DNA from: Guillardia theta CCMP2712
Lineage: Eukaryota; Protista; Cryptophyta
Direction of reading: 5' to 3'
Assembly: GCF_000315625.1 (NCBI RefSeq)
Contig: NW_005434582.1
Span: 1 to 64,000 of the forward strand
Length of the DNA stretch: 64,000 nt
In this document: positions 1-64,000 of the stretch, in pieces
Position numbering within the stretch: the stretch's first letter is position 1
Layout: each line of letters begins with the position of its first letter
The notes under the pieces: model-generated
The model's input: the letters and a program-made list of their open reading frames with translations, nothing else
Told to the model about the DNA's origin: nothing
The model's database searches: none
Made by a program: the position numbers and the translations under genes

Positions 1-92
1 AGGAGGAGGAGGAGGAAAGAGGGCAAGCAGGAGGGACGCAGTGTTGAGCGGCAGAGGAGGAGGAGCGAGGAAGTGAGAGGCTGCATGAGATA

Positions 93-1640
93 TTACGGCA
101 CACACGAGCTTTCTTCCTCACCTTCCTCCCTCTCTCTCATGTTGATCGGCCGATGGACAGGGGGAGGAAGGGGAGAACCAGGAGGTCGGAGGGAGCCAAG
201 GGAGGAGCAGGGAACGGCAGTGTAGGAGGAGGTGGAGGAGAAGGATTGTTGGTTGCCCTCACTCCTGGCTGATGCCAGGCCTGAGCTGGAAGAGGAGCTG
301 AGAAGAAATTCGCCGCTGACAGTCTTCATCCTCTGGTGGAAGTTGGAGGAGGAGACGTCCGGGTCCTTCCATGTGCCGTCAGACTCGTACTGTGAGCCAG
401 AGTTTGATAAAGTTGTGGAGGAAGGAAGGAGAGGAAGAGGAACGAGGAGGTTGAGGATGTGGATGAGAAAGAATGAGGAAGAGGAGGAACGAGGAGGAGG
501 AGGAGGAGGAGGAGGAGGAGGAGGAGGAGGAGGAGGAGGAGAAGGAGGAGGAGGAGATCTGCACAGACATTGTGTATCATTGATGTTTCTCCTCTGAGTT
601 GTGAGCTGCATCTCAGGGTCAGTTTGCTCTTCACCATCAGGGAAGTTTTTGACCCACCGCGACTTTCCGCCTCCTCCAGCCCCTTGCTGAGATGGTGCGT
701 GCGAGACATGACCTCGTTCTTGACGAGGATGTCGCTGAAGATCCTGGAGGAGGAGAGGAGAGGAGGAGGAGAAGCGAAGGATGAGAAGAAGAGGATGGAT
801 GAGAAGAGCAAGTGGAGATGAGAAGAGGACGGAGCAGCAGCAGGAGGAGGGGGGAGTATAAGGGTCAGCACCAGCCATTTCAGCCTCTCATCCAGCTCTT
901 ACTCCTGCTGCCGGACAAGTTCCTTTCCTTCCAGCGGCTCCTCGAGTCGATCCTCCTCCTCGTCCCCGGAGAACATGTCCTCGATTATGTGCTCGTACCT
1001 CGACAGGATCTGCGGCAGCCGTCAGCCTGCTCTGCGGGAGGAGGCAGCGGCTGCGCTACCGTCGGTCGGTTGATCGCCTTGGTCCGGACCAGCATGCCGT
1101 TGTGCTCAGTGAAGTCCTCGCGGAGGATATGGAAGCGACGAATCTGCTGGTGGTGTGAGAGGAGGCGAGAGGACGGAGGAGGAATGGAGTCGTTGAAGCG
1201 GAGGAAGAGCAGGCAGAGGATGAGCGAGAGGAGCAGAGAGATGAGAGTCATAGAGGCGGAGAAGGAGGAGGAGGAGGAGGAGGAAAAGGAGAGGGGAGGG
1301 GGGGCTGGGGTTGAGGAGAAAGTTGCGGCGGCAGTCCTACTTGTATCCAGCTGTCTTCTTCGGACGGATACATCTTTCTGCTCACCATGGAGGTCAGAGA
1401 GAGAAGGGAGGAGAGAAAGAAGAAGTCAAACAAGGTGGGAGGAGGAAGGTCTGACGCAGAGTGACGAAGGAAGGAAATGGTTGGAAGGAGGAAGGGGGAG
1501 GAGGGAGTGCTAGGAACAAGGAGGAAGGAAGAGGAGAACGGAGGGAGAGGAAGGGGGCAAGAGGAGGAGGGGACAGAGTCAGAGGCAGCAAGACCTGATG
1601 TACTGGTTCGCGACCTCGATGCTAGATCCTATCGTGCTGA
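93..1640 (-). CDS. Hypothetical multi-exon protein (fragmentary model)
   Basis: Short coding-like blocks (e.g. QIRRFHILREDFTEHNGMLVRTKAINRPT; IFSDILVKNEVMSRTHHLSKGLEEAESR) lie between pyrimidine-rich intron-like tracts on the minus strand. No family recognised; boundaries approximate. Confidence 0.35.
493..556. repeat. (GGA)n microsatellite
   Basis: Seen directly. Confidence 0.9.
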
Positions 1641-3250
1641 GGAATAGCGGACATCGTCGTGCTGACATGACCGTTGACGCTTCACTCCCCGCCTGACATC
1701 AACTCATATGAGACAGCAGAAGAGGTGCCCTCCTCCCCTCGAGCCTCCTCTACCCTCCCACAGGTATCCTTCAAGAGCGGCTTCCCGCTAGCAACAGAGG
1801 GAGGAGGAGGGACAGCGAGCTGCTTGACAAGCAAGACTGACGCAACCCACAAACTCTTTTACCTTGCTCGCCAGCTGCAACCCGCTCAGACCGAGGGCAA
1901 GACCGTTCCCGCCAGACTTCAGCGTCAGGAGGCAACCCAGCTGCCATGACTTGTCACAAGCATGTCAGCCAGCGGGCCCTGCCTCTTGCCTTGTTGCTTT
2001 TCGCATGCCCGACTATCATGCAGCGGCTGACAGCGTCGCTGCAGTGAAGCAAGAGCCACTCGAACTGCAAGGGTGTAACTCGTCACAAGCATCTCCTCCT
2101 CCTTCCCATCCTCCTCCTCCTCCTCCTCCTCCTCCTCCTTCTCATATCATCATCATCACCACCACCACCACCACTATCATCATCATCATGATCATGTTCA
2201 TATCGATTCTTCTGACAGTTCTGCAGATAAAACCAACCTCGTTCGACTCGATCCTGCCATCATCGTTACAAGAACACGCTTCAACACGTCACTCGCCACC
2301 ATTTTCCATCGGAGAGAAGCAGTCGTGCGATTGCCAGTGCATTCCCCGACTTCACGGTTCAAAAAGTTCAGCGAGGAATACATGGCAGGAGATCACCTGG
2401 GCAGCAAGAATCGCAGAGTTTGCGACACAGTGTCTCCTAAGGAAAGGTAAAGGAAAACATCGATCACTGACGAGACTACCGTTTCTTCACCACCTCCTCC
2501 TGATCTTGCATCGTACGATGACTCTGACGGGAAATGCTCAGTGGTTGTACCTCATGCCAAACTTGGAGGACAAGAGGACGACGCTGAAGACTGGAGGCGC
2601 ATGTCAGATGTTCTGTGTCAATTGTATTCTGCTCTCTCCCAGATGAATTTTCACTTTCAAAGCCTCTGCGTCTTCCCGAGTACTTTTCTATGCATCCGCC
2701 ATGTATCCCTGCACTTTTTCCTCTTTCGTGCTCTTAACTCCCGGAGTCCTGTACTTGATTCTTCCTGGTTAAGTTCACTTCCTCTACGTGTCACTGTCCT
2801 AGGGTCTCAACTTGAACCCTCCATGTCTCTTCGTTCCCTTCCCGGCCCGTCCCTTGCCACCATCTTTCCTTCGCTCGTTCGCCGCTTTCATCCCGATCAC
2901 TATATCACATACCTCGACCGTTCTTGCACCCCTACCCCCCTTTTCCACTTGCTTACCACCCTTACTGAAAGGAACCGATTCATTTGATTGTCGTTATTGA
3001 CCGTTATCATCTTGTCAAAAAATTCCGGGTCCGACGCCGACTCCGCCCACCATCATAGTATTCCGTCACCCCGGGCCCGGGCCCGGGCCCCGGACCCCGG
3101 CGGGCCACCGTCACGGGCGCCGCCGGCCGGGCTCTCAGCCTACGAGTCCGGGCCGGGCCATCAATGCCGGCCAGTGCCGCGCGGCCATCTTTGGCAACAA
3201 GATTTCGAACTGTTTACTCAAATTTCGAAGTACACTTGAAGGCTCCGACG

Positions 3251-4252
3251 ATGGCACCCTCAGCTCAGCCAAGATATGCTGGAAAACCGTCCGATGATGA
3301 TGATTGCTCAATGGAAGGGTCTTCTGGATCAGATCAGAGAGACATCAAGTAGTTTCAGTAGCCCAATCATGAATGATGTTGCACCGCGGCAGGTGGTAGT
3401 GAAGTTTCACTTGGTTTACTGATCTATTCGTTGGTGGACAAACAGCCCACACACAAGCTTTACTACGATATTCTATGATGTTACATGTGCTGTGCTGTGC
3501 TGTGCTGTGCTGTGCTGTGCTGTGACAGATGCGACATCGTCAATCGGATGCATCCTTGCTCCCACATGAGCCTCATGGTACAGATCTGTACCATTAAAGC
3601 GCCCTAGTGTTCAGCCAGGAATGGTATGTGCTGATCGTGTGTATCCCATCCTCCCATTCTCATCCTGCCATGCGCTTCTCAGATGGTTGACTTCTTAATC
3701 GTTGTCGCACACGCTCTTGCAAGCTGACAGCCAAAACATTTATTCATACATCACCCTCTATCAAACATCCTATAGTACAGTTGTCGTCATGACCCGGCAT
3801 CGGTGCCTCCTCCATGGCGTCATGCTGCCTCTACATCCCCCGGAGCCTGGCTGCACTCCGTTGCCTTCCTCCTGGCCTCCAGTAAGTTCGTCAAGCAGCT
3901 CCTTCTTCCTTCTCCCTCTCCCGATGCCTTCACGACAGGCTTGCAGGATATGCCAACGGGTCTGAGCGAACGCTTGAGCGAGAGCCTGCTGCTGGGAGCC
4001 GGTAGCCAGTCCTCCTTGAAGCGGATGGTGCGGGGAGGGAGGACTGGGCCAGTGCACATCGCGAGTGAGGAGAGCAGGGGAGCAAGTCCTAGTTTGATTC
4101 CTGGGGAAGGGTGTGGTAAAGATCGGAACACTCCGCTGCCAGGATATGAAGCGATGAGATCGTTTGTCAGCAAGGAGGTACTTGCCTGGCAAGGGTCAAA
4201 TGCAGGAAACGTAAGAGACAGATGGAGACAATTGAAGGATTATGGACCATGA
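3251..4252 (+). CDS. Hypothetical multi-exon protein
   Basis: ATG at 3251 (MAPSAQPRYAGKPSDDDD) followed by several short GT-AG introns with CTGAC/CTGAT-like sites. No family recognised; end uncertain. Confidence 0.3.
3487..3523. repeat. (TGTGC)n pentamer repeat
   Basis: Seen directly. Confidence 0.85.
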
Positions 4253-4792
4253 GGGTATGGGGGTGTGGGGGACCAAGAGGCTGACGACGGAAAACTCTGT
4301 ATGTCATATTTGACTATGAGGCGAGTGCCGCTGTAAACTTCTTCGGGCTCTTGCTTTATATCCTCTAGTACCATTTCTGTACCATGACAGCTCCGAACGC
4401 AACGGTTGGGGAACTTCGGAATGCCAGTCCAGGCCCGGTCAAGCCTCCTCAACTCTCCTGCCATGATTGTAAACGCCACCGCCCACTGCCCGCAGCGAGT
4501 CGAGTCGCCGGCCTCAGCAGCCCGGGGGGCGCTTCAAGTATTTGGGCCGGGCCGCCGGGTCGGGGCGGCCCGGGCCGGGCCGCCCGCCGCCGAGTCAGCA
4601 TCCGGCGGACTCAGTCCGGCGGATGCCTCAGGAGTCAGTAAGTAGGGTCAGTGGGGGGGATGCGGTATCGAAGATTTTCCCGCTCTTTCCATGCCGACAA
4701 CCTCGTATCAGTGGTGGGAAGGTAGCGACGAGGAGAGGCCGAGGACAGGGAAGAGGAGAGGGAGAAGGGGAGGGATATATGAGAGAGGGTCG

Positions 4793-7700
4793 ATGATGGT
4801 GAGAAGAAAGCGCGACAACAGCAAGAATCTCACGGGATTGAAAGAATTTGAACACGTAAGAATCTGTTTTGCTGCGTAGTAGGCTGTCCGTTTGGAGGTA
4901 GAGAATGGCCGCTGTGGATAGCGTGTCATATGATGTGTTCTTTGAAGATGATCTTTCAAATGCCATGCTATCAACTGGTGTGTACACCCGTTCACCAGCA
5001 AGTTTTGGTGCTGAACAAGACCCGAACGGATCTACAGGATCATACCGCAAGGACCTGCGTTTGGGAATGTATCACATTAGCAGCGAAGTGATCAATACAG
5101 AAGAAGCCAGCAGTGGCGATGAGTGTTTCTCAGAAAAGTTTTGTGAGAATGTGTTTCAACCCACAGAAAGCAGACCAGAACAATCTCGGTATACACTCAA
5201 CAAAGAATTCTGCAGTCGACAGAAAGAAACAGAAAGAAATGCGAGCCTCGACAGAAAGAAATGCGAGCCTTGTCAGGAGCAAGAAGCAGTTGCAAACAGT
5301 GAGGTGACTGCACCTCTGGCTTCATTCTCTTACGATGAGTCCTTGGGATCTCAACACTCTGTTCCACCTGAAGTGGCATTTCCTTCAAATCAAGAAGGAC
5401 AGGTTCATGGTGCGGTGCACAAGTCAAAGAGGAAGCAATCCCAGACAGCAACTGATCAATCATGCGTGAACACCTCTTATGAAATTCAAGACTCAGGATT
5501 GAAGAAAGTGAAAAGAACCTCATTTGACAAACATGACTTTGAAATGGTGTGCATATCTGAAACCGAGAAATCGAATAAAATGTTGGGAAATCAAAATGAT
5601 ATTTCAGAAACAATAGTAATGTGTGAAGGAAGTCATAGCCTTGCATCATTGCAGTCAAAAATTGAGATTCATCTGACCTCAACCGGGAATGTGGAACTTA
5701 ATTTTGAGTACCAAACAACCGAAAAAGACCCAGAAAAAAATACTCTACCGCATATATCACACCAAGACGGTGAAACCAACAAATCAAAACAGAAAGAACC
5801 GTGCGGAGAAGGAATGCCAGGCTACCCTCGCAGGCCAGTCAGGGGACAGCTGGCAAGGCTTCACGACGGGCGGGGGGAGACGGCTACAGGCATCAAGTAC
5901 AGGACTGAAGAAAGCAGAGGCGTTGTTCTCAGGGCTGGCAGGCGGGGAGGCTGGCAGAGAGACAGAAGAAGGTGCGGAGAAGGAATGCCAGGCTACCCTC
6001 GCAGGCCAGTCAGGGGACAGCTGGCAAGGCTTCACGACGGGCGGGGGGAGACGGCTACAGGCGTCAAGTACAGGACTGAAGAAAGCAGAGGCGTTGTTCT
6101 CAGGGCTGGCAGGCGAGGAGGCTGGCAGAGAGACAGAAGAAGGTGCGGAGAAGGAATGCCAGGCTACCCTCGCAGGCCAGTCAGGGGACAGCTGGCAAGG
6201 CTTCACGACGGGCGGGGGGAGACGGCTACAGGCGTCAAGTACAGGACTGAAGAAAGCAGAGGCGTTGTTCTCAGGGCTGGCAGGCGAGGAGGCTGGCAGA
6301 GAGACAGAAGAAGGTGCGGAGAAGGAATGCCAGGCTACCCTCGCAGGCCAGTCAGGGGACAGCTGGCAAGGCTTCACGACGGGCGGGGGGAGACGGCTAC
6401 AGGCGTCAAGTACAGGACTGAAGAAAGCAGAGGCGTTGTTCTCGGGGTTTGATTGTGTCGAGGAAGGTGAGTCGCAGGCTGAGTGTATGAACGGGTATAC
6501 GAACGGAACTCGGGATGAGGCTTCCCCTACTGATAGGAAAATGTTTCCAAGTCCGAAGGTACCCGCTCAAATTTTCTTTGTTGTGTTGAGTTTAGGATCT
6601 GTTTACGATGTCGATCAGAAATCTCTTGATTCGACGGGGCCTTTTGTAGTTTGCATTTCCAGTGCTGTTGAAAGGTAACTATCTGTCGTGTTGATGTTCA
6701 CTTGTAACATTTCTCAGCACTCAGAACTCTGGTCGACGAATAAGTAGTTTGTCACAGCCATCAACTTTCAATAGCTTCAATGCAACCCCTCAAGATTTTT
6801 CTGCTCGTTCGCCTGAGGTTGATCACAGATCTAAGTACCAATCAAAGACGGAATGCTTGTCGCAAAGTTCAGATCGACTTCAGGACAAGTGTGTCACCCC
6901 GATATCAAACTCAACTCCTAGCTCTTCGTTCTCTTCCAATACTAACTCAACGCCATATGGTCTTGTTTCTTGCAAGACATCCTCTGCTTCAAGATTTCGC
7001 AAGCCATTTAAGATGCCGCGGCGGACGGAGTGTACAGCATCAAAAGAGAAGACAGTTGAACGCAGAAAGATTTCTGATTCTTACCTTTATGAGAACATGC
7101 CACTTGATCAGAAATTGGTCACGCCCAAATTGCTGTTCTCCCCGCGGGGTGACAAATCCAATGTTGTGCACGAGCTATGTGGTACTTCGAATGTTCTACA
7201 ATTGTCCAAAACTGCTACAATTGGTCTTCACGACGCAGTGCATGGAGCATTTCCTTTTTCAGATGAATCAAATGGAAATATCAGTATCCAAGACTATGTC
7301 AAAATTGTTGGGATTACTGCCAAAAATGCAGTTAATGTAAAATTGCCTTGTGAAAGCAGTATATTCTTTGACAGTAACCAGCGGGAAACAAAGAATAATC
7401 ATGCCCAAGTCGGTGTGGATGAAATGTTTTCGAGGTTGCAAACAGTTAATAAGACAGGAGAGTCACTCGATGAGGGGTGGGCTAAACAGCACTACAGCTT
7501 GATTGTTTGGAAACTAGCTTCCATGGAGAGAGCTTTTCCGTCGATCTTTGGAGGAAGTTGCCTCTCTGCCGATAAAGTGTTCTTGCAACTTCTGAATAGG
7601 TACGACATAGAATATGTTCGGGGGAAACGGAGTGTTTTGACGAGGATCAAAGAAAGAGATGAGCTTGCGTCAATTCATTTGGTTCTTTGCGTGTTTGAAA

Positions 7701-9120
7701 TTACGTCTGAAGAAACCACAGTAAGAATGACAGATGGATGGAATTTCGTTGATGTCATTTTGGACGAGGTTTTGGTCACTTTCGTGAGAGGAGGTAAGAT
7801 TTTCGTGGGACAAAAGTTGAGATTGTACGGGTGTGAAATCATTCATCGAGAAGGAAAAGGAATAGCATTAAAGGCTGGAGTTAACAATACTCGAAGGGCT
7901 GAATGGTATGCCAAGCTTGGAGCGCAAAAGTGCAAGCCACCTTTTTTTGGGCTCAAGTCGATAAGACCTGGCGGTGGCGTTGTCCCTCGCATTCTGGTGG
8001 TCGTGCAGAGAGTCTTTCCTGTTTTGGTGATGGAAACTGATTCGAAAGGAAGGAAGGTTTGGAAATCATTAGAATTATATGCTAGGGCCCGGGAAGAAGT
8101 AAACCGCAAGCACGAGGAGTGTTGGGAGGAATTTTTGGCAAAGAGGGTTTGTTGCGATGACAGCGATGAGAATGTCAATCTTTCTGAACAGATTGCTGAT
8201 TTAAGGACAGAATTTCTGTGTACGACGGAGATGAAAGAGAGCGCAGCATGTCCTGTCTTTCGATTCAAGGTTACCTGCTTGCAGCAGCTAGCTTCGGAGT
8301 CACCTGTTCAAGCTTACATCACCTGCTGGAGACCTCAACCATCCATCGTCGAATCCATTCAAGAAGGAAAATGTCTTTCGATCTGCAATCTACAGTGCGG
8401 CAAAGTCACCAAAAATGATCGCATGTGTCTTTCCTTTCTGCCTGGAACTCAGATTTCTGCTTTTCACGATTCCAGAGCAGCTAGTTTGTTCTCGGAGAGG
8501 AAATTTCTCTCCATTGACAACCTTGACCATGTTTCCAACAGCGATGAATTTGATGTGATTGGAATAGTGGCGGCTATCGGCAGGAAATACGTACCTTCGG
8601 GGCAAAGGGAGCTCGAGGAAGATTCATATCATCAATTATTGGCATTGACATCAATCAAAAGGCAGATTGCTACAGAGGAACAAACTGACGTACAAGAGAA
8701 AATGGGCTCTCAATCTATCAAAGATTTTTTGATCGTCCGAATCAATCTGCATTCGGTCGCAGAGTTCAGACAGAGAGATTTGATAAGAGAACCTTTAGTA
8801 ATTAGCGTGAAAGATCTCAGGTAAGAATATTCGCTGATGAGATTATTGCGCTTATATTTGTTGAAGGAACATTAACATAGTATCAAGTGTAAGCGAAGTC
8901 GGTGCAGTCTACACAAGCTTCGCTTCTGAAGAAACCGAATTCCTGGATAGGCCTCGCGGGTCTAGCTTGAACGAGAAATTGTGGGATAATTGCATGCTTT
9001 GGTCCAAGAATGCCAAAGAGGAGCTTGAGGTGAATGAGTTCTCCCTCCACTTTGTCTGAGCTTCTATTGCAGCACAAGTGTCGCCTTGCAGAGGAGGTGA
9101 TCAAGGTTTTCATGATGTAG
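4793..9120 (+). CDS. BRCA2: BRCA2 homolog (BRC repeats, helical domain, OB folds); multi-exon, with an unresolved frame change near 5680-5800
   Basis: Four BRC-like repeats (GFTTGGGRRLQASSTGLKKAEALFSG). DNA-binding-domain motifs WAKQHYSLIVWKLASMERAFP, QLLNRYDIE, RSVLTRIKERDE, MTDGWNFV, GKIFVGQKL, NNTRRAEWYAKLG, VVVQRVFPV. Inferred introns 4856-4901, 6675-6717 and 8821-8866, plus a last intron near 9030-9072; stop TAG at 9118-9120. Confidence 0.92.
5801..6443 (+). repeat. Tandem array of four near-identical 171-bp units encoding 57-aa BRC-containing repeats
   Basis: Units start at 5801, 5972, 6143 and 6314; only about two substitutions seen between copies; the last copy is truncated. Confidence 0.95.
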
Positions 9121-9169
9121 ATGCATATTAGGGTCTATTCCTGTATTCGTTTTCTTCCTGGTGCTACTC

Positions 9170-10812
9170 TTACAGGTAGTGCTTGAGCCGATAGAGCAAA
9201 ACCTGCATAGAATGGTCAAGTCATGAACAATAATGGGGCAGGAAAGATCTACCTTCCCCCTGTCGTTTCCTATTGCAAGAAAACGATTGTTAGCGCTGAA
9301 ATCTACAGACGAGACATAGTGCAATGGTGTGGAGCTCGTGGGCCAGTTTGAGAAGACGCTGTTGGAGGAGACATGAAGTATCTTCAGACCCTCCTTCTTA
9401 ACATGCGACGCCATTGCCAGCGCCTGCCCGTCCGGGCTGAATCGAAGCTGCGAGATCGAGGTCGTAAGATTCATCACGGACTTCCTGGTTGCCGGATGGA
9501 TGACGCCGTAAGCGTCAGGGTCATGTCCATGGAACCCCCGGACGTCGTACGTGTTGACAACTCCGTTCTGCGAGCCACAGGCAAGAAGGCCTCCGTCGCC
9601 GGTGACAGCCAACGACGAGATCTTGAGAGAGCCTTCGTCTTCGATCTTCCTTACACACCTTCTCGTCCTCATGTCCCACTGATACACGATCGGGCTATCT
9701 CCAGCAGTGTAGAGGTAGCAGCCGTCTGGGCTGTAGGCGCAGCAGTTCACGTCGCAGTTCATCTTGAGATCGCCAATCTTCTGCTTCGTCTTCCTCGACA
9801 GGATCTGAACGCCTCCACATGTCGACAGGATGGAGATGAGCTTGTTGTCAGGCGACACGCAGAACTGTCCAAGAACGCGATCATGGTGCCCCAGGACTCC
9901 CTCAACCTTCTCGATCTGCGCTGCCGCCAGGTTATACACATAGAAGTGCTTCCGACGACCCGAGACAAACACTTCGTCTCCGTCAGCCGAGAACTCTGCG
10001 CTGGTGATGGGCAAGTCCTCAAAGTACACACTCTGTACCTTGGGGTTCTTCTTCCCGTCGACCTGGTAGAGGCGAAGCCTCTTGTCCAGGCCGGCAGTCA
10101 TCATCAGCTGGCTGTTGGTATGAAACCGAACAGTCTGGATGACACAGTCCGGCACATCGGAGATGTTGGCGTCTTTCATCCTCTCGACGTCAAGCACCGC
10201 AGAAGGGAGGAGTCGATTCTGACTGCCCGTTAACTTTGCTGTAGACTTCAGCAGGTTCATCCCGTCCTCCTCGCCATCTGCCGACTTGACGTTTGCCGCT
10301 CGCGTCGCCCAAGACACGTTGTTGTTGACCTTGAGCACCTGGCTCCTAAGTCGCTGAGCATATTCCTCGCCATCAATCGCTTCCTCCTCCTCGCTTTTGC
10401 GAAGTTTTTTGAGGCGATCTTTTGACTTGATGTCAACCGAAACATTCTTGTCGTCTTCGTCCTGCCAGGCAGGGACATCCTTGCTTCCTGAGCTAACCAT
10501 CGCCACTTCCTCTTCCTGTGCTGCCTCCTCGTCTGCTTCGGCCCCACTTGCTCCGAACAGAAGCTGCCTCCATTTCTCCTCCATGTCTATTCCATCGTTT
10601 TCAGCATCCTTTCCTTTCTTCTTCTGTTTTCCCTTTCCGTCCATCTCACCCGCATCTTGGCTGGAGGACGGAGCTTTCTTTCCCTTCTTCTTGTTCTCCC
10701 GGGCATCGTCGTCCTGCTTGCGGCTTGTCTTGCGACTCTTGACGCCTTCCTCCTCCTCTCCTGCCCTCCCGCCCTTCTTGTCTATCACGAACAGCATCTC
10801 TTCCTCCGCCAT
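9170..10812 (-). CDS. UTP18: U3 snoRNA-associated protein 18 (WD40)
   Basis: PAWQDEDD, RLKKLRK...EYAQRLR, LMMTAGLDKRLRLYQVDGKKNPKVQS, VFSNWPTSSTPL and LAIGNDRGK. A 50-nt intron at 9203-9252 gives the C-terminus VLLYRLKHYL*. Confidence 0.93.
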
Positions 10813-12084
10813 TTCGCACGTGCAGCAATCGGATACCAAATTCCAGTGACTGACCACATCCCCCCACCGTCATAGGCTGCGGCGCCCGGCTCGCCTCAGG
10901 GCCCGCCTCCCGGAGTCTGCCCTTGTCACTTGACGACTACTTGAACAATCCCTGAGAATACTGGGGATAAGAATCGGCCGTAGTTCGGCCAAGATGTACC
11001 TTGACAATCAGGGGCACTGTCAGGAAAAGAAAAATTGTTTGTGCTTCCCTCCATTCTGGGAGGGGGCCCGGGGAAACTGTATAGTCCTACCGTACTGTAC
11101 CGCCGCCACTGAACCCAGAGCCCACAAAGCTGATGAGAATTGATGTAACATTCGGAGTCACCATGTGCTATCACGCCACTGTTCTTTATCTCCCCGGCTA
11201 GCCCTCCCTTCCGCTGCCCTCCGACGGTGACGGCTGACTGCGCCCTCCCGGCGCCATGTCAGGAACTTGTGACTTCGGAACTCGGGAATGCTTGTCCGAT
11301 GGTTCCTCTGGAGGAACAAAATATCATTCCTTTGAAGGAACACTGTCACATGCAGAGTCGCCTCCGAGCCCGAGTCGAGCTGGCTGGATGACTAGCAAAG
11401 GGTGGTGTAGTGGAGGGACAGTGTTGAAGGGTAGGGACATATGCGTTCGCCACTAGCAAGAGATATAGAGGATATCAGAAGCAGGGGGTACGGGGGCACC
11501 GATCGCCATGATGGCGATGTTAGAAATTCCATGGCGAGTCCTTATCTTTCATTTCAGTACCGTTGAAAATTTTGTCAACTAATTTTCAAAGTTTAGATGA
11601 CATATTTAAATGTTCCTCCCCTACCCTTAGTGTCTTTTCTTTCAAGTTCATTGGACACCCTACCAGCCGTGACTGATGGAACATGCACCATACCACCTGA
11701 AGCACCTATCCCTCTCTCATCCTCGTTTGATCTTAGTGATACACTTATAAGATCTAATCGCTCTAGCCGAGGTGATTATTGCAGTCCTATGCCATGCCCT
11801 TTGCTTCGACAACCCCTACCCCCTTCTCCAACCTACATATAAACAACCCACCTACCCCCCACGTTTGTCTCTGGCGATGCCGTCCAACTGCTATCGCTGC
11901 AAGGCAAGGAGCAGCTGAGATGAGACGCTTGCTGGCCTTGCATACGTGATGGAGATGCTCTCATTTAAGCCCTCCCCCTCCCCCTCCCCCCCCCCACATC
12001 TCTTCCTTCCATCATTCTCTTCCTGTATTGCTGGAACACTTGGTGGTGACCTTCATAGATCGCTTTTGACTCGCGTTGCTCCAG

Positions 12085-13333
12085 ATCGTGGTCGATGCTT
12101 ACACCACCAACAGCTCAAAATGCGTAAATACAATGGCTGTTGGACTTTTGCGATCTGACTTTGAAACTTTTACATTATCGAATGCTGGGTTCTGTTGGGT
12201 CGGATAGCGAGTAAGGATCTTGATCATTACATGTAGGCGGGTGTTGGCTGACATTGGATTTTGCACTTCCGTGTGTGTTCCTGGATGGCATCATCATGAT
12301 GCTTACAGCTTGTAAGTCTGTTGCTGCCATGATGCCGTGCGGAAATGTTTCAGGCTAACATCATTGATTTCTGGTCGGTTGCTGACTCGGATGGGGTTGT
12401 GCGGGCGGGGATAATGACAGTATGTAAGTGTCTTGAATAACATATCACTCAGGGGATAGAGGGGACTGACATTGATTCATTGATAATATTTGTGTTTGGT
12501 TGCTCACTCGAACGGGTTTGATAGAATGTAAGTGTCTTGATTGAAGCTCGCGGTCAGGCATTCTCGGCTGACAATGCTTGTGCTTTTCGCTGTCTTTGGG
12601 TGGGCTGGATGGGTTGCGGGATCGGATAGCGAGTGAGTATCATGATGGGAGCATGCAGTCAGAGGATGATTGACTTACGTCTTGTTGATTTCAATCGCTG
12701 GTTTTACAATGCAATGGGCTTGTTGTCGGGATCGGGTAGTGGGTAAGAATCTTGATTGAATTCTCCGGCCCGTGGAGGGCAAGCTGACATTGATCGCGCC
12801 CCTATCTCCGTGCTTGGGATCGGATGGATGGGATCTTCGATCGTATAGGCGGTAAGTATCTTGATATAACATGCAATCGTTGGGTCGATAGGGACTGAAG
12901 TTGACAATTTCTGGTTTGATCTGACTCCCACGGGATTGTGTGTGCGGGTATAGTCTGTGAGTAACTAAGTTGATGAACAATCCGCTCAGGAGTCGACTGA
13001 TATTGTTTGTGCTTGTTTTCGGTGCTTGGGGTTGTGTGGACAACTTGCGGGATCGGATAGTCGGTAAGTATCTCACTTGAAATATGCGGCCACAGGAGTG
13101 AGTCGATTGACTGACATGTGCTTGTGCTTTGTGCTGTCTTCGGGGTCGGATTGATGGGTTGAACCGGATAGGGAGTAAGTATCTTGAGATGAAAAGTAAG
13201 GTCTGCGAAAGATTTGCTGACTTTCTTGTGCTGTCTCCGTGCTTGCGTTCGGATGAATGGGCTATTCGATTGAATAGCGAGTAAGTATCTTGTTGGGAGC
13301 ATGCGGTCAGAGAATCGCTGATTGTTGTTTCAG
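12085..13333 (+). other. Array of eleven 3-nt microexons separated by ~100-110-nt related introns; probable 5' part of the ROCO gene
   Basis: yAG|NNN|GTRAG at 12208 CGA, 12309 CTT, 12421 TAT, 12525 AAT, 12630 CGA, 12740 TGG, 12849 GCG, 12954 TCT, 13061 TCG, 13172 GGA and 13278 CGA. Each upstream intron has a YTRAY branch site then an AG-free ~50-60 nt stretch. A 39-nt exon (12085-12123) precedes the array; a normal 53-nt intron (13281-13333) follows it. Confidence 0.85.
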
Positions 13334-16300
13334 TGCTGCTTGTGCTACTTCGACAAAAAATCGGAAGAAGAACGATCAGACATGTGTCAACACTGCAAGG
13401 ATCGACGCTCTCTCATACACGACCTGGAGGAAGGTCTTGTATCTGCCAATCCCAGCGCGCAGGAAGCATTCAAGAAGATCGAGGAATTCCGTGAGCACGT
13501 CAGCGAAGCGGGAAAGCCTTTCGCTGAGAGGCTAGACCTGGCCAAGTCTCACTACCTCTTCGGGATGCAGAAGGAGCCTCTTGCTGTGGACGCCGTGAAG
13601 CTGCTCATGTCAAACGGAGAGCTGGGAAAATGCTACAGCGTCGAGAAAGGCGAGCTCAACCTGTCTTTGCGAACAGGTAGCATGAAACGATACATTATAC
13701 GAGAACTGAGAATGAAGACCCTCCCGGGGTGGATTGCCATAGTCGCCATCCCTATCCGGACCATTGACATCTCCGGAAACCCCAACCTTTCCAGCCTGCC
13801 CTTGGATGAGCTGTGCAGCATGAGAGATAGTCTGAAGGAGATGAACTGCCAAAACTGCATACGGCTGCAGCTGCCTCCACCAGAGATCGCCGGTCAAGGA
13901 GGAGAAGCAAGTTTCATGTACATGCAGAGTGTCAAGACGGACAGCGAGACAAACAAAAGGATGAATCTCATTCTGATTGGCAACGGGGAGGCAGGGAAGA
14001 CGAGCGTGTTCAGAGCTCTAAGTTCTGTGGAGAACAAGGCTGGCAAGATCGATGTGGACAAGAGGACGATCGGGATAGATCTGGATAGATGGGAACCTGA
14101 TGGGGCTGACGGGCTGACGTTCGACGTGATGGACTTCGGGGGACAAGAGGTCTACGGCAAGACGAACCAGTACTTCATTGTGAGGCGGGCCTTGTACCTG
14201 CTGGTGTGGAACGTGAGGACGACGAGAGATGAGATGAGTGCAGGTGGAGCCGCAGGGAGCATGAAGGAGCTGAGGGCGATGATTTCTACCTGGTTGCGAA
14301 CGCTGCAAGCAAGAGTGCCGGGAGCGAGTGTGATGCTGGTGGCGACGCACATCGACATAGCTGGGCAGAGCGAGATAGAGGATCAGTCCGAGGAGGTGAG
14401 AAAATGTGTGCAAGAGGAGCTGAAAAAGATGTCAGAAGAAGAAGACGAGAATATTCTTCCCTTACATGTCATACGCGAAGGCGGGAGCTTCAGAGTAAAC
14501 TGTCTTGAGGGAGAGGGAATCAAGGAGCTCCGAGCCTCTGTGTGCCAGGCGGCAAAGGAGCTGCTGTGGTGGAATGAGAGCATACCTCGGCCCTACCTGA
14601 AGCTGAGACATGCGGTGGAAGTTCAGTCAAAGAACGAGCCTTATTTGAAGGTAGAGCAATACTTGAAGATGTTGAAGGAAGCAGAAGTCGAAGAGAAAGA
14701 AGAGAAGATAGTGACGAGCTTCTTGCACGACATGGGAGTCCTCAAGTACTTCGGTCGGGAGCTGAAAGCAATGCATAGCAGGGAAGCAGAGAGCAAGTAC
14801 TCCGTGGAAGACACGGTCTTCATTGACATCGAATGGATGATCGACGTATTCAAGGGCGTGATGCGACATGACTGGCGGCATCTCCTCGACTTCTTCCACC
14901 AGGACCCAACCAAGTCAAAGAAGACGAAGAAGCTGCTACACCTGGGCATCATAGACGAAGACATGTTCGAGTACCTGTGGCCCCAGCCAAACAGCAAGTT
15001 CTGGAGCGAAGAGAAGTCAGGGAAGTCATGTAGATCAGCTGAGATAGGCTTCACTAAGAGCCATGTGGAGGTCGAGCAGGCAGTGGCCCTGCTTCAGGGT
15101 TGCGACCTGGCACACTTCCTGGGTGCGGGGGAAATGGTTGATGCGGAAAACGAGGAGACCAAGAGGGAGCTGCTTTGCCCCGGCATCATCCCGTCGTTTA
15201 CGCATCAGCACAAGCAAGCAGTGAGGGACTCGCATTCTCTGTGCGCACGCCTGCAATGCGAGTACAACTTCTTCCCCATCGGCTTCATCGACAGGCTGGT
15301 CGTGCTGTCCGCCGCTCGCCACTTTGAGGTAGACTGCAGCGGCTCGATGGCGGTGATGAAGGGCTGGGGGCGAACACTTGTGATGAGCTGGCGCGAAGAC
15401 GAAGGCAAGCATATGGTGATAGCAGTTGCGTCGACGAGGCAGCAGATCGAGAACTTGGATAAAGACCTGAAGCGGCTGGAGGCGTTCTTTCCGGGGGTGA
15501 AAAGGAGGAGTGATAAGAAAGGCTCGGGCAAGGAGGCGGTGCAGGTTGGGATCTTTTCGTATGGAGTGAAGTCAGGAGAGTGTGCGTGCAATATTGAAGG
15601 AAATATGATGAACATATACAACGCAGAGAAACGCTGCATAGATCTCACATGCACGATCTACCGATGTGAGAGGCAAATTAGCGATCTGACTGATAATTGC
15701 CTCGTGAACATCTTGTGCATCTCGACCGAGTTTTTGGATGAGCTTGAAGCAAAGCAAGGAGGAGGAAGCTTCTGCGAGCGATGGAACATGTTGACCACGA
15801 GCAAAGCAGTCATCATCCCTGTTATTCTGAAGGATTATTATCACAAGCACATTGAAGGGCCTAGAAGGTTTAACAAGTGGTGGCCGCAGAGGATACAGAA
15901 GATGGAGCGATACAAGGTGTTCCACAAGTACATCAAGGATGACAAAGTCTCGATGTGCATGCTGTATGACAGTATCATTATGAAGTTGCATCACGGACGA
16001 GGGAGCTTCGAAGACTTGTTGGATGTCACCAGTCAGAACATGCTTCTGTGCGAAGATTGCTTGTATCAGATGTCCAAGTCTCAAGATCACTCGCGGGGCG
16101 ATGAAGGTGTTGGCACATTTGATCCCTCAGAGGTGAAAAGAGCCATAGAAGATCGAAGAACCGGCATCACGACCAAACAGAGAGGGCTAGATAGAGAAGA
16201 TTTCATCCAACGGGAGATCATGGTGAACTTTATCGCTTGCTCACGTGGTCACAAGAAGCTTGTAAAGGAGATGCTTGAGTTCAACAGCTCCAGCTCCCCC

Positions 16301-17338
16301 TGTCCGTCGTGCTTGAAGCAGAAGACTGTACCTCACTTCTTCAGCAGACCGACGTGTCTGAGCAAGCTTGCTCGCGACCTTGCGGCTAAAATTGAATGTC
16401 CTACATGTGGAATGCACGTGGATGTCTTCGACGTCACGCCTCCGCAGGTTTTCTTGAGCTACCAGTGGGGGCACAAGTGTTCGACGCAAGAAATGGTGAA
16501 GCAGGTGAAGCGGCGGATCGAGGAGCAGACAAGCTTGCAGTGCTGGCTCGACGTGGAGGGAGGGATCAACCCTGGTGAAGATCACATGCAGAAGATGGAG
16601 CTCGGGGTGTCTCGGTGCGAGGTGTTTGTGGTCTTCATGAGCGACAAGTACGTCAAGAGCGCCAACTGCAGGAGGGAGTTCGCGCGGGCGTGTGAGACAG
16701 GAAGGTATATCATCCCAGTGTTGGTGCCGGTTCAATTTCAACCGGATCAAGACTCGGCTAGCGGCTTAGAGTCCGAGTCCGGCTGGAAGGGCGACAAGAG
16801 GCATCAAGACTGGTGGAAGAGGATCTCTGGGATCGAGCAGGGCGAAGGAGCTGCGCTAGAAGTTGAGGTCAACTGGAGGCATTTCAAGTCATTTCCTCAG
16901 ACCTTCGAGCTCGAAGCTGAGATGCGAGGAGAAAAGGTGCTGGTGAAGCGAGGTGTTCAAGAGCTGGTCGCGGCTGTGCAGGCAAGAGCTTACAGGGGAA
17001 GCATCGTCTGGCACGAGTTGAAGCCTGTAGCATGGGGAGCGAGCATCGCACGTTCTTGCGCAGAAGAGAAACCTGAGATGGAGCAACGGGTTCACCAAGA
17101 GGAGGAGCCGGAGAGCACACCAGGAGGGGAGGATGACTTTGGGGAGCAAGACGAGGGGAGATATGAGAAGCTGAATCCGATGGAGGAGCTGCTGGGCAGT
17201 GGAAGTACAACCCTTTTTAAGGATCGAGACAGGAGCAAGGATTACGAAATTTCTGCTGGAGATGGCGTGACTGGGGATGAAAAGTACGCCCTTGCAGAGT
17301 ATCAGACGAAGGCGTCATCTTGTTGTGTCGTCAGTTAG
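13334..17338 (+). CDS. ROCO-family protein: LRR - Roc GTPase - COR - degenerate TIR-like segment - CxxC region - TIR - CaaX
   Basis: LRR IRTIDISGNPNLSSLP...LPPPEI; P-loop GNGEAGKTS; RTIGID; DFGGQEVY; LVATHID; COR-like FLHDMGVLKYF and FFPIGFIDRL; TIR QVFLSYQW...CWLDV...VFVVFMSDKYVKSANCRREF...IIPVL; C-terminus SSCCVVS*. One uninterrupted ~4-kb exon. Confidence 0.92.
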   Translation, partial: CCLCYFDKKSEEERSDMCQHCKDRRSLIHDLEEGLVSANPSAQEAFKKIEEFREHVSEAGKPFAERLDLAKSHYLFGMQKEPLAVDAVKLLMSNGELGKCYSVEKGELNLSLRTGSMKRYIIRELRMKTLPGWIAIVAIPIRTIDISGNPNLSSLPLDELCSMRDSLKEMNCQNCIRLQLPPPEIAGQGGEASFMYMQSVKTDSETNKRMNLILIGNGEAGKTSVFRALSSVENKAGKIDVDKRTIGIDLDRWEPDGADGLTFDVMDFGGQEVYGKTNQYFIVRRALYLLVWNVRTTRDEMSAGGAAGSMKELRAMISTWLRTLQARVPGASVMLVATHIDIAGQSEIEDQSEEVRKCVQEELKKMSEEEDENILPLHVIREGGSFRVNCLEGEGIKELRASVCQAAKELLWWNESIPRPYLKLRHAVEVQSKNEPYLKVEQYLKMLKEAEVEEKEEKIVTSFLHDMGVLKYFGRELKAMHSREAESKYSVEDTVFIDIEWMIDVFKGVMRHDWRHLLDFFHQDPTKSKKTKKLLHLGIIDEDMFEYLWPQPNSKFWSEEKSGKSCRSAEIGFTKSHVEVEQAVALLQGCDLAHFLGAGEMVDAENEETKRELLCPGIIPSFTHQHKQAVRDSHSLCARLQCEYNFFPIGFIDRLVVLSAARHFEVDCSGSMAVMKGWGRTLVMSWREDEGKHMVIAVASTRQQIENLDKDLKRLEAFFPGVKRRSDKKGSGKEAVQVGIFSYGVKSGECACNIEGNMMNIYNAEKRCIDLTCTIYRCERQISDLTDNCLVNILCISTEFLDELEAKQGGGSFCERWNMLTTSKAVIIPVILKDYYHKHIEGPRRFNKWWPQRIQKMERYKVFHKYIKDDKVSMCMLYDSIIMKLHHGRGSFEDLLDVTSQNMLLCEDCLYQMSKSQDHSRGDEGVGTFDPSEVKRAIEDRRTGITTKQRGLDREDFIQREIMVNFIACSRGHKKLVKEMLEFNSSSSPCPSCLKQKTVPHFFSRPTCLSKLARDLAAKIECPTCGMHVDVFDVTPPQVFLSYQWGHKCSTQEMVKQVKRRIEEQTSLQCWLDVEGGINPGEDHMQKMELGVSRCEVFVVFMSDKYVKSANCRREFARACETGRYIIPVLVPVQFQPDQDSASGLESESGWKGDKRHQDWWKRISGIEQGEGAALEVEVNWRHFKSFPQTFELEAEMRGEKVLVKRGVQELVAAVQARAYRGSIVWHELKPVAWGASIARSCAEEKPEMEQRVHQEEEPESTPGGEDDFGEQDEGRYEKLNPMEELLGSGSTTLFKDRDRSKDYEISAGDGVTGDEKYALAEYQTKASSCCVVS

Positions 17339-17622
17339 TCGCTCGTTGCTCATCTAAGCCGGGCGATCAGACAAACTTGACGGTTGTAGCCAGCAGACTG
17401 ACTCTGAGCCTGATGACTAATCAGTTGGTCCTGTGTAGAGAAAAGTATAATTATTGGCCCGGGCCCCGCTGCCGCTGAGCCTCCGAGAGTGTCACCCGGT
17501 ACGGTACAACAACCGAGTCCGATCAGTTGATCACTGAGTAAATTTCGTGCGGCCGGGCGCGGCAAACTCGGCTGACGCAAGTGAGTGCTTGGACTCTGGC
17601 TGATCAGTGTCATATCCCACCC

Positions 17623-17733
17623 GGAGCCCGAGCTACATCATGGAGCCAGAGCTACGGTAGTACATCACAGTGAGCCCGACCTATGAAATGGAGCCCGAGC
17701 TATCATTATGAAATGGAGCCCGAGCTATGAAAT
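17623..17733. repeat. Five imperfect copies of GGAGCCCGAGCTA, some followed by TGAAAT
   Basis: Seen directly downstream of the ROCO stop. Confidence 0.75.
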
Positions 17734-18590
17734 CACGTTGAGAAAGTCTGTCTTGTTCTTGTGTTATCTACGGCCGGTGTGGCGAAGTTTCCGGCGAGTC
17801 CCGGCACTCGGCGTGGCATACCCGGGCATGCCAGGTACGCGCGGCGGCGTGCGGCCCGGCGGCGCCTGCACTGCGGCAAAGCCTCAGTGTGAAGAGGCAC
17901 TGAGAGGCGGAAAAGCCTGTCACGGCGGGGCCGACTCAGCCTACTGCGGCGGACTCCCCGCCTCAGCGGCCACGACTCAGTGACTCAGAGTGGGGTAGGA
18001 CCCCGATCTCGAGGGATGGAAACAGGGGTAGGGTGATCGATTCAAATCTTTGAAAACAACTCTTATGCCAGTTTTCGGATACTAAACGAAAATTATAATT
18101 GAAATTTCAAGTTATTTTATCAAAAATTCAAACACTCTACACGGAGGGGGAAAAAGTTCAGGACCGCCTTCAGGGTGCCAGCATTTGGTTTTCGGGTATC
18201 ATGGGGAGGGAAGGAAGGGAGGGGAGGGAGGGGAGGGAGGGGAGGGAGGGAGAGCGACAGGAGTATGCAAGGTATGCAGGGATGTCGGTAAACAGATGCT
18301 ACAAGGCAGAAGATCAACAGTTTCTCATGCCATCTGCCATAGATCGATCATTGTTGTCTGAATCATCCCTTACCAGGCACCATCGTGGATCCCCGTAATG
18401 TTTTGATATCCTTCCCCGAGGCCAGCAACGGTTTGCGAAATTCATCTCGCATGCTTCGTCTGATCCCCTCCGATCCCTCACAAGAACGATTCTAGGAGCA
18501 TGCTGAATCATCCAAGGCAGCAAGATGCGCCGCCATCCAACCATCCGCACCCCCCGAGCAACCCTGGTGAGCAGCTGGAGTGTGAATTCC

Positions 18591-21500
18591 ATGGCAGGTG
18601 CTGTCTGAAAGACTTCTATCTGATCCCCTCATGCTTCAGAGCTCTACGGCATCGGCCTCATGTTCCGTCACGACACGCAAGGGCTCGTCAGGATCTGCGG
18701 CATCCAACCGGATGGACCAGGTGGGTTGACGGACGAGAATTGTCTTACCAGCAAGAGTGACCTCTCCTTGCTCTCCTTGCTCTCCTTGTCCTGCTTCGTT
18801 TGTATCCTCTCCTTGTTCTCCTGACGTTCTTTCGCAGCGGCGGAGAGCAAGATGCTAAGCATCGACGATGTGCTGCTGGCTGTGGATGGGAAGAACGTGG
18901 CCGGACTCAGTAAGCGTTGGCTGCCGCGGCCTGAGATGAGAGTTGTGGTAACAGGCATTCAAAGCATCCGGAACCTTCTTGTCGGCTTGTTTGGGACAAC
19001 GGTTGTCCTCGACGTTCAGGTTCTGTTGATCTCTGGTGGAGACAATATGGCTCATGTTTCATTCCTTCTGTTGGCATGCAGAAGGCCCAAAGTCAGACTG
19101 CCAGCCATGGGGTGTGCCCTTGCTAGTTCTTCGCCACTTGCCGTAGTCTGATCCGACTCATGCCTTCTCCTCCTCTCCTTTGTTGCTCCTCTCCTCTCCT
19201 CTCCTCTTCTTCCCCTCTCTTCCCGTTTCCCTCCTCCAGGTTCACTTCGGAGTATTCAGTTCGACTCCTTCGACAAGGTGAGCCTCCCCGCCCTCCCCAG
19301 AAACATCACTCTTCCAGAAAGTCCCTCCGCCTCTTTTGCTTCGTCCTATCATGCTCCTCCTTGCTCCCCGTGATCTCGTGGCGTGCTAGGAGGATCAGAG
19401 TGCAGCTGAAGAGGACCTACAAACCCAGTCCTCTCCCGCAAGGTTGTAGATCCTCTGACCTACTTCACCCTGTTTGACGATGTCATGTGTGTTAGCAGCC
19501 AACAACGTCGAGCAGGCGGCAGATGCTACGGGCGGTCCGAGCGCAAGTGAGACGAGAGAGGCGTCAGCAGCGCAGCAGCATTTGCACCCCTCGGATACCC
19601 GTGACGCGGGTGTGCTCAAGGACCAGCAAGATGGTAAGATGCACCGAGACGAAAGACCAGAGGGCAATGGCAGCGCACCCTTGAAGGCTGATCCGGAGGA
19701 GATAGACGCGACTGGTGTCAATGGATCGAGCGAAGCAGTGGAAACGAAGTTCCATGGCGAAGTGCACGAGGCCTCGGAGGCACAAGGAGGGCAGAAGGAG
19801 AGTGGTTTCAGCGAGAATGACTCTGCTGCTGCAGAGGATGAGGTGAAGGGAAGAGGAGAGGAGGAAAAAGAAGACATGCATGCAGCAACAGATCAAGTCA
19901 AGGAAGGGCAATTCCAGGAGAAGGACGTGGAGCTTGCCGAGAAGCAAGTGGAAACCGATGAGAAAGGGGAGGAGAGGCCTGAAGCGTCTGAGGGGCAGGA
20001 GAGGCAGCAGGATGGCGATGGGGAATCTACGTTGGAAGGAGAAGAAAAGGAGGCAGAGGCTGTGGTGGAAGAACAAGATCTTGGCATCAAGGAAGAATCA
20101 CAGGAAGTAGCAAAGCCAGAGGCGGTTGAGGAACGATGCGAAGGCGAGAAAGAGGTCGAACTCGGGGAAGCAGGAGAGGAGGCACATGCTGAAGCGGAGG
20201 ACGGACAAAATGGACAAGAAGTAGTAGAGGCTCAGGCAAGGGACGAGGATGAGTCGGCAGCAAAGGAAAGGGAGGAGGAGATGAGTGAAGTCACTTCGAA
20301 GAATGCAGAGGAGGTTGAGGAGCCAGGAGCAAGCGCTGCTAAGCAGCAGGGTGCTGAAGGAGGAGGCAGAGATGTCGCGTCTCCTGCACCAAAGGAGGCA
20401 AACCTTTCGGTGGAGATCTCGTCAGGCCTCAAGGTAAGGAGGTGTAGAACGATGTCAGGGGCTCACTGGGAGCAGGAGGTTGACGGTGGGCAGACGGCAA
20501 AGGAAGCTTCACAGCTTCTGAAGGTGAGATGGTGGGAGGGAGCATGACTGTCTCGTGACCGGAGCATGTGATGAGCAGGCAGAGCAGGAGAGGAGCAGAA
20601 ACTCAGGAACTCCTCGTGCAGTCTCGATGCTCAACAGGAAAGACCTCCACGAGCTCAAGACGTTCAAAGTGCCCTCCTCCCCATGCATGCTTCGCATCAA
20701 CGGCTCCAGGTTCCCCTGCGTCTCTCGCGTCCCATGCTCTTCCTCCCTGCTCGCAACCAACGCTGTGAGTGTGGTCTGGTGCCCCTCTGGCCGGATCCTC
20801 GTCTGGCATGGCGCGTCGTCGAGCGCGCAGGAGCGGGTGAAAGCGCTGGAGATCGCTTCTGCTCTCAAGGACATAGAGCACTGCGCTAGGGGAAAGATCC
20901 AGCGGGTAGAGGAAGGAGACGAGGAGGGAGACTTTTGGGAGCTGGTTGGCCCTCCTCTTACGGAAAAGAAGGTGTCAAGTCTGCCGGACGAGTCGAGCTA
21001 CTGGAGCGCGATGGAGGTTTATGGATGGAGGGAGGAGGACGAGAGAGTCGAGGTGAGCGAGAGGCCCTTGCGGCAGCAGATTCTGCGATCAGACAGCTCC
21101 TTCGTGATCGCCTCCTCCTTCATCGGTATCTTCGTGTGGGTCGGGCGTGAGAGCTCGCAAGCAGCTGCTGAAGCTGCACGAGCAGAGGCAGACGCGATGG
21201 CTGCGAAGATGCGAAGAAGTACGAGGAACAGAGCGAGTAACGGGAACCATGCAGGAGAGGAAGGCGACGAGGAAAGAGCCAACATGGACGGGGAAGAACA
21301 TGACTGCAGCACTGAGGAGGAAAAAGGCAGAGCGGAAGATGGGGCAGAACATTGTGTAGAAGGGACTGGGGGTGAGGAGGGTGTAGCTGAAGGTGGAGAA
21401 CAAAGGGAAGATGACGAAGAGGAGAATGTGCAGGAGGAGGAGGCAGGTCAAGAAGAGGAGGACAGCAGCACTGGAGGAAGGGAAGGAGGGGAGGAGGTGG

Positions 21501-24364
21501 AATTTGAGGTGGAGACAGTGCTGGAAGGATGGGAGCACAGCATCTTCAAGTCGCTCTTTGTCGACTGGCTCACTGCGTGCGGCACCAGCAGCAAGCAGCA
21601 AGTGGCTGCCTCGAGCCCGATCGTCGACGGGAAGCAGCTGGGGAGGCAGGCGAGGGCGACCATGACCCCGACCTCCAAGGGGGTCAGGAGGAGGTCGGAC
21701 GGGCACGTGGAGCTCGTGTGCGTGCAAGGGAGGAGGTTCATCACGGCGAGGAGTATCGACCCTGTGGCAGCTGCGGTGAACAATCGTGACATATTCATCC
21801 TCGATACTGGAAGGTGCGTGTACCAAAGGAACGGCAGGCAGTCCTCCCCTCAGGCCAAGGCCAAGGCGGCAGAGATCTGCCTGGCATACGTCCAGATGCA
21901 TGCGGGGAAGGCTCTGCATGTTGTGCTGGACCCTGATGATGACAAGGAACAGACGGGAGACAGCCTGGAGTTTTGGAACAGACTGGGAGGACGAGGAAAC
22001 GATAGAGGGACTGAGGAGGAGGAGGAGGAGGAGGCAGCGCCGGATGAGAGCGAAATCAAGTCGAGGATCAAGCTCTGGAAGGTGGGGGACGGCGGGGAGG
22101 CGATGAAAGAGATCCCGAGGCCTTACAGGCAGAGCTGTCTGTGCTCCGACGGCGCGTTTGTGCTCAGCTGGGAGGAAGAGCAGCTGTTTGTCTGGACGGG
22201 GAACATCGCGTCGACCAAGACGAAGCAGAAGGCGTTTGACTGGGCGGCTGAACTGCAAAGAGAGACGGAGAAGAAGAAGAAGAAGCTGGTAGCGGTGGAG
22301 GCGGCGGTCCAGTACGGAGAGCCGCCGCTGTTTCGCTCCCATTTCATCGGGTGGATCTCCGATCGCCTGCCCGACAGGAGTAGACCTGAGGAGAAGGCCA
22401 GTCACGAGCCTGCCAACTTGAAACTGGACAGCACGAAGATCCTTGAGAAAAGAGCTTCTGAGATCGACCTGGAGGCCATGGAGGGGAGTGGAGGCGCGAC
22501 TCTGCCGCTGATCACGCCGGCTGTCAAGCACGATGATGGTAGCACTGGTTCGTGCCGAGTGTGGGTTGTAGAGCAAGGAAGGCTCAAGGAGGTGGAGGCT
22601 GAGGTGGAGAAGGGGAGGGAGGAGGAGAACGAGACGGCTAGCCGTCCGCTCGTGCTTGACAGCAGGCACTGCTACGTGATGCGATACACCTACTGCCCCG
22701 GGATCGACAGGCAGCAGACTAGGAGCATCACATACGTGTGGCAAGGACGGTGGGCGGGAAGAGCGAGCGTAGCAGCAGCGGTGATGTCGATGAATGAAGT
22801 ATCGGCATCTTCGACTTCCGCCTTCCATGACGACAAGGAGGTCGTTCAGGAGGGAAAAGAGTCGCAGCACTTCCTCATCGCCATGGGCAAGGCGCTCATC
22901 ATCACTCCAGCCGAGCACACGGACGAGGGCAGGACGGAGCAGAGGAGCAGGCTGTTCATGGTGTGCGACTTCGGCGATGCTCCGTCCTCCGGCGCAGCAG
23001 TTGGGATGGCGGTGGAGGTGAAGGCAAGGATGGAAAGTTTCTACTCAGGCGCCTGCTACTTCCTCATCCCCTCCCAAGAGGAGGCGGGAGGCAAGGGCAG
23101 CTCAGTCGTGTATGTGTGGATGGGAACCGTCGCCAGGCAGCCGATGCGTGCGCTGGCAGAGACATGCGCCCGTGCTCTCGTGACGGCAGACGTGGAGGTC
23201 AAGCAGGTGGAGGAGGGGGAGGAGACGAAGGAGTTCTTGAAATGCCTGGGGGACGCGGAGAAAATGTCAAACTATGCTCGAGTGAACTTGAACGACGGCG
23301 GGAGAGCAGCAGGAGAGCAGCTGATGGGGTTGACCCGATTGTTTCACTTCGAGATGGCTGGGACGATGGTGAGGCCGAGGGAAGTTGCTCGCCCTTCTGC
23401 TCCGGTGAGGAGGAGAGGGAGGAGGAGCAGTGGGGGATGAGTTTGGAGAGGAGGGAGGAAGAGGAAGGCAGCGTCGGAGCCGTTCTTTCCTTAGATCACA
23501 TCTGCTGTAGGACCTCCTGGAGGCGCCGACTGGGATCTGCATGGTTGACCGTGCGGTAGTCAAAAGCTGTTTGACCTAACAACGTCTCTTACTCCTCCTT
23601 GCAGGACCCAAAGAGGCTCAGTGGCAGCTTGTATGTCTGGTACGAGCGAGATTGCAGTGAACAGGTTGGAAAATTAGTCGCATCTTCGTTCTTCCTTGCT
23701 GCTGCTGCTGCACTTGCTGCTGCTGCTGCTGCAGCTGTACTTGCTGCTGCCGCCGCTGCTGCTGCGGCACCTGCGTCTGCTGCACATGCTGCGTCTGCTA
23801 CTGCTGCACCTGCTGCTGCTGCCGCTGCTGCTGCCCCTCCTCCTGCCTCCTCCTTCTCTTGTCTGTTTCTTTTGACTCGCAGTCTGCAGAGACTTCAGTC
23901 TTGCCTCTCGGTCGCCAAGCGCTACTTGGACGCTCGCAATCGTCGACTTCAGTCCCAAGGCAAACACACTATGCCCACCTGATGCTTACCTGATACTCTT
24001 GCTGACTCTTCTCGATCCTTTGACCAGGTGCGTCAACGGAGAACTACGATGAAGAACCGACGCTGATCAAGCAGGGAGAGGTGGAGAACTTCCTTGTCTC
24101 CTTTGCCACTGAGAACTTCCATCTCTCCTGCTCCTTTCCCCTCCTTCACCTCCTTCACCTCCCCTCCCTCCTTCACCTCCCCTCCCTCCTTCACCTCCAC
24201 CTCCTTCCCTTCCTTCCGCTCCTTTCCCTCCTCCCCTCACCTCGACGAACTCATCGGTCTCGCTCCTACAGGAGACGGCTGACTTCTTCCGATGCTTCAT
24301 CGGCATGGATCGCTCCTTTCAACTGCAAGACCGACCAGCTCTCCCCTCCTTCCTTTCCTCCTAG
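18591..24364 (+). CDS. PDZ + acidic linker + gelsolin/villin-repeat protein (multi-exon)
   Basis: Spliced N-terminus MAELYGIGLMF...GIQPDGP-AAESKMLSIDDVLLAVDGKNV (PDZ-like). Gelsolin motifs ILVWHGASSS, IFVWVGRES, VNNRDIFILDTG, LFVWTG, VQYGEPPLFRSHF, YVWQGR, VQEGKESQHF, VYVWMG, VEEGEETKEF and LIKQGE-ETADFFRCF. Confidence 0.85.
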
Positions 24365-24511
24365 TCTCGCGATCCGCCATGAAGGGCCAAACTGCTCCAA
24401 CTGCTCTCCAGCTCCTGACAGGCTGACGTTAGCGAGATAGTTGAGAGCGGCGGGTAGCAGCAAGTTGCGCAAGCTAGAGATCCGATCAAACAAGACTGCC
24501 GGAGCAAGACG

Positions 24512-24615
24512 ACATGTTTTCTTCAACGATTAGCAATAAATTTATGAGGTTTACAACAGCTCCCCACATGTTTTCTTCAACGATTAGCAATGAATTTATT
24601 AGGTTTACAACAGCT
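24512..24615. repeat. Two-copy ~55-bp direct repeat
   Basis: ACATGTTTTCTTCAACGATTAGCAAT(A/G)AATTTAT(G/T)AGGTTTACAACAGCTC occurs twice. Confidence 0.85.
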
Positions 24616-24634
24616 CTAGGGTCGTTCTACTCCC

Positions 24635-25162
24635 TCACTCGGGCTCCCTCAGCTGCCTCAAGAAGAACTTCTGAGCATGCGATCGCACTTGCGCCACCGT
24701 CCTCGTCCCCACGGTCTCTGCGATCAACTCGGCGACGCCATGCCCGAGGCCCACGTAGACCCTGCCGTTGCTGGTCCTGGCGTCTATGGACGAGAAGGTT
24801 CTGACGGCCTCTACAAACCTCTCGTGCTCGTCACGAGACCATGGGCGACGGTTAACCTTACGAGGACCCTGGACGTCAACCTGTGCCGTCTCAATCATCT
24901 GACATAGCTCTATCCCATCCGTCTTTGTTGCATCGTTGTGCTCGATGTCCTGCGGTATGACAGAAGCAGCTAGTCTGAACTCAGCCTCATCTGAAGACGC
25001 ACTGAAGCAACATGGAGATCCGCAGAAAGAGCCCAAGTCTGACTCGGAGCTCGAGCTTACTACGCTCAGAGCCTCGTCTGTAAAGACATCTTCGGGATAG
25101 AGCGCCGCAATGGCGTCTTCGAGGTCACAAGACTGGAGATCAAGGCTGGTTGTATCGAACAT
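24635..25162 (-). CDS. SHAQKYF-class single-repeat MYB transcription factor
   Basis: PWSRDEHERFVEAV ... IAETVGTRTVAQVRSHAQKFF; intronless, 175 aa. Confidence 0.9.
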   Translation of the reverse strand: MFDTTSLDLQSCDLEDAIAALYPEDVFTDEALSVVSSSSESDLGSFCGSPCCFSASSDEAEFRLAASVIPQDIEHNDATKTDGIELCQMIETAQVDVQGPRKVNRRPWSRDEHERFVEAVRTFSSIDARTSNGRVYVGLGHGVAELIAETVGTRTVAQVRSHAQKFFLRQLREPE

Positions 25163-25194
25163 GACAGGCAGATGAGACGAGCAAGGTGGTTGAG

Positions 25195-25251
25195 GAGGAG
25201 GAGCAGGAGCAGGAGCAGGAGAAGGAGCAGTAGGAGCAGGAATAAGAGAAG

Positions 25252-25323
<72 letters not shown>

Positions 25324-25333
25324 GAGCAGCAGT

Positions 25334-25370
<37 letters not shown>

Positions 25371-25390
25371 CAGGCAGGAGCAGGAGCGCA
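25195..25390. repeat. (AGT)n microsatellite flanked by (GGAGCA)n
   Basis: Seen directly upstream of the MYB gene. Confidence 0.9.
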
Positions 25391-26107
25391 GGCAGGGGCG
25401 GGGGCAGGTCTTATGGAGGAGCGGACGACGGAGGGATTGCAGTTTTATCGTCTCTAGCGAGAAGGGTTAATAATACTTTTATATCTGCACCTGTCAGCAA
25501 CGACAGGATATGCTCGAGGAGCACGTCGAGACATGACTCTGTTCACCTTGGATGACAGGGATTGAGGGGGGTGGGGTGGTGTCACGTGCTATAGTAAAGA
25601 TATATCAAGAATAAAATAAATATAAATTGGGACAAGATATCTTTAAAACCCCCTTGCGTTGCACCTGCCCCCTCCCTTGCACCTCCTGCACCTTATCAGC
25701 TCCCCGCCCCCTGTTCTCCTTATGTGAAACCTTCCTCGTGACTGTTTATCCTCCTCCTCCTCCCCCCTCCCCCCATCTCCTCCATCACCTTCTCCCCTTC
25801 TCTTGACGCCTTAAGTGACACTTCTTTCATACGAACTCCTGGCGCCCTGTGATGGGTTGCCGTAGACCTCTCCTGTTCAAGGTTTCTCTTGCTCCTGCAC
25901 TTCACTCTGCTTGGAGTGGTTCGCTGTAACCAAGCTGATCCGATCGCGCAATGATGATCATTACCTGATAACAGTGACGCAAATGATGCCTTTCAGAACG
26001 CTGACCCAAAAACCGGAAGGTGTATGTTATACACGTTCGATTAACACATTTAGTACATTACAAAGATTCTCTACTCGATTGATAATCACGACATGTATTT
26101 TCTTCCT

Positions 26108-29100
26108 TCACTCCTGCTGCTCTCCTTCCTTCGTACCCTCCTGGCTCTGATCTTTCCCGTCCACATCCTCTACCTGTGGTTCCTCTATTCCTTGGCTCTC
26201 ACCCGCAGATGTAACTCCCTTTTTCGATTCACCTTCCTCTTCACCTTCATCAGGCGTCTTCTCAACCCCCTCCTCCGTCCCTCCTCCTTGCACCGTCCCA
26301 CCCTCTGAAGCAGCTCCTGCCCCTCCTCCAGCTCCTGCCTCCAGCACCGCGTCTTTGATGTCAGTCTTGTCTGCTGGAGCTGTAGCCGGTGCTGGTGCCT
26401 CCTCCCCATCAGTAGGATTCGCAGTGCTGTCGACTTCTCCCTCCTGTTCTGCCACGGCTAGTTGATCCTCCACTCTCCGCTCCTGTTGATCTGCGCCTGC
26501 TACTGTAGTCGCAGCTCCTTCTTCTCCTTGCACAGAAGCCATCTCCTCCTCCTCCTCCACTGCCTCCTGCGGTAATCGAGGAGAAGCCTCTCCCACCTCG
26601 GCTGCAGCTCCAGCTCCATCCATGCCCACAAGCTCCTCGGGCACTCCCGTCTCGTTCCCTTCAGCAACGGCTGTCTCCTGTTGCAGAGGAGACAGCATTT
26701 CAGCTGCAGCTCCTTCCTGTCTTGCGTCGGCGCTCGCCGCCTCCTCCTGCTCTGCTGCTGCCATGGCAGCGTCCACGTCCTCTACCGCCTGCTCCACCGC
26801 GTTCATCGACTCTTCCTCTGCTGTCTGAATCATCTCAGCCTCCTCCTCGTTAGCATCGTGCCTTCCTTCGTCTCCCTTGGTGCTGTCATCCGTTGCCTGC
26901 TGCTGCTGCTCCTCCTCACCCCCGATGTCCTCTTCATTTTGCTGCTGCTGCTGCTCCTGCCACTGGACGCTCTCGTCGGCATCTGCTGGGTTTGCCGCGT
27001 TCGACTCTTCTCCACCCTGAGCACCGATGTCTTGGCCAGCGACATCCTCCTCCCCAATCTGCTCCTCCTCGATCTGCTCCTGTTCAATCTGCTCCTGTTC
27101 GTCGAGCTCTTGCGACAGGTTCACTTCATCTTGGTCTTCCACAGGGTCGACCTCCTCCCTCCTCTCCTCTCCCTCCATCCTGCTGTCTCTGACTTCCACG
27201 TCTCCATCTTCTACTTCCAAGATCTCTTCCTCCTCCACTACATCCCTCTTCCCGCTCTCTCCCAGCTCACTAGACTCTCTATGCTGAGCGCTCTCCTTTT
27301 CCTGGTCTTCCTGACCCTCTCCTCCCAATCTTCCATCATCCGCTCTCCCCTCCTGCCCCTCCTCCTGGCTTTGAGCTCGTTCCTTCACTTTCGCCTTAAC
27401 GCCATCTGCCCTTTCCTCCTCCTCCTTCTCCTCCTCCTCCTCCTCCTCCTCCTCCCCACTGGCTTCATCCTGTTCAAGGGCAGCGTCACTCGCGAGGAGG
27501 CCATGGCAGCTTCCATACCTCGTACTCGGCTGACTTTGCGTCTCTCTCGTCATAATCTTCGTTCAAATCTCGCTGCAAGTGCACAAGGTAAGGGAGGATA
27601 AAGACAAGGCAAGACAAGGCAAAAACACACACCACAGAGCAACACAGCAACACAGCAACACAGAGAGCAACAGAGCAACACAGAGCAATGCATCTGTTCT
27701 ATCTTGTTGTCCCTTGTCTCCATCCCATCTCACCTGGGGATTAATTGCTACAGCAGAGGTTCCATGCTCAACCTCGTTGAGCCGCCGCCGCAGTTCCTCG
27801 ATCTGAAGGAGGAAGAGACACTATCAGCAAACGAGAAGGAAGGAAGGGACAAGGAAGGGAAGGGACAAGGAAGAAATGATTGGAGGAAGGGATGGTATGT
27901 TTAGAACGGCAGGAGCCGGGATCTACCTGTTTGATAAGTGAATTCTCTTTTGCTCTTTCCTGCGAGCCGATCGCCCTGACAGTTTTCTTGATGTCCAAGA
28001 TTTCCTCCCACTGCCTCTCGTTCGCAGTGTGCAGATCTGACATTTCAGATCAGACGGTATGGAGCCAGGAAGAGGGGAGGGGAGGGGAAGAGTAAAGGAA
28101 GGCAGGGAGAGAACAGGGAAGTTGATTGGAGTAGGAGGACTGAGGAGAAGAGAGGAGAGGAGAGGAGAGGAGAGGAGAGGAGAGGAGAGGAGAGGAGAGA
28201 GGATGGGATGGGATAGAATGAAGAGAGGGGATAGCAGGAGGAGAGAGGAGAAATTTGCGTCATCTCACCATTCGCAAGGTCGGCAATCTTCTCTCTGTTC
28301 AAAACTTCTAACGTGTGCAACCTCTTCCCCTGCTCCTCTGTCTGCGCCTGAGAAGGGGAAGAGGGTTAGTGGAGCAAGGGAGGGAAGAAGGGAAGAGAAA
28401 ATGGAGAGTGAGGAGGTGGTGGAGGAGGAGGAGGAGAAGGAGGAGGAGGAGGAAGGGGAGGAAGAGGGGGAGGAAGAGCAGGGAGCTGTAGCACCTGTAC
28501 ATCAAGGTAGATCGCATCCATCCTAGCTGACAGCTGGTTGACGTCCTCTGACGTCCTGACCTGAGCGTGTCGGAGCCGCTGCTCCACCCCCTCCTCGAAG
28601 TTCGTCTGCTCCTGCAGCATCCTTTGTGTGACCCCCTCGTGCTCTTCCAGCCTTAGTAGGATGCTCTGCCGCGTCTGCCTCTCCTCCCGCAGGCTGGACT
28701 CCAGCTCGCTGTGTACTCGGATCAAGGAGGAGGAGACTTTCTCCCGCAGCTCTGCCATTCCCCTCGCCTGCTGCTGCTTCGTGTCCCCGAGTTGCTCCCC
28801 CTGCCGCTCTTGCACGCCCCGCAGGGCCTGCATCCCTTCCTCCATCCTCTCCGACATCATCTTCACCTGCATGCTCGTCTCCTCTTGCACCTGAGACGCC
28901 AGCGACCGGATCCTCACGCTCTCCTGCTGCATCTCCTTCCACATCCCCTGCACTGACTGCACCTTCTCCTTCATCTGCGCCGACGAGCTCTGCACGAGCT
29001 CCTTCTGCCTCTTCCTCTCCCTCTCGAACAGCATCGCAAACCCGTCCATCCTCCTCCTCATCTCCTCGCCCTCTAGCTTGCAGCCCTCCAGCCCCTCCCT

Positions 29101-29990
29101 CAGCATGCCCTCTAGCCGAAGCCGAGCTCCTTCTATCTCCTCCCGCAGGCTCCTCGTCCTCTCCTGCAGCATGGCCTGCATGGTCCCCAGCTCGCTCCTG
29201 AGCTCGCTCTCCATCCTCGCTACCCCGTCGCTCTCCCTCTCCAGCTCCTCCTTGATCGCCTTCATCACTCATTCAGCTCCTCTCTCAGACCTGCCGCCTC
29301 CTGCTGCCGCTCCCCCCGCTCTAGCTGAACCACCTGCTCCAGCGCAGAGAACTTCTCCACGCTCCCTAGCTCATACTTCCTCAGGCTGTCCAGAACCATC
29401 TGCGTCCTCCTCTCCAGCCCCGCACGCATATCCTCCTCCATCTTTCTCATCTTCTCCTCAGCAGCTCGGCACTGCCTCCCCGCCTCCCTCGCCAGCGTCT
29501 CGGCCGAGACGTTCGCCTCCTCCCTCTCCTCCAGCTCACGCTTCATCCTTTCTGTCTGGTTCTGCAGCTCCTGCTCGAAGAGCCTCCTGCTCCTCTGGAC
29601 TTCTGCCATCACATCCCGCAACTTCACCTCCATCTCTGTCTTCAGCTGCAGCAGCGAGTTCGACGCCGTGGCCTCCCTCCTGTCCAGCGATCGCGTGTTC
29701 GCTTCTCCCGCCTGCAACCTGCTCTCCATCGCGCTCATCCTCCTCGCCATAGCCTCTGACAGCTGCTTCACTTCCTGCTGCGTTACCTGCAGCTCCTTCC
29801 TTGCCTGACCTAGCTCCTCCATCAACGCTACATTCTCCATCAGCTGAGGAGCATGCTTCACGATGATCGACGGGAGGACCTGGCGATTTCTCTGTTCGTT
29901 CCTCTGCATCGGGTTGGCGAACCTTGGCAGGTTCTCTCTCTCGAGGTTCTGCGAAGGGTTGTAGTCGACGCCATATGGAGGATTGCTCAT
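26108..29990 (-). CDS. Long coiled-coil protein with Glu/Ala-rich C-terminus (multi-exon)
   Basis: ORFs 29265-29990, 28366-29268 and 26108-27553 plus small exons are joined by plausible GT-AG introns; heptad-rich E/R/Q/L composition. Confidence 0.7.
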
Positions 29991-31405
29991 GGTCTACAGC
30001 AAGGGAAGACAGCTTTTGAGTATAGGGATGGGGGGTTAGGAGTTTCAAGAGCGACGCGATCGCATCAGTCGTCCTGTCTTGCCGTCTTCGTCTTCCTGTA
30101 CCATCAGTCACGAGTGTGAACAAGACAGAAAACTCAAAGCAGGTGAAGAGGTTTCTAAGATCGCCCCCTCTCTTTAGCCTTCCCTTCTCGTAGCTATGTT
30201 TGACACCGAGCTCACTCCGCAACCCCAGTCTTCCGAGCCTTGATCTGTGTTCGACACCTTGCCCGCATGCACATCATCTCGTCTATCTGCCTGTCTGTCT
30301 ACCTGTCTACCCTCCTCTCTTCCTCTCTTTCTCCCTCCTCTCCCCGACCCTTCCGTACTGCCATGAAAATTTTTCGATTTCCGTTGGAGGTTGTATGAGG
30401 GGGATGAAGTAAGTCTGGGGCCTGTGTGGGTATGAGGGTATTCTAGCTCTGTTGTATGGGATGAGGGTTTAGAGCTGAAGATCTCTACTCCCCGTGATAG
30501 CTCATTTTTATTATTATCTCACTTATGAAATAATCTATCTATACCCCATAGGTTTCTTTGTCTGCAATCAGCAGACCACACCAAAAGGTCACCCCACCCC
30601 ATCTCGCCACCCAACCCCCCACCACCATCAAGTGGTCTGACAACCCCACCCACCATGAGGAATCTGGAGCCTACGGTTGGTCTTCTCTCATGTATATCAT
30701 CATATCATATAGACTCATTTAATGAAATTGATACCTTTGAGCACCTGAAATTCCCTTTCCCAATCTGGATTGCCCTACCTTGCAGTATAACCCCATGGTG
30801 TCCACATCTTACCCTACCCTGCAGAGAAACTCAATAATGTACCAGGTACCCTCCCACCCCTTCAACACCCAATAGTCAACAAGTCTTCCATTGCCATCAT
30901 ATCGTGTGTATGCTGAAATTTCATATTGGATTACATAAGAAATCAGGTACCTTTGGACACTTTTTCCAAGATCAAACCGAGCAGCAATGGACACCCGTAC
31001 TCTATCCCCCTGGAACCCCTGGACCTCCCAGTCATCACCTACGACCAGGCCGCAATGGGGATCCGACCCAACGAGGGAGGGAGGACGAGGAGGAGCGGGA
31101 GTGGGAGAGGGGGGAGGCGCTTCAAAGAGAGGAGAGAGGAGAGAGGCACGAATGACAGGACAAGGATGCAAAAAGGTAGGAGTGAGGGAGGGAGAAGCAA
31201 AGGAGGACATGCAAACGAAAGCGAAAAAATGAGCTAGTGAAGGTGGCAGTAAGTGAACCAAGTTTGAGAAGAAGTGCGGGTAAACAGGAGGAGGTTGTCT
31301 GCTATAGATCGAGCATATCTAACGGATATTACGTGCCATAGTCTGCTATATCACGTGCCAAAGAAACTAACATAGCTCTCCACAGCCAGTTGATATCAGC
31401 CTGGC

Positions 31406-32447
31406 ATGGGGCAGTGCTTTAGTCGATGCTTTGGTCACAATGGTGACGCGGTAAGTTCGCCGACGAGCCTCTCGACTAGAGCTGATGTGAGGCAGGACGT
31501 GGAGGAGACGCTGCTGGTTGATGATGACCTGCTCGATGTCACTCCGCAAGCATCAAGAGGTATTTTCCCACTTCCCAATGAGCACGCAAGACTAATGAGA
31601 TACAGCAGGAAGGGAGCAAGAAATTCACCAGCGGGAAAGCACGCCCGCAGAGGAAGCAGCGGCGAGGAAGAAGGCAGAGGAGGAGGCGGCAGCAAGGGAG
31701 AAGGCCAAGCAGGAGGAGGCGAAGAAGAAGGCGGAGGAGGAGGCAGCGGCGAGGAAGAAGGCAGAGGAGGAGGCGGTAGCAAGGGAGAAGGCCAAACAGG
31801 AAGAGGCGAAGAAGAAGGCAGAGGAGGAGGCAGCGGCAAGGAAGAAGGCAGAGGAGGAGGCGGCAGCAAGGGAGAAGGCCAAGCAGGAGGAGGCGAAGAA
31901 GAAGGCGGAGGAGGAGGCAGCGGCAAGGAAGAAGGCAGAGGAGGAGGCGGTAGCAAGGGAGAAGGCCAAGCAGGAGGAGGCGAAGAAGAAGGCGGAGGAG
32001 GAGGCAGCGGCGAGGAAGAAGGCAGAGGAGGAGGCGGCAGCAAGGGAGAAGGCCAAGCAGGCGGAGGCGAAGAAGAAGGCGGAGGAGGAGGCAGCGGCGA
32101 GGAAGAAGGCAGAGGAGGAGGCGGCAGCAAGGGAGAAGGCCAAGCAGGAGGAGGCGAAGAAGAAGGCGGAGGAGGAGGCAGCGGCGAGGAAGAAGGCAGA
32201 GGAGGAGGAGGCAGCAAAGAAGTCAGGCGAGGCAGGGCTTCAAAGTATGGGAGCAGTGGAGTCTGCAGAGCCTGTCGAATCTGATCAGAAAGGTGGTGAT
32301 GATCTTTCTGGTAGCCTTTTTCATTGACTCTGACTAGGTGAAGGTGCTGGTACTGCGGGGGAAGGAGCTTCTCAAAGCGGTCAGAGAGGACGAGGGCAGG
32401 GCGGGTCACGTGGAGGAGGCAAGAGAAGGGGAGGAAAGAAGAAGTAG
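31406..32447 (+). CDS. Putative myristoylated/palmitoylated protein with TolA-like EAK repeats
   Basis: N-terminus MGQCFSRCFG. After splicing, the repeat reads AEEEAAARKKAEEEAAAREKAKQEEAKKK, and the protein ends GGSRGGGKRRGGKKK* at 32445-32447. Confidence 0.6.
31650..32220 (+). repeat. 87-bp coding tandem repeat, about 6.5 copies
   Basis: 29-codon periodicity seen directly. Confidence 0.9.
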
Positions 32448-32692
32448 AGGAGTAATCGAACCCTTGGTGGTCCTCGTGCGAGAGCTCATGCAAGGCTAGA
32501 GGAATGAAAGCACAGCAACTTCCAAAAGGCACAGCAACTTCAACTTTTGGTTTAAATCTTCAAAGTTGGAAGACCAAGTCGAATCCTTCTTGTCCCATCA
32601 TTGCTCACACCTCCCTCTTCCACCCCCGCCATACCCTCACACACTTCATCCCCCTCCTTTTCCTTCACCTCCTCTTCCTCCACCATTGATGG

Positions 32693-35600
32693 CTAGACAG
32701 GAAGGTGGCTCCTGTGGATCGTTCAGGGAGACAACGGAAGCACGAGGGTAGGAGGAGAAGATCAGGGGGAGCAGACTTGCTCACCAGACTATTGCCATTA
32801 GAGACCCGAGCATACTCTGTACCGTCCCCTGCTCAAATCTCAGTCCTACCTCCTTTCTTCTTCCTCCGTTCCCCTGTCCCGCCCCCATCCTTACGAGCCC
32901 CCCCTTCTCCAGCCCTCCCCTCCCTCCGGCTCCTCTCCCCATCCCCGCCCCCTTTTCCCAGTCACCCTTTCCCCTTGTCCTACCGACAGTGCACATGGCA
33001 GAGCTGTTAAAATTGGGTTGGGGAAATGTCTCGTCGCAAGAACCACCGCAAACGCCTGCAGGCAAATGAGTTCCTCCTCCTCCTCCTCAACCCTAACTCC
33101 TCCTCATCCTCCTCTTCTCTACCCCCTCCATCTTCAGTACATTGCTTGTCCAAATCTCCCTTCCCCTCCCAGGCACTACCTCTTCCTGTTTCCCACCTAT
33201 CCACCTCCTCCTGCCCTTCACCCTCACCCTGCCTCACAGCTACCGTAGCTCACCGAGCTCTGTATCCCCGTCTCTATCGCGCATGTCCTTGCGACGCTCT
33301 CGGAGTAGCCCAGCAGCTTTGGAACGATCCAGCCAAAGAGGAAGCCGCTAAGTCTGAGTAAGAGGAAGAGAGCGAAAAGAGAAGAAGAAAATTGTAGATG
33401 AAGAGCGACAAACAGCAGCAGAGGACGAGAAGGGAAGATAGCGGTGGGGCAAGGAGTAGGTCTGGAAGGAGAGAGCGAAAGTAGGGAAGGAAGTTGGGAA
33501 AGAGGAAATGAACGAGAAGGAAGAGAGAGGAGACGAAAGAAGGGGAAAAAACAGTAGAAGAGATGAGGAGGAGGAGGAGGAGGAGGAGGAGGAGATAGAG
33601 CGCTCACCATGAGTGGAGGAGAATGACGGAGATCAAGACTGTTGGCCCTGCAGCCTGAGGAAGAATGTCAAGACAACGGGCAAAGAGATCAAGAGACATC
33701 TAGGGCGGTAGAAGATGATGAAAATAAGAGAGAAGACGTCGGGGAAGGGGAAGGGCGATGAGGAGAGGGTGGAAGTAAACACAGATGGAGGGGAGGAGGA
33801 GGGAGGGGAGGGGAGAGAAGAAGACGAGAGTAGAAGAACAAGGGAGGAAAATGGAGAGGTCAAAGAAAGATGGAAGAGAGGAGGAGGAATGAGGGGCAGA
33901 GTGTCAAGGTAGAGAGTCAAGATGGGATAGGGGGGGTTAAGAGATGCTTACAAGAGCAGCGCTCGCTGTCTGACCGATGATGCTGCCGCAGATCAGAGAG
34001 ACCATGATCACCTGGCGAGGAGGGGACATGTAAACCAGAAGAGAAAAAGGAACAATGAAGATCAAGAGAAAGACAGATAAACAAAGAGTGAGCAATGTGA
34101 AGCATCAAGTTCAAAACGACGAAAGATGCAGATGAGAGGAACAAAGGCAGAAGAGCAGCAGGCAGAGCAAGACGAATGGGAGGAGAACGGGAGAACAAGA
34201 CCAAGGAAGCTGGAATGAGAAGAAGAAGTAACAAAGAAGATGAGCTGGCAATGTTGAGCCGATCGAGTCGCCGCGTGCTCAGCAACGCACCGAGATGAAG
34301 GGAGTGAAAATCTTTGCCATGGCGGCAGAGTGAGGAAACCTTGAAAAGTCTCAGAAGGAACAGCACTATCTCCTCCTCTCCTACAGGTGATGGACGGCAA
34401 GACCGCATGCGACTGGTCCAAGAACAACCTGCAAACTCAATGATACCCTCGTCTCCCCCCCTGTCCCAAACTTTCTTCTCATGCTGATCCTTCTCATATT
34501 CCTGCACTTTATCCTCGTCCTCTTCCTCGACCTCGTTCTCCTCCTCGTCCACGTGGTCTTCCTCTGTCTACTTTGTCCTCTTCATGTCCTCTCTGCCACC
34601 CTCCTCCCCTCCCTGGCCCTTCCTTGCCCCCCTTTACACTAGAGCACCTGCATGGTAGAAATAACGAGCCCGATAGGGTCAATCTTGACCAGACTGCCTG
34701 CGAGGGGTTCAGAGCAAGCAGGAGAAGTCGTAAAGCCTCTCACCCGCGTTCATGGCAACTAAGGAAGGAGTAGCGATGGCCGCCTGCTGGTTGTCAGCCA
34801 GGCAGAGGAGGAGGACAAGGAGGGAGGAGAAAGAAGGACGGAGGGAGGAGGGAGGAGGCAGGAGGGAGGAGGGAGGAGGGGGTAAGGGGGGTATTGAGGA
34901 GGGAGGAGGGGGTAAGGGGGGTATTGAGGAGGGAGGAGGGGGTAAGGGGGGTATTGAGGAGGAACCAGCAGGGTCGATGCTGTCGTCATCAGAACTGAGA
35001 GTGCAACGTCGCCCTGCCATGGAATGCCCGTGAGAACACAGCCTCCAATGCGATGCGAAAGCCTCATCCTGCCTCTTGCTGCACCTTACCCGCCCTCTCT
35101 GCTTCCCTTCACATCAGACTCTTCTCACTCCGTCTCCTCTCCTATTCGACTCCTCCTCCATCCGTCATCCCGCGCACTTCCTATCAGATCTCGTGTCTAC
35201 TCCTCCTTGAGCGTCTGACTCAGGGGAGAGGAAGCAGGTTGAGGAGGAGACGGCTGGTCAAAGAGGGCCGGGAGGACGACAGCCTTGAGAGAAGCAGCAC
35301 GTGCTGCTGGGAAAAACGGGCTCACCTTGGCAATGAGGGTGATGAGGTTGCTGGAGGTGCCTCCCGGGCAGGAGGAGAGGAGGATAAGACCAGCTGGCAC
35401 CCAGCACGTTCAGGTGGAGGTCAGGTGGAGTCTAGAGGAGTCGAGATCACCGGCGATGTCCTTGGGGAGTTTGAGGAATTTGGAGATGAAGACTCCCAAA
35501 ATTGGCATGAGTGTGTACTGTAACAGGTGTCAATTTGAGAACCTCCTGATCCCAGGCTTCCTCCTCTTTCTAATCATCATCATCATCATCATCACCATCA

Positions 35601-37636
35601 CCATCACCATCACCATCACCATCATCATCAGAGGCGCCGTTATTTTCGGCAGAGGCGCCGTTATTTTCGGCAGCACAGAGACATTATCAGCATCGTCATT
35701 ATAATCATATCAGCATTATCGTCGCAAACAAGCATCGTCGTGGTCAATCTCATCTTTGTAATCATCATTAGCATCATTGCTTTCTTCCACAATCACTATC
35801 ACTTCTCTCATACTCTTGCACTTTCTTCTCTGCAGCATCATCGCTTTCATCGCAAACCAACATCAATCATCCATTATCTCATCGTCTCTCGTTCGCCCTG
35901 CACCCATTCTGCACTGCAATTGTCACCTGACAAAGACAGCCCATGGAGACTTGAGCAGGATCCTGAGAAAAGTTAGCCAGGACGGGAAGGAAGACGAGGA
36001 AGGAGGAGGAAGGAGGAGGAAGAGGTTGAGGCGGAGGGAGGAGAGGAGGGAGTGCACGAGCAGAAAACAAAGGTACGCGGGAGGACAAGCAGGAGGAGAA
36101 AACCTTGAGGATTCGAACGAAGTCGTCAATCGTCAGCGTCATGCCTTTGTCATTATTAGAGGTTTGTTCTGCGCCAGTTTCAAACTCTACCGGTGAAGAC
36201 CATGGTTGCCCCCACAGCGACTGTAATTGAGTTGCCCTGCCTCAACATCACATGCAGATAACCAGACCATAGGCATCGGAGGTAGCAAGAGGGGGCAAGA
36301 AAAGGAAGGAGAAGGGCTAAATTGGGGAACAGGAGAATCAAGGGTTGAAAGAAGGATATGAAAGAGGTTGAAGACTAATGCAAAGGGCTGCTGAGCAAAC
36401 GAAGGAAACAGGAAGGAAACTTTGTAAGGCGATGAAGGAGTAGGAGAAGGGTGGGGATATCACTTGTAGCCAAGTTACTGTCTCGGGCTTGAAAATAGCA
36501 GCAAGAACTGCCACTGTAGCAAATCATCAGAAAAAAGAAAGATGAAAGTGAGATGAACGATGAAAGTGAGATGAAAAATGAAACTTCCAAGGTAAAGGGA
36601 ACAACATTCACAGGGGAAGGAAGAGCGGACTGAGTGGTGAGAGAAGAAAAAAAGCAGGGAAACGAAAAGAGGGCACATGGGTCATATGGAAGAAAGGGAA
36701 ATGAGGGTAACGTGCTGAGAACGAGAGGGAGGAGGGAGAGAGGAAGAGACTTGAAGAGATGACAGTGAGATTGAGAGAGGAGAGCAGTGAACAGGCAGGA
36801 GGAAGAAAGAAGGGGGCAGGAGAAAGGAAGGAGGAGGGAGGAGGGAGGAGGGAGGAGGGAGGAGGGAGGAGGGAAACGTAGGGGCAAGGAAACAGTGGGC
36901 GAAACTTACCCACAACCCACAGCGGGAACAGGCTTGCAAGGACTTCAAGAATAGCCTGACACCAACCCATCATGCAAGCCTCGGAAAAGATTGAGCAGAG
37001 GGGTGGAGATGAGGAAAAAGAGTGGAGAGGCTGGAGAGAAACGATGAGGGATGCAAGTAGGAACCCATGGTCCATGAGAAGAATGGAGTAGTGGGAGGGG
37101 TTCGAGAGATTGAGGGGGGCGGGGGGAGGGAAGGCAGAAAGACACAGAAGCAGGGAGATGGATCATGCTTACCGCAAGCCTCTTCAGACGCGAGCCTTCA
37201 ACAACTTGCCCCCCTTGAGTATGGCCTGGCAAAGTCGCAAATCATACGAACGCCACAAGGATGAGAAATCGACAGGGCAGGTGGGGGAAGGGGAGAGGGA
37301 GGGAAACAGGAAGAAGGGGGAGAAGCTTCTACGGAATCGCTCACCTCCTCTCATGCCCGACCGAGCCTGACGCCTCAGCAACCCCGGCAACGCTTTCATG
37401 CTCCCTCCAGGGATGAAGAGACCTCCCCTTCCCATCCTGCTACTGCTCAAGTCATTGAAGCAGCCCCGCAGCCCTTGAAGCAAGCGGAACCTCTGAGTCA
37501 AGCTGGGGGACGGGAGGCAGCAAGTCTCTTGCATCGTCACTGCGCAGTATCTGTCACGGGAGGGCACAGAGCCCCTGCTCACGGACTCACAGGATAGGAT
37601 AGCTAATGCCGCCAGCCGCCTTCCGCTACATCCCAT
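32693..37636 (-). CDS. Bile acid:sodium symporter (BASS/SBF) family transporter with probable bipartite targeting presequence; many exons
   Basis: Exons LASLFPLWVV, MTLTIDDF, QYTLMPILG, AGLILLSSCPGGTSSNLITLIAK, GDVALSVLMTTASTLL, ARTCAIETGIQSS, LATRHFPNP and SMLGSLMAIVW. N-terminus MGCSGRRLAALAILS. Confidence 0.85.
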
Positions 37637-38749
37637 CCCTTCACTGCGATTCCGTCCTGCCATCGCCGTCTCCTTCAAGGTTCTCTTCCTCTAGCGGGTA
37701 CGGAGAGACTCAAACGTAGCGGCAAGCGCAAGGAGCCATCATGCTCGTCGACGTTGTCACGTCGTTACTCCTTGCTGACAGCCTCCCTCTACCCATTTTC
37801 TCTGCGCACCAGACCGCTCGCTTGCTCTGTCGGGAGTCGCTTACACGGTCACGACTGCTGTGCGGATCTATCCATCCTCCTTCCACCCTCTCGTGGGGAC
37901 GACTGTCCTTCTTCCTCTTGCACTTCTTCGGTCCCAGCCTGCCCCAACATAGCTGTCAGAGTCCGGTCGCAACATGAACAAGCTGCATAGCTTTCACAGA
38001 CGATCTTGTGCTGGCTAACAACATGGAGGAGGTCACATGCGCTAGCGCTAGTGCACCCTGCCACGTTCCTTCCATACGGCATGAGCACGATCAACGTGGC
38101 TCCTTTCACCATTATACGTGGCAATCGGATCAAACAGATCCGACCCCCCACATCTACATCCTCACTAACGTATCAGCCATCTTGGAGGGTCGACCCCTCC
38201 TTTTACTATCCTATCACACTATCACACCAAGCTTCTTCTTGCCGCCTCCTCTCCTGCCTATCTTCAACTCCTCCCCACAAGTTCGCCAAGATCCCGGACT
38301 ACTCCGCCCCCACACATCATCCACCCGCGCATGTGCATTCAAACCTTTCCGCTTTCTACCTATCATCACTCCCTCTGACCAACTCACGCGTAAGGCCCTC
38401 TCCTCAGCCCCCTTCCCTCTCTCGCTCTCCTCTCTCCTCGCGCCATCATTGCGCTTCCCTTCCCCCTTCCATTTCCTCGGCTTCCTACTTTGGTGGCCAC
38501 TGCCCAGTAAATTGAAGGCCACAGCCACATCCCCTAACTGACCGAGGGCCGTTGGCCTCTGCGGTTCACTTAGACAGACTGGGACTCTCGCTGAGAACAA
38601 CTCGGATCAGAGTCATGTCATTCGCACATGTTGTTCAAGGAAGAGCTGGGAGGGAGCTGGGAGAAACGGCGAGTTGAGGGCAGGTGGAGGGTGAAACGGA
38701 GGCGGACTAGGGAGCCTGAGGATGGCAGACTGAATCTTGTATAAAACTG

Positions 38750-40945
38750 ACTAAAGCGAAGAAGAATCTTCAAGTAGCGGAAGCCTTGTTGAGGAGCTAA
38801 AAGTGCAAGTGATCTTGATCATGGTATAGGAGAAGGGCAAGAGCAGCGTTAGACAGAGTGAGGAACTCTTTTTCACCTGAACGACCTCTACAATCTCTAA
38901 AGCCCCAAGGCTGACTTGCTGCTGGAGTTTGAATCAGGAGACTGAGGGGCAGCTCATGGAGCTTCGCAGGTGTGCCGAGGTCAGTTGAGAAGAAGGGGAG
39001 GGGGGGGGGAGAGGGAGAGGGAGGAAAGGGGGGGAAGGGGAGGGAAAGGTGGCCATGAGAGGAGGAGGGGAGTTTTTATCTGTGAGAGGTGCGAGTGGAA
39101 GTTTGACTTGTCTGGCAGCGCGAATCGCGTCAACGTCGTGCGTCAGAACCTGCGTGGGTCTCGTCGATGGATACGAACGCTTGTAAGTAGAAGCGAGTGA
39201 GGGGTGAAAGTGGCAGGGCCCTTGGACAGGAATGAACCTCCGCTCTAGCGTCTGTGGAAGGAGCCGGAGCACACTCTTTCTTGTGCTGCTCGCTGCTTGC
39301 AAGGTAACAAACACTGATGCCCTCAGGGTCTGACAAGAGAGCAGGAGAGCGATTGCTCGTAGCTGCTGCTAGGCCTGGGGGACGTAGACTGCCAGCAGAG
39401 GCATGTCGATGATCTGAGAGGGAGTGAGCGAGTTGAGGACAAGAGGAGGGCGAACCTTGATGTCGGAGTTGAGATCCATCTTGACGATTCCATCTACAGC
39501 ACGATGGTGAGCCGAGGAGGATCAACCGGAGAGCGGGAAGGCAAGAGAAAGGGGGGGGTTGGTGGTGGGAGAGGAGGATGCGTTTCCAACCTCTTCCGTC
39601 GATACCGATGAGCTTTCCTGTATTTCCCTTGAGCTCTTCCTGCTATCCTTGAGACGAGAGCATCCGAGACAAGAAACCTCACCTGTAGGATGATGACAGA
39701 AGCGTTCTTCTGCGGCACAACCTGCACAACCACATGAGCTGACACATCGCGCTCTCTTCCCGTCTCCCCCTACGCTCCGCTTCTCTTCTCTCAGTCCCTC
39801 CCATCCTCTCTTCTCTCCCATCCTCCTCTCGGGCTTCACCGCCTCGAGCTCCTCTGCGGGCACCACCTGACAGGAAACCAGTCAGCTTCACACTTGGCAC
39901 GCAGCAGCTGAATACCGTCAACTGTCCTCCTTGCATCTCGACTTTGCAGTCGGGGCCCTGCATCTCTTTTCAATCCCTCCCCCTCCTCCTTTATCTCCTC
40001 CTCCTCCTTTGTCTCCTCTTCATTTTTCTCCTCTTCCTTTCTCTCATCGTTTCTCTCCTCCTCCTTTTCTTCCTACACTCTTCTTCTTCCCCTCCCTCTT
40101 TGCCCTCCCTTCCCCTTCGCATCGCATCCTCGTCCTCGTCCTTCCCCGACCTTGATTTCGACGACGACGCCCGTGCAATCAAGCAACAGCCCGGACATGA
40201 TCCGGACTTTCATGCGCTTTAGGCACCAGTTTGACACCTGCTTCCACTTCAGGCGAACTCGCCGGACGAGGAGCATCTAAACGAGGTGAAGGCAGCAAGG
40301 AGAAGCGTGGGAGACAAGAGCTGAGCTACTCTACATAATCCTCCTTCTTTCCTCCTCCCCCCTCCATCCGTCCCCCTCCCATTTCGTATCGGTAGGACTG
40401 CAGGGATAGAGATGAAAAGGGTAAGCAGGCAGAAAGAGACCGGGGAAGAGGAGAGTAAAACGAACTATGGTGAGCTATGTGGGCGAAAACATGCATGATC
40501 ATGATTATGTTCCTCGAGAGGTGCGGAAGCCCCAGCAGGAGCAGGAGAGGGAGCAGGAGGAGGTTATGAGGGGGGAGGTATGATGAGGGGGTTGAGGACG
40601 AGGACGAGGAGACGAGGACAAGGGGAGGACGAGGAAGCCTGGAGGAGGACGAGGAGGACGAGGACGAGGGGAGGACGAGGAGACGAGGACGAGGAGGATG
40701 AGAACGAGATGGACGAGAAAGACGAGGACGAGGTGGACGTGTAGGACGTGTAGGACGTGGAGGACGTGTAGGACAAGGAAAAGCAGCAGTAGCAGCAGCA
40801 GCAATAGTGGCAGTAGAAGTAGCAAGAGAAAGGGTCACCGAGTAGCCTACGAGGCTCGAGGGAGTGAAGGAGCTTGGGGTGGATCCTAACAATGAAATTT
40901 CAGGACCTCCAGGTCTTGTTCCCTTCCCCCCCTGTCGTGTAGCCT
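38750..40945 (-). CDS. Hypothetical multi-exon coding region; may continue the pseudo-PAP transcript
   Basis: Coding-like blocks (MSGLLLDCTGVVVEIK, AHVVVQVVPQKNASVIILQ, SVLRLLPQTLERRFIPVQG) lie between microsatellite introns. No family recognised. Confidence 0.35.
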
Positions 40946-41334
40946 CTCGTTACCCAGAGAAATTAGAAAAAGCCGCAGGTTATGGTTCGAACCTTTGAGT
41001 TGGAGCTCTGAGATTGAGAGGGCAGCTTTGCTTCAGGTTGATAGGTACTGCCGCCATCGGTCTTGGCCTTCTTGTTGACTAGGAGCAACAAAGTCAGCTT
41101 CACCATCCACGTCGCAATTCTTCTCTCGACCTGATTCTTGTATAATTTCTCCTTGCAGTATGTTCTTGGCCTGTGATGGATTAGGAGGCTCTCCTACATC
41201 CGCACACGGAGTCAGCTCGTACTGCCATCACAGTAAGTGCATCAAAACCTAATCTCGGAGGATTCCAGCTCTGTTCGCCAGTGTTTGAGTTGAGCCTGAG
41301 AAGCAACATCAGTCAAGCTCGCGAGTTCCCGTCT

Positions 41335-43034
41335 CTACCAATAATACTCCTTCCAAGTTTTTGACCATTGCTTGGACCAGCCTGAAAGCAGAACCTCCTC
41401 TCCTGATATGCTCTGACCCTTGAGATGGTTGTCAGCATCCGTTCTCCTTTTGGTTCCCACCAAGGCGGCATCTTTCTCAACATCCATGCTCTTCATCTCT
41501 TTGCTGTTGCTTGTCTTCTGAACGTCTTGGAGTTGCTGTTTGATTCCTTCCTCTTTCAAGGCTTCCTCTTCGTCCTTAGGGTTCAGCACAAAGTCTGGCA
41601 GATCTTTTCGTTTGATCGATTGAACTTGAAGTTCCATTTCACTCGTTCTGTGATGCCAGTTTAAGAGTCTCGCCTTGAACTCTCTGACGGGCCCGGAGAT
41701 GTTCGGTGCCTTCATTCCATCGGCTTTCAGCTTGTCATGGTCAAACTTCAGACCGACGTACCACAAGTGCTCGTACTGATCCTGCTCGCCTTTTCTTGGC
41801 TTTGCATAGCTCCTCTGTATCGGATGCGCTCGATCTAGATACGCATCTGGACATCTTTCCAAATACGAGATCATATTATGAATGTTGGCTGCGCAGAATC
41901 CCTTCCACATGTTGTGATCAGCTTTGCTCCGTGCAGACGCCTGGATCTGAAGAAAGTTTGCGTACGTTGAGAACAGGTCTACGGGCTCGAAGAGGTCGCA
42001 CCAGCCAGCCTTGCCTTCATGGATCTGCTTGCACACCCCCATGGCCCTGATGAACATCTCTTTCATGATCTTCAAGGTTGACCTCGACACGAGAGCTGCG
42101 GTGTTCTGAGCAGGATAGCAAGGAGAAATGATCGGCATCAGATGCCTCCTATCTGACATTTCGGTTGCACCATATCCCCACACAGGCAGATTCAGATCAT
42201 GCGAGTTTGCGACGATCTCAGCCAATTCCACCGGCTGTGGCCATTTCCATTGACAGTAAGTGAAGAAGAAGAAGTACAGGAGCCTGGAGGGAAGAGCCTT
42301 GGGGTACAGCTGACATATCCGTGCTGCCATGATCTCTAGAGAGATACTTCCAAGAAATCCAAGACCGTTATTATAGACTCCACGCTTCTTCGCCCAGAAT
42401 TTCAGGGCTTGAATGCAGTATTTGAAGGATATCAGGTTTGGCACAAGACTTCTGATCGTATCTGTCACTCGCACGCTGTTGAGCGAAGCAACACTCTCCG
42501 GATCGACGTTCTTGAGATGCTTGTCGTCGGTCACATCAAAGTCCTCGGGCAGGGTCGCATAATTGAGTCTCGCCATGGACAACTTAAACTCAAAATCATC
42601 CATTCGAAACTTGATAACAGGAGCACGAGCTTCTTGGACCTTGATCAAGTCCTTGATGTCCTCTCGTGCCTGCATCGCGACGTAGAGGTCGTCGAACATG
42701 TCTGAGCGGTCGATGTATCTGGTCACTATCATTACCGCATCCTTATTCTCTACAGTTCGCAGTAGGATGGGAGGGTTTTCCTCGGAGTATTGCTCCATCA
42801 GATGCTTCTTCTCGTACACTCGGTTCACAAACTCGCGACACATGTCATTGATCTTTGCTAGCGTCCTGATCCTTGGATCCAACTTGCTGTCCGAAAGAAG
42901 GTTCCTGGCTTCCATGTAGTTCAGCAAGGTCTTTTCGATTCGCTGGTCTTGCTCGGAGGGTTCCGCCATTGACAGCGGCACCCTAGCCACATGGATTAGG
43001 CAAATATGACACCCCTTCACCTCAGGCTGTGCCA
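41335..43034 (-). CDS. Canonical poly(A) polymerase (PAP1/PAPOLA) homolog lacking catalytic motifs
   Basis: PLSMAEPSEQD, IDRSDMF, APVIKF, SLNSVRVTD, LKFWAKKRGVYNNGLGFLG, ARICQLYP, WKWPQPVEL, DRRHLMPIISPCYPAQN and WYVGL. The FGSYRLG...DID motif is absent (reads ILLRTVENKDAVMIV) and the third Asp position reads EFKLS. 3' end uncertain. Confidence 0.85.
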
Positions 43035-43194
43035 TCCTAGACGTCAAGCGTGGTGCTGAAATGAGGACAGTGTTAGGGGACAACACAGGAGGACATCTGG
43101 TATTACCTCTTTCTACGTAAAATCCGCTGTGAGTTCTCGGAGCGCATAGCTGTGCATTATCGGTCATGGTCACTCGTGATAAGCTGTCTCGGCA

Positions 43195-44736
43195 TCAAAC
43201 CTCCTCGAAGCTCCCGGACCCTTGAAGGATCTCCAATGCCCTTGCAAACTCCTCACGGATATCGCTGACGGTGGTGCCAATGACGTATCTCCCCAAGTCA
43301 AGGTCGACGTCGAAGGGATCTTCTATGCAAAGGATATGCCTGCGCTCCTAGTGAGCAAGCTCAAGTGTTTTGGATGAAGCGGCTCTACTGATTTCTAAAG
43401 CCCTCAGGAGAATCCCATCCCTTGGCCTTCTTTTTTAGAAGTCTTCCACTCCGAATGCTCACAACTCCTTGATCAACCTCAAAGACTGCAAACAAGCCTT
43501 AGCCCGCGTTGCTGCAAACATCACAGTTGGTTTACCATTGGAGTAGAAGTGAAAGAAGCCAACGAGAAGGAGCCCCAGCGATGAAGAGTTGTTCCTCTCA
43601 CCGATGCCTGCAAACCTTCAATCCATCAAACGAGTTTTGTGCTGTTACCAGCCAAAGTCTCAAAGTTTCTGTAGAAGTAGCAGTCGTATGCCTCTCCGTT
43701 CCAGAGAACAGAAAACGATGGATCATTCTTCCACTTTGCCTCCTCGCGACGGATATTTTGCAAGCACGGCAGCACTCGTTCATACTGCAGGTACTGTATC
43801 ACCATCAACGCATACGTGTACGAACTCAGATAGCGTTTGAAGGCATTGTGAATTTGACGTTGTTTTACCCAGTGCTTGACGCACATAATCAGAGGCCTCG
43901 TCCTTGCGTCCAGCATCGTGTATGTGTAGAGCAAGTCGGTGTTGACACAGGCAAGAACATTGTTGACACTAAGATCGCAGTGAAAGGCAGAACCACGACC
44001 GTCATCGGCCTCAAACTTGATGATAGGAACACGGGCATCGGACAGAGTTTCAACACTCATCATTCCATGTCCTCGCAGCAGCCTGGCAAGATCGTCGAGA
44101 AGCTCCTTCTTCCATTGTGCCTTCACCCTGCAACTGTCCGCTTCTTGTAGGTTGTTCTTTTGAGTCTCGTGTTCAGGAATTACAAGACACATCTATATCT
44201 GAGTGGACAGAGCCAAGGTTGCTCGCAGATGAACCAAACATCTGTACTCTGGAGCCGGGATAATTCTCAGCAATGATCTTGTTCACATTGGTGCAGACGC
44301 TCCTCCTGTGATCGATTTCCTCACTAGGAGGAGAAATCTTTGTTACAAAACTCATGCAAGCACTGGAAAGGAGATCTATGTCTTGGAGTTTCATCTTAGG
44401 AGTCACGATGCTCGTACATAAGGTTGGTGGTCGGGAGTCGAGATTGGTCGTGAGGTGCTCATCGCTCTCTTCAGCACAAGCACCATTGTAGTACGCTCCC
44501 TCGATCTCGGCACTGCTGATCTCGGGATCGATGGTGAGAGATAGCAGCATGTTCGGGGTTAGAATCGGCATGGGCTGACTTTGTCCCATGGCATCGAAGC
44601 TTTGTGCGGCACAAGGAGTGGGATGCAGATTATCGCCGCCCATGGGATCCGGTACAAGTGGACTGTGATTGAAGCTGTTGTCATTCCTCATGGCATGAAG
44701 AGCATCGTCTCGATCCGTCAGATCTATCTCGTTCAT
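43195..44736 (-). CDS. Cid1/URT1-like non-canonical terminal nucleotidyltransferase (multi-exon; apparent frameshift near 44190)
   Basis: QMFGSSASNLGSVHSDIDV, ARVPIIKF, CDLSVNNVLACVNTDLL, VKHWVKQRQI, LSSYTYALMVIQYLQ, VLPCLQ, LGLLLVGFFHFY, VVSIRSG and LCIEDPFDVDLDLGR. Confidence 0.88.
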
Positions 44737-46299
44737 GCCCTGCTCATCTCAGCCATGAGAGTCTATCCTGAAAATATCTGCCATGATCGAGATGCCAGGA
44801 TCTAAAGATGGTGTGATGCAGTTGACCCCTTTACTTCCCACTTTTTCTATGTTTCTACTTAATATCAGACGCATATGCCTCTACCCTCTTTTTCCCACCC
44901 CTACCACCCTCTAAGTGGGGTCACACCGGATGGTTGAGGAAATCAGGAGAGCCTGAGCTGGGAACTTCAAGTGAACAGAAGTTCGTATGGGGTTGGCCCG
45001 CTCGGCCGCGCCAAGGCACTCACGGTTGCCACGGTACTACACAGTCTGCTGTCCTCGGAGGGCCAAACTTAACTCGGATACCTTCTCTTACTTTGATCGG
45101 ACTGCGCGGCGGCACAGCGGCAGGGCAATTCCCCCGCGCCTCTATGGGCCCGGCCCGGCAGTCGGACCGTGGCATCCGGCGGCACTGCAGGCCGCGCTAA
45201 CTTTCGCCGCGTTGGGCCAGCCGGGCCCGGGGCCACCGGCTGGGCCGCACCGTCCGACCATGCCGATCCGATCCGCGGGCCCGTCCGAGATGATCACTGG
45301 CCTCAAGGGGCCTGGCTGAGTCAGGGCCGGGCCCCGGGCCGGGCCCGGTACAGCCCCTCTTGTCACGGTTTTTGAAATCTGTTTCAAATTGTTTCCAAAT
45401 TCTTGAAATAATCAAAGAAGTTTCAAATACTTAACTCAAATTTCGGCGAGACTTCTTCGAGATTTGCATAGCGGCGCTGAAAACACGGAATCTTGCAATA
45501 ATAAAGAGGCCGCATGGTCAACGGATAACCCACCCTAGAATTTACGAATCATTTCAAGAATCTTTCAGGGGTGCACTTCCCTTAGATGATAAAATGAAGT
45601 ACCCTGCTTTCTGTTTCGATTTCGGACCTTTGTGGAGGGGTGATCACATGCCTCTGGAGCCTAAAAGGGGTGGGTATTTTTATCACCCTACTAGGCACTG
45701 AAATTGAGGAATGGAGGGGTGAGTGCAATGTGAATTGGATCGAATGGGGGTAGGGGTACGGTCAACCGGAATCCTGCGAGAATGGAGGTCGCACAGCATG
45801 CATGACGTGGTGGAGGTGGAAGGGAGAAGGGAGAGGAGAGAGAGGAGGGGGCGAAGGAGGAAGACCATGCCGAACGAAGACCATGAGGACAAGGAAGAGA
45901 GTGGTATGGGATAGCTGTAACTGAACAAGGAAAGAGCTCTTGAGTGAGTGAGGGCGACGGGCGGGTGATGGAGGGTTGCGAAGGGAAGAATGAGTGCAGG
46001 CCCGAAAGGCATCATACGGATGCCATTTGACATCTTGAAATGAAATTTACGGCTGGCCTGATTCGATCATTCATGCACATGTAGGGTTGTGCTTTGCTGG
46101 AAGCACGGCGGCAAGCGTGTTACTTGCCCTCGATCCGAAATGTTTGTCTCAAGGAAGGTGGGAAGGAAGCTATAAAACGCAAGGGAATCTTAGTGTGCTT
46201 AAGTTCGTGTCTTCATGGACGAATTGATAGATACCATTCGTGCTCTGTGTACCTCTTTCATCCTCATGGATCCCTGCAATGCCATTTATCGAGTTGAAC

Positions 46300-47900
46300 T
46301 AAACATTAGTTTAGGCACAGCCTGTTGAACAGGGAAGAACCTGGTTTTGACGCTCCGGTACGCAGATGCGAAAGATCGTTCTGCTCGCAGCTGGCGCAGC
46401 TGCTCTCGTGGGTGATGCAGGAGCGTTCTCTTTCTCTTCAGGTAAAGATCACGGGTCCTCATCAGTCCATCATCTGGCTCTTGCGCTCTTCCCCGCTGAT
46501 CCTTTTGTAATGCTTCACCCAGTTCAAGCACGTAATCAGTAGATGTGCTCGATTCTCGTTTGTTTCACTTTGATGCTCTTGTCCCTTGTTTATTGCTGTC
46601 AACATCCTTTACACCGCAAGCTGTCTGCATGGCGCGCGGGGGGGATGGGGGATGGGGAAGGGGGGCCGTCATGACTGGGTGACAGGCTCGGCCGGGATGT
46701 CGCTTAGACCACGAACAAGTACCACAGCATGCGTTCGCTGCTTTCCTGCTCACGTGTCCATCCAGGCACCTGCTCCCTGAGAATGTCAGCTGAAAGCGTC
46801 GATGATGTGCTTGCCCGCGTTTCCTCCATGGAGGCGAAGGTGACCGACCCGCTGCAGCAATGTGCCATCAGTGTTTAGATGTGGCTGTTCAGGTCGAGAG
46901 TGTGCTCTCCAAGTCTGGTGCAAAAACTGCTAGCCCTCCTGCTCCGGCTCCCGCCAAGGTGACCTGAGCGTGCCATGTGAGATTTTGGATAACCGGTAGC
47001 CTACTGAGCAGGAAGAGCCCAAGAAGGAGGAGCCGAAGAAGGTCGAGGCAAAGAAGGAGGAGCCGAAGAAGGTCGAGGCAAAGAAGGAAGAGCCGAAGAA
47101 GGAGGAGCCGAAGAAGGAGGAGCCGAAGAAGGAGGAGCCGAAGGTCGAAGCAAAGAAGGAAGAGCCGAAGAAGGAGGAGCCGAAGAAGGTCGAGGCAAAG
47201 AAGGAGGAGCCGAAGAAGGAGGAGCCGAAGAAGGAGGAGGCCAAGAAGGAGAAGGCTAGCGTGGAGGTGAAAGCGGAGAGCAAGCAAGATGCCGAAGCTT
47301 TGGCTGCGAAGGCGAAGGTAGAGGACGAAAAGACTAACGACACCTCGCTTAACCTTTTGTCGGCAGGAGGACTCCGCAAAGGAGCTGCAGAAGACGATCC
47401 AGAAGATGGAGGAGGACAGGAAGATGGCTGAGGAGAAGGCGAAGGTCAGTGCCAAGTTGTATCATGCGAGTGCACTCACTTTCACCTCGCAGGCTTCAAT
47501 GCCCGCGGCCTTGAAGGAGCAGGTAGACTCCAGGAATCGCCATGTTGCTGCTGTGCTTACACACCCGGCAGGCTGCTCTCAACGACATCTCGAGCTCTGC
47601 TTACGACAAGCTGAAGAAGATCTCTTCAGCAGGTGAACGAACAGAACCAGCGCCCTCCACTCTGATCTGCTTCCTTGACCAGCCCTCGATCGCCTCGGGT
47701 CAGGCCGGCCTGCTGCGTCCCTGGGAGGAAGTGATTTGGGGAAGTACAGGCAAGTTGTTGTCTGCAACGTGTGTATTTGATGTCATTAATGGCTGGACAG
47801 GGAGGAGCGTCTCAACGCCTTGCGTCAATCTTTGTCGCAGATGGGTCTCAAGTGATTTCTACTTGTCACGCTCACGATCGCAGCTTGTCGGCGATTGACA
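46300..47900 (+). CDS. Hypothetical multi-exon protein with (K/E/P) EEPKK repeats; possible signal peptide ending AGAF
   Basis: Exons ESVDDVLARVSSMEAK, VESVLSKSGAK, EEPKK repeats and EDSAKELQKTIQKMEEDRK. Boundaries approximate. Confidence 0.5.
47011..47250 (+). repeat. 15-bp coding repeat (GAGGAGCCGAAGAAG and variants)
   Basis: Seen directly. Confidence 0.9.
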
Positions 47901-48201
47901 ATGGCTTCAGTTTTGACTTGTGATGGCAATAAATCAATACCAACACTGAATGAGATCAGCTCCCAATGAGTAGAAGCTGGGAGGAAGGCACCACGGGTTA
48001 GTTGAAGGTCCACGGACAGGAAGAGCAATTATGCTCTACCGAACAAATCACACAACAGTGGACCGAAAAGGTTGTTTTTTTAAACTTGGTCTTGTACCAT
48101 GAACGATGAATAATTTCAGATCAGAGGTTTATTTTCTCAGTACATATCTTACATACATATCTACAAGTCCCAATGCGCGAATCAGACATACCACCCCGTT
48201 G

Positions 48202-48477
48202 TCATCTTCCCTCCTCCGGCCTCCCTACGCATGGAAGCTCCGCCTCCCGCCCCCCCCCTTCTACCGCCCGGATTGCATCCTCCACAAGCTCGATCGACCG
48301 CCACAGCGCCATAAGCTGCTTCCTCCTATGCTGGCGCAACTCGGCCCACTTCTTGTCGCTCAGTCCGAAGGGAGGCTGTCCAGCAGCATCATGAGCGTCT
48401 TGGTAGGAGGAGGCATCCTGGTGTGCACTTGGCACGCCATCGAAGTCGCAGGGAGCGGGATCGTGGACAGCCGGCAT
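48202..48477 (-). CDS. Small unknown protein family, copy 1 (91 aa)
   Basis: Intronless; near-identical to copy 2; TATA-like CATAAATA upstream on the minus strand. Confidence 0.75.
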   Translation of the reverse strand: MPAVHDPAPCDFDGVPSAHQDASSYQDAHDAAGQPPFGLSDKKWAELRQHRRKQLMALWRSIELVEDAIRAVEGGGREAELPCVGRPEEGR

Positions 48478-48999
48478 GGTAGAGCGCGAGTTGGAGAGGA
48501 GGATCGAGGAGGAGTATTTATGAGGACGAGGCGGTGCGAATGAGTGTTAACTCTGTCACGCGCCTGTAGGATGTCAGCAACTGCCCCACCGATGCAGTCT
48601 GGGATTCATCTGCTGACAAGTTACCTGATATCGGATTCAAGTCACGATTTCGACATGGCTCACATGGGTTGACTTTTTGGGGGAATGAAATCATCGAGCC
48701 TGCCTCATTAGACCACTCGGAGGCATCACACAGTTATTAAATAGGCCAGTTGACTCATCAATGTCTCTGCCCGCGTTCTGGAGGAACATCGGTGTTAGTG
48801 ACGCCGACGGTCACGATTGTTGACAGTAGTAAAACTTCAGCGGGCCATGATAACATCATGACTGATGACATCTATCCTCAGGAACGCATCGGTACAGCGT
48901 TATGTCTCAGATCCAAACCGTCATCATCTGACATCTCGAAGAAGTCGAGCCCCCCGAAGGCTACGTAAAGGTTGCCCAGCTTCCTGCCCTCAATCACCC

Positions 49000-49275
49000 A
49001 TGCCGGCTGTCCACGTTCCCGCTCCCTGCGACTTCGATGGCGTGCCAAGTGCACACCAGGATGCCTCCTCCTACCAAGACGCTCCTGATGCTGCTGGACA
49101 GCCTCCCTTCGGACTGAGCGACAAGAAGTGGGCCGAGATGCACCAGCATAGGAGGAAGCAGCTTATGGCGCTGTGGCGGTCGATCGAGCTTGTGGAGGAT
49201 GCGATACGGGCGGTAGAAGGGGAGGGGCGGGAGGCGGAGCTTCCATGCGTAGGGAGGCCGGAGGAGCGAAGATGA
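49000..49275 (+). CDS. Small unknown protein family, copy 2 (91 aa), divergent from copy 1
   Basis: MPAVHVPAPCDFDG...PFGLSDKKWAEMHQHRRKQLMALWRSIELVEDAIRAVE. Confidence 0.75.
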   Translation: MPAVHVPAPCDFDGVPSAHQDASSYQDAPDAAGQPPFGLSDKKWAEMHQHRRKQLMALWRSIELVEDAIRAVEGEGREAELPCVGRPEERR

Positions 49276-49966
49276 CGATGAACAACGAATTTTCAAGCGT
49301 TCTGGGATGTACATATGTAGACTGGGGACATTGTTTAAGATGTGATTTTTCAAGAATATTAAAAGTCTTCTTCATGTGAACTTCTGCTTTCGTGACACAG
49401 TTATGGGGGCGGTGATCTTCTGTTCAGGATGCACTTGACAGCACGATCTTTGATCGAACACGGTCTCGAGCAAGGAGATGTTGAGGTCGAATCGAGCATG
49501 TCATGTCTTCCCCGTCCATGATGTGTGGAAGGCATTGGTAGAAAAGACTCTACCGCTATCGAGTCAACATCGCTCCTCCTCCTGGTCGATAATCACTGGT
49601 CCGAAAGACACCAGTCTCAACTCCGACGGCCGGTCAATCGCCGCCATGGACCTGTGTTGAGAGCGATCTTTGGGACAGTCAAGGAGGGGTCGAGCTGATG
49701 GGGCAATCGCCCGTGGATCTGTCGGGAAAGTTTGCGGGCCAGCTGCACACATGGCGGGAAGGAAAACCTCCCGACAGGACAGCGATGGCACTGCGAGCAA
49801 GTAGTCGTTCACGTCACTCCTTGCATGGAGTAGAGACTGAGGGACCGAAGATGGAGTCTGCCTCAGGCAATCTTTTTGAAATGTTTTGAAGGCAGTAAAA
49901 ATCATCCTTTTGACAAAGTTGAGGCAGGAAAAGATCTCCAGTGAGGCAGCCCCGCCTTGAGAATGG

Positions 49967-52591
49967 ATGAGGCCGATGCGCCTCATGGCAGGGTGGTGGT
50001 TGTGCCTCTTGGCCATGAGCGCGCAGAGGCGATGGGGATCAGCGAGCGATGCTGCTGCTGGAGATGAAGGGCCCTGCCCCATCTTCTCCTCTCATCGCTC
50101 GTCACCATGCCATCTTGTCCTGCTGGCATGCCGGCGGACCATGGCTCTGCGAGGCGGGGAAGGTTCAGAGGAGCCTGGCGAAGGATGGGTCAGGATTGGG
50201 CAGGAGGATAGCGAAGAATCAAACGCAGGCAGCCTTGATGTGCATGCGGAACAGGGGGAACACGACTCTGTGAACTCCCGCGTCGATGCCTCCGAGGAGC
50301 TCGAGGTCGACGACGACGACGATGATGTGGAGGGGATGGGAGCATCGAACTCTCTGCCAGCCCGTGAGGCAGCATCTCCTCTTCCAGTTGTAGGCTGACA
50401 TCGGAGCAGATGGTGGAGACGATGAGAATGTTGGCGAAGAAGGTGCAAGCTCCTCACGATCTTCTCCTCCCCCCACAGGCGAGACTGCCCCTTTGTTCTG
50501 CGCAGAGCTGACATGTCCATAGAAGGGGCTCCCGCTGAGGATCAGCAGCCATGGAGGTCAGAGGCTGTGCTCAACTCCTCGAACGTCACCTTGCTGAACG
50601 AGAACTTCCTGCTCGCGTCACAACATGGTGACGGACTGAGTGCAATCGACTTGCTGCAGGCAAGCTTTGATCACTGACTGAAGGGATGTGTGCCTAGCTC
50701 CCCCGCTGACCAGCCCTGCAGGCCGGAGCAGACCTTTATGCTCGAGAGACTGGCGACTTTGGTCTCGAAAACTGGACGGCACTTCACTTCGCAGCGTCGC
50801 GAGGAAAGACAGCGACATGTGCAGTGAGTGATGAATCATTCGCACGGATGAAGAGATGTGACAAGATACAACAGAGGCTGGTAGAGTATGGGCTTGACGC
50901 CAACGTCGGAGATGCATTCAATGCTACACCTCTACATTATGCTGCCTGCCGGTCAGCTATCTTGAACTGATCAGCTCTCCGCTAAGTCATCACTGTTTTT
51001 CAGGGGGAGAACGTCCACATGTAACACTCTTGTCAGCTTAGGGTCGAACCTAGAGGCTGTCACAGGTGCCAACAACCTGCAGTGAGCACCACTGATCTAC
51101 ATGCCATGCCCTAGAACCTGCTAGATATACACCGCTGCATTATGCTGCCATGTCCAAGAACAAAGGAACTTGTGTCAGGCTTCTGTGTTTGGGTATGCAG
51201 AAACCTTGCAAGAGAGATGTTGCTGATTGGTGTAACTAGGTGCCGATATCTTTGCAAAGAACTTCTGGGGGCAAACGCCAAGAGACGTAAACCTTACCTG
51301 ACATCGTTCCTGGGGCGGACTACCAATGTTTTAAACATGCAGGTGGCGCTAGAGACAAAGGATGAAGACACGGCTCGAACGTTATCCAGGCTAGAAACGA
51401 AAATTGTACTCCCCTGATCCAGCTCTATGTCACGCTTTGACCGGCGTCATCAGGAGCTCGGGCAGTTCCGTGCTGACGACGGTCGGAAGGAGAGGGAGGA
51501 GGCTTGGAGGCAGCAGAGAGTAGCCGTGGAGTCGAAGAACAAGAGGCAACACTGCGACAACGACCGCGTGCTTGTGATTCGAAACCTGCCCTCAAACACC
51601 AAGGTGAGGCCCTTTCCCTTGCCAACTTCAGCTCCGACACTGACGGGTTTTCTGTTTGCAGGAGGACGATCTGAGGGAGCACTTTCACAAGCTGGGCCTC
51701 CAGGACCCGAAGCGCATCAACTTGTGCCTGAAACGGCTCAGCGTTGGTCCCATGTCTTCTCCTAAGAAGTGCTCCGCGATCGTCGAATGCTTCTCAGCGA
51801 TGGAAGCAGATCAGGCAGTGAAAGGGCTCAACTGTACCATGGTTGTCGCCGTCCCTTGCTTTCTGATCCTGCTGACGCCCTTGCTGTGTAGTTCTCTTCT
51901 AGCTTGCATGCGACTTTATTCAGAATCTTTGCATCACACTACAGACCTTTGCAGCCGGAGGAAATTCAGGAAATGGAGGACAAGAGACGGCAAGCAGAAG
52001 CAAGTCGCCTTTTCGTGGGTAACCTCCTTGATCGTGCACTTTCATTGCAAACCTGACACGTGCTCAGCTGGTCTCAATCTGACAACTAGCGCGCAAGATC
52101 TCCGATCCCTCTTTTCAGTAGATGATTCATCTGTCAAAGCTCCCCTGAACAGCTTGTAGGCATATGGGCAGGTCAAAGAAGTCGCCTTGCTGCAGAAGCC
52201 TGGAATTAGCAAGAGCTTCCCCTCCACGAGACATGTCGATGACTCTTTCCAGGTGTGGGTGAAGTCAGAACTGCTATCGTGAAGATGGCAAACAAAGCCG
52301 ATGCGTTCAAGGCCATAAGGGAATGCTGCAAGGTACCATGCTCCCTTCGATATCCTCCCCTCTTGCTCGCTCACCCCCATCCTCCTCCCCACTCCTCCCC
52401 ACTCCTCCCATCAAGGCCACCTGCCGCCTTTACTCTGCCATATCATGTTCTTATCTCCGTCTCTGTGTCCCCCCCCCCCTTCCCCCCCCCCTTCCTTCAT
52501 TGCTCTGCAGATTCAGCTTCCGGGTGCGCCGCACAAGCTGAAGGTCAGGTTTGCGATCAAGCAGAGTTTGCGCCAGGGGCCAAGAAGATGA
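49967..52591 (+). CDS. Ankyrin-repeat + two-RRM protein with N-terminal signal peptide and LRGG motif (multi-exon)
   Basis: MAGWWLCLLAMSA...MALRGG; two TPLHYAA motifs; RRMs VLVIRNLPSNTK-EDDLREHF and GLNLTTSAQDLRSLFS-AYGQVKEV...KLKVRFA. Could be two genes. Confidence 0.7.
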
Positions 52592-53027
52592 AAAGACATC
52601 TTTTGACGATCAATGTTCTTTTTTGTAAAAGATTGTAAATTTGGAGAGCCACAATATTGTAGCTTTTCAAGAGTTCGCGGTCATGTCCCAGTGATTTATA
52701 ATATTTAGTTGTACTGAGTAAAATAGTTTTTTAAACCGGCAAAGGCATCAGAGCCAGAGGATGGAGGGAGCGAGAGGAGGAGGGAAGGAGGGCAAGAAAG
52801 GAGGGAAGGATGGAAGAAGGGGACGAGAAGAGCGGATAAGAATGCAAGAGATGTCATATCATGATCAGGAGTTTGATGAGGGAGCAATGCCTGCAACGAT
52901 AAGAACAACTGACAGGTTGCGAGAAATAAGAGCAGCAACGATACGCGATCAACTACAAGCGTAAATCGGGCGCAAACAGATGAATTCCTTCACCATAATG
53001 CAGTAAACTGATAGTATAGTGGTCTAC

Positions 53028-53593
53028 CTAGTGGACAAGAGCTGGAGAGGAAAGTAGAGGAGCGGTAGCTGAAGGATTGGAGGTAGTTATGTTTTGCGAC
53101 CGCTCATAGAAGCACGGAAAAACGCAGCTTCTACAGAGGGGTGAAAGTAAAACTGGCTTGCTTTTCAGTGAATCGAGCATGCTTCCCCACCAGAGTGGGC
53201 AGAATCTCCCTCTTGGAGGTAAATTGCTGTCTTGTCTTGTCCGTCTTCCCTTGTCCTCTCTGCTCCGCACGCTAGCTGCATAATCGTGCATGCGCTACCT
53301 GAGTAAAGGAGTAGCTGCTTCTCTTCAAACCTTTCACTTGGCTCTCAGCTGCTGCTGCTGCTGCTGCGTCTGCTGCGTCTGCTGCGTCTGCTGCGTCTGC
53401 TGCTGCTGCTCTGTGCTCAATGCCATTTCCTTATCCTCTTTCGTTGACGTCGATAGCAGTTCCTGCCCAGGATCTTTCAAACGCAGTCCCAGGAATCTAC
53501 TACAGTGCAGTTGACCCATCGCAGGTAAAGAAGACCAAGATATGTCAGGTTACCTGCTGCTGACAACCTTCTTGCAGACAGTTGTGCATCCAT
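53028..53593 (-). CDS. Hypothetical small multi-exon protein with Q/T repeat
   Basis: ATG at 53593 (MDAQLSARRLSAA), GT-AG introns, QQTQQT tract. Confidence 0.35.
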
Positions 53594-53996
53594 ATATGCT
53601 AGTCCCACCTGGCACCTATGAGGTTGTCACAGGATCTGAAAGAGTGATCTTTGTTCAATTGCGCTGAGTGTGTTTTGTGTTTGATTCCCATGCACGCTGG
53701 ATGTATGTTCTATCCTATCTTGGTTTTTCTGCTGGTGGTATTGTCTTGTCCGCCACCATCATCTTTCAGATGGCTGTCTAGGAGTTATTATGTATATCTA
53801 TGCGTCTTTCCCTCGTGTTGTATTTATTGCATGTCGTTCGCTCGAAATGCTTACACTCACTTCAAGGCGACCAACCAGTATGCAAGCACCATCGCCTCTA
53901 CGATCTCTGGAGATTCTCATACGGAGACTCACGCCGACAGTGAGGATTTTTGTGCAGCAAAGTTTGAGTGTTTACCTCCGCTTGTTCTCAGACAAC

Positions 53997-55264
53997 ATGG
54001 AAGCGGATACTGGAGTTAGAGACAGCCCGGGGCTTCAAGGATTGGTACGAGATTATTATAGGAATCTGGTAAAGCTGATGGTTGCGAGTTTTCGGTTCGT
54101 GCTGACATGTTTGTCAGATCCCTTTCCATGAGATTCAGAACTACCGACAGGAGCTTTCAGGCATGGATGACGGCGAAATGAAATGTTTTCGATGCTCCTC
54201 ACACCGTTTCCTTCTTTCGCCAGGGATGTTGGGTGATCTCGGGCTATACATTCCCCTCGTTGTCACTCTGTCGCTCCGAAAGCAGGTGTCTTCGGAAGCT
54301 CCTTTGCCTTGCTCACAGCCTTGCAGATCGGCCTAGCGCCAACTCTGATCTTTTCCGGCTTATCCAACATAATCACAGGGTAAGTTAGGAGGGAGTGAGC
54401 CAGTTTCATGGAGCATGTATGCTGCTTTCTGCTTGTGTAAGTTCTGTGAAATGTCTGGCGAGTCCTGTCAGCCTTGCTAGGAAGAGCGACAGGAAGTTGT
54501 CGAGAGGAACAGAGATAGAGTTTGTCTCGCCTCCTTGTCCCCGCGTGCTCCTCCACCTGTGCCATCATTCCACTGCGATGAGACGTCTAGAGGAAGCAGG
54601 GCAGGAGTTTTTGAATGACTGGCCGAATGCAGACTGACGTTCAAAGTCCCGATGTGCGTCCAGCCCATGAAGTCTATTGCTGCCGTCGCGCTGTCAAGCA
54701 ACTTGACTGAGTCCGAGGTGAATCAGGAGGAGGAGTTGTAGGAGCTAAGGGAGAGGAGGAGGAAGGTGCGCAGAAGGGAATGGAAGAGAGAGAAAGGAGG
54801 AGGGAGAACAGGAGGGGAGAGATCAAGAGGAGAGAAAAGAAAAGAGGAGAAGGGAGAGGAGAAGGCGAACAGTGGAAGGGATGCTGAGTGCAACCTGTTC
54901 AGATCATGGCGAGCGGCATACTGACGGGAGCGATAGTTCTCTTCCTGGGGCTTACCAACCTCATCACAGGAAACACACGAAAGCTCTTTTCCAAGACTGA
55001 CACTCCACTTGCAGTCATCAACAAGATCATTCCGAACTCAGTCGTCCGCGGGCTGCAGCTCGGACTTGCTCTCAAATTCTTCTCATCTGTGCGAAACGTT
55101 GGTGGTGCCATGTGGCTGCGTGACTTGCGCTGGTCAGGCGTTGAAGCTCCTTCATAACTCGGGCAAGCCGTCTTGGTCGTACGAGAACTGGGTGCACTGG
55201 GATGGCTACCTCATGGTTGGATCTTCCACCTCCACTCTCTGTTTGTCCCCTCCTCTTGTTCCTT

Positions 55265-55305
<41 letters not shown>

Positions 55306-57890
55306 ACTCCTGCTCTTTCTCTTGCCTTGTTTGCATGATCTGAACTTTTTGGCAGGGGATGTTTACCCTCTCGTTTGCTCTCGTCTTCGTTCGATCAAGG
55401 AACGTTCCCACCGCTCTTGTTCTCTTTCTCTTTGGCATCATCGTCGCTGCTGCCCGCGTGTATCTCCTGCCTCCTTCTGTTCCTCGTCTCTGACCTTGTT
55501 GTCAGTGCGCATGCTGGAGAAAAGATCGTATTCGCAGCCCCTGACGTACATGTAAGTGAGAACCAGGATCATGAAAGATGTTTATTTCCATCTCGCCACC
55601 CTTATCATGCTGTTCTCTCTACAGTTAGCAAACTCTGTTGCATCTCTGGTGACTTCATTGCAGGTTGTACACTTCACTCAGAACGACTTCAAGGTCGGGA
55701 TTCTCGAAGGAGCCATTCCGCAGGTACTACATCACCCAGAGCACTTGTTCTTAGATTCTGGACTATCAACACTCATCATCATGGCTGCTTCAACCATAGC
55801 AAACAAGATCATCATCATCCGTTTACGTTCTTCCTGCCCGTTTCAGCTTCCTCCTTCCTCCTTCTCTCCTACTGTCAGTCTGCTCTTATAACTGTCTTGA
55901 AGGTTCCGACAACCCTCCTTAACTCCTGCATTGCCGTCTGTCAGCTGGCAGAGGATCTCTACCCTCAGCGGCAGACGGGAGTTAACGTTCGCTCCGTCTC
56001 GACGTCGGTGTGTTTGCGAAGAGAGAGAAGAAAGAGAGACGAGAAAGGGGAGGGGGGAGAGGGGAGAGGGGAGAGGGGAGAGGGGAGAGGGGAGAGGGGA
56101 AGGGATAGAAACATAAAGCAGGAGAAATCGGAGTGGGAGGGGAGGTCGTGAGGGAGAATCTCAGGAATATAGATGGTGAGAGCGGAGTGGAGGAGGGGAG
56201 AAGGAGGAGAGAAGAGAGAGGAGAGGGGAAGGGAGGGTTGGAGGCAGAGATTTTGATGCAGGTTGGACTTATCAACATTATTTTCTGCTGGTTTGGTGGC
56301 ATGCCAATGTGCCATGGATCGGGAGGACTTGCAGGGCAACACCGGTGAGTAAACCCTCCTGTCCTGTCCTGTCCTGTCGTGTCGTGTCGTGTCGTGTCGT
56401 GTCGTGTCGTGTCCTGTCCTGTCCTGTCCTGTCGTGTCCTGTCCTGTCCTGTCCTGTCCTGTCCTGTCCTGTCCTGTCCTGTCCTGTCCTGTCCTGTCCT
56501 GTCCTGTCCTGTCCTGTCCTGTCCTGTCCTGTCCTGTCCTGTCCTGTCGTGTCCTCTTCCCCTTCACTTCTACTTTCCCGCTTCCTTCTCCTCCCTCTCC
56601 TCCTGCTGTATGATTCCTTCTATCCAGCTTTGGAGCGAGGACCAACCTCTCTATCATCATCCTTGGAACCTGCAAGTTCCTTCTCGGCCTTCTCTTCTCC
56701 GCCGGCCTCCTGGAACTCCTTAAGTTCTTCCCCCAAGCCATCCCTCTCCGCTCTCCTTGCGGTTCGAGACCATCCTCTTCCTTCTCCTCCTCCTCCTCCT
56801 CCTCCTCCTCCTCCTCCTCCTCCTCCTCCTCCTCCTTCTCCTTCTCCTTCTCCTTCTCCTTCCCTCTCCTCTGTCTCATCTCCCCATTCCTCTCCCTCTC
56901 TCCTTCTCTCCCTCTCGTCTCTCTCCCCCAATTCCACCCCTAACGATTTCCTTGTAGCTCTCCTCTTTCGAGCTCGGAGCCGCTTCCCGCAGCGGGATGG
57001 TGATTCATCTACCTTCCTCCTGTCGCTCTGCACTCCACCTTCTCCTGCGTTTGTCTTCCACATTTCATCCTACCCACCTATCAACTTCCTCCTGCTCCTT
57101 TTGCCCTGAACCCCTCGCTCCTTTTCTCCACTCAACAGCATCTGCTTCCTTCTTCTATCCAAACCATACCAGATCCCCTTCTTCTTCCCTTCTTGACCAC
57201 CTGGCCTTCTCCCTTTTTCACCTCTCTCTTCCCCCACGACTCTCCTCCCCTCGCTCATCCCTTCTAATCTGTCTCGCTCCCTCACGGCCTGACTCTCACC
57301 TTGTACCTTCCAGAGCGGCAGCCCTGATGAGATCCGAGCCTACCTGGTCACCTGTTGCTTCACAGCCTTCATGGGAACCTCGGAAGGATTCGTCATCGGC
57401 CTTGTTGCTTATTACGTGATCTCGTCCTTGTCCTTGTCCTCGGCCTCGTCGTCCTCGTCGTCGTCCTCCTACCTGCCCTCCTCCTACTTCTCGTCCTCGT
57501 CCCTCCCTTCCTCCTTCTCCTTCTCCTTCCTTCTCGCCTGCCAACACCTAACTTGCTCTCCTGGTTCTTGACCTTATTCCCTCCCCTCTCATTCTTTTCT
57601 CCTCCGCCTATGACCCTTCTTCCCTCAGCTCGTAGCGTTCTTCTCCATGTTCGTCGGAAGCGATGAAGCTATCGAGGAGGTAGCCTCCTCCTCCCCCTCC
57701 CCCCTTCTCTCCTCCTTCCTCTCTTCTTCCTCTCAGCCTCGCTTTCTGTTTTTCCCTCCTTTCATCGTCCTCGCAGGCCCGCAGCAACATGCGCACCATG
57801 AAGTCTGACCTAGTCAAGTACTTGACCTCCATCCAGCCTCCTACCTTCTCCTCCCGCCAGTGGAAGCGCTCCAGCCTCTCCTCCAGCTGA
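53997..57890 (+). CDS. MOT1: Molybdate transporter, MOT1 family (multi-exon)
   Basis: ELSG-MLGDLGLYIPL, PMCVQPMKSIAAVAL, IPNSVVRGLQLGLAL, GAIPQ-VPTTLLNSCIAVC and FGGMPMCHGSGGLAGQHR-FGART. Confidence 0.9.
56357..56553. repeat. (TGTCC/TGTCG)n pentamer repeat forming most of a MOT1 intron
   Basis: Seen directly. Confidence 0.95.
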
Positions 57891-58392
57891 TCTCCTCCCC
57901 CAGCTGTCAGCCTGAGCTGAGAACATGCTGGGAGATACTCTCAGCAGTTGTTGGCCTGCTGATCAGCGCCATGTTCGATGTTCAGAGATGTCAAGAGGGG
58001 AACGAACTGAGCTCTGAGTAAAAAGGCTTCCCCCCACCCCTCACGATGACTTCACCGCTCCTCACAGTGACAGCAGCCGTGCAGTGACGCGGCTCCAAGG
58101 AGGAGGGCAGGATGGAGGAGAGAGGAGGAGAAGCAAGGAAGCAGCAGGGTCGATCAGAGCAGAGAATCCCCTGGCATATCTTCTGAACCAGGTTCAGAGT
58201 TCACGTCAACCGGGAGCATTGTCGTCTCAGTTGAGTTCGGATCATCGTTTCAAGGCTGCAAATCGATACAAGGACCCTTCTATGATCATCACCGGATTCG
58301 ATTCATTCACATCTTACATAGATACCTATTCGCATTAATATCCCCTTATTTACATCCTTCAAAGAATAAGTGCCCGCTGACTCCCTTCCTCG

Positions 58393-58665
58393 TCATCGTC
58401 TATCCCCCGGCCTCCCTACGCATGGAAGCTCCGCCTCCCGCCCCTCCCCTTCTGCCGCCCGTATCGCATCCTCCACAAGCTCGATCGACCGCCAAAGCGC
58501 CATCAGCTGCTTCCTCTTATGCTGACTCATATCTGCCCACTTCTTGTCGCTCAGTCCGAAGGGATACTTTGCTGCTTCTGCTCCTCCTGTAGGCACGTCT
58601 TGGTAGGAGGAGGCATCGGGCTGCGCTCGTGCGTCGAGCATGGAACGAACGTGGGTGGGGGACAT
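58393..58665 (-). CDS. Small unknown protein family, copy 3 (90 aa, diverged N-terminus)
   Basis: DASSYQD...PFGLSDKKWADMSQHKRKQLMALWRSIELVEDAIRAAEGEGREAELPCVGRP. Confidence 0.75.
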   Translation of the reverse strand: MSPTHVRSMLDARAQPDASSYQDVPTGGAEAAKYPFGLSDKKWADMSQHKRKQLMALWRSIELVEDAIRAAEGEGREAELPCVGRPGDRR

Positions 58666-59076
58666 GAATGTTGGGGAGGGAAGGGGAGCAGATTGAAATG
58701 GAGGAGGAGGACGGGGGAGGACGGGGGCGGCCTGACCTCACGTCATCATATCTACGAAAAAGATTATTTTCGATAGCTACATGCATCGAATCGATGCGAT
58801 CATGGACTTTGGTACCCTGACGTAAATCTCTGGTCACGATTTCGACATGGCCTGGGAGGGCCTGACTTTTTACTACCTATGGCGACATGAGTTGCAGCAG
58901 GCTCGCCTCAGTGTGTTCGGGCCCCGGGCCCGGAGTAGGCTCAGTCACTCGGAAGTTTTCGTAACGGCAATGATAACTGACGACTCTTCGGCTCGTCGGC
59001 ATAGAAACGAAGGTGGGTGGAAGGAATGATGCCTGACGCAGACGAAGCCGAACCAATGCTGGAGAATGCCAGTGAA

Positions 59077-59345
59077 TATGATGACGACAATGATGATTTT
59101 GATGACGATGACGATGGTGGTGATGGTGGTGGTGATGGTGGTGGTGATGGTGGTGGTGATGGAGGAGATGAAGATGGAGATGATGAAGGTGATGGTGATG
59201 ATAATGATGATGATGATGATGACGACGATGAAGATGACGGTAGTGGTGGTATCGGTGGTGGTGGTGGTAGTGCGGTGGTAGTGGTGGTAGTGATGGTGAT
59301 GATGGGAGAAATGGTGAGGATGATGGTGATGATGGAGGTGGGCAT
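59077..59345. repeat. (GAT/GGT)n compound microsatellite
   Basis: Seen directly. Confidence 0.85.
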
Positions 59346-59644
59346 GGTGTGGGATGTACAATGCTACCAGATGAGATGGTTCAGAGCTTGTATGGGAGGC
59401 ACATTAGTGGAAGCTGCCGTATAGGAACATGGTTCCATGGACGAAGACATTTGTGCAGCAGAAAGAACTAGGATAGTGTACAGCAGTTCCTCTTTCTTCG
59501 TCTTGGTGTGCTAGACATTTCTGCGGCATGTGCTAGACATGTCTGTCACTAGTATTCATTGTCTCATGTTCACTTCTTCATTGTCTTATTCATTGTGTCA
59601 TTCTCACCTTGTTCGACCTGTAATCATTCGTGTCTGACTCGGGC

Positions 59645-62600
59645 ATGCAGATGTCGTTCCATGTTGCATCCGTTCTGATCCTGTTGGGGTTGGTCCATTG
59701 CAACGCTTCCGCCATGGCCTCACATAGCAAGGCACCGGTAGGCTCCATCTTTGTGCCTTCATGCTGCGTATATTGATCTCCATGTGATGACAGGAGCAAG
59801 CAACAGGGCGCAAGTCAGACCATGGCCTCCCGATCTCCCTCAGTCCTCCGCACCAGCAAGCGTTGCCTGAGAGCTCTCATCCTGACCTTGCCGCCAACAC
59901 CGTCATGAGCTTGTGGGGAGAGCCGGACCCCGTCAGGCTCGTTGCCTGCTCGGACGGCTGCTGCAGGCTTGAGATCAACCACAACGACGAGTGGGGGACA
60001 GTTTGCAGCGACTGGTTCGACAACTATGAGGCGGCGATGGTGTGCCGGCAACTTGGGTGCTCGGGAGGAGGGGTGTTTGGGAACTATGGCTACTGGCGCA
60101 GCAGGGGATCTGGACGGATCTGGATGACGCGGGTGCAGTGCAACGGCTACGAGTCAGGGATATCTTTCTGCGGGTAAAGGAGGAGAATAAGGAGGAGGTG
60201 GTGGCGGTTTTGGTGGAATGGAGGAAGAGGGGGAAGGGGGAGGAGGAGGGCCGTAATTGACATTGATTTCAGGCACAACGGATGGGGCAACGTGAACTGT
60301 GACCACAATGGCGACGTGGGAGTCTGCTGCGATCGAGGATGCACCTCAACGGCCCCAGTAAGGATGGAGGACTGCCAGGAGGATGGATGCTGCAGGCTAG
60401 AGGTGAAGTACAACAACGAGTGGGGCACAGGTGAGTTGTGGTCCAACGATCCCTTCCTGCTCATGCTGACATCATCGTTCAGTCTGTGATGATGGCTTCT
60501 CGGTGAGAGACAGCTGGGTTGCATGCAGGCAGCTCGGCTGCACTGGCGGTCGACGCATCTACTCTTACGGAGGAGGGAAGGGTCCCATCTGGATGGACAA
60601 GGTGCAGTGCGGAGGAGGAGAGTATGCTCTGTCGGAGTGCCCGTTCGGAGGCTGGTGGTACCAGTGGGGCAAGCACAACTGCGATCATCATCATGATGTT
60701 GGGATCTGCTGCGATGGCGGATGCAATGGGCGAGGAGACCCTTTGAGGATGGCGGATTGCCGGTATGGAGGAGAGGCGGGAAGGAGAGCGGGGAGAGAAG
60801 GGGGGGCGATCAAGAGATCGGGGGAGGAAGAATAAGATTGAAGGATGGACTGAGACAGATGGGTTTGGAGGGATGGGGTCGAGAAAGAAAGTTCGAATGG
60901 ATGGGTTGAGAGAGAGGGAGAGAATGAGGGAAGGGAGAAAGTAGCGAGTCTGCGAGGAAGGGGGAGGGGGGATGAAGGAGGCTAACGATTTGATTCAGTC
61001 CCGACGGCTGCTGTCGAGTCGAGATCAACCATGACGGGCAATGGGGAACCATCTGCGACGACAGCTTCTCCGAGCATGACGCTCAAGTGGTATGCAAGCA
61101 ACTCGGCTGCTCCGGAGGGCGGGGAGTGGAGAGTTTCGGCGGAGGACAGGGTCCGATCTGGATGGACGAAGTCTCCTGCAGCTCGAGGGAGGCAGCGCTT
61201 TCTGCTTGTGCTCAGAACGGGTGAAGCCTCCTCCTCGTCATGTGCTGGGTCCACTGACCTCCGGCTGCAGTTGGGGCCGTCATGATTGCAGCCATTCTGA
61301 GGACGTCGGTGTTTGCTGCACTGGTGGCTGCATCCGTGGGAACGGCAACGGTAAGAGCAGCGGAACTCCCACCGCACATCTGCATCCTCCTCCTTCTTTT
61401 CCCTCTCCCTGGTTCCTCCTCCTCCTCCTCCTCCTCCTCTCCGTTAATCTTAATATCCTCTCCTTCCGCTCCCTGTCCTCCCTCTCTTCTGCTCAGTGTA
61501 TCCCCTGCGCACTGCATCACGTGCACGCCCCCTCCCTTCCCCTTCAGAGGCCTTGGCTGACTTGAAATGACCAGGTGGTTATCAAACCGCAACCGCCCCC
61601 CGCACGAATGGGCGAGACATCCGAATGGCAGGTCCTGACAGTACACTGTCCCTCCTCCCTACTCCTCTCTACTCTTCACTCCTCGCACACCTCCTCCTCC
61701 TTCCCACTCCTCACTCCTCCTCGAGCTCTTCTCTCTGAAACTTCTCCCTCTCGAGCTTCTACCTTCTACCTCTCCTATTCGGCTGCTATTCCTCTTTCTC
61801 TTACTCCTCCTCCTCCGTCGATTGCTATTCGTCTTCTACTTCTAAGTGCCACTAATTTCGCTGTCCGCAGACTGCACGGAGGATGGATGTTGCCGAGTCG
61901 AGATCATGATGAACGGCATGTGGGGATCAAGTGAGTTGACGTGTACCTGCTCAGCTGCCCCTTCATGTTTCTTCCTCCTTCCCGTCCTGCATCTCCAGCT
62001 CTCCTTACCTGGGCCTAAACCCTCCTCTCCTTCGGCTCGTGTCTCTTTCTCCTCCTCCCCCTCCCTTTCCTCTCGTCCTTCTCATCTGCTCCTCGCAGTC
62101 TGCGACATAGGATTCTCAGAGGCCAACGCTGCCGTTGTCTGCCGCCAGCTCGGCTGCCCCGCGGCCGGAGAGGTCATGAAGGGCTTCGGGCGAGGGACTG
62201 GCATGATCTGGATGGACGGGGTGCAGTGCCAGGGATCAGAGGGAAAGATTCAGAACTGTCCCTCCAACGGATGGGGGAGGCACGACTGTACCCACGAGGA
62301 TGACGTAGGGGTCTGCTGCCGGGACGGCTGCGGGGTACCTCCTCCTCCTCCTGTGCCGGAGGATGATGAGGAATACGACGAGAATGATCCCGAGCACCGG
62401 AGAAGAGTGGAAATTCCTCCTCCTCTCCCTGTCCGACTCGTTGGCTGCACTGCGACCTCGGTACCCGCTCTGCCTCTTATACCTTGATTGTTCTCCTCCA
62501 GCTCGACGATTTCCTCCCCCATCCTGGTTTCCCTCCTCCCTCCCTTGCTCCTCCTTTTCTCTGGTTCCTCGTTCTCCTGCTGGTATCTTGCGCCCCCCCC

Positions 62601-63281
62601 CCCCCCGTCCACTCCTCGATTCCCTTTCCTCCACTCATGCTCTTTGACAGTCTGTGGGAGGATGCTGTCGTGTAGAGATCAAGTACAGTGGAATGTGGGG
62701 AACAGGTTGGTAGAGCTGGAAGCGTTGGCGCGAACTGACAAGCGTCTAGTGTGCGATGATGGCTTCAGCGATGCCAACGCTGCAGTTGTGTGCCGACAGG
62801 TTGGATGCTCGGCGGTAAGGAGAGGAGAGGAGAGGAGAGGAGAGGAGAGGAGAGGAGAGGAGAGGAGAGGAGAGGAGAGGAAAAGAGAGGAAAAGAGAGG
62901 AGAGAAAAGGGTGAGGGGGGGAGAGGGAGAGGAAGGGAAGGGAAGCGAAAGTGAGGAGATGAAATAAGTTGATTGGAGGGTAGAATGGAGGAAGTGAAAA
63001 ATCTAATCCACATCTGACCCGCTTCTCTCTCTCCAGCGTCTCTCGCCCCTCGTTCGGCAGCAAGGAAGAACTTCCTATCTGGATGAGCCGCGTGAGCTGT
63101 ACAGGGCAGGAGGTGAGGAGGAGGGAAAAGGAGGGAGACGGGCTAGAGTTGACGCGCAGAGCAGGACGGGATCTCAAACTGCAAGTTCGCTGGATGGGGC
63201 AAGCATGATTGCGCTCATTATCATGATGTTGGAGTTTGCTGCAACCCTGGATGTGCTGCGCAGGACGCCGGAGTAGTCTGA
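59645..63281 (+). CDS. Secreted protein with five scavenger-receptor cysteine-rich (SRCR) domains (multi-exon)
   Basis: Signal peptide MQMSFHVASVLILLGLVHCNASA. Five repeats of R(L/V)E(I/V)...WG(T/S)(V/I)C.D...A.V.C(R/K)QLGC...IWM..V.C.G.E...C...WG...C.H..DVG(V/I)CC. Stop TGA at 63279-63281. Confidence 0.9.
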
Positions 63282-63491
63282 TGAGGATGGAGGACACAAG
63301 TGGGAAGGAGGAGAAAAGGAGAGGGAAAGTTGGAGGAGGAGGAGTGTGGTTTCGGTGAGGGATTGGGCAAGATAGCCATGTTGCTGATTGCGGTAGGACG
63401 TGAGAACACGCGTTTATTAGTGTTGATAGTCGTGTACTCTTGAACTCCAATCCCACGTGAGCAGCACGTATCTTGTTGTATATTTTACAGA

Positions 63492-64000
63492 TCAAACGTC
63501 TTCTAGAGTACGACTCAATAAAGTTAAGATCTGGTCTACTCTCGTTGTTAACATGTCCAACTTGACATCTTGAGATTTTAGCATCTCCTCATGCTCCTTC
63601 ATCTTCCTCATCATTGCACTTATCACATCTCCTCCTCCTCCTCCTCCTCCTCCTCCACATCCACATCCATTCTCATGACTCCCTTCTCGCGCCCCCCCAT
63701 TGGCCCCATTGGCCTTCTCGTCTCCCACACCGGCGTATCCTCCCATCTCTCCCTCCTCCCACTCCTTCACGCTCGAGCTCCCCAACGACGTCTGCCTCCT
63801 CAGCTTGTTAAAGCTCTGCTTCTTGCCGAGCAGCGTCGGACTAGAACCTTCCACCGCCCCGTCCGCCCGCGCGTACTTCTTCATACGAGAGCTGCTGATT
63901 TGCTGCATTCTTTGCGTCGCCCTCAGCCACAAGTCCGTGCTGGAGGACTCCTGGTCCGGGTACTCCCTCCTGTACTTCCTGAGCACATGCATGACCATCT
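63492..64000 (-). CDS. C-terminal part of an unidentified protein running off the window, with a terminal coiled coil
   Basis: Open frame ending MLKSQDVKLDMLTTRVDQILTLLSRTLEDV*. Confidence 0.5.
   Translation of the reverse strand, partial: MVMHVLRKYRREYPDQESSSTDLWLRATQRMQQISSSRMKKYARADGAVEGSSPTLLGKKQSFNKLRRQTSLGSSSVKEWEEGEMGGYAGVGDEKANGANGGAREGSHENGCGCGGGGGGGGGDVISAMMRKMKEHEEMLKSQDVKLDMLTTRVDQILTLLSRTLEDV

Follow-up and report, generated by a model that had tools for sequence, protein, structure and literature searches.

What does a stretch of DNA encode when it offers the spliceosome, at regular intervals, an acceptor, three bases and a donor? Such a stretch of 1.2 kb lies immediately ahead of a Roc-COR-TIR gene in the 64-kb window (the whole length of Guillardia theta CCMP2712 DNA analysed here), and the first-pass annotation had read it as a run of eleven one-codon exons. 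We scanned both strands of the window with the regular expression YAG-NNN-GTRAG, which gave 16 matches. Eleven of them were clustered at 12205-13275 on the + strand and the remaining five were scattered singletons. The eleven sites, their triplets (CGA, CTT, TAT, AAT, CGA, TGG, GCG, TCT, TCG, GGA and CGA, in that order) and their spacings (101, 112, 104, 105, 110, 109, 105, 107, 111 and 106 nt) were identical to those first annotated. Each is flanked by a canonical acceptor (YAG) on its 5' side and a canonical donor (GTRAG) on its 3' side. All eleven exons are 3 nt long and stop-free, keep the frame, and together read RLYNRWASSGR.

Splicing was assessed in contigs of two studies (X1 and X3), presumed from their records to be RNA. 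The features of the locus, with the junctions found in these contigs, are as follows.

11877-11903, + strand: predicted exon 1 (27 nt), with an ATG and CxxC, ending in phase 0 and reading MPSNCYRCK
11904-12084, + strand: predicted GC-AG intron 1 (181 nt), donor GCAAGG, branch-like TTGAC at 12068
12085-12123, + strand: exon 2 (39 nt, phase 0), reading IVVDAYTTNSSKC; 3' end joined to 12208 in an RNA contig
12124-12207, + strand: array intron 0 (84 nt, donor GTAAAT), removed in X1; CTGAC 49 nt from the 3' end, AG-free tail of 75 nt
12208-12210, + strand: microexon 1, CGA (Arg); both junctions in X1 contigs
12309-12311, + strand: microexon 2, CTT (Leu); both junctions, from an X1 loose end and the joint 12311 to 12421
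12421-12423, + strand: microexon 3, TAT (Tyr); both junctions in X1
12525-12527, + strand: microexon 4, AAT (Asn); both junctions in X1, where a loose end reads ...AAAATGC CGA CTT TAT AAT and then 12630
12630-12632, + strand: microexon 5, CGA (Arg); 5' junction in X1, intron 5 downstream kept in the listed contigs
12740-12742, + strand: microexon 6, TGG (Trp); 3' junction to GCG in X1 and X3
12849-12851, + strand: microexon 7, GCG (Ala); both junctions in X1 and X3, with CGTCT between 12743 and 13061
12954-12956, + strand: microexon 8, TCT (Ser); both junctions in X1 and X3
13061-13063, + strand: microexon 9, TCG (Ser); 5' junction in X1 and X3, intron 9 kept in the listed contigs
13172-13174, + strand: microexon 10, GGA (Gly), predicted from intact splice signals; neither junction in the listed contigs
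13278-13280, + strand: microexon 11, CGA (Arg); 3' junction 13280 to 13334 in X1 and X3, where intron 10 is kept
12211-13277, between the microexons, + strand: ten repeated array introns (98-109 nt), relatives by tandem duplication
13281-13333, + strand: last intron (53 nt), of ordinary design with a CTGAT branch site 12 nt from the AG; removed in X1 and X3
13334-17338, + strand: main exon, an open frame that starts CCLCYFD...CQHC and continues through Roc, COR-A and TIR_2 to the stop

Joints at 12123 to 12208, 12311 to 12421 and 13280 to 13334 were present in the RNA contigs, all of the GT..AG type and on the + strand. The contigs read exon 2 followed by CGA-CTT-TAT-AAT-CGA, and also TGG-GCG-TCT-TCG; X1 and X3 gave the same order for nine of the codons. 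The proposal that one-codon exons are joined in sequence and continue in frame into the ORF that follows was thus borne out, and the joints agreed with the donor at 12123/12124 and the 53-nt last intron as first drawn. Nine of the 12 introns were seen removed, with both junctions recovered for microexons 1-4, 7 and 8, one for microexons 5, 6, 9 and 11, and none for microexon 10. No listed contig had introns 5, 9 or 10 removed, and a fully spliced mRNA of the gene was therefore not seen. The dominant contigs of both studies retained intron 10, and this retention would place a stop in frame. Joints that skip a microexon were not found in three contig runs, in which differences were listed from 2 in 100 and contigs drop rare variants, and the joint 12123 to 13334, by which the whole array would be skipped, was not found in the contig runs either. 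A raw-read RNA run (X12) contributed a single read at this locus, too little to speak to isoforms or transcript ends. Genomic DNA contamination was ruled out as the source of the contigs because a DNA-like run (X7) was collinear with the genome and the depth of X1 and X3 was zero upstream of 12088.

The array units align as diverged copies of one repeat of about 105 nt, with a consensus of GTAAGTATCTTGAT at the 5' end, a CTGAC branch site and GGATCGGATAG at the 3' end. Tandem Repeats Finder reported no period of about 105 nt in the array, since the copies are only about 70% alike. Donors of the array introns were GTAAGT, GTGAGT, GTAAGG or GTAAGA, and the donor of the cassette matches U1 perfectly over positions +1 to +8. 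The acceptor is preceded, 49-66 nt away (about 57), by a branch-like CTGAC, CTAAC or TTGAC. The tails free of AG measured 50-72 nt in the ten repeated introns. Over all 11 array introns their mean was 65 nt compared to 14.5 nt in shuffled sequences, and none of 5000 shuffles reached the observed mean. RNA structure that would shorten the distance from branch to acceptor was also considered and was ruled out (mean z against shuffles, -0.01 for whole introns and +0.23 for tails). An exon of 3 nt has no room for exon definition and every signal must therefore lie in the intron, so the acceptor chosen would be the first AG reached past the AG-free spacer. With a U1-perfect donor, a distant branch and an AG-free spacer, any duplicated cassette would therefore be competent for splicing at once. 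The introns appear to be removed in no fixed order, with abundant partly spliced intermediates.

Is the array peculiar to this gene? The same architecture was found on at least 23 contigs of the G. theta genome. Three consecutive units occurred 229 times genome-wide, compared to 0-1 in the reversed control, and a stricter three-unit pattern occurred 69 times compared to 0. When the exon in the pattern was set to 2 nt, only short-period satellites matched genome-wide; at 4 nt there was no enrichment (36 vs 44). Sixteen other loci carry arrays upstream of ORFs for Roc-COR-TIR, kinase-PARP, kinase-RING, kinase plus caspase, caspase, and AKAP7-like 2H phosphoesterase proteins. In all loci inspected, the array immediately precedes a gene belonging to this family. 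Array length ranged from 3 to about 30 units, and near-identical introns were present in different loci.

Where the flanking exons could be resolved (for exon 2, 13 of 17 loci), the array is positioned between the same cysteines of a shared N-terminal module. The exon 2 homologue in these 13 loci is 39 nt long and ends in Cys, and its frame, as read from the alignment, is the sole frame open in all seven aligned paralogs. Most arrays are followed by a 6-nt exon for Cys-Cys, spelled TGCTGT, TGCTGC or TGTTGT. The exon 1 pattern, M-x3-C-x2-C-[QK] and then a GC donor, was kept in 10 of the 17 loci; across paralogs the residues between its cysteines vary and the Cys codons swap synonymously between TGC and TGT. 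The donor motif of intron 1, GCAAGRGAG, was kept in paralogs whose introns measure 59, 89, 170 or 181 nt, and at this locus the intron contains a CCCTCC/poly-C repeat at 11970-11995. Both exon 1 and exon 2 keep their cysteines and frame across paralogs. In the contigs, exon 1, its GC donor and the start codon had no RNA coverage.

The pattern of the N-terminal module that is kept across paralogs is CxxC-x13-C-[loop]-CC-x-C-x13-CxHC. Since the microexons sit between an exon 2 that ends in Cys and a main exon that starts with CC, the eleven codons would encode a loop held between cysteines of this module, which may itself bind zinc. The comparison of paralogs also upheld the earlier placement of the loop beside cysteine motifs. 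No Pfam match was obtained for the cysteine-rich start of the main exon, P0034 or P0003. In P0034, a protein predicted from transcripts of a different species, x11-CC-N-C-x13-C-x-H-C stands in frame with kinase-RING. Its identity to any locus of G. theta is only about 54%, and its loop could therefore not be matched to an array.

Downstream of this module, the main exon encodes Roc (aa 212-341, PF08477, 4.4e-12) and COR-A (aa 418-553, PF16095, 1.9e-10), both above cut-off, with a weak COR-B match; its ORF thus has Roc followed by COR, as ROCO proteins do. TIR_2 follows at aa 1039-1137 (PF13676, 2.2e-17, 64 bits against a cut-off of 28). The Roc, COR and TIR parts of the original LRR-Roc-COR-TIR label accordingly stand, and the LRR part is weak, consisting of a single LRR_1 match (E=0.053) of 14.1 bits, below the family cut-off of 20.6. 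The gene model predicts a product of about 1,370 aa; its N-terminus, MPSNC..., is not hydrophobic, and a signal peptide is not apparent from sequence. The full ORF and its N-terminal 200 and 120 aa were used as protein queries against 1.84 billion representatives. The public model P0001 is 100% identical to the main exon ORF and begins 16 codons in, at MCQHCK; it starts downstream of the array, which gene predictors had been expected to miss. Transcript-derived Roc-COR-TIR proteins of Hanusia phi and MMETSP likewise begin at or near the internal Met. No Roc-COR-TIR match had a complete N-terminus, all of them starting at or after the internal Met or reading through the intron end (P0100).

We compared the microexon codons of the 17 loci with their surroundings. 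Among 197 codons there were no stops, whereas 9-16 were expected (P between 8e-5 and 9e-8). Tyr was enriched 6.2-fold, Trp 4.9-fold and Gly 2-fold. Codons ending in AG were nearly absent and C was rare at position 3; the needs of the splice sites also shape codon choice. The codons change about 6-8 times faster than the intron beside them: where two junctions have 30-nt flanks of 94% identity, the codon was the same in only 27% of pairs, compared to a neutral expectation of about 83%. Identity falls to 0.39-0.52 exactly at the three codon positions, and codons are near random identity in intron pairs that are 83% identical. Alternatively, gene conversion could be making the introns alike while selection maintains the differences between codons, which would give the same fast turnover. 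The loop variation that can be demonstrated lies between paralogous genes in the germline and not between transcripts.

Taken together, these results make it probable that, within the 5' coding region of a Roc-COR-TIR gene, the 1.2-kb stretch consists of eleven self-contained intron cassettes in tandem, that splicing of each one adds a single codon to the mRNA, and that the codons are constitutive and form a putative germline-diversified recognition loop in a receptor family resembling those of innate immunity. In our reading the loop is hypervariable in the germline, and its length changes in steps of one residue: whenever a cassette is gained or lost, the loop would grow or shrink by one residue without risk of a frameshift. 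About 25 paralogs would each combine their own Tyr/Trp/Gly-rich loop with a conserved scaffold and an attached signalling or cell-death effector. A more far-reaching version we regard as rather unlikely: that one-codon cassettes are a dedicated evolvability device, the loop a zinc-stapled cytosolic display on an algal innate-immune or cell-death receptor that is diversified residue by residue in the germline and further by stochastic skipping within the cell (a Dscam-like repertoire of codons), and that look-alike arrays in metagenomes are a convergent solution in immune-type genes.

If the codons were instead cassette exons skipped in any combination, this one gene could yield up to 2^11 loop variants, a somatic or transcript-level diversification of the receptor. 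Any subset of exons of one sense codon keeps the frame, splicing is visibly non-uniform with many intermediates, and Schistosome micro-exon genes vary proteins in this manner. This explanation is nevertheless unlikely. At the detection level given above, at which contigs hide rare forms, no skipping joint appeared, and two independent runs gave nine codons in one order; in addition, the splice sites themselves, with donors that match U1 perfectly and acceptors at the first AG, favour constitutive use, and the variation seen lies between genes. The prevalence of partly spliced forms, with introns 5, 9 and 10 kept in the main contigs of both runs, could also mean that the twelve packed splicing events are mainly a kinetic or quality-control barrier that keeps expression of a dangerous effector (TIR, caspase or PARP) in check. 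Translation would then begin at the internal Met, at or near which the public models and those derived from transcripts also begin, and little would depend on the loop residues. However, a 5' untranslated region would not exclude stops, fix exon sizes at 3, 6, 27 or 39 nt, or keep cysteines with synonymous changes, and hypervariability stops sharply at the edges of the codon, which is biased towards Tyr, Trp and Gly. As a replacement for a coding loop we hold such gating to be distinctly unlikely; a gating role and a coding loop are compatible and could coexist.

Neutral, selfish expansion would account for units that are tandem duplicates, for introns shared between loci and for the wide range of array length: an introner-like minisatellite of intron plus codon would grow by slippage in a permissive linker, with selection purging only stops and frameshifts. 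Its prediction for codon identity fails by a wide gap (about 83% against the 27% seen), as do its fit to the strong amino-acid bias and to the confinement of resolvable arrays to the same cysteines of one gene family rather than unrelated genes, and we judge it very unlikely. Long minus-strand ORFs (12675-13076 and 12802-13302) would suit a repetitive protein on that strand, and the repeats a non-coding satellite. The ORFs are long because the plus strand is AG-free and rich in G/T, they have no significant Pfam match, and the splice signals are strand-specific. The + strand GT..AG joints in RNA contigs refute this reading, to which we give practically no credence.

Several known systems resemble the constitutive array that we favour. 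Schistosoma micro-exon genes (MEGs), with exon sizes quoted as 3-81 bp (PMC10526429), likewise string together tiny exons that are symmetric in frame, and these too are linked to variable, rapidly evolving proteins. Their exons, however, mostly exceed one codon and form most of a small secreted protein, whereas here they form one loop; the long introns of MEGs, which reach 5 kb, have not been described as copies of each other, whereas the array introns (84-109 nt) are copies of one cassette of about 105 nt; and MEG proteins vary by alternative splicing, of which none was seen in the G. theta contigs. The coding sequence of a MEG consists mostly of micro-exons between long introns, but at this locus they supply only an 11-residue loop and one exon holds 4 kb of the coding sequence. 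Instead of a small secreted product, the protein to which the G. theta run contributes is predicted to be large and intracellular, with Roc, COR and TIR among its domains. Single 3-nt microexons are known in Drosophila homothorax, human MAP4K5 and plants (PMC7392893, PMC8632122, PMC8831610). Like those of the array they have canonical sites, are included in mRNA and are usually missed by aligners and annotators; unlike them, they are isolated between long, unrelated introns. Brown-algal ROCO and NB-ARC proteins (PMC3341825, PMC11378527), with exon-shuffled LRR/TPR repeats, are also candidate immune receptors whose variable part derives from phase-symmetric, duplicated exons. Their exon encodes a whole repeat of some 24 residues in a C- or N-terminal repeat domain, whereas the G. 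theta exon encodes one loop residue in a module also present on kinase, caspase, PARP and RING proteins.

At recursive splice sites, juxtaposed 3' and 5' sites form zero-length exons that leave nothing in the mRNA. The array resembles them in that a donor follows an acceptor almost at once, with stepwise removal and abundant intermediates, but three bases per site are kept in the contigs. Introners are near-identical short spliceosomal introns with their own signals, dispersed singly in unrelated genes. The array introns also carry their own splice signals, but they lie in tandem at one position of one gene family, and at the loci examined arrays were found only upstream of that family. No published description of consecutive 3-nt exons in tandem with homologous introns was found, in agreement with the initial claim that no run of eleven had been described.

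These arrays imply that the spliceosome can recognise and join long runs of 3-nt exons, which tests the limits of intron-definition models, and they suggest a design rule in which all signals are intronic, with a distant branch point and an AG-free spacer beyond it. Because gene predictors and read aligners miss this layout, the N-termini of the TIR, kinase, caspase and PARP family are mis-annotated in the cryptophyte reference genome. The arrays also offer a testable case in which gene structure may promote evolvability, through frame-safe gain and loss of single residues in the hypervariable loop of candidate protist immune receptors. In metagenomes, matches to the pattern were mostly plain satellites with one repeated 'codon', often TAA. 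Look-alike arrays occurred there within kinase genes of high AT content and close to a caspase-like ORF, and such arrays in unrelated eukaryotes suggest that the phenomenon is more general.

Scanning both strands of the window for YAG-NNN-GTRAG returned 16 matches, 11 of them at 12205-13275 on the forward strand and the others scattered singletons. The array triplets, in order CGA CTT TAT AAT CGA TGG GCG TCT TCG GGA CGA, and the unit spacing of 101-112 nt agreed exactly with the eleven triplets and spacings of the first-pass annotation. All eleven units could be aligned with one another, giving GTAAGTATCTTGAT as the 5' consensus, GGATCGGATAG as the 3' consensus and, near +40, a branch-like CTGAC. 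As the similarity among units is only about 70%, Tandem Repeats Finder reported no repeat of the array period in the window.

Four public sequence runs were aligned to window positions 11500-14000; the RNA nature of two contig runs, X1 and X3, is a guess from their records. Introns are numbered from 0 (12124-12207) through 1-10, between the microexons, to the last (13281-13333). One X1 contig contained the joints 12123->12208 (84 nt removed, GT..AG) and 12311->12421, and a second passed from the end of exon 2 through CGA CTT TAT AAT to 12630 (CGA) and on into unspliced intron 5. X1 and X3, which come from different studies, both contained a contig joining 12743 to 13061 with CGTCT between, which therefore reads TGG GCG TCT TCG, and the joint 13280->13334 was also present in both. 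The contigs documented removal of introns 0-4, 6-8 and the last, nine of twelve in all; both junctions were documented for six microexons, one junction for four, and none for GGA (13172). No microexon-skipping joint was found in the contig runs, where rare isoforms are invisible, the raw-read RNA run amounting to one read. The direct joint 12123->13334, named beforehand as refuting, was absent from the runs over 11500-14000.

A further run, X7, resembled genomic DNA and was collinear with the window, without joints. Depth in X1 and X3 was zero upstream of 12088 and almost nil over introns 2 and 7; therefore, the contigs with retained introns are RNA intermediates and not DNA contamination. Intron 10, and also 9 and 5, was retained in the main contigs of both runs, so no fully spliced molecule of the window gene was seen; within X1 these three introns appeared to be mostly retained. 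One X1 intermediate had lost introns 0 and 2 and kept 1, 3 and 4, and another had lost introns 0-4 and kept 5. Splicing intermediates in X1 did not follow a 5'-to-3' order, and adjacent array introns may hinder each other during splicing, a reading compatible with the X1 intermediate that kept introns 1, 3 and 4.

The open frame at 13334-17338 matched Roc, COR-A and TIR_2. As to microexons, phase and Roc-COR-TIR context, the original description is correct by the RNA joints and by the domains of this frame; an LRR was hinted at (E=0.053), which leaves the LRR part of the proposed LRR-Roc-COR-TIR protein weak. Homologs place the window in Guillardia theta CCMP2712, and relatives occur in Hanusia phi. 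The public protein model P0001 starts at MCQHCK, 16 codons inside the big exon, and both the array and all upstream sequence of the gene are absent from the annotation. Two upstream exons were placed as follows.

11877-11903, forward strand: exon 1, 27 nt, predicted by paralog comparison; M-x3-C-x2-C-[QK], with a conserved GC donor (GCAAGG) after it
12085-12123, forward strand: exon 2, 39 nt, last residue Cys

The frame originally assigned to exon 2 was the sole one open in all seven aligned paralogs, among which the cysteines are conserved, the residues between them variable, and TGC and TGT exchanged. Exon 1 and its GC-AG intron are what we infer for the window gene from this comparison; the intron measures 59 to 181 nt according to paralog. 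The 15-25 bases after the GC donor (GCAAGRGAGMAGCTG..., window 11904-11930) were conserved even in distant paralogs and lay in the same place in the G. theta array loci L009-L021, although intron lengths differ threefold among paralogs. In some paralogs this stretch contains a short ATG-started frame (MRCCYLE*). The G. theta public models of the window gene and its sisters (P0001, P0002 and P0003) start at an internal Met or run through an intron end, so that protein databases lack the cysteine-rich N-terminus of the whole family. Of the neighbouring forward-strand ORFs, 6749-8824 encodes a BRCA2-like protein with helical and OB1 domains, and the product of 20555-23440 has gelsolin repeats and, at its C-terminus, a DUF7904/MPK1 domain.

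The array introns share an unusual design. Towards the 3' end, all 11 have 50-75 nt free of AG; shuffling the introns left about 14 nt, and none of 5000 shuffles reached the observed mean. The distance from a CTGAC-type branch motif to the acceptor was 49-66 nt in array introns and 12 nt in the ordinary last intron, and on reading of the sequence the predicted first intron has a branch-like TTGAC at a similarly short distance from its AG. Donors of most units match the U1 5' end over +1 to +8 (GTAAGTAT). No excess of secondary structure was found in array introns. With an exon of 3 nt all recognition would necessarily be intronic, and the distant branch site might keep an intron's U2 complex from colliding with the U1 complex on the intron that follows.

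The genome scan for periodic YAG-NNN-GTRAG arrays that the first-pass annotation had proposed was rewarded at an exon length of 3 nt.

Three-unit pattern matches in the G. theta genome against a reversed control
3-nt exon: 229 vs 0-1; mostly real arrays, plus two short-period satellites (C54 and C94)
3-nt exon, strict TAG/GTAAG form: 69 vs 0; all real arrays
2-nt exon: 47 vs 21; three short-period satellites
4-nt exon: 36 vs 44; not enriched

Three candidates (C54:28728-29338, C94:182762-183528 and C76:394595-395504) were rejected as short-period satellites of 20-, 27- and 11-nt units. Splice-site-like words in such satellites raise naive pattern counts.

Arrays occurred on at least 23 contigs. 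The 16 loci retrieved contained 3-nt exons throughout, 3 to ~30 per locus, and in most of them the last exon of the array is a 6-nt one encoding Cys-Cys (TGCTGT, TGCTGC or TGTTGT), followed by AAT. Downstream ORFs encoded Roc-COR-TIR (four loci), kinase-PARP, kinase, kinase-RING, kinase plus caspase, caspase, and AKAP7-like 2H phosphoesterase proteins. Where the flanking exons could be resolved, array position was constant within a shared N-terminal module, CxxC-x13-C-[array]-CC-x-C-x13-C-x-H-C, whose elements in the window are CYRC, 13 residues, C, a loop of 11 residues, CCLC, 13 residues and CQHC. This module may resemble two four-cysteine knuckle pairs in which the loop stands in for the two-residue spacer of one knuckle; Pfam has no model for it. 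P0034, a transcript-derived protein from another species, carries eleven residues and CC-N-C-x13-C-x-H-C in frame with kinase-RING, at ~54% identity to the best G. theta loci. The longest array observed, ~30 one-codon exons upstream of a kinase-RING ORF, was at L013 (C116:129984-133170 of assembly G000); its codons are rich in TGG, CTG and CTT, and the 5' half of its introns is purine-rich (GAGAGG), unlike the window cassette.

Selection on the codons was assessed with the 197 three-base exons of 17 G. theta loci. None was TAA, TAG or TGA, compared to 9-16 expected (P between 8e-5 and 9e-8); when TAG, also a competing acceptor, was left out, ~9 stops were still expected. Relative to the downstream ORFs, Tyr was enriched 6.2-fold, Trp 4.9-fold and Gly 2-fold, Gln was absent, and Glu, Val and Cys were depleted; Ile and Lys were also lower, not significantly. 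C was rare at codon position 3 (5%). Codons ending in AG, which would create a second acceptor directly ahead of the donor, were nearly absent (CAG 0, AAG 1, GAG 2), hence the missing Gln; part of the amino-acid bias reflects splice-site needs.

In intron pairs 83% identical, per-base codon identity was 29-38%, compared to 27-28% in unrelated pairs. Where the 30-nt junction flanks were 94% identical, the same codon was found in 27% of pairs, compared to 83% expected at the flank rate, and identity of 0.8-1.0 up to the exon edge fell to 0.39-0.52 at precisely the three exon positions. Two readings fit, diversification of the codon by selection, or conversion that homogenises the introns while selection keeps the codons apart; in either case the residue matters. 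The window array is an old array, and its loop has nothing in common with those of the closest paralogs, whose proteins are 65% identical. What loop variation can be shown is variation between paralogs. The up to 2^11 splice isoforms envisaged in the first pass find no support in the available data and could, at most, be a minor process that escaped notice. The abundance of partly spliced RNA leaves room for a regulatory, splicing-gated role of the array, possibly beside the coding one.

In full-text literature searches on consecutive 3-nt (single-codon) exons and on Guillardia microexons, 3-nt exons turned up in animals and plants as isolated cases only, and tandem 3-nt-exon arrays were nowhere described. 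The nearest known systems are schistosome micro-exon genes and, in brown-algal ROCO genes, the exon-shuffled repeat domains; the window array differs from both in the size of its exons, the nature of its introns, the class of protein and the mechanism.

When metagenomes were scanned once with a generic three-unit pattern, most matches were satellites and some were real look-alikes. Contigs L025 (WNGF01082377.1), L038 (WNGF01149738.1) and L077 (WNGA01158722.1), with a GC content of 17-22%, derive from a very AT-rich eukaryote; their arrays consist of varied 3-nt exons, 4 to 17 in number, between repeated introns of ~90-110 nt, with no stops in ~29 codons and long AG-free tails. In L025 and L038 the array is immediately 5' of protein-kinase ORFs with an ...EWIPYN.F.NI.Y... 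motif, which we take to resemble a Glomeromycota-type TKL kinase. Contig L031 (Ga0213864_10142092; GC 31%) consists over its entire 1209 nt of ten ~129-nt units with the exons CCT CGG GTG CTT CTG GTG CGA CCT CTC CCC; a yeast-type TACTAAC branch site lies ~70 nt from the acceptor and introns are AG-free over 95-119 nt, the window-type design in an unrelated organism. Contig L098 (JADMIO011409360.1; GC 45%) has two short arrays, GAA TAT GTC CTC and GCA CCA CCC, at 5300-6500 on the reverse strand, downstream of two ORFs, one that reads as caspase-like and another whose Zn2Cys6-like motif hints at a possible fungal origin of the contig. The AG-free stretch made up most of the intron in nearly all look-alike units. 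The one-codon-exon architecture therefore appears to have evolved on more than one occasion.
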